43,998 bases of DNA from Myxococcota bacterium (GTDB lineage: Bacteria; Myxococcota_A; UBA9160; PR03). Shown in pieces: positions 1 through 43,998 of this stretch. The DNA is taken from positions 1 through 43,998 of the forward strand of contig JBFIML010000037.1 in NCBI GenBank assembly GCA_041611735.1, written 5' to 3'. A model generated the notes under the pieces. It had not been told where the DNA came from, did not search any database, and was given only the letters and a program-made list of their open reading frames with translations. The translations under genes were made by a program, and so were the position numbers. Every line of letters starts with the position of its first letter. The first letter of the stretch is position 1.

Positions 1-1249
1 CGACGAGCTCCACCTGGCCCGCCCGCGCCGAGGCGGCGATCTCCACCCGGTGACCGGAGGGGTCTCCGGGCGGCACGGCCTGGATGGCATTCAGCGCCAC
101 GTTCAGTACCACCTGCCCGAGCAGGTGCGCGTTGCCGTGGATCGGTGGCACCGGCTCCAGGCGCTCCACGATCTCCACCCGACCGCGGGCCTCCAGGCGC
201 AGCATGGGCAGCACGGAGCGCACCACCTCCGGGACGTCCACCGCCTCGAAGCGCGTGTCGCCGCGCCGGGCCATGCGCACGAGGCCCGAGGCGATGGTGC
301 GCACCCGCTCGATGCCCTCCCGACAGTCGGCGAGGATCTCGTCGGTCTCGTCCAGGTCCTCCTGCTTCTCCCAGAGCTCCTCCAAGTGGTTCAGGTTCGC
401 GCTCACGTAGGCGAGCGGATTGTTGATCTCGTGGGCGATTCCCGCCGCCAGGGTGCCGAGCGCCGCCAGCTGCTCGCCCCGCGCCAGCTGGAGGTCGCGC
501 GCCCGCAGCTCCTGGGCGCGCTGCTCCGCCCGGCGCTGCAGGCTGCGGGCGAGGCGCTCCACGTCGGCGCCCGAGCGGGCGAGACGCCGGGTGAGCAAGA
601 CGGAGAGCCCCAGCACCAGGGGCAGGTAGCCCCCGGCAAGAAGGTTCGGGGCCCGGTAGAGGCCGAGGCCCACCGCGGCGTCGCTCACCCCCGCCGCCAG
701 GGAGACGGCCAGCAGCGGCAGCAGGGGGCGCGCCGCCGCCTGGCCGCGCCACGCGCCCCGTACCCACAGCCCGGCGACGGCCAGCGACTCCGCGAGGAGA
801 GCCGCCACCACCCCAAGCCCGGTCGGGGCGAAGCGGCCCTGGTGGTAGGCGAGGTCGAGAGCGGGAATCCGCACGAGCTCCACGCCGGACACCAGCAGCC
901 CGTGGGGCGCGAGTGCCGCCAGGGCTGCGATGCCGGCCGCCAGGGCATCCGCCGCGCGCAGCGCGGCTCCCAGGGCGAGCTCCAGGTGACAGGCCGTGAA
1001 GCGCAGGAAGCCGAGCAGGATCAGCGCGGCTCCCGCCAGCCGCAGCCGCTCCAGGAGCTCCACCTCCGCCGGCCCCAGCGGGCCGTAGAGGCGGGCCCCT
1101 GCATAGGAGACGACGCCCATGCCGAGGGCGCTCGCGGCGATCCAAAGGTGGGCGCGGGCGGCCCGGTGCTGAACGAAGATCCAGCCATGCAGGGCCCCCG
1201 CGCACAGGCCCGCCCAGGCAGCCGCGAGCGAGACGGAGGCCGGGTCCAC
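1..1249 (-). CDS. Membrane-bound sensor histidine kinase (C-terminus runs off the window)
   Basis: Not in the ORF track because no stop lies inside the window. Read manually from GTG at 1249: hydrophobic multi-TM N-terminus, H-box LGTLAAGIAHEINNPLAYV (His codon 433-431, same frame) and N-box LGQVVLNVALNAIQA. Confidence 0.9.
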   Translation of the reverse strand, partial: MDPASVSLAAAWAGLCAGALHGWIFVQHRAARAHLWIAASALGMGVVSYAGARLYGPLGPAEVELLERLRLAGAALILLGFLRFTACHLELALGAALRAADALAAGIAALAALAPHGLLVSGVELVRIPALDLAYHQGRFAPTGLGVVAALLAESLAVAGLWVRGAWRGQAAARPLLPLLAVSLAAGVSDAAVGLGLYRAPNLLAGGYLPLVLGLSVLLTRRLARSGADVERLARSLQRRAEQRAQELRARDLQLARGEQLAALGTLAAGIAHEINNPLAYVSANLNHLEELWEKQEDLDETDEILADCREGIERVRTIASGLVRMARRGDTRFEAVDVPEVVRSVLPMLRLEARGRVEIVERLEPVPPIHGNAHLLGQVVLNVALNAIQAVPPGDPSGHRVEIAASARAGQVELV

Positions 1250-1258
1250 GTCGCGACG

Positions 1259-1284
1259 ATCGGCCCGGGCGAGTGGCTGCTTGA
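1259..1284 (-). promoter_or_regulatory. Putative sigma28 (FliA)-type promoter of the histidine kinase
   Basis: Minus strand reads TCAAG-N15-GCCGAT, ending 9 nt before the GTG start; resembles the sigma28 TAAA/TCAAG-N~15-GCCGAT(A) consensus. Confidence 0.5.
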
Positions 1285-1329
1285 GGGGTTCCGGCTTCGG
1301 CCGGCAGGGGCCCGCGGTATGCTCGGCCC

Positions 1330-1977
1330 GTGGGTTGGCTGGCTCTCGGGCTCGGCGTGGCGCTCGCCGCGGCAGGCGCGCGTCTGCTGGCCGGCTACCC
1401 GCGTCCCGCGAGCCGCTACCGGCGTCTCACCGCTCCCGAGGCCGCCATCGTGGCCGCCCTGGCGGATGCCGCCTTCCCGCCCGGAGGCGCCATCGAGCCC
1501 TCCGGCTGCGAGGCGGGCGTCCCGGGCTACGTGGACCGCTGGCTCGACGCCCTCCCGTCCCGCAACCGGCTGCTGATCCGGCTGCTGTTGTTCCTGATCG
1601 AGCACGCGACGCTGCTGTTTCCGGGGCCGGGTCTCGACGGCTGGCGGCGTTTCACGGCGCTGCGACCCGAGCAGCGGGTGGCCGCGCTGCGAGGCTGGGC
1701 CCGCAGCCGCATGCACCCGCGGCGCGTCGTCTTCACCAGTCTGCGCGCGATCCTGACCATGGCCTACCTGGGCTCTCCGACCGTGCTGCGGCGTGTGGGG
1801 TTGGCGCCACTGGCCATCCCGACGCCCATCGGGGATGCGGACCTGCTCTACCCGCGCGTCGGGGCGAGCCGCGCCAGCATCCCGTTCGGTCCCGACGACC
1901 GCACGTCCCCGAGCGACGGAACACCCCTCGATCCGCGGGGCCCCGTGCATCCGGACTACGCGGAGCCCTCGCCGTGA
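1330..1977 (+). CDS. Gluconate 2-dehydrogenase subunit 3-like partner of the GMC oxidoreductase
   Basis: 215 aa with N-terminal hydrophobic segment; 'EAAIVAALADAAFP...AGVPGYVDRWL...RRFTALRPEQRVAALRGW' pattern typical of small GMC partner subunits; GTGA overlap with the GMC gene. Confidence 0.7.
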   Translation: MGWLALGLGVALAAAGARLLAGYPRPASRYRRLTAPEAAIVAALADAAFPPGGAIEPSGCEAGVPGYVDRWLDALPSRNRLLIRLLLFLIEHATLLFPGPGLDGWRRFTALRPEQRVAALRGWARSRMHPRRVVFTSLRAILTMAYLGSPTVLRRVGLAPLAIPTPIGDADLLYPRVGASRASIPFGPDDRTSPSDGTPLDPRGPVHPDYAEPSP

Positions 1978-3515
1978 GCGATCCGCGCAGCGGGCCGGGC
2001 GAGCTGCGGGTCTTCGCCGACTACCAGCGAGACTTCGCCGACGCGGCGGACGTGGTGGTGGTGGGCTCCGGACCCTGCGGTGCGGTGGCGGCCAAGGAGC
2101 TGGCCTGCGCCGGCCGTCGCGTGATCCTGCTGGAAGAGGGCCCGCCCCTGACCCCGCCGGACTTCGAGCTGGACGGCGGCCTCTCCATGGCGCGGACCAT
2201 GCGCGAGGGAGGCTTGCGCTTCACCCGCGGCACGCCGCTCGCCACCATGCAGGCCGTGGCCCTGGGCGGCGGCTCGCTGGTGAACTCCGCCATCTGCGCC
2301 CGGGCTCCGGACTTCGTGCTCGACGAGTGGTGCCGCGATCACGACCTCGAACGCACCACGCGCGCCGACCTCGATCCCCATTACGATGCCGTGGAGAAGG
2401 AGCTCGGCATCGGACCCACCCCCGCCGACGTGCTCGGCGCGCGCAACCTGCTCTTCAAGCGCGCCTGCGACGCCCTCGGCTACTCGAGCGAACCCATGCC
2501 CCGCAACGTGCGCGGATGCCGGGGCAGCGGGGAGTGCTTCACGGGCTGCCGCAGCCGGGCCAAGCAGTCCATGGACCTGGCCTACGTGCCCGCCGCGCTG
2601 CGAGCCGGTGCCCGGGTGCTCACCTCCGTGCAGGTGCGGGAGGTGCTCGTGGAGGGGCGGCGGGCCGTGGGGGTGGGGGGACGCGTCGTGGCGCCCTTCT
2701 CGGGGCGCCCGGGCCCGGCCTTCCGGGTGCGCGCCCGGGCCGTGGTGCTGGCGGCGGGCTGCATGGCCACGCCGGTGCTGCTGCGCCGCAGCGGCGAGCT
2801 CGGCAACGGCTCCCGCCAGGTGGGGGAGAACCTGCAGTTCCATCCGGGTGTCGGCGTGGCGGGCGTCTTCCCGGAGCCCGTCGACCCGATCTTCGGCGCG
2901 ACCCAGGGCTACCAGTCGCTGCAGTTCGTGGAGGACGGCTTCAAGCTCGAGACCCTCTGGGCGCCGCCGGGGGTTCTGGCGGTGCGCACCCCCGGCTTCG
3001 GCCTGGAGCTGAAGGAGCGCCTGGCCGCCCTGCCGCGCACCGCGGTGTGGGACGCGATCGTCTCCTGCCGCCGCTCCCGGGGCCGCGTGCGGCCGCGGCG
3101 GCGCAGCCTCGACCCGGTGCTGAGCTGGCACTTCCACCCGGAGGACGTGGCGCGGGCGGCCCACGCCCTGCACGTGCTGGCGGAGCTCTTCTTCGCGGCG
3201 GGGGCCCTCCGGGTCCAGCCCGGGGTGCACGGGCTTCCCGATGAGATCGACTCCCCCGCAGCGCTCGAGCGGCTGCGCCGGCATCCGATCCGCGCCCAGG
3301 ACCTGGTCTGGGCCTCCACCCACGCCTTCGGGTCCACCCGCATGCACGGCGACCCGCGCCACGGCGTGGTGGACGAGGGGGGGCGCTGCCATCACGCCGA
3401 GGGCCTCTGGATCCTGGACACCGGCATCTTCCCGCTCAGTCCCGGCGTGAACCCGATGTTGACGGGGATGGCGCTGGCGCGGCGCGGGGCGCGGGCCCTG
3501 GCCGAGGCGCTCTGA
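1974..3515 (+). CDS. GMC family FAD oxidoreductase (long-chain alcohol oxidase-like)
   Basis: DVVVVGSGPCG FAD motif, LGGGSLVNSAI, Cys cluster CRGSGECFTGC, NLQFHP, STHAFGSTRM, GVNPMLT; start GTG 1974 overlaps the upstream TGA. Confidence 0.9.
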   Translation: MSDPRSGPGELRVFADYQRDFADAADVVVVGSGPCGAVAAKELACAGRRVILLEEGPPLTPPDFELDGGLSMARTMREGGLRFTRGTPLATMQAVALGGGSLVNSAICARAPDFVLDEWCRDHDLERTTRADLDPHYDAVEKELGIGPTPADVLGARNLLFKRACDALGYSSEPMPRNVRGCRGSGECFTGCRSRAKQSMDLAYVPAALRAGARVLTSVQVREVLVEGRRAVGVGGRVVAPFSGRPGPAFRVRARAVVLAAGCMATPVLLRRSGELGNGSRQVGENLQFHPGVGVAGVFPEPVDPIFGATQGYQSLQFVEDGFKLETLWAPPGVLAVRTPGFGLELKERLAALPRTAVWDAIVSCRRSRGRVRPRRRSLDPVLSWHFHPEDVARAAHALHVLAELFFAAGALRVQPGVHGLPDEIDSPAALERLRRHPIRAQDLVWASTHAFGSTRMHGDPRHGVVDEGGRCHHAEGLWILDTGIFPLSPGVNPMLTGMALARRGARALAEAL

Positions 3516-3602
3516 GCCCCTCCCGGGCCGGCGGGCGCCCGGCTACATCCCGGGGCCCGGTGCGCCGATGGGAGAGGGGATCGCCGCCCCGAGGAGCCGT
3601 CC

Positions 3603-3974
3603 ATGAGGTCCGGGCTCGCCCCGCTGGTGTTCCTGCTTCTGCTGGCCCCGGCCGCCCCGGCCGAGACCGGCGACGAGGCGGCCGCGTCCGACGAGGCTCC
3701 CGCCGCCCAGTCCGAGGAGCGCCGCGAGCGGGTGCGCTCCTGCCAGACCCTGCGCAAGCAGATCGCTCACTTCGAGGAGGTGGCCGAGCGGGCCCGCGAG
3801 CGCGACGACGAGGTCTGGGAGCAGGGGACCGAGCGCCACGTCGCAAGCCTGGAGGCCCGGGCCGAGCGCGTCTGCCCGCCCGACGACGACGACGGCGCCT
3901 TCGCGGCGCTGGGGCGGCTGGCGCGCGGCGCCGCCCGCACGGCGGTGCGCCTCTTCTCCGCCGGCGCGCTCTAG
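3603..3974 (+). CDS. Hypothetical secreted protein (helical, two Cys)
   Basis: 123 aa, GAGGAG RBS upstream, signal-peptide-like N-terminus ending APA, charged helical body. Confidence 0.65.
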   Translation: MRSGLAPLVFLLLLAPAAPAETGDEAAASDEAPAAQSEERRERVRSCQTLRKQIAHFEEVAERARERDDEVWEQGTERHVASLEARAERVCPPDDDDGAFAALGRLARGAARTAVRLFSAGAL

Positions 3975-4020
3975 CTCGTCCCCGCCAGGGGGATACACTG
4001 GGTCCTCGAGCGGAGGACCC

Positions 4021-4629
4021 GTGAAGCTCTACGACAGCCGCCTCGCCCCCAACCCGCGTCGCGTGCGCATCTTCCTGGCCGAGAAGGGCCTCGAGGTGCC
4101 CCGGGTCGAGGTGGATCTCGGCAAGGCCGAGAACCGCCAGCCCGAGTTCCTGGCCCGCAATCCCCTGGGCAGCGTGCCCGTGCTCGAGCTCGACGACGGC
4201 ACCTGCCTCTCGGAGTCCGTGGCCATCTGTCGCTACTTCGAGGAGACCCACCCGGACCCGCCGCTGCTGGGCACCGATGCCCGGGATCGCGCCTGGGTGG
4301 AGATGTGGCAGCGACGCATGGAGTTCGAGCTCTTCGTGACCGTCACCCAGTGCTTCCGCAACACCCACGACTTTTTCAAGGGCCGCATCCCCCAGGTTCC
4401 GGAGTTCGGCGAGGTGTGCCGCAGAGCCGCCGAGAAGCGCATGAGCTGGCTGGATGGGGAGCTGGCGAGCCGCGAGTTCGTGGCCGGCGACCGCTTCACC
4501 ATCGCCGACATCACGGCCCTGTGTGCCCTCGACTTCGGGCGCGCCGTGAAGATCCGGATCCAGCCGGAGCACAAGCACCTGGAGCGCTGGCACCAGACGG
4601 TCTCCGCGCGGCCGAGTGCCCGGGCCTAG
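4021..4629 (+). CDS. Glutathione S-transferase family protein
   Basis: APNPRRVRIFLAEKG, NPLGSVPVLELDDG, SESVAICRY, GDRFTIADIT; GGAGG RBS. Confidence 0.93.
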   Translation: MKLYDSRLAPNPRRVRIFLAEKGLEVPRVEVDLGKAENRQPEFLARNPLGSVPVLELDDGTCLSESVAICRYFEETHPDPPLLGTDARDRAWVEMWQRRMEFELFVTVTQCFRNTHDFFKGRIPQVPEFGEVCRRAAEKRMSWLDGELASREFVAGDRFTIADITALCALDFGRAVKIRIQPEHKHLERWHQTVSARPSARA

Positions 4630-5467
4630 GTCCCGCGGCGCCGGGGCGCGGGCGGTCTGGCTCGTGGTCCTGCTGCTGGCCTGCGGCCCCTCCTCCGAGG
4701 TGCGCGTCTACTCGGTCCGCGGTGTGGTGCGGGACGTGCAGCCGGAGCTCGGCCAGGTGGTGGTGGCCCACGAGGAGATCCCGGGCCTGATGCCCGCCAT
4801 GACCATGAACTTCGACGTGGCGGATGCCGGGCTCCTCGAGCGCCTGGCGCCGGATCAGGTGATCGAGTTCGAGCTCGAGGTCACGCCGAAGCGCTACCGG
4901 ATCCTGGCCGCCCGGGTGCGCGGCGAGGCCTTCGGGGGGCCAGAGGCTCCCCGCCTCGCGGGCGTGGTGGTGGAGCGCGAGCCCGCCCCGGCCTTCCAGC
5001 TGCTGGACCAGGACGGCCGCCCGCTGGCCCTGGCCCACCAGGCCGGCAAGGCGGTGCTGCTCGACTTCGTGTACACGCGCTGTCCCGGCCCGTGTCCCAT
5101 CCTGACCGGCCTCCTGCTCGACGTGCAACGCCAGCTCCCCGACGCGATTCGCCCGCGCATCCACTTCCTCTCGGTCTCCCTGGATCCCGCCCACGATACC
5201 CCGGCCGTCCTGCGCGATTGGGCCCAGGCGCGGGGCCTGGACCTGGCCCGCTGGTCGCTGCTGACGGGCTCGGTCCCGGAGGTGGAGGCCGTGCTGAAGG
5301 AGTACGGGGTCGGCTCCGTGCGCCAGCCCGGCGGCGAGATCGACCACCTGGTGGTGACCTTCCTGATCGACGGCGAGGGACGCATCGCCCGCCGCTACGT
5401 GGGGCTCGACCACGAGCCGGCGCGGATCGCGGCGGATCTCGTGCGGGTGGCCGGAGCGGGCTCGTGA
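4616..5467 (+). CDS. SCO/SenC copper chaperone fused to an N-terminal CusF-like copper-binding domain (probable lipoprotein)
   Basis: LLLAC lipobox-like; HEEIPGLMPAMTMNF (CusF-type His/Met motif); DFVYTRCPGPCP (SCO CxxxC) and distal His in IDHL. Exact start uncertain. Confidence 0.85.
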   Translation: MPGPRSRGAGARAVWLVVLLLACGPSSEVRVYSVRGVVRDVQPELGQVVVAHEEIPGLMPAMTMNFDVADAGLLERLAPDQVIEFELEVTPKRYRILAARVRGEAFGGPEAPRLAGVVVEREPAPAFQLLDQDGRPLALAHQAGKAVLLDFVYTRCPGPCPILTGLLLDVQRQLPDAIRPRIHFLSVSLDPAHDTPAVLRDWAQARGLDLARWSLLTGSVPEVEAVLKEYGVGSVRQPGGEIDHLVVTFLIDGEGRIARRYVGLDHEPARIAADLVRVAGAGS

Positions 5468-6597
5468 GACACGCCGACGTGGTGGTGGTGGGCGGCGGCG
5501 TGGTGGGCTGCGCCATCGCCTGGTTCCTGGCGCGCGAACGGGTCTCGGTGGCGCTGCTCGAGCGCGATGACCTGGCCAGGCACGCGTCCGGAGTGGCGGC
5601 CGGCATGCTGACGCCCATCGCGGAGGCGCGCGCCGAGGGTCCGCTGCTGCGGTTCGGGCTGGCGAGCCTGGCGGACTTCGAGGCGCTGGTGGCGGAGCTG
5701 CGGGAGCGCACCGGGGTGGATCCGGAGCACACGCGCTCCGGGCTGCTCTTCGCGGCGCGCACGCCCGCCGAGGCGGAGGCGCTCCAGGTCAAGGCGCGCG
5801 AGCTCGCCCACCTGGGCCTGGCCTGGGTGGCTCCTGAGGTGGCGCGTTCCCGGGAGCCCCAGCTGGCCCCGGACCTGCTCGGTGCGCTCTGGTCGCCCCA
5901 GGAGGGCCACGTGCGCGGCGGGCTCCTGACGCGGGCCTACGCACGCGCCGCCGAGGGACTCGGCGCCCGCCTGGAGCGGGGGACGCCGGTGATCGGACTG
6001 CTGCGGCGCCGCGACCGCGTGAGCGGGGTCCGCACGGCGGCGGGTGACTGGACGGCCGGGCACGTGGTGGTGGCCAGCGGACCCTGGGCGGGTGAGGTGA
6101 CCGGCTGGCTCGGCCTCGGGCTCCCGCTCCCGATCGTGCCGGTGCGCGGCCAGATCCTGGAGCTCGAGGGTCCTCCTGCGCCGCTGCACACGGTGCTCTG
6201 GGGCGAGGGCGTCTACCTGGTGCCGCGCCGCGACGGGAGCGTGACGGTGGGCGCCACCGAGGAGCGGGTGGGCTTCGACTGCCGCGTCACGGCCGAGGGT
6301 GTGCGGGGGCTGCTGGCCGCCGCCATCCGGCTCGTACCCGCCCTGGCCGACGCGCGCCTGCTCGGCGCCTGGGCCGGCCTGCGCCCGGACACCCCCGACC
6401 ACCTGCCCGCCATCGGGCCCCTGCCCGGGGTGCAGGGGCTGCTCCTGGCGGTGGGCCACTACCGCAAGGGCGTGCTCCTCTCGCCGGCCACGGGCCGCCT
6501 GGTGACGGACCTGGTGCTCGGGAAGGGCCTGCCGCCCGAGGCGCGGCCCTTCCTGCCCGCGCGCTGGTTCCAGGGCGCCGAGCCGGTCAGCTCGTGA
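5464..6597 (+). CDS. thiO: Glycine oxidase ThiO-like FAD-dependent oxidoreductase (DAO family)
   Basis: DVVVVGGGVVG, ASGVAAGML, PVRGQI, YLVPR, GLRPDTPDHLPAIG, GHYRKGVLLSP; GTG 5464 overlaps the upstream TGA. Confidence 0.8.
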   Translation: MRHADVVVVGGGVVGCAIAWFLARERVSVALLERDDLARHASGVAAGMLTPIAEARAEGPLLRFGLASLADFEALVAELRERTGVDPEHTRSGLLFAARTPAEAEALQVKARELAHLGLAWVAPEVARSREPQLAPDLLGALWSPQEGHVRGGLLTRAYARAAEGLGARLERGTPVIGLLRRRDRVSGVRTAAGDWTAGHVVVASGPWAGEVTGWLGLGLPLPIVPVRGQILELEGPPAPLHTVLWGEGVYLVPRRDGSVTVGATEERVGFDCRVTAEGVRGLLAAAIRLVPALADARLLGAWAGLRPDTPDHLPAIGPLPGVQGLLLAVGHYRKGVLLSPATGRLVTDLVLGKGLPPEARPFLPARWFQGAEPVSS

Positions 6598-7350
6598 GCC
6601 GGCGCCGGGTCACGCGGGCCGCGAGCACGAGCAGGGCGGCCGACATCCCCAGCACGTAGGCCACGTCCCAGACCAGCACCCACGAGAAGCCGCCCCCGAA
6701 GGCCGCCCGCAGCAGCCGCACGGGGTGCAGGAGCGGCAGCGCCTCCGCCAGCGTGAGCCAGCCGCCCGCTAGGCGCTCCTGCAGCGGGAAGAAGACGTCC
6801 GAGAACAGGAAGAGCGGCGTCAGGAAGAGCGTGAAGTAGAAGCTGAACAGGTCGATGCTCGGGATGCGCAGGGAGAAGGCGATGCCGAGCGCGGCGAACA
6901 GCAGCCCCGTCAGCGGGATCACCGGCAACGCCCACAGCGCCGCCGGCAACGGCGCCAGGCCGAGGACCGCCAGCACCAGGAAGAAGCAGCCCCCGTAGAT
7001 GCTGGCCCGGGTCACCGCCCACAGCACCTCGCCCGCCAGCACGTCCTCGGGCTCGATCGGGGTGGTGAGCATGGCCTCGTAGGTCTTCTCGAAGTTCAAG
7101 CGCACGAAGGCGTTGTAGGTGACCTCGAAGCTGGCTCCGTTCATGGCTGCCACCCCCACCAGGCCCGGCGCCAGGAAGGCCACGTAGGAGGTCCCGCCCA
7201 TGCCGGACACGTAGGCACCCACGCCGATCCCGATCGAGGCCAGGTAGAGGAGCGGCTCGAAGAAGTTGGGCAGCAGGTTGAGCTTCCAGGTGCGGCGATA
7301 CATGGTGAGGTTGCGCTGCCACACCGCCAGCGCGTGCCCCGGGGAGATCC

Positions 7351-7354
<4 letters not shown>
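6587..7354 (-). CDS. ABC-2 type exporter permease (NodJ-like)
   Basis: From GTG 7354: AVWQRN...FFEPLLYL...SYVAFLAPGL...TPLFLFSDVFFP, with about six TM segments. Confidence 0.88.
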
Positions 7355-8289
<935 letters not shown>

Positions 8290-8327
8290 GGCGGGCAGAA
8301 GCGTAGCGGGTGGGGCCGAGGCGGGGA

Positions 8328-9578
8328 TCAGGGCTTCATGACGGCGGCCACCCGGTAGTCGGCGGGTGCCGGTCGCGGCGGCTCGCGCCGCGCCATTGCC
8401 TTCTCGATGGCGGGCGCCAGGCGCTCCTGCTTGCGCTGCTCGCGTTCGTCCTCCCGCTCCCGGAACTCCGGCATCACCTCGCGGGCGAAGAGCTCCAGGG
8501 ACTCGCAGATGTGCTCGTGGCGGTTGCGGCCCGCCTGGGACACGAAGATGACCTGGTCGATGCCGACCTCCGCGTAGCCGCGCAGCAGGGTCCGGATCTG
8601 CTCCGGGGTCCCGATGGCTCCGCGCAGCGCCGCCACCGGGCCGCGTCGCATCTGCGCGGCGAGCGGCTCGCCGGTGCGGGCGGCGACGCTGCGATCGAAG
8701 CCGAGGGCGGCGCGCTTGCGGGCGAACTCGTCGGCGATGTTGGTGAGCCCGGGCCGGTGCTGGCCGAACACGTAGTAGTGGGCCAGCGAGAAGCCGAAGA
8801 AGTGCGCGCCGTCCAGGCCGCGCTCGATGGCCTCCTCCTCGCTTGCGTGGCAGAGCAGCGGGAGCACCACCGCGAGGTTCGCGTTCACCGCGAAGCCCGC
8901 GGGCACGCACGCGTCGGAAGCCAGGGTGGCGTAGTAGTCGTCCACCCAGGTCTTCGCCTCACCGGATTCGACGAAGGCGAAGGACAGCGCGCCGATGCCC
9001 TTGGTGGCGGCCAGGTGGATCGTCTCCCGGCGGCTGCACGCGACCCAGAGCGGCGGATGGGGCTTCTGGAGCGGCCTGGGCAGCACCGCCCGCGGCGGCA
9101 GGTCCAGGTGGCGGCCCCGGTAGCCGGCGAAGGGCTGCTCCACGAACATGCGCGTCACCGCATCCAGCGACTCCGCCCACTGCTCGCGCTTCTGCTCGCG
9201 TTCGATGCCGAAGCCCCCGAGCTCGAGCTCCGCGGACGACTCGCCGGTTCCGAACTCCACGCGTCCGTCCGAGACCAGGTCGAGGCTGGCGATCCGCTCC
9301 GCCACCCGGAAGGGGTGGTTGTAGGCGGGCGGGAGCTGAACGATCCCGTGGCCCAGGCGGATGCGCCGGGTGCGCTGGCTGGCCGCCGCCAGGAAGACCT
9401 CCGGGGCCGAGGAGTGGCTGTACTCCTCCAGGAAGTGATGCTCCACCTCCCAGACGCAGTCCAGGCCCAGGCGGTCCGCCAGCTCCACCTGCTCGAGCGC
9501 CTCCCGGTAGAGGCGGTGCTCGTCGTCGTCGCTCCACGGCCGCGGCAGCTGGTGCTCGTAGAAGATGCCGAACTTCAC
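8328..9578 (-). CDS. LLM class (luciferase-like) flavin-dependent oxidoreductase
   Basis: From GTG 9578: KFGIFYEHQLPRPW, WEVEHHFLEEYSHSSAPE, RVAERIASLDLVSDGRVEFGTG, PRPLQKPHPPLW. Confidence 0.92.
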   Translation of the reverse strand: MKFGIFYEHQLPRPWSDDDEHRLYREALEQVELADRLGLDCVWEVEHHFLEEYSHSSAPEVFLAAASQRTRRIRLGHGIVQLPPAYNHPFRVAERIASLDLVSDGRVEFGTGESSAELELGGFGIEREQKREQWAESLDAVTRMFVEQPFAGYRGRHLDLPPRAVLPRPLQKPHPPLWVACSRRETIHLAATKGIGALSFAFVESGEAKTWVDDYYATLASDACVPAGFAVNANLAVVLPLLCHASEEEAIERGLDGAHFFGFSLAHYYVFGQHRPGLTNIADEFARKRAALGFDRSVAARTGEPLAAQMRRGPVAALRGAIGTPEQIRTLLRGYAEVGIDQVIFVSQAGRNRHEHICESLELFAREVMPEFREREDEREQRKQERLAPAIEKAMARREPPRPAPADYRVAAVMKP

Positions 9579-10507
9579 CGGGGTGCCTCCGTCTCCAGCC
9601 GTTCCCAGCCGTGCCCCTCGTGTCCGAAGTCGAAGCGGTCCGGCTGGATCAGCTCCGTCAGGATCTCGAGCGATTCCGCCATGCGCGGCCCGGGCCGGTT
9701 GAAGTGCCGGTTTCCGTCGGCGAGGTACACGCGTCCCCGCGCCACGGCCCGCAGACGCGGCCAGTCCGGCTGCTCGAGCAGGGGCTTCATCTCCGTCCGG
9801 GTGCGGGCCCGCTCGAAGCCGCAGGGCAGGACCACCAGCAGGTCGGGGTCGGTCTCGCGCAGCGCCTCGAAGGAGATCCAGGGCGCCGCTGCGTCCGGGG
9901 TTCCGAGCACGCACTCGCCGCCCGCCCGGGCCACCAGCTCGGGCACCCAGAGCCCGGACCCCATCGGGGGATCGATCCACTCCAGGCAGGCGACCCGCGG
10001 CCGCCCGGCGGCGCAGCGGGCCTCGGCCGTCAGCACGTCGAGGCGCGTCTGCTGGGCCGCGCGCAGCGTCCGGCCCCGCTCCGGCACGCCGAGGGCGTCG
10101 GCCACGGCCACGAGACCGTCGAGCACGTCGGCCAGGCTCGCGGGCGCCAGGGACACGACCTGCGGGGGCTGGCCCAACCAGGCGGCCAGGGCCTCCTCCA
10201 GGTCCCGGGGCGTGACGGCGCACACCTCGCAGCGGGTCTGGGTCAGGATCCCGTCGGGCGCCAGGGTGTGCAGGCGCTCTGCGTCGACCTCGTAGACCGA
10301 GAGGGCACGGGAGACGAGCTGCTTCACGCGCGCGTCGATCACGTGCCCCGGCGCCGACGGGTCGAGACGCGGGGCCGTCACGGCCGGCAGCCGCTGCACC
10401 TCCGCAGGCAGGTCGCACGCGTGGGAGCGGGCCACCAGGCGCGACCGGCATCCGAGCGCGCAGACCGCCTCCGTCGCACCCGGCAGCAGCGAGACCACCC
10501 GTTCCAT
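9575..10507 (-). CDS. BtuF/cobalamin-binding-like type III substrate-binding fold protein, no signal peptide
   Basis: From ATG 10507: RVVSLLPGATE, RSHACDLP, ILTQTRCEVCAV, VACLEWIDP, PCGF, FNRPGPR. Confidence 0.85.
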   Translation of the reverse strand: MERVVSLLPGATEAVCALGCRSRLVARSHACDLPAEVQRLPAVTAPRLDPSAPGHVIDARVKQLVSRALSVYEVDAERLHTLAPDGILTQTRCEVCAVTPRDLEEALAAWLGQPPQVVSLAPASLADVLDGLVAVADALGVPERGRTLRAAQQTRLDVLTAEARCAAGRPRVACLEWIDPPMGSGLWVPELVARAGGECVLGTPDAAAPWISFEALRETDPDLLVVLPCGFERARTRTEMKPLLEQPDWPRLRAVARGRVYLADGNRHFNRPGPRMAESLEILTELIQPDRFDFGHEGHGWERLETEAPR

Positions 10508-10541
10508 GCGTCGGACCGCGATGCTACCCCATCCCGCGGAC

Positions 10542-11012
10542 ATGGAGCTTCCCGATCCCCTGGCGGAGCGCCTGCTCGCCACCTGGCCGGTGGCGCGACT
10601 CGCGACCCGCCGGCCCGACGGCCGCCCCCACCTCGTGCCGATCGTGTTCGTGCACCACGAGGGCGCCCTCTGGACGCCGGTGGACGCCAAGCCGAAGCGC
10701 GGCGGCGAGCTCGCCCGGGTGCGCCACGTGCGCGCCGACCCTCGCGTGTGCCTGCTGCTCGATCACTATGCGACGGACTGGAACCGCCTCTGGTGGCTGC
10801 GCCTGGAGGGAGAGGCCTCGGTGCGCAACGCCGCGGAGCCCGAACGGGATGCCAGCTTCCGGGCGGTGGCGGCCGCCCTGCGCGAGAAGTACCCCCAGTA
10901 CCGGCGCGTTGCGGTCTTCCAGGGGGAGCCGACGCTCCTGCACGTGCGCGTGGCGCGGCGGGTGGGCTGGTGCGCCGGACCGGCGGTGCTGGCGGACCTG
11001 CAAGGCGCCTAG
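10542..11012 (+). CDS. PPOX-class, probably F420-dependent oxidoreductase (Rv0121/TIGR03668-like)
   Basis: VARLAT, PHLVPIVF, VDAKPK, LLLDHYATDWNRLWWLR, LREKYPQY. Confidence 0.85.
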   Translation: MELPDPLAERLLATWPVARLATRRPDGRPHLVPIVFVHHEGALWTPVDAKPKRGGELARVRHVRADPRVCLLLDHYATDWNRLWWLRLEGEASVRNAAEPERDASFRAVAAALREKYPQYRRVAVFQGEPTLLHVRVARRVGWCAGPAVLADLQGA

Positions 11013-11407
11013 CGTCGACGGGAGCTCGGCGTCCGGGGCCCGGCGCGCCGTCCGCGCCCGGACTTCGCCGAGGGCTCGACGCCCACGCGCGGGTCCTCGG
11101 CCGCTGCCGCGTCGGCCAGCGCCGTAGCCGTCTCCTCGAAGGCGTCGTCGGCCTCGGGCAGGTAGAGCCACTTGCCGAGCACGGGATGGGGCGCGAGAGC
11201 CGGGTGGTCGCGGTGCAGCGCCGCGTGGTGCGCCCGCTCCGTGGGCACCAGCAGCCCCTGCCAGGGCTCGCGGCCGCGGGCGCACAGCACCAGCACCAGG
11301 CGGCCGCGCAGATAGATGCCGCGCGCGCCGAACATGGCGCGCTCCACGTACGAGGGTTCCTCGCGCAGCGGATCCACGATCCAGCCCAGGGGATGGGAGC
11401 GCGCCAT
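11009..11407 (-). CDS. TfoX-like hypothetical protein
   Basis: From ATG 11407: RAMFGARGIYLRGRLVLVL...EPWQGLLVPT...HPVLGKWLYLPE; the MFG motif resembles the TfoX N-domain. Confidence 0.7.
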   Translation of the reverse strand: MARSHPLGWIVDPLREEPSYVERAMFGARGIYLRGRLVLVLCARGREPWQGLLVPTERAHHAALHRDHPALAPHPVLGKWLYLPEADDAFEETATALADAAAAEDPRVGVEPSAKSGRGRRAGPRTPSSRRR

Positions 11408-11461
11408 GACGAGCAGAAGTCTAGCCGGGCCCCGGCTCCCCTCTGCTATCTTTCCGCCCCG

Positions 11462-13164
11462 ATGACCGAGGACACGGGCTTCTTCCAGGACCCGCCGCGC
11501 CTGGCCAATCAGTACCGGGACGACCCGCTGCTGCAGAGCCATCTGCGGCGCGTGCTCCCGCCGGAGGTGCACGCGGCGGTGGAGTCGAGTCTGGACCGCA
11601 TGGGCGGACTCGCGGCGGGCCGGCTCCATGAGCTGGCTACCGCATGCCGAGGAGCGGAGCCCGAGCACCTGGCCTTCGACGCCTGGGGCCGCCGGGTGGA
11701 CCAGGTGACCGTGAACGAGGCGTGGCGCGAGTGCGCCCGGGTCGCCGCCGAGGAGGGGCTGGTGGCGATCCCCTACGAGCGCAGCCACGGCCGCTTCTCC
11801 CGCATCCACCAGTTCGCCCTGGTCTACCTGTTCGACCGCTCCAGCCAGGTCTACACCTGTCCGCTGGCCATGACCGACGGATGCGCCCGCACCCTCGAGG
11901 TGCTGGCGTCGAAGGCGCTCCGGGAGCGTGTGCTGCCGCGTCTGGTGTCCCGCGATGTCCAGCGGGTCTGGACATCGGGCCAGTGGATGACCGAGCGCGT
12001 GGGCGGCTCCGACGTGGGCCTCTGCGAGACCGTGGCGCGCCGCACCGCCGAGGGCTGGCGGCTGTGGGGCACCAAGTGGTTCACGTCCGCCGTGACCTCC
12101 GAGGTGGCTCTCACCCTGGCGCGGCCCGAGGGCAACGGCCCCGGCGGCAAGGGGCTCGCGCTCTTCTTCGTGCCGGTGCGCGACGAGGCCGGACACCCGA
12201 ACGGGGTCCGCGTGCTGCGCCTCAAGGAGAAGCTCGGCACCCGCAACCTGCCCACCGCCGAGCTCGCCCTGGAGGGGACGCTGGCCGAGCCGGTGGCGGG
12301 CCTGGCGGACGGCGTGCGCGACATGGGCACCATGCTCAACCTGACGCGCACCTGGAACGCGGTGTGCTCGGCAGCCCACGTGCGCCGCGGCCTGGCCCTG
12401 GCGCGGGACTACGCGCGGCAGCGCGTCGCCTTCGGGGCGACCCTGGCCGAGAAGCCGCTCCATCTGGACACGCTCGCCGATCTGGCCGCCGTGCAGGAGG
12501 CGAGCTTCCTGCTGGCCTTCCATCTGGTGGAGCAGATCGGTCGCGAGGAGGCCGGCGAGCTCGACGACACCGGACAGGCGGCCCTGCGCCTGCTGACCCC
12601 GCTGGTCAAGCTCGCCACGGCGCGCCAGGCGGTGGCCGGTGCCAGCGAGACCCTGGAGGCCTTCGGCGGGGCCGGCTACGTGGAGGACACGAACCTTCCG
12701 GTGCTGCTGCGCGACGCCCAGGTGCTCCCCATCTGGGAGGGCACCACCAACGTGCTCGCCCTGGAGGTCTACCGGGCCATCCACCGCGCCGACGCCCTGC
12801 GGCCCGTCCTGGCGGATCTCGAGGCGCGCGCCGCCGCCGCCCGGGACGAGCGGCTGCTCGAGCCCGCCCGGGTGGCCCGCGACGCCGCCCGGCGCGCCGC
12901 CGAGTGGTGGGCGGCCGCCGGGGCCCGGGGCGCCTGGGCCCACGAGGCCGCTGCCCGACGCTTCGCCATGACCCTCGGGCGCACCCTGGCCCTGGCCCTG
13001 CTGGTCCAGCACGCCCAGTGGGGCCTGGACTACGAGCAGGACGTCCGCAGCGTGGAGGCCGCGCGCCGCTTCGCCCGCGCCGGCGTGGACTTCCTCGCCG
13101 CGCCGGACCCGGACCCCGAAGCCACGGCGCGGCTCGCCCTGGGCGAGGAGCCGGCGAGCCCCTG

Positions 13165-13165
<1 letters not shown>
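11462..13165 (+). CDS. Acyl-CoA dehydrogenase family protein (AidB/ACDH-11-like)
   Basis: From ATG 11462: FDAWGRRVD, CPLAMTDG, SGQWMTERVGGSDV, GTKWFTS, RLKEKLGT, EAFGGAGYVE, DAQVLPIWEGTTNV. Confidence 0.92.
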
Positions 13166-14838
<1,673 letters not shown>

Positions 14839-14863
14839 CGAGGGCCTGCCCGTCCCCCGGTGG

Positions 14864-16099
<1,236 letters not shown>

Positions 16100-16139
16100 G
16101 GCGCCCGAGCATAGCCCGGACGCAGCAGCCGTGGCGCGC

Positions 16140-16322
16140 TCAGCGCACCCGCGTCGTGACGGCGGGACGGTAGGCGGGCGCCTCGTTCACGAGCAGCAGC
16201 TCGCCCGAATCGTCCGTATCCAGGCAGCGGGGGCAGATCGAGCTCGGCTCGAGGGGGCTCTCCGCGGCGTGGAGCTCGGAGCACAGCAGGCACTTCATCA
16301 AGTGGACCGCGTTCGTGTGCAT
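16140..16322 (-). CDS. Small hypothetical zinc-ribbon protein (60 aa)
   Basis: CLLC...CPRC pair; AGGGG immediately upstream of the ATG; fills the gap between two co-oriented genes. Confidence 0.55.
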
Positions 16323-16367
16323 GCCCCTGAGTGCCCGGCCGGGCCGGGTGGGTGACGCAGACGGCGC

Positions 16368-17984
16368 TCAGACGGGCTGCGGGTCCAGGAGCACGCCCGG
16401 ATTCAGGACCCCGGCCGGGTCCAGGGCCCGCTTGGCGGCCGCCAGGGCCCGGGCGAAGCCCTCGGGCCGCTGCCGGTCGTAGCCCGGCCGGTGGTCGCGG
16501 CCCACGGCGTGGTGATGGGTGATGGTGCCGCCGAGCCGCACCACCACCTCGCTGGCCGCGGCCTTGATCTCGTCCCATTGGGCGAGCTCGGCCCCGCGCC
16601 GGGCCGGGGCGAGGACCGTGTAGTAGGGTGCCGGCCCGTCCGGGTACGCGTGGGTGAAACGGCAGGCCAGCGTGCCGGCGCCGCAGACGCGCCGGATGGC
16701 GTCCTCCAGGGCGGCGCTCACGCCGGCGTGGAAGTCCGGGAAGGCGTTCCAGGGGATCGCCGTCTCGAAGGTCTCGGAGATCACGCCCAGGGAGACCATG
16801 GCGTCGCGCAGGTAGGGAGCCGCCAGGAAGGCCTTGCGCCAGGCGCCGGCGGCTCCTTCCCGGCCGGCCCCGGCCTCGCGGCGCGTCCCGGCCTCCGCGG
16901 GCGCGTGCCCCCCGGCGTCCCGGCACAGCTCGAGCGCCCGCGCCATCCAGGCATCGAGGGGGTGATCCGCGGACTCGAAGCCCACCAGCAGCACGGCCTC
17001 GTCGCCGGACCCGGCGCCGGAGTGGGCCGCCTCCCGGGCGTCCAGCAGGCGGCAGTTGGCCGGGTGCAGCCCGGACTGGGCCAGCCGGCGCACCGCCTCG
17101 GCCCCCTGGAGGAAGCCCTCCTTGCCCGGGAAGCGCACTGCCGCCGAGGCCCGGAAGCCGGGCCGGTCCTGGAGCCGCAGCCACGCCTCCACGATCACGC
17201 CGAGGATGCCCTCGGAGCCCAGGAAGAGGCGGTCCGGGCTCGGGCCCGCCCCGGAGCCGGGCAGCCGCCGGCTCTCCACCACTCCCGTCGGCGTCACCAC
17301 GCGCAGCGACTCCACGAAGTCGTCGATGTGCGTGTAGAGGGTCGCGTAGTGCCCCCCCGAGCGGGTGGCGAGCCAGCCACCCACGGAGGAGAACTCGAAG
17401 GACTGTGGGAAGTGGCGCAGGGTGAGGCCGTGGGGACGCAGGGCGTCCTCGAGCGCCGGGCCGAGCGTTCCCGCCCGCACGCGCGCCGCGCGCGAGGCGC
17501 GATCGATCTCGAGCACCCCCTCGAGCCGCGAGAGGTCGAGGCACACCGCACCGCGCCAGGCGTCGCCCACCCGGGGCTCGACGCCGCCCACCACGCTCGA
17601 GCCTCCACCGTAGGGGACCACGGCGATGCGCTCGCTCCCGCACCAGTCGAGTACGGCCGCCACCTCGGCCTCGTCGCGGGGGAAGGCCACCTGGTCCGGC
17701 GGGTGCTCGAAGCGGCGCTCGAAGGCCCGCACCACGTCCCGATAGGCCTTTCCGTAGCTGTGGGCGGCGCGGTCGTACGCCTGGTCGGAGCAGATCGGCG
17801 CCAGGGCGCCCGGCGGGGTCACGCGGGGCCCGGGCAGGGCGATCTCGTCCAGGCGCGGCGGCGCCTGGGGCTCCAGGGCCATGCCGAAGCGCTCGCCCAG
17901 GACGCGCGCCAGGCCCCGCATCTGCTCGGGCGTGGGGCCCGCCTCCTCGAGCCCCCAGCCCCAGAAGCGCCGTCGTCCGGCCAC
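16368..17984 (-). CDS. FAD-binding oxidoreductase, alkylglycerone-phosphate synthase (AgpS)-like
   Basis: From GTG 17984: RFWGWG, VPYGGGSSVVGG, RHFPQSFEFSSVGGWLATRSGGH, GSEGILGVI, GGTITHHHAVG (AGPS-type HHH motif). Confidence 0.88.
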   Translation of the reverse strand: MAGRRRFWGWGLEEAGPTPEQMRGLARVLGERFGMALEPQAPPRLDEIALPGPRVTPPGALAPICSDQAYDRAAHSYGKAYRDVVRAFERRFEHPPDQVAFPRDEAEVAAVLDWCGSERIAVVPYGGGSSVVGGVEPRVGDAWRGAVCLDLSRLEGVLEIDRASRAARVRAGTLGPALEDALRPHGLTLRHFPQSFEFSSVGGWLATRSGGHYATLYTHIDDFVESLRVVTPTGVVESRRLPGSGAGPSPDRLFLGSEGILGVIVEAWLRLQDRPGFRASAAVRFPGKEGFLQGAEAVRRLAQSGLHPANCRLLDAREAAHSGAGSGDEAVLLVGFESADHPLDAWMARALELCRDAGGHAPAEAGTRREAGAGREGAAGAWRKAFLAAPYLRDAMVSLGVISETFETAIPWNAFPDFHAGVSAALEDAIRRVCGAGTLACRFTHAYPDGPAPYYTVLAPARRGAELAQWDEIKAAASEVVVRLGGTITHHHAVGRDHRPGYDRQRPEGFARALAAAKRALDPAGVLNPGVLLDPQPV

Positions 17985-17989
17985 CGCGG

Positions 17990-18877
17990 CTAGGCGCCGC
18001 CGCCCGGCGCCAGGCGCTCGAGCAGGGCGAGGTCGGGACCCGGCACCCCGTCGGCGCGCAGCGGCTGGATGCAGACGTGGTTTGCGCCGGCGTCGTAGTG
18101 GGCCTGGATGCGGCGGCGCAGGGCGTCTTCGTCGCCCCAGGCCACGATCGCGTCCACCAGCCGATCGCTGCCCCCGTCGCTGAAGTCCGCGTCCCCGTAG
18201 CCCAGCCAGCGCAGGTTGTTCTGGTAGTTGGGGAGGCCCAGGTAGATCTTCATGTTGGCGCGGGCCACGCGCCGGGCATCGGCGGGGTCCGTGGCCAGCA
18301 GCACCATCTGCTCCGGGGCCAGCCAGGGATCCGGACCCAGGATCTGGCGGGCCCGCGCGGTGTGCTCCGGGGGCACGAAGTAGGGGTGCGCGCCCTGGGT
18401 GCGCTCGCCCGCTAGCCGCAGCATGCGTTCGCGCAGGGCGCCCAGCACCACGGGCGGCTCTTCCACGCTCTCCGCAGCGCGGAACAGCGCCTTGTCCATG
18501 GCCTCCAGGTAGGCCCGCATGGTGGAGACGGGCTTTCCGTACTCGTGGCCCCGAACACCCCTCACCAGGTGGGCGTGGGAGACGCCGAGCCCCAGCACGA
18601 AGCGGCCGCCCGAGAGCTCGCCCAGTGTGCGGCGCAGGGCGTTGGTGGTCATCGGGTCGCGGGCGTAGACGTTGGCGATGCCGGTGGCGAAGACCAGCCG
18701 CCGCGTATGCGCCGCCAGGAAGGCGATCAGGGCGAAGGGGTCGCGGCCCACGGCCTCGGGCAGCCAGAGCGCCGAGTAGCCCCAGCCTTCCAGGCGGCGG
18801 GCGAAGTCCGCGCACTGGGGGGCCGTCAGGCCGTCGATCCAGGTCCAGACGCCGAGCCGCCCCAGGCTCGTGCCCAT
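17990..18877 (-). CDS. LLM class oxidoreductase, probably F420-dependent (TIGR03620-like)
   Basis: From ATG 18877: ATGIANVYARD, GRFVLGLGVSH, GAHPYFVPPEHTARAR, LAPEQMV, LPNYQNNL, AGANHVCIQ; GGAGG RBS. Confidence 0.9.
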   Translation of the reverse strand: MGTSLGRLGVWTWIDGLTAPQCADFARRLEGWGYSALWLPEAVGRDPFALIAFLAAHTRRLVFATGIANVYARDPMTTNALRRTLGELSGGRFVLGLGVSHAHLVRGVRGHEYGKPVSTMRAYLEAMDKALFRAAESVEEPPVVLGALRERMLRLAGERTQGAHPYFVPPEHTARARQILGPDPWLAPEQMVLLATDPADARRVARANMKIYLGLPNYQNNLRWLGYGDADFSDGGSDRLVDAIVAWGDEDALRRRIQAHYDAGANHVCIQPLRADGVPGPDLALLERLAPGGGA

Positions 18878-18924
18878 GGGCCGTCCTCCACGGTGGGGCG
18901 GCCAGGGTATCGCAACCGGCTCGT

Positions 18925-19428
18925 CTAGTGACGTGGCTCCGACGTGCCGTGCTCGTGGCCGCCGCCGGCCGGCGGCTCCATCCAGACGGAGGCGGCGCCG
19001 TGCACGTAGACCAGGCGCCCGCCCAGGTGGCCCGCCTGCAGCGCTGCGGCCAGCACGGCCAGGGAGAGCGCCAGGGTGAGCCAGCGCGCCGTGGCGCCCG
19101 CCCGGGCCCGCAGCCCCGCGCCTGCGAGGCTCGCCACGAGCCCCGCCGCCGCCAGCCAGAGCACGCGCTCGCCTGCCTCCTCGTGCGCCTCCACGAGATC
19201 GTGCCCGACCCGCTCCTCGACCCGGTCGTGGTCGCTCTCGCCGGTCTCGACGGCCACGAGCGCCCCGCCCGCCAGCAGCGCCGCCAGCGCCACCACGCCC
19301 CACCAGGCCCGGGCCGGGAGCCATCCCACCCGCAGTGCCAGCAGCACGGCGACGCAGGCCAGGGGCCATACCCCGGCCAGGCCGAGCGGCAGGTGCACCG
19401 CCACCGGATGCCAGGGAAGCCCTTCCAC
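18925..19428 (-). CDS. DUF2231-like membrane protein (His-rich, possibly heme-binding)
   Basis: WHPVAVHLPLGL, AVETGE, HEEAG, GHLGGRLVYVHG; about four TM helices. Confidence 0.75.
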   Translation of the reverse strand: MEGLPWHPVAVHLPLGLAGVWPLACVAVLLALRVGWLPARAWWGVVALAALLAGGALVAVETGESDHDRVEERVGHDLVEAHEEAGERVLWLAAAGLVASLAGAGLRARAGATARWLTLALSLAVLAAALQAGHLGGRLVYVHGAASVWMEPPAGGGHEHGTSEPRH

Positions 19429-19432
19429 CGCC

Positions 19433-20911
19433 CTACCTCCAGCGCGGGAACGCCCCGGCCCGCAGCCGCTCCCAGTAGTCGTCGAGATCGCGCTTCACGC
19501 GACCGGACAGCAGCACCACCCCGATCAGGTTGGGGAACGCCATGCCGAGGATCATCAGATCCGAGAACTCCACCACCGGCTCCAGGGCGAACACGGCTCC
19601 CAGCCACACGAAGAGCAGGAAGATCGCCTTGTAGAGCCCGATCCATCCCACCCCGAACAGCCGCGCCCAGCACTGCTCCCCGTAGTAGCTCCAGGAGATC
19701 ATGGTGCTGAAGGCGAACAGCGTCGCGATGAAGGAAAGCACCAGCGGGAACCAGGGAAACACCGTGGCGAAGGCGGCGGAGGTCATGGCGATGCCGCTCA
19801 GCCCCGGCTCCCGCCACACGCCCGTCACCACCAGCACGAGACCCGTGGTGGCGCACACGATCAGCGTGTCCACGAAGGGCTCCAACAGCGCCACCACTCC
19901 CTCCCGGATCGGTTCCTCCGTAGAGGCGGCGGAGTGGGCGATCGCCGCCGATCCGATCCCCGCCTCGTTGCTGAAGGCGGCGCGCCGGAAGCCCTGCATC
20001 ATGACCCCCACCAGCCCGCCCCCCACCGCCGTCGGGTGGAAGGCCTGGGAGACGAGCGTGCGGACCGCTTCCCCCAGCAGCGCGGCGTGCAACGTCAGGA
20101 TCAGCAGCCCCGACGCCACGTAGAGCACGCACATGAAGGGCACCAGCACGCTTGCCACCTCGCCGATGCGGCGGATTCCGCCCACGATCACGAGGCCCAC
20201 GGCGCAGGCCATCCCCAGGCCGAAGAGGATCGCGCCCGGCCGCTCCGCTACCCAGGGCCAGTGGGGGCCCGCCACCGACGCGAGCTGGGCGTAGGCCTGG
20301 TTGGCCTGGAACATGTTGCCGCCGCCCAGGCTCCCGCCGATGCACATGACCGCGAAGACCACGGCCAGCACGCGGCCGAGCCGCACCAGGCCGAGCTCCG
20401 CCAGGCCGTCCCGCAGGTAGTGCATGGGGCCGCCGGAGACGTGGCCGTCGCGGCGCACGATGCGGTAGCGCTGGCCCAGGGTGCACTCCGCGAACTTGGA
20501 GCTCATGCCCAGGGCGCCCGCCACGAGCATCCAGACCACGGCGCCGGGGCCGCCGAGACCGACGGCCACCGCCACCCCGGCGATGTTGCCGATCCCGACC
20601 GTGGCGGAGAGCGCCGCCGACAAGGCCTGGAAGTGGGAGATCTCTCCGGTCTCCCCGGGGCGGGTGTAGACGCCGCGCACGCAGTCCAGGCCGTGGCGGA
20701 AGCCGCGCACGTTCAAGAAGCCGAAGCGGAGCGTGAAGAAGGCGGCGGCGGAGACCAGCCACAGCACCACCAGCGGAACCTGGGTGCCGGCGTCCCCGGG
20801 CGCGTCCCAGAAGGCCACGTCGAAGAAGATCACCGCCGAGAGCGGCTCGACCAGGAAGCGCGCGAAGGCGGCCTCGAGCCCGTCCAGTACGCCGGAGCTC
20901 GCGCTCTGCAT
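19433..20911 (-). CDS. Alanine/glycine:cation symporter (AGCS family)
   Basis: GEISHFQALSAALSATVGIGNIAGVA, GGPGAVVWM, KFAECTL, GGPMHY, RAAFSNEAGIGSA, LEPFVDT, SWSYYGE; likely start ATG 20911. Confidence 0.93.
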   Translation of the reverse strand: MQSASSGVLDGLEAAFARFLVEPLSAVIFFDVAFWDAPGDAGTQVPLVVLWLVSAAAFFTLRFGFLNVRGFRHGLDCVRGVYTRPGETGEISHFQALSAALSATVGIGNIAGVAVAVGLGGPGAVVWMLVAGALGMSSKFAECTLGQRYRIVRRDGHVSGGPMHYLRDGLAELGLVRLGRVLAVVFAVMCIGGSLGGGNMFQANQAYAQLASVAGPHWPWVAERPGAILFGLGMACAVGLVIVGGIRRIGEVASVLVPFMCVLYVASGLLILTLHAALLGEAVRTLVSQAFHPTAVGGGLVGVMMQGFRRAAFSNEAGIGSAAIAHSAASTEEPIREGVVALLEPFVDTLIVCATTGLVLVVTGVWREPGLSGIAMTSAAFATVFPWFPLVLSFIATLFAFSTMISWSYYGEQCWARLFGVGWIGLYKAIFLLFVWLGAVFALEPVVEFSDLMILGMAFPNLIGVVLLSGRVKRDLDDYWERLRAGAFPRWR

Positions 20912-21019
20912 CTCGCCCCCCGACGGCGCGGTCGCGCCGCTGCGGCCCGGCGGGGAGGTGCCCCCGGGGCCCGGGCCGGGTAGCATACGGCTCCCATCGC
21001 AAGACGTGGAGGAATCCTG

Positions 21020-22219
21020 ATGCCGCGAGAAGCCTGGATCGTCGCCAGCAAGCGAACCCCCCTGGCCAAGTCGTTCCGGGGCTCGTTCAACATGACGCGC
21101 CCGGACGACCTGGCATCCCACGCCATCCAGGCGGCCCTGGCCGACGTGCCGGCGCTCGACCCGGCCGAGGTCGACGACGTGATCGTGGGCTGCGGCCTGC
21201 CCGAGGGACCGTCGGGGCACAACGTGGCGCGGGTGGCGCTGCTCGGGGCGGGGCTTCCCGAGACGATCCCCGGCACCACCGTGAACCGCTACTGCTCGTC
21301 GGGACTGCAGGCCATCGCCATGGCGGCCCACCGCGTGCTGGTGGACGGTTGCGACGTGGCGATTGGCGGCGGCACCGAGTCCATCACACTGGTGCAGAAC
21401 GACAAGCAGCGCATCGCGGACATGGTGAACGCGCGGGTCCAGAAGCTGTGGCCCGGTCTCTACTACGGCATGGGACAGACCGCCGAGGTCGTAGCCGAGC
21501 GCTACAAGATCTCGCGCAAGGACCAGGACGCCTACGCGCTCAAGTCCCAGCAGCGCGTGGCCCGGGGCCAGAAGCAGGGCTGGTTCGGCGAGGAGATCGT
21601 CCCCGTCACGGTGACGCGCGGCGTGAAGGACAAGGCTACGGGCGAGTTCAAGCTCGAGGAGGGCGTGGAGGTCCGGATGGACGAGTGCAACCGTCCCGAC
21701 ACGACCCTGGAGGGCCTGGCCTCGCTCAAGCCCGCCTTCAAGCCCGAGGGCGGGACCGTCACGGCCGGCAACGCCTCCCAGCTCTCGGACGGCGCCTCGG
21801 CCACCGTCGTCATGTCCTCGGAGCGGGCCAAGGCCCTCCAGATCGAGCCCCTGGGCATCTACCGGGGCTTCGAGGTGGCGGGCTGCAAGCCCGACGAGAT
21901 GGGCATCGGCCCGGTCTTCGCGGTGCCGAAGCTGCTCCAGAAGCGCGGCCTCACCCTCGAGGACATCGACGTGGTGGAGCTCAACGAGGCCTTCGCGGTG
22001 CAGGTGCTCTACTGCCAGCGCAAGCTCGGGATTCCCGACGAGAAGTTGAACCCCATGGGCGGCTCGGTCTCCATCGGGCACCCCTACGGGATGACGGGCT
22101 CGCGCCAGACGGGGCAGATCCTGCGCCACATGCGCCGCAACAAGCTGAAGCGCGCCATCGTGACCATGTGCATCGGCGGCGGCATGGGCGCGGCGGGGCT
22201 CTTCGAAGCCTGCTGGTAG
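21020..22219 (+). CDS. Thiolase (acetyl-CoA C-acyltransferase)
   Basis: NRYCSSGLQ (catalytic Cys), [43 protein letters not shown]. Confidence 0.95.
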
Positions 22220-22235
22220 GCGGGCGGCCGGCCCG

Positions 22236-24443
22236 GTGACCGAGCCGTCCCGCCCGTCGAGCGGGGCGCGGGCGCGCACGCTCTCGGAGCACGCGTCGAA
22301 GGGGCTGATGGCCGCCGCCGGGATCCCGGTGACGCGCGAGGCGCTGGCCGACCACCCCGACGCAGCGGCGGACCAGGCGCGCGCCCTGGGCTTCCCGGTG
22401 GTGCTCAAGCTCTGCGGGTCCGCCATCACCCACAAGAGCGAGCGCGACCTGGTGCGCCTCGGCCTGACCGACGAGGCGTCGGTGCGCGTCGCCGCGGCGG
22501 AGCTTCTGGCCCGCCGCCGCCCCGAGGACGGGGACGTGCGTCTGCTGGTCTGCGAGCAGGTGCGGGGACGCCGGGAGCTCATCGCGGGCCTGGTGCGCGA
22601 CCCGCACTTCGGCCCCTGCGTCGTGCTGGGCCTCGGCGGCGTCCTCACCGAGGCCCTCGGCGACGTGGCCTTCGCCGCCGCGCCCCTGGAGGCCAGCCAC
22701 GCCCGGCGGATGCTGCGCCGGCTGCGCGCCCGGCGTCTGTTCACGCAGCCCTTCCGGGGCGAGCCGCCGGTGGACGAGGACGCCCTGGCCGCCGTGCTGG
22801 TGGCCCTCGGGCGCCTCGGCGTCGAGAGGCCCGACGTGGCCAGCATCGACCTGAACCCGCTGGTCGTCGCCGGCGCACGTCCCGTGGCGGTGGACGCGCT
22901 GGTAGTGCTCGACGAGGCGGCCGCCAGGCCTCCGCCCTCGCGGCCGCGGCGCTCCGAGGCGGAGCTCCGCGAGCGCTTCCGGCCGCTCCTGCATCCGCGC
23001 GGGATCGTGGTGGCCGGCGTCTCCACGCACCCCGGCAAGTTCGGCTTCGTGGCCTTCCACAACCTCCTCCGCTGTGGCTACCGGGGAGAGCTCTTCCCGC
23101 TGAACCGCGACGGCGCGGAGGTGCTGGGCCAGCGCAGCTTCCGCGACGTCTCCGAGATCCCGCCCGGCCGCGCCGACCTGGTCTTCGTGTGCACGCCGAG
23201 CCAGGTGAACGTGGAGCTGCTGCGGGCCTGCGCCAAGCTCGGTGTGCGGGCCGCCTTCGTGGCCAGCGGAGGCTACGGGGAGGCGGGACCCGAGGGCCGC
23301 GTTCTGGAGCGCGAGCTCGTGGCCACCGCCGATGAGCTGGGCCTGCTGCTGGCGGGTCCGAACGGACAGGGTGTGGTCTCGACGCCGGTGGCCATGTGCG
23401 CGCAGATCGTGGCGCCCTGGCCGCCGCCCGGGCCGATCTCCGTGGTGAGCCAGAGCGGGAACCTGGTCTCGGCCTTCCTGAACTACGCGGTCGAGACGGG
23501 CGTCGGGATTCGCTACGCGGTCTCCTGCGGGAACTCGGCCCAGACCGGCCTCGCCGACTACCTGGAATACCTGGCGGTGGACGGCGAGAGCAGCGTGGTG
23601 CTCGCCTACCTGGAGGGCGTCCCGGACGGGCGCCGCCTGCTCGAGGCCATGGCTCGCGTGACGGCGCGCAAGCCGCTCGTGCTCCTCAAGGGCGGGGCGG
23701 CGACGGAGGGGCAGCGCGCCGCCGCCAGCCACACCGGCTCCCTGGCCAGCGACGACCGCATCTTCGACGGCGTGTGCGCCCAGGTGGGGGCGCTGCGGGC
23801 GCCCAGCGTGGAGCACGCCTTCGAGTGGGCCGCCAGCCTTGCCACCCAGCCGCTCCCGCGCGGGCGGCGCACGGTGGTCTTCACCACCGCCGGGGGCTGG
23901 GGCGTGCTGGCGGCGGACGCCTGCGCGGCCGCGGGCCTCGAGCTGGTCCCGCTGCCGGAGGGCGTGCGCGCACGCATCGACGCGCTGGTCCCGGCGCGCT
24001 GGAGCCGCAGCAACCCCATCGATCTGGCCGGGGGCGAGACCCGCGACACCATTCCGGAGGTGCTGGACCTGCTCTGCGCCCACCCGCAGGTGGACGCGGT
24101 GATCCAGCTCGGCCTGGGCATCCAGGCCGCCCAGGCCCACCTCTTCCGGTCCGGTCCGTTCCATCCGGGGCACGGGCTCGACCGCATCGTGGCCTTCCAC
24201 GAGCGCCAGGACCGCCGCTACGCGGAAGCGGCGCGCGCGGCCTCGGAGCGCTCCGGGAAGCCGGTGCTCGTGGCCACGGAGCTCGTCCACACGGACCGCG
24301 ACTACGGAAATGCGGGGCCCCGGGCGGTCCGCGAGGGGGGCCGCCTCTGCTACCCGAGCGCCCACCGGGCCGTGGCGGCCCTGCGCGCCCTGTGCGCGTA
24401 CGCGGAGCACCGACGCCCCACGACCGGGGCCGGCGCTCGGTAG
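22236..24443 (+). CDS. ADP-forming acyl-CoA synthetase (acetate-CoA ligase family) with N-terminal ATP-grasp
   Basis: N-terminal LSEHASK...GFPVVLK...HKSE...DLNPL (ATP-grasp), then CoA-binding domain, GPNGQG, VSQSGN, phospho-His motif SHTGSLA and NPIDL. Confidence 0.9.
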   Translation: MTEPSRPSSGARARTLSEHASKGLMAAAGIPVTREALADHPDAAADQARALGFPVVLKLCGSAITHKSERDLVRLGLTDEASVRVAAAELLARRRPEDGDVRLLVCEQVRGRRELIAGLVRDPHFGPCVVLGLGGVLTEALGDVAFAAAPLEASHARRMLRRLRARRLFTQPFRGEPPVDEDALAAVLVALGRLGVERPDVASIDLNPLVVAGARPVAVDALVVLDEAAARPPPSRPRRSEAELRERFRPLLHPRGIVVAGVSTHPGKFGFVAFHNLLRCGYRGELFPLNRDGAEVLGQRSFRDVSEIPPGRADLVFVCTPSQVNVELLRACAKLGVRAAFVASGGYGEAGPEGRVLERELVATADELGLLLAGPNGQGVVSTPVAMCAQIVAPWPPPGPISVVSQSGNLVSAFLNYAVETGVGIRYAVSCGNSAQTGLADYLEYLAVDGESSVVLAYLEGVPDGRRLLEAMARVTARKPLVLLKGGAATEGQRAAASHTGSLASDDRIFDGVCAQVGALRAPSVEHAFEWAASLATQPLPRGRRTVVFTTAGGWGVLAADACAAAGLELVPLPEGVRARIDALVPARWSRSNPIDLAGGETRDTIPEVLDLLCAHPQVDAVIQLGLGIQAAQAHLFRSGPFHPGHGLDRIVAFHERQDRRYAEAARAASERSGKPVLVATELVHTDRDYGNAGPRAVREGGRLCYPSAHRAVAALRALCAYAEHRRPTTGAGAR

Positions 24444-24451
24444 ACCCGGCT

Positions 24452-25309
24452 CTAGGCCTCCCGCCGGCGGCCGCGGGGCAGCCAGGTGCTCGGGTCGAGC
24501 TCGCCCTGGCGCGGGCCGCTCCAGGCCCCGCCCGCGCCGGGGCCGCGCACGATCCGGTAGGGGCGGTCCACCGGCACGTTCCAGGCCCAGCGGCAGCTCA
24601 GGCTCGCGAAGTGGGCGGAGATGGCGCGCCGGAAGTCCGGCGTCCGGTTGCGCCCGGAGCCGTGCAGGAGCAGCGGGTGGAAGAAGACCGTGTCGCCGGT
24701 CTCCATCTCCAGGTGCACGCGCGGCGCGTCGGGGCCGACGCCCCGGGCTCCCCAGTAGGCCGGATTCACCCACTCCCAGTCCAGGTTCTCGTGGGGTCGC
24801 AGCTCGCCGCGGTGGCTGCCGGGCACCACCACCAGGCAGCCGTTCTCCCGGGTGGCCCGCTCGAGGGCCGTCCAGGCCCCGACGATCCGATCCGCGGGCC
24901 GGAACGGAAAGTAGAGCAGGTCCTGGTGCAGGGGGTGGCGGCCGTCCACGTGCGGGGGCTTGTTCACGAGCATGGTGTGCAGCGAGAACACCTCGCTCCC
25001 CACGAAGCGCTCCACGTGGGCGAGCAGGTGCTCGTCGGTCACGTAGGGCCAGAGCACCGGATCGTTCTCGAAGTCCTGGAGCTTGGCGATGGCCTCGAGG
25101 CGGGAGCCGGGCGCCACGGCGCCCTTGGCCACCATGACGTCGCGCATGACCAGCAGGCCCGGGGCGGGCGGCACCTGGCCGTGGGCGATGGCCTCGGAGT
25201 GGGTCACCCAGCGGGCGCAGGTCTCCGCCCCGAACAGCCGGGGCACGACCACGAAGCCATGCTCCCGGTAGGCCGCGAGCTGCGCGTCGCGGACGGGAGG
25301 CTCGCTCAC
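24452..25309 (-). CDS. phyH: Phytanoyl-CoA dioxygenase (PhyH) family Fe/2OG oxygenase
   Basis: From GTG 25309: HPLHQD (HxD), [26 protein letters not shown], R...AIS. Confidence 0.9.
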   Translation of the reverse strand: [285 protein letters not shown]

Positions 25310-26553
25310 TTGCCGGGGGGGCCGCTCGGGACCGCCCGGAAGGCCTTGTCCTTGTCCACGCGAATCTCGGGCGGCAGCCCCAGCACCCGCTCGGCGATGA
25401 TGTTCTTCAGGATCTCGTCGGTGCCGCCGGCGATGCGCAGGCCCGGCGTGCCCAGGTAGACGTCCTGCCAGACCGCCTCGTCGGGCACCACCGAGGCGTC
25501 CTCGAGCCCGCCCAGGGCGCCCTGGAGCTCCATGGCGAAGGCCGCCATCTGCTGGGCCAGCGGCGCTCCCACGGCCTTGCCGATGGCGCCCTCGGGTCCC
25601 GGCGTGGCGCCCCGGGAGATGGCCGAGAGGGTGCGGTAGCCCGTGTACTGGAGCCCCTTCGAGGCCACGTAGAAGTCGGCGATCTTCTGGCGCACCGCCG
25701 CGTCCTCCAGGGCCGGCCGTCCGTTGCGGCGGCACTCCCGGGCCAGCCGGATCAGGCGCCGGATGCGCCCGCCCGAGGCCGCCGCGCCGATCGCCACCCG
25801 CTCGTTCATGAGCGTGGTGAGCGCCACGCGCCAGCCGTCGCCCTCGGCGCCCAGGCGGTAGTCGTCCGGGACGCGCACGTCGGTGAAGAACACCTCGTTG
25901 AAGCCCGAGGCCCCGTTGATCTGCTGGATGGGCCGCACCTCGATGCCGGGCCCCTTCATGTCCACCACGAAGTAGGTGAGGCCCGCGTGCTTCACTACGT
26001 TCGGGTCGGAGCGCACCACGATCATGCCCCAGTCCGAGTACTGGGCTCCGGTGCTCCAGATCTTCTGGCCGTTGATGACCCACGCGTCGCCGTCCCGCGC
26101 CGCGATGGTGCGCAGCCCGGCCAGGTCCGAGCCGGCCGCCGGCTCGCTGAAGAGCTGGCACCAGATCTCCTGGCCGCGGGCCATCTCGCGCAGCCAGCGG
26201 CCCTTCTGCTCCTCGCTGCCGTGGGCCATGAGCGTCGGGCCGAGCATCCCGTGGCCGATCACGTAGATGTTGGGAGGTGTCCGGAACTTGCCCTCCTCCT
26301 GGTTCCAGATCACCTGCTCCATGCGTCCGAGGCCCTGGCCGCCGTGCTCCTTGGGCCAGGTGAGGCAGGCCCAGCCGGCCTCGAACTTCTTGAGCTGCCA
26401 GGCCTTGGCGGCGGCGATCACGTCCTCGGTCTCGCGCTCGCCGAGCACGCCGACGGGCGTCTCGTCCGGGTCGCGATAGGTGGCGTTCGCCTCCAGCCAC
26501 TGGCGGCAGCGGCTGCGGAACTCGGCTTCCTGCGGGGTGTCGTTGAAATCCAT
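25306..26553 (-). CDS. Acyl-CoA dehydrogenase (large, catalytic-type subunit)
   Basis: WCQLFSEPAAGSDLA, NGQKIWST, FNEVFFTDV, TLMNER, RIAGGTDEILKNIIAERVLGLP. Confidence 0.93.
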   Translation of the reverse strand: MDFNDTPQEAEFRSRCRQWLEANATYRDPDETPVGVLGERETEDVIAAAKAWQLKKFEAGWACLTWPKEHGGQGLGRMEQVIWNQEEGKFRTPPNIYVIGHGMLGPTLMAHGSEEQKGRWLREMARGQEIWCQLFSEPAAGSDLAGLRTIAARDGDAWVINGQKIWSTGAQYSDWGMIVVRSDPNVVKHAGLTYFVVDMKGPGIEVRPIQQINGASGFNEVFFTDVRVPDDYRLGAEGDGWRVALTTLMNERVAIGAAASGGRIRRLIRLARECRRNGRPALEDAAVRQKIADFYVASKGLQYTGYRTLSAISRGATPGPEGAIGKAVGAPLAQQMAAFAMELQGALGGLEDASVVPDEAVWQDVYLGTPGLRIAGGTDEILKNIIAERVLGLPPEIRVDKDKAFRAVPSGPPGK

Positions 26554-26596
26554 GGTTCTCTCCGTGGGGGTTCGGGGTCGCGTCCCTTGCCCCGGC

Positions 26597-27709
26597 TCAG
26601 TCGCCGTCTCGCGTCACCAGGCGCCGCATCAGCTTCTCGCGCCAGGCGCTCGGGCTGCCGAGCGCCAGGGCCAGCAGCTTCGCGCGGCGGTAGAACAGAT
26701 GGCAGTCGTACTCCCAGGTGAAGCCGACGCCTCCGTACATCTGGATCATCTCCTGGCTGGCCAGCAGCGATGCATCGCTGGCCGCCACGCGCAGGCTGCA
26801 GGCGGCCAGGGGCAGCTCCTCGTTGTCGTGCTCCAGGGCCCAGGCGGCGTAGTAGCCGTTCGAGAGAGCGATCTGGTTGCGGGCGTAGACGTCGGCCATG
26901 CGGTGCTTCAGGGCCTGGAAGGAGGCCACCGGGCGGCCGAAGGCGTAGCGGCCCAGGGTCTGCTGGCGGGTCAGGTCGAAGGCGCGCTCGGCAGCGCCGA
27001 TCTGCTCGAAGCCCATCATGACCGCCGCCCGGTCGAGCAGCCGCTCCGCCTGCTCCGCCCCGCGCCCCGCCTCGCCCAGCAGCTCGGAGGGTGCCCCCTC
27101 GAAGACGAGGCGGGCCTGGGAGCGGCTCGGGTCGAAGGAGCGCAGGGCCGTGCGCGTGATGCCCTCCCCCTCGAGATCGACCAGCGCCAGGGAGTGGCCC
27201 TGGCCGTCCCGGGCCAGCACCACGGCGAAGCCCGCCACGTCGCCGTCGAGGACGGGGAGCTTCTGGCCGTGCAGGCGTCCGCCCTTGAGCTCGGTGGCGA
27301 GCTCGCCGGGCTCCGGATCGCCGGGCCCCTCCGCCCAGGCGAAGGCCCCGATGCGCTCCCCGGCGCACAGCGCCGGCAGATACCGCTTCTTCTGGGCCTC
27401 GCTCCCGAAGCGGAGCAGCGCCTCCGTGGCCAGGTAGACCGACGACGCGAACGGGATCGGCGCCAGGGCGCGGCCCAGCTCCTCGGCGATCAGCACGAGC
27501 TCCAGGTAGCCCAGGCCGGAGCCTCCGTAGGCCTCCGGCACCGCCGTGCCGAGCCAGCCCATCTCGGCCACGCCCTTCCATAGCTTCGCGTCGTAGCAGC
27601 GCTCCGACTCGAGCACGGCCCGGCAGACGTCGAGCCCGGCGTGCTGGCCCAGGAACTCGCGGGCGGTCTGCTGGATGAACTTCTGGTCCTCGGAGAATTC
27701 GAGATTCAT
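26597..27709 (-). CDS. Acyl-CoA dehydrogenase (small, partner-type subunit)
   Basis: EMGWLG, EELGRALAPIPF, RYAFGRPVASFQALKHRMAD, QMYGGVGFTWEYD; lacks the GGT.E catalytic segment. Confidence 0.9.
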   Translation of the reverse strand: MNLEFSEDQKFIQQTAREFLGQHAGLDVCRAVLESERCYDAKLWKGVAEMGWLGTAVPEAYGGSGLGYLELVLIAEELGRALAPIPFASSVYLATEALLRFGSEAQKKRYLPALCAGERIGAFAWAEGPGDPEPGELATELKGGRLHGQKLPVLDGDVAGFAVVLARDGQGHSLALVDLEGEGITRTALRSFDPSRSQARLVFEGAPSELLGEAGRGAEQAERLLDRAAVMMGFEQIGAAERAFDLTRQQTLGRYAFGRPVASFQALKHRMADVYARNQIALSNGYYAAWALEHDNEELPLAACSLRVAASDASLLASQEMIQMYGGVGFTWEYDCHLFYRRAKLLALALGSPSAWREKLMRRLVTRDGD

Positions 27710-27721
27710 GGCGATCCTTCG

Positions 27722-28345
27722 TCAGGGCGCCGCGAGCACGCGGCGCGTGTTGGCGTCGAGCCCGGCCAGCAGCTCCCTCAACCTGCGCCGATCGGGGTCG
27801 GCGAGCCACTGGTAGGTCAGTCCGAACAGGGCGCCCAGGAACTGGGCGGTGGCGAGGCCGGGGTTCACGTCGGCACGGATCGTGCCCGCCTCCATGCCCG
27901 ACTCGATCCAGGCCCGGATCCGGCTTCCCAGGCGGCGGTGATCCTCCCGGACCCCCGCAAGCATCTCCGAGTCCGGGCTGATCGCCTCGAACCAGAGCGC
28001 GAACAGGGCGCGCATGGTCTCCGGCGATTCCTCGGCGAAGCTGCGGTGGGCGTGCAGGAAGGCGGCCAGGGCCTCCACCCCGTCGCGGCCGTCCACGTAG
28101 GGCGACAGGTGGTCGCGCCAGCGCCGCGAGATCCAGCGCATGGCCTCCTCGAAGAGGCCCGCCTTGGAGCCGAAGCGGTGCGTCACGAGGCCGCGGCTGT
28201 AGCCCGCGGCCTCGCCGATGGCGACCAGGGTGGTCTTCTTGTAGCCACGCTCCACCATGAGGCGGATGGCGGCCTCGAGCATGCGCTTGTCGGAACGCGC
28301 GCTGCGCTCGGCCTGGGTGCGGCGGGGGGGGCTCGCGACGCTCAA
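27722..28345 (-). CDS. TetR/AcrR family transcriptional regulator
   Basis: RRTQAERS...AAIRLMVERGYKKTTLVAIGEAAGYSRGLVTHRFGSK HTH; TTG start preceded by GGGAG. Confidence 0.9.
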   Translation of the reverse strand: MSVASPPRRTQAERSARSDKRMLEAAIRLMVERGYKKTTLVAIGEAAGYSRGLVTHRFGSKAGLFEEAMRWISRRWRDHLSPYVDGRDGVEALAAFLHAHRSFAEESPETMRALFALWFEAISPDSEMLAGVREDHRRLGSRIRAWIESGMEAGTIRADVNPGLATAQFLGALFGLTYQWLADPDRRRLRELLAGLDANTRRVLAAP

Positions 28346-28369
28346 GGGAACTCCCTGGAAGACCTCCAG

Positions 28370-28404
28370 ACTGTACCAGAGTCACTTGTTGACGACAAGC
28401 AAGT
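28370..28404 (-). promoter_or_regulatory. Sigma70-type promoter of the tetR-ACAD-ACAD-phyH operon overlapped by a palindromic operator
   Basis: Minus strand TTGTCG (28398-28393)-17 nt-TACAGT (28375-28370) with TGn extension; inverted repeats CTTGT-N5-ACAAG (28385-28399) and ACTTG...CAAGT (28384-28404) cover the -35 box. Confidence 0.65.
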
Positions 28405-28448
28405 ATCTTGCCGGTCCGACCATCCCGTAGGAATTCCAGGAGGTTCCC

Positions 28449-29336
28449 ATGGACGTGGACCCCCCGAGCTCAGCGGTCCCGGAGCGGACCCCGGGACCCC
28501 TGGCGCGACTCCTCGCCCGCCTGACGGGGGTCGAACCCCTCGACCGGGACCTCTTCCTGGGCGCTCCCGAGGCCGGGGAGGGTGCGCTCTTCGGGGGCTT
28601 CGTGGCCGCCCAGGCGGTGATGGTGGCCGGCGGCACCCTCGAGAGCGGCGGGCTCCACTCCCTGCACGCCTACTTCCTGCGGCCGGGACGGCACGACGTG
28701 CCGATCCGCTACGTGGTGCACCGTATCCGCGACGGCCGCACCTTCACCACCCGCCGCGTGGTGGCCCATCAGGGTGGCGAGGCGATCTTCCTGCTCTCCG
28801 CCAGCTTCGCGCTTCCGGAGCCCGGCATCTCCCATCAGGATCCCATCCCCGCGGCGCCGCCCCCGGATGCCCTGCCGGACTGGGAGGACGAGCGCGCACG
28901 CATCCTCGGCAATCCCGCCCTGCGCCGCCGCGACGGGCCGGTGGAGGTCCGCATGTGCGACCCGGACGATCCCGACCCGTCGGTCAAGCTTCCGCCCCGC
29001 CAGCGGGTGTGGATGCGCCCGCGCGGCCCCCTGCCCGACGACCCCCTGGTGCACGCGGCGCTCCTCGTCTACGCCAGCGATCGGACGCTCCTGAGCACCG
29101 CCGCGCGACCCCATGGCCTGCCCTGGGGCCGGCGCACCGGCTGGAGCCTGGACCACGCGGTCTGGTTGCACCGGCCGCCCCGCTTCGACGACTGGATGCT
29201 CTACGTGAGTGAGAGCCCGGCCGCGCACGCGGCCCGGGGCCTCATCTTCGGGGCCCTGTTCGAGCGCCGCGGGACGCGGGTGGCCTCGGTGGCCCAGGAG
29301 GTGCTGATCCGGGTGCCGCGTCCGGCCGGGAGCTGA
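28449..29336 (+). CDS. tesB: Acyl-CoA thioesterase II (TesB family)
   Basis: LFGGFVAAQA, HSLHAYFLRPG, RDGRTFTTRRV, YASD, SLDHAVWLH, VAQE; AGGAGG RBS. Confidence 0.9.
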   Translation: MDVDPPSSAVPERTPGPLARLLARLTGVEPLDRDLFLGAPEAGEGALFGGFVAAQAVMVAGGTLESGGLHSLHAYFLRPGRHDVPIRYVVHRIRDGRTFTTRRVVAHQGGEAIFLLSASFALPEPGISHQDPIPAAPPPDALPDWEDERARILGNPALRRRDGPVEVRMCDPDDPDPSVKLPPRQRVWMRPRGPLPDDPLVHAALLVYASDRTLLSTAARPHGLPWGRRTGWSLDHAVWLHRPPRFDDWMLYVSESPAAHAARGLIFGALFERRGTRVASVAQEVLIRVPRPAGS

Positions 29337-29342
29337 ACGATC

Positions 29343-30776
29343 TCAGAGGCTGCCGTTGGTCTCCGCCACGCTCGGCAGCAGCGCCTCCGCCGCCAGGCTG
29401 ACGTCGATCTGCTCGAGCAGGTGGCCCACGTCCGGAACCGGCGCGAAGCGTCCGCCCGTCTCGACCCCCAGCACCTCCGCCGGGCGCGGCTCCTCCACGG
29501 CCCCGGGCCCCAGGGCGAAGGCGTGCACCCGCACCCCTCCGCGCGCCGCGCGCTCCGCCGCCCGTGCCACGGCGGCCACGTTCTCCACGGAGTAGGCGGC
29601 ACCGAAGGGGCGGGTGGGCCGGCCGTCGGTCAGGAAGAACACGACCTTGTCGCTGAGCGGGTCCGGCGTCGAGAGGGCGCCCGCCAGCCCGAGCAGCTCC
29701 ACGGTCGCCTGATCGGTGCCCGCGGCGATGTGGGTGGCCCCATCGCCGCCCCGGGCCAGCAGGCGGGTGAGCGCCTCCTCCACGCGCCCGAACTCCGAGG
29801 TGAGCTCCTGCTGGGTGAGCGCCGCGGAGCGCACCGGGCCCCGGGCGCTGGCGAAGGTGACGAGGCCGATCCGCGCTGCCGCCGGGTCGAGGCGCTGGAG
29901 GATGCGGCGCGCCGCCGCCACCTCGGCGTGGAGGATCGAGTCCTCCGGATCGGAGCTGCCGAACACGTGCCAGGGCTGGCGCCGGCCCACGACGCCGTTC
30001 CGGTTCAGGTCCGCGCCGCTCCCGTCGTTGGTGGACACGGAGGTGTCGAGGACCACCAGCACGTCCACCCGGCGTCGGGCCAGCTCGCCGAACGGGACTC
30101 CGGTGGGGAACGGCCGGCCCGCGAGACGCACGGGCCGCTGGGCCGCCCAGATCACGTGCTGGATCGGGGTGACGCGCAGGTGCAGGGCGTCGGGCGCCTC
30201 CGGGGAGCTGCCCTGCAGCACGCCGATCACGCGCCGCTTCCTGCCGGACAACACCGGGGCCCCTTCCCAGCCGAGAACGTCCGCCAGACCCTCGGTCACC
30301 ACCTCGATCCGGTGCGGCTCGACACGCACCACCCGGGCGGCCTGTTCGCCGGCCATGGAGGCGCCCCCGCCGAGCACCCGGACCTCGTCCCCCACGCGCG
30401 GGGGATTGCGGGTCTCCGGCTCCAGGACGCGCACGTCCTCGGGCGGATCGTCCAGGGCGAAGACCGCGAAGCCCGCGCCGTCCGCACCGCTGCGCGGCAC
30501 CGCGTAGAAGCGACGCGACACGCCCAGCAGCCGATCCTCCCCGGCCCGGAACGTCACCTCGCCCGCGCGCACCACGGTCGGGAGGTCCAGGGACGGCGAG
30601 CCGACCACCGCCACGACGCCCTGCTCTCCGGGTGCCCGCAGGAAGAAGGCCGTTCCCAGGCGGCGGGTGCTTCCTTCTACCCGCACGCTCGCCTCGGCCA
30701 CCTCGGTCCGCTCCGCCGCGGCTGCCAGGGCCGGTGCGAGCAACAGCGCGAAGGCGAGGGCGACGCGGGGGGACAT
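29343..30776 (-). CDS. Secreted protein: degenerate trypsin-like domain plus VWA domain
   Basis: From ATG 30776: signal peptide; trypsin-like pattern GTAFFL...FAVFAL...GWEGAPVL...RVIGVL; VWA with MIDAS DTSVS, GATH and FLTDG. Confidence 0.8.
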   Translation of the reverse strand: MSPRVALAFALLLAPALAAAAERTEVAEASVRVEGSTRRLGTAFFLRAPGEQGVVAVVGSPSLDLPTVVRAGEVTFRAGEDRLLGVSRRFYAVPRSGADGAGFAVFALDDPPEDVRVLEPETRNPPRVGDEVRVLGGGASMAGEQAARVVRVEPHRIEVVTEGLADVLGWEGAPVLSGRKRRVIGVLQGSSPEAPDALHLRVTPIQHVIWAAQRPVRLAGRPFPTGVPFGELARRRVDVLVVLDTSVSTNDGSGADLNRNGVVGRRQPWHVFGSSDPEDSILHAEVAAARRILQRLDPAAARIGLVTFASARGPVRSAALTQQELTSEFGRVEEALTRLLARGGDGATHIAAGTDQATVELLGLAGALSTPDPLSDKVVFFLTDGRPTRPFGAAYSVENVAAVARAAERAARGGVRVHAFALGPGAVEEPRPAEVLGVETGGRFAPVPDVGHLLEQIDVSLAAEALLPSVAETNGSL

Positions 30777-30916
30777 CGCGAAGCCAGCATATACGAAAGC
30801 TTCGCGCCGGTGAAGCTTCGCTTCGACGCCCCAGCGCCACAACGCCACGGCGGATCAAGGGAATTCCACACGGTGCCCGCGCCTTCCCGGGGCGGGCTGC
30901 CGGTTCGTGAGCGGGC

Positions 30917-32005
30917 TCAGCCCTGGGCGGGCGTCTGGAACAGGGGCACCAGGGCCGGCACCTGGCCGGCCGCCTGCCAGCCCGCCATGCCGGCGGTCCA
31001 CACCAGCGTCTGCGGACCCACGCGGCCCGCCGTCACGGCGCTGGCCAGCTGCGCCTCGCTCAGGGGGCCGAAGCTGCGGCCGTTCTGGGCCACGTGCCAC
31101 GCCACGCCGGGCGGCGGCGGGGGCGGCGCCGCCGCCGCCGTGGGCGCGCTCGGCCCGCCCAGCAGGGAGCCCGCCATGGCCACGCCCATGCCCACGCCGA
31201 CCCCGGCGCCGGCCAGCCCGCCCGCCGGATTCTCGGCCGCCACGGGGATGGCCCGGCCGAGCTGGTACTGCTGGAACTGGCCGAGGTCGCCCACCACGCG
31301 CGCGCCCGACGAGGCGTCCAGGGCCTTCTCGACCTCCTCGGGCACCGACACGTTCACGATCCACAGCTGCGGGATGTCGAGGCCGTATTCGTCGTCCACC
31401 CGCTCGAGCACCATGCGCCGCAGCTGCTCCGAGAGCTCCCGATAGTTGCCGGCCAGGTCCACCACCGAGATCTCGGAGTTCGCCACCAGGTCCGCGAAGG
31501 CGCTCTGGATGATGGAGCGCAACAGCACCCCGATCTCCTCGGCCTCGAAGCTCGAGTCGGTTCCCACCAGTTCCTGGAGCAGCGCCCGCGGCTCCTGGGC
31601 GCGCAGGGTATAGGTGCCGAACGCCCGCACCCGCAGCGGGCCGAAATCCGGGTCGCGCAGGATCACCGGGTTTGGTGTCCCCCACTTGAGCTCGGTGATC
31701 TGCCGCGTGCTGACGAAGTAGACCTCGGCCTTGAAGGGGCTGTCGAAGCCGTACAGCCAGCCCGCCACGGTGCTGAGCACCGGGAGGTTCTTGGTGACCA
31801 GACGATGCTGCCCCGGCCCGAAGACGTCCGCGATGCGGCCCTGGTGCACGAAGATCGCCGTCTGGCCCGGCCGCACGATGAGCTGCGCGCCGTGCTTGAT
31901 CTGGTTGTGGTAGCGCGGGAAGCGCCACACCAGGGTGTGACGGCTGTCGTCCACCCACTCGATGATGTCGATCAGCTCTGCACGGAGCTTGTCCACGAAT
32001 CCCAT
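30917..32005 (-). CDS. SPFH/Band-7 (YdjI-like) domain protein with C-terminal GYF_2/DUF4339-like domain
   Basis: From ATG 32005: ELIDIIEW, LVWRF, QLIVRPGQ, SPFKAEVYFV, KWGTPNP, VRAFGTY; Pro linker then WHVAQNGRSFGP...TLVWTAGMAGW. Confidence 0.9.
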   Translation of the reverse strand: MGFVDKLRAELIDIIEWVDDSRHTLVWRFPRYHNQIKHGAQLIVRPGQTAIFVHQGRIADVFGPGQHRLVTKNLPVLSTVAGWLYGFDSPFKAEVYFVSTRQITELKWGTPNPVILRDPDFGPLRVRAFGTYTLRAQEPRALLQELVGTDSSFEAEEIGVLLRSIIQSAFADLVANSEISVVDLAGNYRELSEQLRRMVLERVDDEYGLDIPQLWIVNVSVPEEVEKALDASSGARVVGDLGQFQQYQLGRAIPVAAENPAGGLAGAGVGVGMGVAMAGSLLGGPSAPTAAAAPPPPPPGVAWHVAQNGRSFGPLSEAQLASAVTAGRVGPQTLVWTAGMAGWQAAGQVPALVPLFQTPAQG

Positions 32006-32046
32006 GGTGCGTTCGTCCTCCCGCGGAGCGCCCGGGGGCGCTCCGC

Positions 32047-32937
32047 TCAGCGAAGCAGGCTGCGCAGGAGCTCCAGGATCGAGCTGCCCAGGTCGAAGCC
32101 GTCCTCGAGCCGGGCCCGGCGGCGGGCCTGGCGGGCGCGCTCCTCGGCGAGCATCCGCTCGGCGTTCAAGAAGGCCTCCACTTCCTGGGGCGAACGGGCG
32201 CCTCCCAGGCCGAGGCTGCCGCCGGCCGCCTTCTCTTCGAGGCCGCCGCGCCGCACGAACTCGGCGATGTGCTGGAGCTCGTCCGCGTCGAGCCAGGTCC
32301 CGTGCCGGCCGCACCAGTCCACGATGACCCCCGAGCTGCGGCCGAAGTTCTTGCGGTGCATGGGGTCCCGGCAGACCGGGCAGCGGCGGTAGGCGACGCT
32401 CGGGACCACCGGGCGCGGGCCCGCCGGCTCGCGCCGGGCGCCGAGGCCCGCCGAGGGAGGCGCGGCCTGCGACTCGAGGGCGCGCCGGATCAGCCCGTCG
32501 AACTGCTCCCCGGGAACCCAGAGGCCGTTGCACTTCGGACACTCGTGGACCCAGACGCCGGACAGCGCCTGGGGGGCCGTGGAAGCGCCACAGCACGGGC
32601 ACTCCGGGGCATCGCCGGGCTCCTCCACGGCCTGGGGGCGGAACTCCACGCCGCAGTGCGTGCAGAAGCCGGCCCGCTCCGGGTTGCGCGCGTAGCACTC
32701 CGGGCACAGCAGCCCGAGCCGGCCCGGGTCGCGCTCCACCGCCGAGCGGCACCAGGCGCACTGCTCCGCCTCGGAGGCCAGGGCTGCCCCGCACGAGGCA
32801 CAGCGCTGCACACGGGCGTCCCGGGGCGCCGGCAGCGCGTTGCGCAGCGTGGCCCCGCAGCGGCAGGGGAACTCCTCCGCGTGCACGTCGGAGACGTCGT
32901 ACTGGGTGTGACAGCTTGTGCAGGCGATCAGCCGCAC
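32047..32937 (-). CDS. Multi zinc-ribbon protein (double zinc ribbon plus two zf-TFIIB-like modules)
   Basis: About ten CxxC/CxC motifs; HECPKCNGLW and VDWCGRHGTWLDADEL are zf-TFIIB-like signatures; GAGGAGGG RBS. Confidence 0.85.
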   Translation of the reverse strand: MRLIACTSCHTQYDVSDVHAEEFPCRCGATLRNALPAPRDARVQRCASCGAALASEAEQCAWCRSAVERDPGRLGLLCPECYARNPERAGFCTHCGVEFRPQAVEEPGDAPECPCCGASTAPQALSGVWVHECPKCNGLWVPGEQFDGLIRRALESQAAPPSAGLGARREPAGPRPVVPSVAYRRCPVCRDPMHRKNFGRSSGVIVDWCGRHGTWLDADELQHIAEFVRRGGLEEKAAGGSLGLGGARSPQEVEAFLNAERMLAEERARQARRRARLEDGFDLGSSILELLRSLLR

Positions 32938-33020
32938 GCGCCCTCCTCGCCCCCCCGGGGCGGGGCGGCCGAGGTCAGGGAGTGGGATCGGCGGCGGATC
33001 GCAGGGGCTTTAGGCGCGCG

Positions 33021-34922
33021 TCACTCGTCGCGCGAGAGGTACGTGTACTCCCCCAGCCCCTGCTCGTAGCGTTTGAGCAGGCGCGCGGACTCGTCCAGGC
33101 TGATCTTGCCGGCCCGCAGCGCCTCCTCGATGGTGAGGCGCACCTTCTCGGTGAGCGCCCGGCGGTCGTACTGCACGTAGGCCAGGGCGTCGGTGACCCG
33201 ATCTCCGCCCACCACGTGCTCCACCGCCACCTTGCCGGCCTCGTCCAGGCGGACGTGCACGGCGTCCGTGTCGCCGAACAGATTGTGCAGGTCGCCGAGG
33301 ATCTCCTGGTAGGCGCCCACCAGGAAGACGCCGATGTAGTAGGGCGCGCCGTTCCAGGGGTGCAGCTCCAGCACCGACTTCACGTCGTGCTGGTCGATGA
33401 ACTGGTCGATCTTGCCGTCGCTGTCGCAGGTCAGGTCCGCGAAGATGCCGCGCCGGGTCGGCTTCTCCTTGAGGCGGTGGATCGGCATCACCGGAAAGAG
33501 CTGCTTCACCGCCCAGTGGTCCGGGAGCGACTGGAAGATCGAGAAGTTGCCGTAGTAGGTGTCGGCCAGCCCTTTCTCCAGGTCCTCCAGGTCCTCGGGC
33601 ACGTACTCCAGGTCCCGCGTCACGCGCAGGATCTTCTCGCAGCAGGCCCAGAACCAGCGCTCCACCCGGGCGCGATCGCGCAGGTCCAGGTAGCCGAGCG
33701 AGAACATGGTGGACGCCTCCTCCTTGAGCTGGAGGGCGTCGTGCCAGGCCTCCTGCACGTTCTTGCGCGAGACCGAGTTCCAGACCTCGGCCAGGTCCTG
33801 GAGGACCTTGGGATCCTCCTCGCCCACCGGGTCCGGGCGTTCGTCCCGGCGCACCTCGTTCACGCCCAGGACGTCGAACACCAGCACCGAGTGATGGGCG
33901 ACCATGGCCCGCCCGGACTCCGTCACGAGGTCCGGGTGCGGCACGCCGGCGTCGTCGCAGGCCTCCTGCAGGAAGGCCACCACGTCGTTGGCGTACTCCT
34001 GCACCGAATAGTTCATGGAGGAGTGGAAGTTGGTCTTGGAGCCGTCATAGTCCACGCCGAGGCCGCCGCCCACGTCCATGATGCCGGGGGTCGCGCCCAT
34101 CTGGTGCAGCCCCGCGAAGATGCGGCTCGCCTCGCGCAGGGCGTCCTTGTGGGCGCGAATGGCGGTGATCTGGGAGCCGATGTGGAAGTGGAGCAGCTCC
34201 AGGCAGTCGAGGAGATCGGCGCTCCGCAGTCGCTCCACCGCCTCCACCATCTCCATGGCCGAGAGCCCGAACTTGGAGCGGTCGCCGGTGGACTCCACCC
34301 ACTTGCCGGCGCCCCGGGTCGAGAGCCGGGCCCGCACGCCCAGATGGGGCCGGATGCCGAGCTCGCTGGCGGTCTTGATCACGAGATCGATCTCCCGGAA
34401 GGCGTCGATCACGATGATCGGCTTGCGGCCCAGGCGTTGGGCGAGCAGCGCCGTCTCCAGGTAGGCGCGGTCCTTGTAGCCGTTGCAGACGATGAGCGCG
34501 TCGGGAGTGTCCAGCAGGGCGAGGGCGATCAGCAGCTCGGGCTTGCTGCCGGCCTCGAGGCCGATCCCGTAGGGTGCCCCGAAGTGGACGATCTCCTCCA
34601 CCACGTGGCGCTGCTGGTTCACCTTGATCGGGTACACGCCCCGGTAGCGCCCCCGGTAGCCGTACTCCTGCATGGCGCTCTGGAAGCTCTGGCACAGGCC
34701 CTCGACCCGGCTGGCCAGGATGTCCGAGAAGCGGATCAGCAGCGGGGTGTGCAGTCCGCGCCGCTCCAGATCCCGGACCAGCTCGAGCAGGTCCACCCGG
34801 GGCCCCTTGGCGCCGCGCGGACGGACCTCCACGTGGCCCTGGTCGTTGACGCGGAACAGCCCTGCGCCCCAGTTGGGCACGTTGTACAGCTCGAGGCTGT
34901 CACGATGGGTCCAGCCGCGCAT
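33021..34922 (-). CDS. speA: Biosynthetic arginine decarboxylase
   Basis: YPIKVNQQ (PLP Lys), GLEAGSKPEL, CNGYKD, HFHIGSQI, DVGGGLGVDYDG, LTCDSDGKID, GAYQEILGDLHNLFG. Confidence 0.96.
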   Translation of the reverse strand: MRGWTHRDSLELYNVPNWGAGLFRVNDQGHVEVRPRGAKGPRVDLLELVRDLERRGLHTPLLIRFSDILASRVEGLCQSFQSAMQEYGYRGRYRGVYPIKVNQQRHVVEEIVHFGAPYGIGLEAGSKPELLIALALLDTPDALIVCNGYKDRAYLETALLAQRLGRKPIIVIDAFREIDLVIKTASELGIRPHLGVRARLSTRGAGKWVESTGDRSKFGLSAMEMVEAVERLRSADLLDCLELLHFHIGSQITAIRAHKDALREASRIFAGLHQMGATPGIMDVGGGLGVDYDGSKTNFHSSMNYSVQEYANDVVAFLQEACDDAGVPHPDLVTESGRAMVAHHSVLVFDVLGVNEVRRDERPDPVGEEDPKVLQDLAEVWNSVSRKNVQEAWHDALQLKEEASTMFSLGYLDLRDRARVERWFWACCEKILRVTRDLEYVPEDLEDLEKGLADTYYGNFSIFQSLPDHWAVKQLFPVMPIHRLKEKPTRRGIFADLTCDSDGKIDQFIDQHDVKSVLELHPWNGAPYYIGVFLVGAYQEILGDLHNLFGDTDAVHVRLDEAGKVAVEHVVGGDRVTDALAYVQYDRRALTEKVRLTIEEALRAGKISLDESARLLKRYEQGLGEYTYLSRDE

Positions 34923-35014
34923 GACGCGCCCCTCCGGACGGCGGATGACTCCCTCAGCAGACCTTATAGCGCTTTCGCTTCGGTCCGCTCAGCGATTTTC
35001 CCGAAGCGGGCCCC

Positions 35015-36292
35015 TCAGCCCTCGAGCGGCTCCTCGCGCTCCTCGCCGCTGCGGAGATCGCGCACCCGCAGCCGGCCGCGGGCGGCCTCCTCGGGTCCGA
35101 TCCAGAGCACGCGCCGGGCGCCGGCTCGGTCCGCGTCGGCCAGCACCCGGCGCAGGCGACCCGGTCCGAGCGCCAGCTCCACGGCGCGTCCGCGGCTGCG
35201 CAGGAGTGTGGCGAGCCGGATGGCCGCGGGACGCTCGGCGTCCGAGAAGGGAAAGACCACGTCGTCGAGCTGTCGCGGCAGCTCGGGCAGTCGACCCCGG
35301 TCGGCCAGCAGCTCCATCACCACCACGTCCCCGAAGCCGAAGCCCACCGCGGGCAGGGCGGGCCCGCCGAGCGCCTCCAGCAGGTGGTCGTAGCGGCCTC
35401 CGCCGCACAGGGCGCGCAGCTTGCCCTCCGCGTCGAAGGCCTCGAAGACGATCCCCGTGTAGTAGGCGAGCCCGCGCACCACCGAGGCGTCGAACTCGAC
35501 CCGTTCGGCCAGGCCGTAGGCTTCGAGCAGATCGAAGAGGCGCTGCAGCTCGCGCAGCGCCGGGGAGTCGTCGGGGGTGCCCCGGGCGGCCTCCGCGAGG
35601 GTCCGCACCGAGAGCCGCGCCAGCACCTCCTCCGCCTCGCCGCGGGCCAGGCCCACCGGGCCGGCCGCGTCGCAGAGCAGGTCGAGCACCGCCTGGGGGC
35701 CGATCTTCGCCAGCTTGTCGATTACCACGCACAGGGGCGCGAAGCGTTCGGGCCGCTCGCGCAGCACGCCCCGGCGCAGCGTCTCCTCGAGGAGTGCCCG
35801 GCTGTTCAGCCGCACGCGCGCCGCCCCGCCACCCAGGCCCACCGCGTCCAGCAGCCCGAAGAGGGCGGCCAGCAGCTCCGCCTCGGCGGTCACGTCGGCC
35901 TCGCCCCAGATGTCCAGGTTCCACTGGTAGTGCTCGCGCTTGCGCCCGCGCGTCGCCCGCTCGTAGCGCCAGTTCTGGGTGACGGCGAACCAGCGCAACG
36001 GCAGGCGCAGGGACCCGATCCGGGCCATGACGAGACGCGCGATGGAGGGCGTCATCTCCGGGCGCAGGGCCAGGCGCCGCCCGTGCATCTCGAAGTGGTA
36101 GAGCTGCTCGACGATCTCCTCCCCCGCCTTGCGGGTGAACAGCTCCTCGGACTCGACGATCGGCGCGTCCACCTCCTCGAAGCCGAAGCGTCGCGACACC
36201 TCCCGGAAGTGGGCGAAGAGCCAGGCCCGCAGGCGCAGGTCCTCCGGGTAGAAGTCGCGGGTGCCCCGCGGGCCCTGCGGGCGAGACGACAT
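35015..36292 (-). CDS. hisS: Histidine--tRNA ligase
   Basis: RGTRDF, LRPEMTPS, motif 2 WRYER..RGR.REHYQ, RGLAYYTG, GGGRYD, GFGFG and a C-terminal anticodon-binding domain. Confidence 0.95.
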   Translation of the reverse strand: MSSRPQGPRGTRDFYPEDLRLRAWLFAHFREVSRRFGFEEVDAPIVESEELFTRKAGEEIVEQLYHFEMHGRRLALRPEMTPSIARLVMARIGSLRLPLRWFAVTQNWRYERATRGRKREHYQWNLDIWGEADVTAEAELLAALFGLLDAVGLGGGAARVRLNSRALLEETLRRGVLRERPERFAPLCVVIDKLAKIGPQAVLDLLCDAAGPVGLARGEAEEVLARLSVRTLAEAARGTPDDSPALRELQRLFDLLEAYGLAERVEFDASVVRGLAYYTGIVFEAFDAEGKLRALCGGGRYDHLLEALGGPALPAVGFGFGDVVVMELLADRGRLPELPRQLDDVVFPFSDAERPAAIRLATLLRSRGRAVELALGPGRLRRVLADADRAGARRVLWIGPEEAARGRLRVRDLRSGEEREEPLEG

Positions 36293-36372
36293 GCGGGTTC
36301 CATTACCACAGCCGCGCGGTGCCGGCCGGCGTCGGGCCTGCTACACCATCGGGTCCTTCGGAGGGTGATCCC

Positions 36373-37686
36373 ATGCACCGACTCGTAATCCGCCCCAGGC
36401 TCCTCGCGCTGCTGCTGGCACTCGCGCCGCTGGCCTGCGGGCCCGGCGAGGAGACCCCGCCGTCCGCCGCGCCCTCGGCGGCCGGCGATCCCACCGGGAC
36501 CCCGGACACCCTCCCGAACGGGCTGCTGGTGGCCCTCGCCCAGTTCGAGATCTCTCCCGAGGGCAAGGTGCTTCCGAAGCCGAAGGCGGCGCGACTCGAG
36601 ATCCTGCGGCGGCAGGGCGGGGCCTGGCAGACCAGGGTCCTCGAAGACTCCGACAGCAACGTCTTCCACAAGGCGATGGTCTACCAGCCGCCGGGTCGCC
36701 CGTCGGGCATCCTGACCCTGGGCGGCAGCGCCGCCGCCCTCAAGCTCTGGCGGCCGGGCCCCGATGGCCTCGTCCCGGAGACGCTCTGGACCCGGGATTT
36801 CGGCGGACGCTTCTCCCGCATGCGCGACGCGGAGGCGGCGCCGCTCTACGGCGCCGGCGGCCGCGACCTGGCCGTGGCCACCCATGACCAGGGCGTCGTC
36901 GCCATCGTGCGCCCGCAGGACGGCGGCGGCTGGGAGGTGCGCGAGATCGACCTGGAGAAGGACACCTTCGTCCACGAGATCGAGATCGGCGACCTGGATG
37001 GTGACGGGGCGCTGGAGGTCTACGCCACGCCCAGCGAGCCGAACCGCCTGGACGGGACGCCGCAGCCGGGCAAGGTGGTGCGCTACGTCCCGGCACGCAA
37101 CGAGGGCCGCACGGTGGTGGCCGACCTGGGCAACCGCCACGCCAAGGAGATCCTGGTCGCCGACGTGGACGGGGACGGCCGTGACGAGCTGTACGTGGCG
37201 GTGGAGGCGGAGACCGAGGGCAGCGGGACCGACCTGCGCCTGGTGGCGCCGGTGGAGATCCGCCGTTACGAGGCGGATACGGATCCCGCCGAGGGACGGG
37301 TCATCGCCCGTCTGCAGGACCGGCTGTGCCGGTTCCTGACCGCCGGCGACCTGGACGGGGACGGGCGGCGCGAGATGGTGGCGGCGGCCTTCAAGAGCGG
37401 CATCTGGCTGCTGCGTCCGGGCTCGGACCCGAGCGCGCCCTGGAAGGTGGTCTCCATCGATCGCGATTCCTCGGGCTTCGAGCACGCGGCGCTGCTGGCG
37501 GACCTGGACAAGGACGGCATCGACGAGCTGTACGTGGCCAGCGACGACCAGGGCGAGATCCGGCGCTACGTGGAGCGCGACGGCCGCTTCGCCCGCACGG
37601 TGATCCACCGCCGCGAGCCGGCGGGCTCGGCCTTCACCTGGAACCTGATGCCCGTCCCCGTGGAGCTGCTCGCGGCGCAGCCCTGA
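36373..37686 (+). CDS. FG-GAP/VCBS repeat beta-propeller lipoprotein
   Basis: From ATG 36373: lipobox LAC; four DxDxDG Ca-binding-type repeats (DLDGDG, DVDGDG, DLDGDG, DLDKDG). Confidence 0.8.
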   Translation: MHRLVIRPRLLALLLALAPLACGPGEETPPSAAPSAAGDPTGTPDTLPNGLLVALAQFEISPEGKVLPKPKAARLEILRRQGGAWQTRVLEDSDSNVFHKAMVYQPPGRPSGILTLGGSAAALKLWRPGPDGLVPETLWTRDFGGRFSRMRDAEAAPLYGAGGRDLAVATHDQGVVAIVRPQDGGGWEVREIDLEKDTFVHEIEIGDLDGDGALEVYATPSEPNRLDGTPQPGKVVRYVPARNEGRTVVADLGNRHAKEILVADVDGDGRDELYVAVEAETEGSGTDLRLVAPVEIRRYEADTDPAEGRVIARLQDRLCRFLTAGDLDGDGRREMVAAAFKSGIWLLRPGSDPSAPWKVVSIDRDSSGFEHAALLADLDKDGIDELYVASDDQGEIRRYVERDGRFARTVIHRREPAGSAFTWNLMPVPVELLAAQP

Positions 37687-37720
37687 GGCGTCGGGGCTGA
37701 GCCGGCCGGGAGGGCTGCAC

Positions 37721-38151
37721 GGCCGGGCGGGAGGGCTCGCTTCCGGGCCTTGCGCTGGCGGCGGTGCGCGACGGGGCGGATGGCCCGGCCCCCGGGCGGC
37801 CGCGGCGACGCCGGCGGGAGCGACCGCGGGTGTCCCTCGGCGGGGCGTCGTCCCGGATCGTGGGTCGGTCGCGGGGGCGCGTCGGCCCTGCACCCGAGCC
37901 CTGCCGCCCGGCTGCGAGCGTCGGTAGCTACTCCGGCGGCAGCATGCGCCGGCATCCAAGGGTCGGGCGAGATGGGCTTGGGTGGAGCGCCGGCGTGCCC
38001 CCGCAAGCGAGTTCCAGCCGAGGGAACGTCGCGCCAGGGGACAACCCCGGCCACTCTCCACCGTCGCCGCGTTCGTCGCGCTGCGCGGGAGGGCTTCCCG
38101 TCGCGCGCCGGCAGCCGAGCCAGGCGCGGAAGCCAACCCATCCGCCCGGCC
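37721..38151. repeat. Long imperfect palindromic element, copy 1 (~431 nt)
   Basis: Ends GGCCGGGCGG / CCGCCCGGCC are complementary; 5' arm (~37721-37912) aligns to the reverse complement of the 3' arm (~37962-38151); directly repeated at 38166-38588. Confidence 0.9.
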
Positions 38152-38165
38152 CCGGTCTCCTCAAA

Positions 38166-38588
38166 GGGCCGAGCCGGCCGAGGGGGCTCGGCTTCCGGGC
38201 CTTGCGCTGGCGGTGGTGCGCGACGGGGCGGATGCCCGGCCCCCGGGCGGCCGCGGCGACGTCGGCGGGAGCGACCGCGGGTGTCCCTCGGCGGGGCGTC
38301 GTCCCGGATCGGGGGTCGGTCGCGGGGGCACGTCGGCCCTGCAGCGAGCCCCTCCCGCCCGGCTGCGACTGTCGCTTGCGGTGCTCGCCGTCATGGGACC
38401 GGGCGGCATGGGATCGGGTGGAGCGCCGGCGTGCCCCCGCAAGCGAGTTCCAGCCGAGGGAACGTCGCGCCAGGGGACAACCCCGGCCACTCTCCACCGT
38501 CGCCGCGTTCGTCGCGCTGCGCGGGAGGGCTTCCCGTCGCGCGCCGGCAGCTGAGCCAGGCGCGGAAGCCAACCCATCCGTTCGGCCC
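38166..38588. repeat. Long imperfect palindromic element, copy 2 (~423 nt)
   Basis: Block 38416-38580 matches 37980-38144 at 164/165 positions by manual comparison; block 38191-38368 closely matches 37739-37917; ends GGGCCGAGC / GTTCGGCCC pair. Confidence 0.9.
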
Positions 38589-38624
38589 GACGGTCTTGAA
38601 AGCCGAGCCGGGGGTGCGAGCGAC

Positions 38625-38963
38625 CTAGCCCGGCGGCCAGGAGAGGGGGCGGCCGCCGAGCAGGTGCAGGTGCAGGTGGAAGACGCTCTGGCCCGCGGCG
38701 GCCCCGTTGTTCACCACCACCCGGTAGTCGGTGAGCCCGAGCTGCGCCGCCACCCGGCCCGCCACCCGCAGCAGGTGGCCGAGCAGCTCCGTGTCCGTTT
38801 CTTCGGCCTCCGCCAGCCGCGCGATCGGCTTGCGCGGGATCACCAGCACGTGGGTGGGCGCCTGGGGGTTCAGGTCGTGGAAGGCGAGGGACCGGTCGTC
38901 TTCGTAGACGAGCTGGGCCGGCGCCTCGCCCCGGGCGATCTTGCCGAAGATCGTGTCGCCCAT
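38625..38963 (-). CDS. hinT: Histidine triad (HIT/HinT) nucleotide-binding protein
   Basis: From ATG 38963: [44 protein letters not shown]. Confidence 0.93.
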
Positions 38964-38968
38964 GCCGC

Positions 38969-39775
38969 TCAGCCTCCTTGCGCGGCGGGCCGGGAGGGCG
39001 CCGCCGCCATGCGCCGCATCGCGGCGTGGGCCACCTCGATGCACGCCTCCATGTTGCGATCCAGGTCGAGGGCCGAGGGCCCCGGCCAGGGCGTGCGGTC
39101 CGACACCACGCAGATGCAGCCGGCCCGCAGCCCGAACAGCCCCGCCAGCGTGAGGATCGCGCCGGCTTCCATCTCGCAGTTCAGGACCTGCGCACGCTGG
39201 AGGTCCCGGATGCGCTCCTCCAGGGCGCGCGTCCAGTAGCCGCCAAAGCTCATGGAGCGCAGCGAGCCGTCCGCTCCCAGCACGGCATTGCGCGCGTAGA
39301 AGGCGTCAAGCGACCAGGTGATGCCCGCGTGCCAGCGCAGGCCGCGCGCCTCGGCCGCCTCGGCCAGGGCGGTCACCAGGCGCCAGTCCGCCACCGCCGG
39401 GTACTCGGGGACCACGTAGCTGCGCGTGGTGCCATCGTCGCGCACCGCCCCGGTCGTGATCACCAGGTCCCCGAGCTCCACGTGGGGTGCCAGGCCCCCG
39501 CTGTTGCCGATGCGCAGGAAGGTGTGGGCGCCGAGCTTGGCCAGCTCCTCCAGCAGGATGGCTGTGCCCGGAGCGCCGATGCCGGTGGAGGCGGCGGACA
39601 CCGCGACTCCGTCACGCTCACCGGTGACGATGCGATACTCCCGCACCCGGCACACCTCCCGGACGTCCTTCCAGCCGGCGGCGATGCGCTCCACCCGGGC
39701 CGGGTCGCCGCACAGGAAGACGTGGGGAGCCACGTCGCCAGGGCGGCAGCCGGTGATGGGCTGGGCGTCGCTCAC
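38969..39775 (-). CDS. Nucleoside phosphorylase (uridine phosphorylase-like)
   Basis: From GTG 39775: [40 protein letters not shown]. Confidence 0.9.
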
Positions 39776-39991
39776 GGACCCTCTCCCCTGCGGGAAACGC
39801 AGCGTGCCCGACCGGCAGAATGGGTGCAACCACGGGCGCCTGCGGGCCGGCGGGCTCAAGTTCCGGCCGTGACGCCCGACCGATGGGGGCCGGAGTGGCC
39901 GGGGCTCGGGTTGTCAGCCTCGGAGCCTCAAGCTAAGGATGGCGCCTTCGCGCCAAACGGGCGCGCATCCCCGTGGGGGGCAGAGGGGCTG

Positions 39992-42724
39992 GTGTCAAAA
40001 GCACTCGTCATCACCGAGAAGCCGAGCGTTGCCCGTGACATCGCCAGCGCCCTGGGCGGCTTCCAGGAGCAGGACGGCTGGCTCGAGAGCGACCGCTACG
40101 TGGTGACCTGGGCGGTGGGTCACCTGCTCGAGCTGCTCGAGCCTGAGGAGATCGACCCGGTCTACAAGCGCTGGACCCTCGACACCCTCCCGATCCTCCC
40201 CGACGCGTTCCAGCTCAAGCCGAAGCGTGGCCACAGCGAGCGGCTGCGCACGATCAAGAAGCTCCTCGGACGCAAGGACGTGAGCGACCTCGTGAACGCC
40301 TGCGACGCGGGTCGTGAGGGCGAGCTGATCTTCCGCGAGATCGAGCAGCATCTCGGGTCGCAGCTCCCGGTGCGGCGCCTGTGGCTGCAGTCCATGACCG
40401 AGGAGGCGATCCGGGACGGCTTCGACCGGCTGCGCCCGGGCGAGGAGCTGGAGGGTCTGGCGGCCGCCGCCGAGTGTCGCGCCGTCTCCGACTGGCTGAT
40501 CGGGATGAACGCGACCCGCGCGCTCACGAAGCGGCTGCGTGGCCGTCGCGAGCGCGGCGCCTGGTCGGCGGGGCGCGTGCAGACGCCCACCCTGGCCCTC
40601 CTGGTGGATCGCGAGATCGAGGTGCTCGCGCACGTGCCGCGCGCCTACTGGCGCGTGACCGGCGTCTTCGACCACGAGGGGCAGTCCTACGAGGGAGCCT
40701 GGTTCGATCCGGGCTTCCAGCCGGGCGCCGACGAGGAGGCCCGCGACGACCGCCTCTTCGACGAGGCCCGGGCGCGCGCCATCGTGGAGGCGGTGCAGGG
40801 ACGTCCCGGCACCGCCGAGGAGACCCGCAAGCCGTCGCGGGAGTCGCCGCCGCCGCTCTTCGACCTGACCAGCCTGCAGCGGGAGGCCAATCGCCGCTTC
40901 GGCTGGTCGGCGCGCCGCACGCTCTCGGCGGCCCAGCGCTGCTACGAAGGCCACAAGATCCTGACCTATCCCCGCACCGACTCCCGCTGCCTCCCGTCGG
41001 ACTACCGGGCCACGGTGCACGGCGTGCTGGAGGCCTTCTCCCGGGCCCGCGCCAACGGGGCCCGCGGCGAGGAGGGGCGCGAGCCCGTGGCCGACTACGC
41101 GGTTGCCGCCCGGCGGCTGCTCGACGACGGCCTCGAGAACGAGAGCCGCATCTTCGACGACGCGGGCATCTCGGACCACTTCGCCATCGTCCCGACCGGG
41201 AAGCTGCCCCGGCAGGCCCTCTCGGGCGACGACCGGCGGCTGTTCGATCTGGTGGTGCGGCGCTTCCTGGGGGCCTTCCATCCGCCGGCCATCTGGGAGC
41301 GCGTGGAGCGGGTGACCCAGGTGGCGGAGCACCGCTTCCGCAGCCGGGCGCGCACCCTCACGACGCCTGGCTGGCGGGCCGTGCTGGAGAGCTCGAGCGA
41401 CGGCGAGGAGGCCACCGCCCTGCCGCCGCTGCGGGCCGGCGCCGCAGAGGCCTCGGGGGTGGCGGTCGCGAACCGGCAGTCGGAGCTCGTCGCCGAGCAG
41501 ACCCGGCCGTCCCCGCGCATTACCGAGGCACGTCTGCTCTCGCTCATGGAGAACGCGGGCCAGCAGATCGACGACGAGGACCTGGCGGCGGTGCTGCACG
41601 AGAAGGGGATCGGGACCCCGGCCACGCGGGCCGAGATCATCGAGAACCTGATCGCCAAGGGCTACGCGGTACGCATGGGCAAGGCGCTGCGCCCCACGGC
41701 CAAGGGCATCCGCCTGATCGACATCCTGCGTCGCATCCACGTGGATCGCCTGGCCTCGCCGGAGCTGACCGGCGAACTCGAGCAGCACCTGCTCGACGTG
41801 GAGCGCGGCCGCCGCTCGCGCGAGGCGATCATGGAAGAGATGAAGTCCTATGCGCGGGAGATCGTGGAGCACACCAAGGGCTTCGAGTACGAGGACCTCT
41901 ACAAGGGGGAGCCGCCGCTGGGGCCCTGCCCGCGCTGTAGCCGGCCGGTGGTGGAGCAGGCCTGGTTCTATCGCTGCGAGCCAGATCCCGGTGCCGAAGA
42001 GGACTGCCCGGTGCGCATCTGGAAGGACACCTCCGGGCGCTACCTGGACCGGGCCACCGTTACCGCGCTGCTGCGCGACGGCCGCAGCGGGGTCCTGGAG
42101 GGGTTCGCGGCCCGCAACGGTCGCCCCTACCGGGGGGTGCTCGAGATGGACCGGGAGCGTTGGAGCCCCAAGGTGGTGCCCGAGAGCTGGGAGGAGGGGG
42201 AGGCGGCCCGGGCCGAGCCGGAGTACGAGGTCGACCCGGAGCCCCTGCAACGCTGCCCCTTCGAAGAGGAGTGCCAGGTCATCGAGTCGCCCACCCAGTA
42301 CGTGTGCGAGCGCAAGCTCAAGGAGGCCGAGCTCGGCAAGGACCCGGAGGGGCCCAGGAGCTGCGGTTTCGTCCTGCCGCGCACCGTCTGCAAGCGGGAG
42401 ATCACGCGGGAGGAGGCGCTGGTGTACCTGGCCGGCGGGCGCACCGAGCTCCTGACGGACTTCACCTCCCGCTACGGGCGTCCTTTCTCGGCGACCCTGG
42501 TCCTGAAGAAGAACGGACGCCACGGCTTCGAGTTCCCGCCGCGGGCGCCCCGGGGCGGTCGGAAGGCGTCGAGCGACGACGGCGAGGCCTCCCCGAAGCC
42601 CGCCGCCAAGGGCCGGGGCGGCGCGAAGGCCGCCGCCGGGGGGAAGAAGACGCGCCCGCGGGTGCGGACTGCCGCGAAGCGCCCGCGCAAGAAGGCCGCG
42701 AAGAAGAAGTCCCAGCCGGACTGA
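39992..42724 (+). CDS. topB: Type IA DNA topoisomerase (topoisomerase III-like) with C-terminal repeats and basic tail
   Basis: From GTG 39992: ITEKPSVARDIA, NACDAGREGELIF, GRVQTPTL, LTYPRTDS (catalytic Tyr), DHFAIVPT, GIGTPATRAEIIE. Confidence 0.88.
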   Translation: MSKALVITEKPSVARDIASALGGFQEQDGWLESDRYVVTWAVGHLLELLEPEEIDPVYKRWTLDTLPILPDAFQLKPKRGHSERLRTIKKLLGRKDVSDLVNACDAGREGELIFREIEQHLGSQLPVRRLWLQSMTEEAIRDGFDRLRPGEELEGLAAAAECRAVSDWLIGMNATRALTKRLRGRRERGAWSAGRVQTPTLALLVDREIEVLAHVPRAYWRVTGVFDHEGQSYEGAWFDPGFQPGADEEARDDRLFDEARARAIVEAVQGRPGTAEETRKPSRESPPPLFDLTSLQREANRRFGWSARRTLSAAQRCYEGHKILTYPRTDSRCLPSDYRATVHGVLEAFSRARANGARGEEGREPVADYAVAARRLLDDGLENESRIFDDAGISDHFAIVPTGKLPRQALSGDDRRLFDLVVRRFLGAFHPPAIWERVERVTQVAEHRFRSRARTLTTPGWRAVLESSSDGEEATALPPLRAGAAEASGVAVANRQSELVAEQTRPSPRITEARLLSLMENAGQQIDDEDLAAVLHEKGIGTPATRAEIIENLIAKGYAVRMGKALRPTAKGIRLIDILRRIHVDRLASPELTGELEQHLLDVERGRRSREAIMEEMKSYAREIVEHTKGFEYEDLYKGEPPLGPCPRCSRPVVEQAWFYRCEPDPGAEEDCPVRIWKDTSGRYLDRATVTALLRDGRSGVLEGFAARNGRPYRGVLEMDRERWSPKVVPESWEEGEAARAEPEYEVDPEPLQRCPFEEECQVIESPTQYVCERKLKEAELGKDPEGPRSCGFVLPRTVCKREITREEALVYLAGGRTELLTDFTSRYGRPFSATLVLKKNGRHGFEFPPRAPRGGRKASSDDGEASPKPAAKGRGGAKAAAGGKKTRPRVRTAAKRPRKKAAKKKSQPD

Positions 42725-42830
42725 TCCCCGCGGTCCGGGTCGATCGCCGCGCCTGAGGCGGATTATCCCACCGGGTGGGGACAATCCCTCTCACGCCGAT
42801 GCGCGCCGACGCGCCTACCGCCGCCTCGCA

Positions 42831-42846
42831 CGGCATCCCGTATGCA
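42831..42846 (+). promoter_or_regulatory. Putative sigma54 (-24/-12) promoter
   Basis: CGGCATCCCGTATGCA: GG (42832-42833)-N10-GC (42844-42845) with GGCA and TGCA cores, 40 nt before the ATG at 42886. Confidence 0.6.
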
Positions 42847-42885
42847 ATAATGAGCGCGCCGATGGGGGAGGAGCGGAGGTCCTCC

Positions 42886-43998
42886 ATGGGCGGAGCGGGA
42901 GCGGTTCGCGGTCGGATCCTGGGCCTCTTCGTCCTGGTGGGAATGGTTGCAGCCCCGTCCGCCCGGGCCTTCGAGTTCCTGGACGGCCGGCTCCAGGTCC
43001 ACGGCTTCTTCGAGAACCAGATCCGCTTCCTCGCCGACGACTTTCACGCGGCGGACGACTGGGACCTGGCCCAGTGGTACCACGTGCTGAACGTCGAGGT
43101 GGAGTGGGACCTGGCTCCCAACGGCCTGGGACCCTTCGACCTCGTCTCCCTGTTCAGTCGCCTGGAGGGGCGCTACGACTGCGTCTGGCAGCGCGCCTGC
43201 GGCCTGCTGCGGGCCCATGACCAGCCCTACGGTGACGACGCCCGTCACCTGCCCAAGCGGGTCTCCGACGCCCGGCGCCCGGGCTTCACCGGCACCGTTC
43301 CCACCGGCGACGTCCGGCGCCGCCACGGGGTTCCGCGCGAGGCCGTGCTGGACCTGGACCCGGGGCCCGGCACCTTCCTGGCCAACGTTCCGGCGCTGGA
43401 CTTCCCGTTCAAGGATCGCGACTTCGGCGATCGGCGCCGGCCGGGCCTGTGGTTCAACACGCCGGTTCTCGACGACCTCTTCAACAACGCCGGCGTGGAT
43501 ACGATCTTCGGCAGCGCGGACGATCCGGCCCCCTTCTACTTCGAGCCCGTGATCACGGGCTGCAAGTACGCCTTCCGGGACGTTCCGGGCCCGGAGAACG
43601 GCGTCGGCACGCAACCCGGCGTCTGGAACCCGGGCTGCCAGATCCGGACGCTCGGCACCCTGCGCTTCAAGCCCAACCCGTTCCGTTCCGGGGACCTGAG
43701 CCCCATCACCGGCGCCGGGGGCAGCACCGAGCAGCCCTTCCGGCCGGCTCCGCTGTTCTCCTTCCAGGATCCCTCGGCGCCCGCCGTTGCGGCCCAGGGT
43801 GTCTACTACCCGAACGCGGCGGTCCGTCGCCTGCTCGACGCCGGCGACTTCGACGATTTCGACCAGAACTTCCGCCAGGCGGAGCTCGAGTGGAACCGGG
43901 GCGCCAGCCAGCAGGACGAGAAGGAGCTGAAGGAGCTCTACCTGGACCTGGAGCTGTTCGACAGCCGGCTCTGGATCCGGGCCGGCAAGCAGAGCATC
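42886..43998 (+). CDS. Secreted/outer-membrane protein, DUF1302-like (runs off the window)
   Basis: Not in the ORF track (no stop). GGAGG RBS, signal peptide ending SARA, mature FEFLDGRLQVHGFFENQ, and KELYLDLE...LWIRAGKQSI typical of DUF1302-type beta-barrels. Confidence 0.7.
   Translation, partial: MGGAGAVRGRILGLFVLVGMVAAPSARAFEFLDGRLQVHGFFENQIRFLADDFHAADDWDLAQWYHVLNVEVEWDLAPNGLGPFDLVSLFSRLEGRYDCVWQRACGLLRAHDQPYGDDARHLPKRVSDARRPGFTGTVPTGDVRRRHGVPREAVLDLDPGPGTFLANVPALDFPFKDRDFGDRRRPGLWFNTPVLDDLFNNAGVDTIFGSADDPAPFYFEPVITGCKYAFRDVPGPENGVGTQPGVWNPGCQIRTLGTLRFKPNPFRSGDLSPITGAGGSTEQPFRPAPLFSFQDPSAPAVAAQGVYYPNAAVRRLLDAGDFDDFDQNFRQAELEWNRGASQQDEKELKELYLDLELFDSRLWIRAGKQSI

What the first reader, a model, noticed from the sequence alone, without database searches (positions are those of the whole stretch)
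37721..38588. Tandem pair of ~430-nt rod-like hairpin elements with compensatory and G-U-compatible changes between copies
Seen in sequence: the 940-bp gap between two convergent genes (FG-GAP lipoprotein and HIT) holds two direct copies of a unit, 14 nt apart. Each unit's 5' arm is an imperfect reverse complement of its 3' arm over ~190 nt (e.g. GGCTTCCGGGCCTTGC...GCGCGACGGG versus rc GGCTTCCGCGCCTGGC...GCGCGACGGG, 29/38 identical; GCGGGGGCACG pairs exactly). The arms are highly conserved between copies (3' block 164/165), while the apical loop is strongly diverged. Several differences preserve pairing. The terminal stem is GGCCGGGCGG/CCGCCCGGCC in copy 1 but GGGCCGAGC-GG/CCGTTCGGCCC in copy 2 (G-C to A-U and G-C to G-U). 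C37762 versus T38214 sits opposite G, and G37879 versus A38330 sits opposite T. Near the loop, CGCCCGGC/GTCGGGCG becomes CCGCCCGG/CCGGGCGG. These wobbles favour the + strand. Inference: the fold is under selection or is propagated as a folded single strand. Options are a large structured ncRNA, a giant REPIN/MITE-like non-autonomous element, or (low prior) a viroid-sized rod-like RNA fixed as a head-to-tail dimer. No transposase is nearby and I recognise no Rfam family.
Basis: partly seen in the sequence, partly recalled or inferred. Interest (0 to 1): 0.85.

Follow-up and report, generated by a model that had tools for sequence, protein, structure and literature searches.

The report
Orphan tandem pair of giant hairpins
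Two adjacent copies of a 430-base DNA stretch that can fold back on itself fill the gap between two ordinary genes in one marine myxobacterium; the structure is real, but it occurs nowhere else and nothing yet shows that it does anything.

Summary
The 938-nt non-coding gap between a convergent FG-GAP gene and a HIT gene contains two head-to-tail units (37721-38152 and 38166-38590; TRF period 436, 2.0 copies). Each unit folds as a roughly 430-nt imperfect rod, with z -4.5 to -7.1 against shuffles on both strands. Short contigs from other sequencing runs confirm the unit1-to-unit2 junction and both unit-specific tips.

The element is an orphan. Its own genome has only these 2 copies. No homologue turned up in 40 relatives by BLAST, in 150 genomes of the order by covariance model, in plasmids or phages, in two metagenome pattern scans, or in 5.8 billion proteins via a spurious ORF. 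There is no Rfam family, ribozyme, RAYT/Y1 transposase or adjacent RT. In family relatives the next gene starts within about 250 nt of the FG-GAP stop.

Covariation has no power with two copies (262 of 500 shuffles do as well), and the plus-strand wobble excess is not significant (13-14 G:T against 8 A:C).

The striking feature is uneven divergence: the arms are 97-99% identical and the tips 55%. Two arm differences are polymorphic for the other copy's allele, which points to gene conversion.

Best reading (0.45): a lineage-specific quasi-palindromic DNA repeat under concerted evolution, acting at most as a passive transcription barrier. A sibling long-hairpin RNA (0.25) and a non-autonomous mobile element (0.2) remain open.

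The parts
36319..37686 (+). FG-GAP repeat protein gene (455 aa), left flank; stop codon at 37684-37686
   Evidence: Pfam FG-GAP_3 E 8.1e-17 and FG-GAP E 5.5e-11. Strong GC3 periodicity up to about 37690. Orthologues in 13 of 16 family genomes.
37687..37720 (+). Left junction, with the first copy of the boundary motif GCYGAGCCGG (37696-37705) and the first half of a local 21-nt duplication (37701-37716)
   Evidence: (families D4, D6).
37721..37892 (+). Unit 1, 5' arm (84% GC; G 85, C 60, A 8, T 19)
37893..37979 (+). Unit 1 tip (87 nt), the diverged apical region
37980..38152 (+). Unit 1, 3' arm (77.5% GC), pairs with 37721-37892
38153..38165 (+). Spacer between the units. The second boundary motif, GCCGAGCCGG, follows at 38168-38177, inside the start of unit 2.
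   Evidence: The junction is covered by 147-nt contigs in X1 and X5.
38166..38343 (+). Unit 2, 5' arm (83% GC)
38344..38415 (+). Unit 2 tip (72 nt). Homologous to the unit 1 tip in direct orientation but only 59 of 89 columns identical, with a 15-nt indel.
38416..38590 (+). Unit 2, 3' arm (75% GC)
38591..38624 (+). Right junction. It resembles the inter-unit spacer plus the start of a third unit (CGGTCTTGAAAGCCGAGCCGG), with the third boundary motif at 38602-38611.
38625..39044 (-). HIT-family gene (139 aa), right flank, convergent with FG-GAP
   Evidence: Pfam HIT E 3e-30. A HIT gene also lies convergent downstream of FG-GAP in G005, G007, G009 and G013.

Best explanation
This is a lineage-restricted, non-coding, quasi-palindromic DNA repeat that is neither a gene nor a dispersed mobile family.

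Inferred history:
1. The short gap between FG-GAP and HIT, which in some relatives carries an ordinary terminator-like hairpin, acquired a long inverted duplication. The likely routes are template switching or fold-back synthesis, or a one-off insertion.
2. The roughly 450-nt segment, flanked by the 10-nt motif GCYGAGCCGG, was tandemly duplicated by recombination or slippage at that microhomology.
3. Since then the long identical arms have been kept alike by gene conversion between the two direct copies. The tip, the base and the spacer carry indels that block conversion, so they drift.

Likely activity: passive. Transcripts entering from either convergent gene would fold into a roughly 190-bp imperfect hairpin. 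That would act as a 3'-end barrier or insulator between the two genes.

What is shown: the structure, its uniqueness, its absence from relatives, the uneven divergence, and the polymorphisms that match the other copy.
What is inferred: the origin, the gene conversion and the barrier role.
For: 1. Non-coding: no codon periodicity and no Pfam hit on any of the 5 ORFs tested across it. A 1-nt indel between the copies breaks any shared frame.

2. Orphan:
- Only 2 copies in the own genome.
- 17 of 40 relatives gave only 22-86-nt GC-rich matches with E >= 1e-7; the other 23 gave none.
- 0 of 150 other genomes of the order match covariance model R1.
- No match in plasmids or phages.
- Exact-pattern scans found 0 in genome contigs and 0 in metagenome contigs. 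A 20-mer scan found 12 loci, all chance: matches extend at most 50 nt.
- The ORF translation hits only itself among 5.8e9 proteins.

3. Derived state: in all 12 family loci whose FG-GAP 3' flank could be read, the next coding region starts within about 250 nt. In the four loci with HIT synteny the gaps are about 20-250 nt. One X7 contig joins 37668 to 38627 with 26 other letters between.

4. Relatives carry terminator-like hairpins at the same spot: G006 has a roughly 115-nt hairpin and G016 an 18-bp stem.

5. Uneven divergence: arms 308 of 314 columns identical, tip 51 of 92, bases 20 of 35. Mismatched and bulged positions are conserved as well as the paired ones.

6. Two of the 5 differences in the 5' arm are polymorphic in other runs, and each variant is the other copy's allele. 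37811 C>T lies on a contig anchored in the unit-1 left flank (X6). 38312 G>T lies on a 318-nt contig spanning the unit-2 tip (X5).

7. The boundary motif GCYGAGCCGG occurs at all three junctions.

8. The surrounding genes are housekeeping: HisRS, arginine decarboxylase, PNP_UDP_1 phosphorylase and topoisomerase.

9. Template switching is a described mutational mechanism that creates reverse-complement repeats and apparent compensatory changes without selection (PMC8794818; abstract and introduction read).
Against: 1. Tandem direct repeats with arms of 150 nt or more, 97-99% identical, should collapse readily by unequal recombination. Yet the tips are 45% diverged, and both copies are seen in runs from several studies. 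If the duplication is old, persistence of two copies hints at selection to keep both.

2. The gap is GC-richer (78.5%) than the window (73.5%), and the 5' arms reach 83-84%. That is unusual for junk intergenic DNA.

3. All 8 one-sided changes in the consensus structure keep a standard pair on the + strand. Both G/A differences lie opposite U rather than opposite C. My own rough estimate of chance for that is about 0.04, made after the structure was chosen.

4. No source sequence for the arms was found, either in the flanks (z -0.9 to 0.8) or elsewhere in the genome. The origin step is therefore pure inference.

5. No U-tract terminator is detected.
Confidence: 0.45

Rival explanations
1. Two sibling long-hairpin non-coding RNAs, most likely transcribed from the + strand. 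Each has a conserved double-stranded scaffold and a variable apical domain that gives it a different specificity. Analogies recalled from memory, not tested here: tandem sibling sRNAs with conserved ends and variable centres, and the rod-shaped 6S and Ms1 RNAs.
For: - Strong fold.
- More G-U pairs on the + strand (17-18) than on the - strand (7-11) in the MFE structures.
- All 8 one-sided changes are wobble-compatible on the + strand.
- Conserved arms with diverged tips.
- Both tips still fold as extensions of the rod.
- Two copies persist despite the recombination risk.
- High GC.
Against: - No promoter-like or terminator-like site.
- No Rfam match at E <= 1.
- No homologue in any other genome, so there is no covariation.
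- The + strand wobble excess is not significant in a strand-symmetric alignment.
- z-scores do not favour one strand.
- Unpaired positions are conserved as well as paired ones, which structure-only selection does not predict.
- The tips have no better than chance complementarity to the rest of the genome (best 17-21 nt, E >= 0.012).
- A canonical 6S RNA exists elsewhere, at C13:49441-49619.
Confidence: 0.25
2. A non-autonomous mobile element (a fold-back or MITE-like element, or a site-specific integrating element) that landed twice in tandem at one target, GCYGAGCCGG. The conserved arms would be the cis-acting parts and the tips a free internal region.
For: - It is an insertion relative to the relatives.
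- Size is under 500 nt, with terminal inverted repeats.
- The same 10-nt direct repeat sits at all three junctions.
- Conserved ends with a variable centre is the usual MITE pattern (PMC10969869, passages read).
- The genome does host a separate roughly 175-nt palindromic dispersed family, with matches at about 9 other places.
- Relative G007 has a 96-nt repeat family with 102 matches, two of them in this same gap.
Against: - No copy elsewhere in the own genome, although other dispersed repeats did assemble.
- None in 40 + 150 related genomes, plasmids, phages or metagenome scans.
- No transposase or integrase among the neighbours tested.
- No Y1/RAYT in the genome, which is 95% complete.
- It is GC-rich, not AT-rich.
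- The junction motif is also explained as part of a 2.1-copy tandem period.
Confidence: 0.2
3. A DNA copy of a viroid- or obelisk-like rod-shaped circular RNA, fixed as a head-to-tail dimer.
For: A rod-like fold of viroid size and a head-to-tail arrangement.
Against: - No self-cleaving ribozyme or any other Rfam family at E <= 1 on either strand.
- It is embedded in chromosomal DNA between housekeeping genes, in DNA runs from several studies.
- The two 'monomers' differ by 45% in the tip and in the junctions, unlike a rolling-circle multimer.
- The only RT in the genome is on another contig.
- No coding periodicity that would indicate an Oblin-like ORF.
Confidence: 0.02
4. An assembly or amplification artefact (a chimeric palindrome or a falsely duplicated repeat).
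For: Repeats are error-prone in metagenome bins. Logan contigs break inside the repeat, and no single piece spans it.
Against: - Artefactual palindromes are perfect, but these arms are only 65-78% complementary.
- The element lies inside a 44-kb contig.
- The unit junction 38117-38263 is covered with 0 differences in runs of two studies, and both tips are present in a third.
- The contigs of the shared arms have about 2.5 times the depth of the flanks in X1 (19.1-19.5 against 7.8-7.9), as expected for two collapsed copies. Depth is only a rough guide.
Confidence: 0.02

Closest known systems
Prokaryotic MITEs and palindromic intergenic repeats (ERIC, Correia, Chunjie, QMITE; review PMC10969869, passages read)
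   Same: Non-coding, under 500 nt, intergenic, with terminal inverted repeats. The transcript would fold into one long stable stem-loop. Short direct repeats lie at the ends. The ends are conserved and the centre varies.
   Different: Only two copies, adjacent to each other and in one species. There is no related IS or transposase. The element is very GC-rich (78-84%) rather than AT-rich, and complementarity runs the whole length (about 190 bp) rather than 4-30-bp TIRs.
REPINs (REP doublets mobilised by RAYT transposases; recalled, no paper read here)
   Same: A hairpin-forming inverted pair of sequence in an extragenic position; the folded single strand is thought to be the substrate.
   Different: REPINs are about 100 nt and occur in tens to hundreds of copies alongside a RAYT gene. 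Here the units are 430 nt with 2 copies, and no Y1_Tnp/RAYT match exists in the genome.
Quasi-palindromes created and 'corrected' by replication template switching (PMC8794818, abstract and introduction read)
   Same: A DNA-level mechanism that makes reverse-complement repeats and multi-base apparent compensatory changes. It explains a hairpin without invoking RNA-level selection.
   Different: Described events are short (stems of a few to tens of bases). A 190-nt arm would need an unusually long switch or many successive events, and no donor or intermediate is visible here.
Rod-shaped regulatory RNAs (6S RNA; Ms1 of actinobacteria; recalled)
   Same: Long, largely double-stranded imperfect hairpins with internal loops. 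Some bacteria carry two paralogues.
   Different: Those RNAs are 180-300 nt and conserved across phyla. No Rfam 6S match occurs at this locus, and a canonical 6S gene lies elsewhere in the genome. No evidence of transcription here.
Viroids, obelisks and other viroid-like circular RNAs (recalled; search listing only)
   Same: A rod-like predicted fold of a few hundred nucleotides; the head-to-tail dimer is reminiscent of rolling-circle intermediates.
   Different: Those are RNA replicons, many with ribozymes or an ORF. This is chromosomal DNA without ribozyme hits, and its two units are unequal.

Membership tests
MITE | Length typically under 500 bp and no coding capacity | tested here: met
   Units of 432 and 425 nt. 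No codon periodicity and no Pfam hit on the ORFs across it.
MITE | Terminal inverted repeats | tested here: met
   GGCCGGGCGG / CCGCCCGGCC at the ends of unit 1. The 55-nt terminal arms are 78% complementary.
MITE | Flanking direct repeats (target-site duplication) | tested here: inconclusive
   GCYGAGCCGG occurs at all three junctions. It is equally explained as part of a 2.1-copy tandem period. The motif occurs 6 times in the window against 2.35 expected.
MITE | Multiple dispersed copies in the genome or in relatives | tested here: not met
   Only 2 adjacent copies in G000. 0 of 150 other genomes of the order by covariance model. Only short GC-rich matches in 17 of 40 relatives.
MITE | A related autonomous IS or transposase that could mobilise it | tested here: not met
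   No transposase domain in the neighbouring genes tested. tblastx of the unit finds nothing but itself and low-complexity matches. A genome-wide IS census was not done.
REPIN / REP | A RAYT (Y1 HUH transposase) in the genome | tested here: not met
   PF01797: 0 matches in G000 (95% complete). The same search found it in 6 of 14 control genomes.
REPIN / REP | Tens to hundreds of short (about 100 nt) copies | tested here: not met
   Two copies of about 430 nt.
Viroid-like / obelisk-like RNA | Rod-like secondary structure | tested here: met
Viroid-like / obelisk-like RNA | Self-cleaving ribozyme (hammerhead, hairpin, HDV-like, twister) or an Oblin-like ORF | tested here: not met
   cmscan of 37000-39300 at E <= 1 gave only a chance snoRNA match outside the element. 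No coding periodicity.
Viroid-like / obelisk-like RNA | Exists as a circular RNA replicon | not testable with these tools
   No RNA run is listed as a holder. That is no evidence either way.
6S RNA (RF00013) | Match to the family covariance model | tested here: not met
   No match at the locus. The genome's 6S gene is at C13:49441-49619, 53 bits.
Retron msr-msd | Reverse transcriptase gene immediately adjacent | tested here: not met
   The neighbours are FG-GAP and HIT. The single RVT_1 match is on contig C32.
Any Rfam 15 family | Covariance-model match | tested here: not met
   (4227 families, both strands, E <= 1).

The most novel reading that the evidence does not exclude
The two units are genes for a previously unseen kind of large bacterial RNA: sibling roughly 430-nt rod-shaped hairpin RNAs. 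Each has a sequence-conserved double-stranded scaffold of about 150 bp and a fast-evolving apical domain of 70-90 nt that sets its specificity. Both are kept in tandem by selection in one marine Myxococcota lineage.
Probability: 0.15. Interest if true: 0.7.

Novelty: new variant of a known kind. Interest (0 to 1): 0.33.

Why it matters
If it is only DNA, it is a clean natural example of three things. A long quasi-palindrome and its tandem copy survive in a compact bacterial genome. Gene conversion keeps the arms alike while the hairpin tip drifts. And apparent structure-preserving changes arise without any RNA gene, which is a useful caution for screens that use such changes to call ncRNAs.

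If it is transcribed as a discrete RNA, it would be an unusually long rod-shaped bacterial RNA with no known family.

It also causes a practical error. Gene callers turned it into a 282-aa 'protein' that has no relatives among the 5.8 billion proteins searched.

Tried and rejected
- RNA evidence: no RNA holder is listed among 9 holding runs in 5 studies. This says nothing about expression.
- Run X6 has no cover over unit 2, and run X5 none over the unit 1 tip. Holes in Logan contigs prove nothing, so no one-copy allele is claimed.
- The X7 joint 37668->38627 (26 letters between, side 36) may come from a different species. It is used only as support for a short ancestral gap, not as an exact empty site.
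- Exact-pattern scans: a 52-mer in genome contigs gave 0. A 24-mer in metagenome contigs gave 0. A 20-mer in metagenome contigs gave 12 loci, all chance.
- BLAST and nhmmer of the units against 113 fetched loci gave only short GC-rich hits; the best nhmmer E was 0.015.
- Covariance model R1 covers only the inner 170 columns, because the whole unit exceeds the 400-column limit. It matched nothing outside G000 in 151 genomes, with strict filters.
- The arms are not derived from the flanking genes or from any other gene of the genome (tblastx).
- Tip inversion between the copies is rejected: the direct alignment scores z 6.1 and the inverted one z 2.8.
- The tips as antisense guides: no match beyond chance.
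- The G007 96-nt repeat family is not present in G000.
- Sigma-70 promoter and U-tract terminator scans found 0 sites. These consensus scans fit Myxococcota poorly.
- Literature: five full-text searches found no description of such an element in Myxococcota. Subscription journals are not covered, so 'not in print' holds only for that library.
Full report
WHAT IS THERE

The window is contig C37 of a 4.09-Mb, 118-contig, 72% GC genome bin. Record titles of its relatives place it in the Myxococcota, and the runs that hold it are labelled marine, sediment and soil metagenomes.

An FG-GAP-repeat gene (36319-37686, +) and a HIT-family gene (38625-39044, -) converge on a 938-nt gap. Both genes show the usual GC3 periodicity of about 95%. 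Between roughly 37700 and 38600 all three codon positions lie between 70 and 92% GC, so the gap is not coding. None of the five long ORFs that the GC-rich sequence leaves open across it has a Pfam match.

Tandem Repeats Finder reports one array, 37722-38588, period 436, 2.0 copies, 90% matches. BLAST gives 89% identity between the units.

Each unit is an imperfect palindrome. The 55-nt ends are 78% complementary, and the whole unit aligns to its own reverse complement at 66% identity.

THE FOLD

Each unit folds as a single rod with small internal loops.
- + strand: -313.2 and -284.4 kcal/mol, z -7.10 and -4.45.
- - strand: -288.9 and -271.0 kcal/mol, z -6.29 and -5.04.
None of 100 dinucleotide shuffles folds as well in any of the four runs.

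A minus-strand self-BLAST of the whole genome left 8 local inverted repeats after de-duplication. This one is by far the longest self-overlapping one; the next is 173 nt.

It is also not an assembly artefact. 147-nt contigs from runs of two studies cover the unit1-to-unit2 junction (38117-38263) without a difference. A run from a third study holds both unit-specific tips.

HOW THE TWO COPIES DIFFER

Divergence between the copies is very uneven:

| Segment | Identical columns |
|---|---|
| 5' arm | 148 of 153 |
| 3' arm | 160 of 161 |
| Tip | 51 of 92 (with a 15-nt indel) |
| 5' base | 14 of 25 |
| 3' base | 6 of 10 |

Arms against tip give Fisher p = 3e-24. The tips are still homologous in direct orientation (59 of 89 columns in a dedicated alignment, z 6.1) and are not inverted (z 2.8).

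The motif GCYGAGCCGG stands at 37696, 38168 and 38602, that is, at all three junctions. The sequence after unit 2 resembles the inter-unit spacer plus the first bases of a third unit.

Copy 1 carries a local 21-nt duplication at its 5' base (family D6). Its terminal stem therefore uses a different 5' strand from the positional homologue in copy 2.

IS THE PAIRING UNDER SELECTION?

RNAalifold on the two units gives 155 consensus pairs. 146 never vary, 8 vary on one side (all G-C/G-U or A-U/G-U) and 1 varies on both sides, in a 3-bp mini-hairpin in the tip. In the shuffle control 262 of 500 shuffles reach the observed covariation. Two sequences give no power.

The + strand MFE has 17-18 G-U pairs and the - strand 7-11. 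In a strand-symmetric alignment of each 5' arm with the reverse complement of its 3' arm, the counts are 13-14 G:T against 8 A:C appositions (p 0.29-0.38).

The other one-sided changes depend on the pairing register.

There is one point against selection on structure alone. The mismatched and bulged positions are as well conserved between the copies as the paired ones.

WHERE ELSE IS IT? NOWHERE FOUND.

- Own genome: only the two units, by BLAST with word size 7.
- 40 relatives: 17 gave only 22-86-nt GC-rich matches (best E 1e-7) and 23 gave nothing.
- A covariance model of the inner 170 columns (the full unit exceeds the model size limit) matched only G000 among 151 genomes of the order.
- Plasmid and phage collections: no match.
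- Pattern scans: 0, 0, and 12 chance loci.
- The 292-aa ORF across the element hits only its own gene-caller product (282 aa) among 5.8 billion proteins.
- Rfam at E <= 1 gives nothing on either strand, so no ribozyme, 6S or other known RNA.
- The genome has no Y1/RAYT transposase. Its one reverse transcriptase is on another contig. It has a normal 6S RNA gene elsewhere.
- The neighbours are housekeeping genes.
- The arms resemble neither the flanking genes nor any other part of the genome at the protein level.
- The tips have no more than chance complementarity to the genome.

THE ANCESTRAL STATE

13 of 16 family genomes have the FG-GAP orthologue. In the 12 loci where its 3' flank can be read, the next coding region begins within about 250 nt. 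In four of them it is the convergent HIT gene, with gaps of about 20-250 nt. Some relatives carry ordinary terminator-like hairpins there: a roughly 115-nt hairpin in G006 and an 18-bp stem in G016.

The 938-nt gap is thus a derived state of this lineage. No genome of the same genus is held, so the event cannot be dated.

WHAT IT MOST LIKELY IS

The uneven divergence needs explaining. There are three options:
- A recent duplication with hyper-mutable tips.
- An old duplication whose arms are homogenised by gene conversion.
- An old duplication whose arms are under strong sequence-level selection.

Tip, bases and spacer have all diverged to a similar degree (55-77% identity), which favours an old duplication.

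Two of the five differences in the 5' arm are polymorphic in other runs, and in each case the variant is the other copy's allele. 37811 C>T lies on a contig anchored in the unit-1 flank, and 38312 G>T on a contig spanning the unit-2 tip. That is what ongoing gene conversion predicts.

I therefore favour, at 0.45, a lineage-specific quasi-palindromic DNA repeat under concerted evolution. Its hairpin may have arisen by template switching or fold-back synthesis, a mechanism documented to create reverse-complement repeats and apparent compensatory changes (PMC8794818, abstract and introduction read). Its duplication used the 10-nt junction motif. Any activity would be passive, as a large bidirectional 3'-end barrier between convergent genes.

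The origin, the conversion and the barrier role are inferences.

WHAT SPEAKS AGAINST THIS READING

Long identical direct repeats should collapse, so the survival of two old copies hints at selection. The element is GC-richer than its genome (78.5% against 73.5% for the window). Every one-sided change keeps a + strand pair.

For these reasons a pair of sibling long-hairpin RNAs stays at 0.25.

A non-autonomous mobile element stays at 0.2. In its favour, the junction repeats, the conserved ends and the variable centre fit the MITE pattern described in PMC10969869 (passages read). The genome also has a separate 175-nt palindromic family, and relative G007 has a 96-nt family with 102 matches that also occupies this very gap. 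Against it, a mobile family with two adjacent copies in one species and none anywhere else is hard to credit.

The viroid-like dimer and the artefact readings are each put at 0.02.

VERDICT

This is a genuine, unusual, orphan structure. It is not a member of any known RNA or repeat family, and it is best filed as a new variant of the known kind 'hairpin-forming intergenic repeat'. Interest is moderate to low (0.33) until there is evidence of transcription or of orthologues.

Noticed in passing
L025:2872-3070 (genome G007, contig C275, about 8593-8790): In relative G007 the same FG-GAP/HIT gap holds two tandem units of a roughly 96-nt hairpin-forming repeat. That repeat has 102 matches across the G007 genome, mostly in head-to-tail arrays with a period of about 95 nt. 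It looks like a REP/BIME-like or MITE-like family. It is absent from G000.
   Followed up: partly
G000:C2:114413-114587 (outside the window); also C4:33977-34149, C13:43403-43577, C2:4165-4271, C25:22715-22940, C50:4956-5057, C19:17879-17982, C30:10209-10306, C24:39145-39201: A dispersed, roughly 175-nt palindromic repeat family in the window's own genome. It has long, near-perfect terminal inverted repeats, and its copies are 86-96% identical. It is MITE-like and unrelated in sequence to the 430-nt units.
   Followed up: partly
window 37750-38628 (+): A gene caller has turned the hairpin pair into a 282-aa 'protein' (P0001). It is the only hit of the ORF translation among 5.8 billion proteins. 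With no codon periodicity, it is almost certainly a spurious gene call.
   Followed up: yes
window 38153-38624 in runs X1 and X5: Logan contigs of the arms shared by both units have about 2.5 times the depth of the flanking unique contigs (X1: 19.1-19.5 against 7.8-7.9). In X5 a 318-nt contig that includes the unit-2 tip has depth 19.2 against 5.2-11.8 in the flanks. This is compatible with two copies or more, or with strain mixtures. Depth is not a copy number.
   Followed up: no
G000:C32:1020-1631 (outside the window): This is the genome's only RVT_1 reverse-transcriptase match (116.8 bits). It has one in-frame TAG and lies 1 kb from a contig end. Its type (retron, group II intron or DGR) was not determined.
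   Followed up: no
window 38978-42724 (+) and 38969-39859 (-): The long + ORF with topoisomerase domains overlaps the PNP_UDP_1 phosphorylase gene on the other strand. The Toprim domain starts only at residue 343. The real topoisomerase start is therefore probably near 40000, and the listed ORF start is an artefact of GC-rich open frames.
   Followed up: no
L024 (G006) and L026 (G016), first 150 nt after the FG-GAP stop: Relatives carry hairpins directly after the FG-GAP stop. G006 has a roughly 115-nt hairpin with an 18-bp basal stem, and G016 a perfect 18-bp GC stem. These look like terminator hairpins at the position where G000 has the giant pair.
   Followed up: partly
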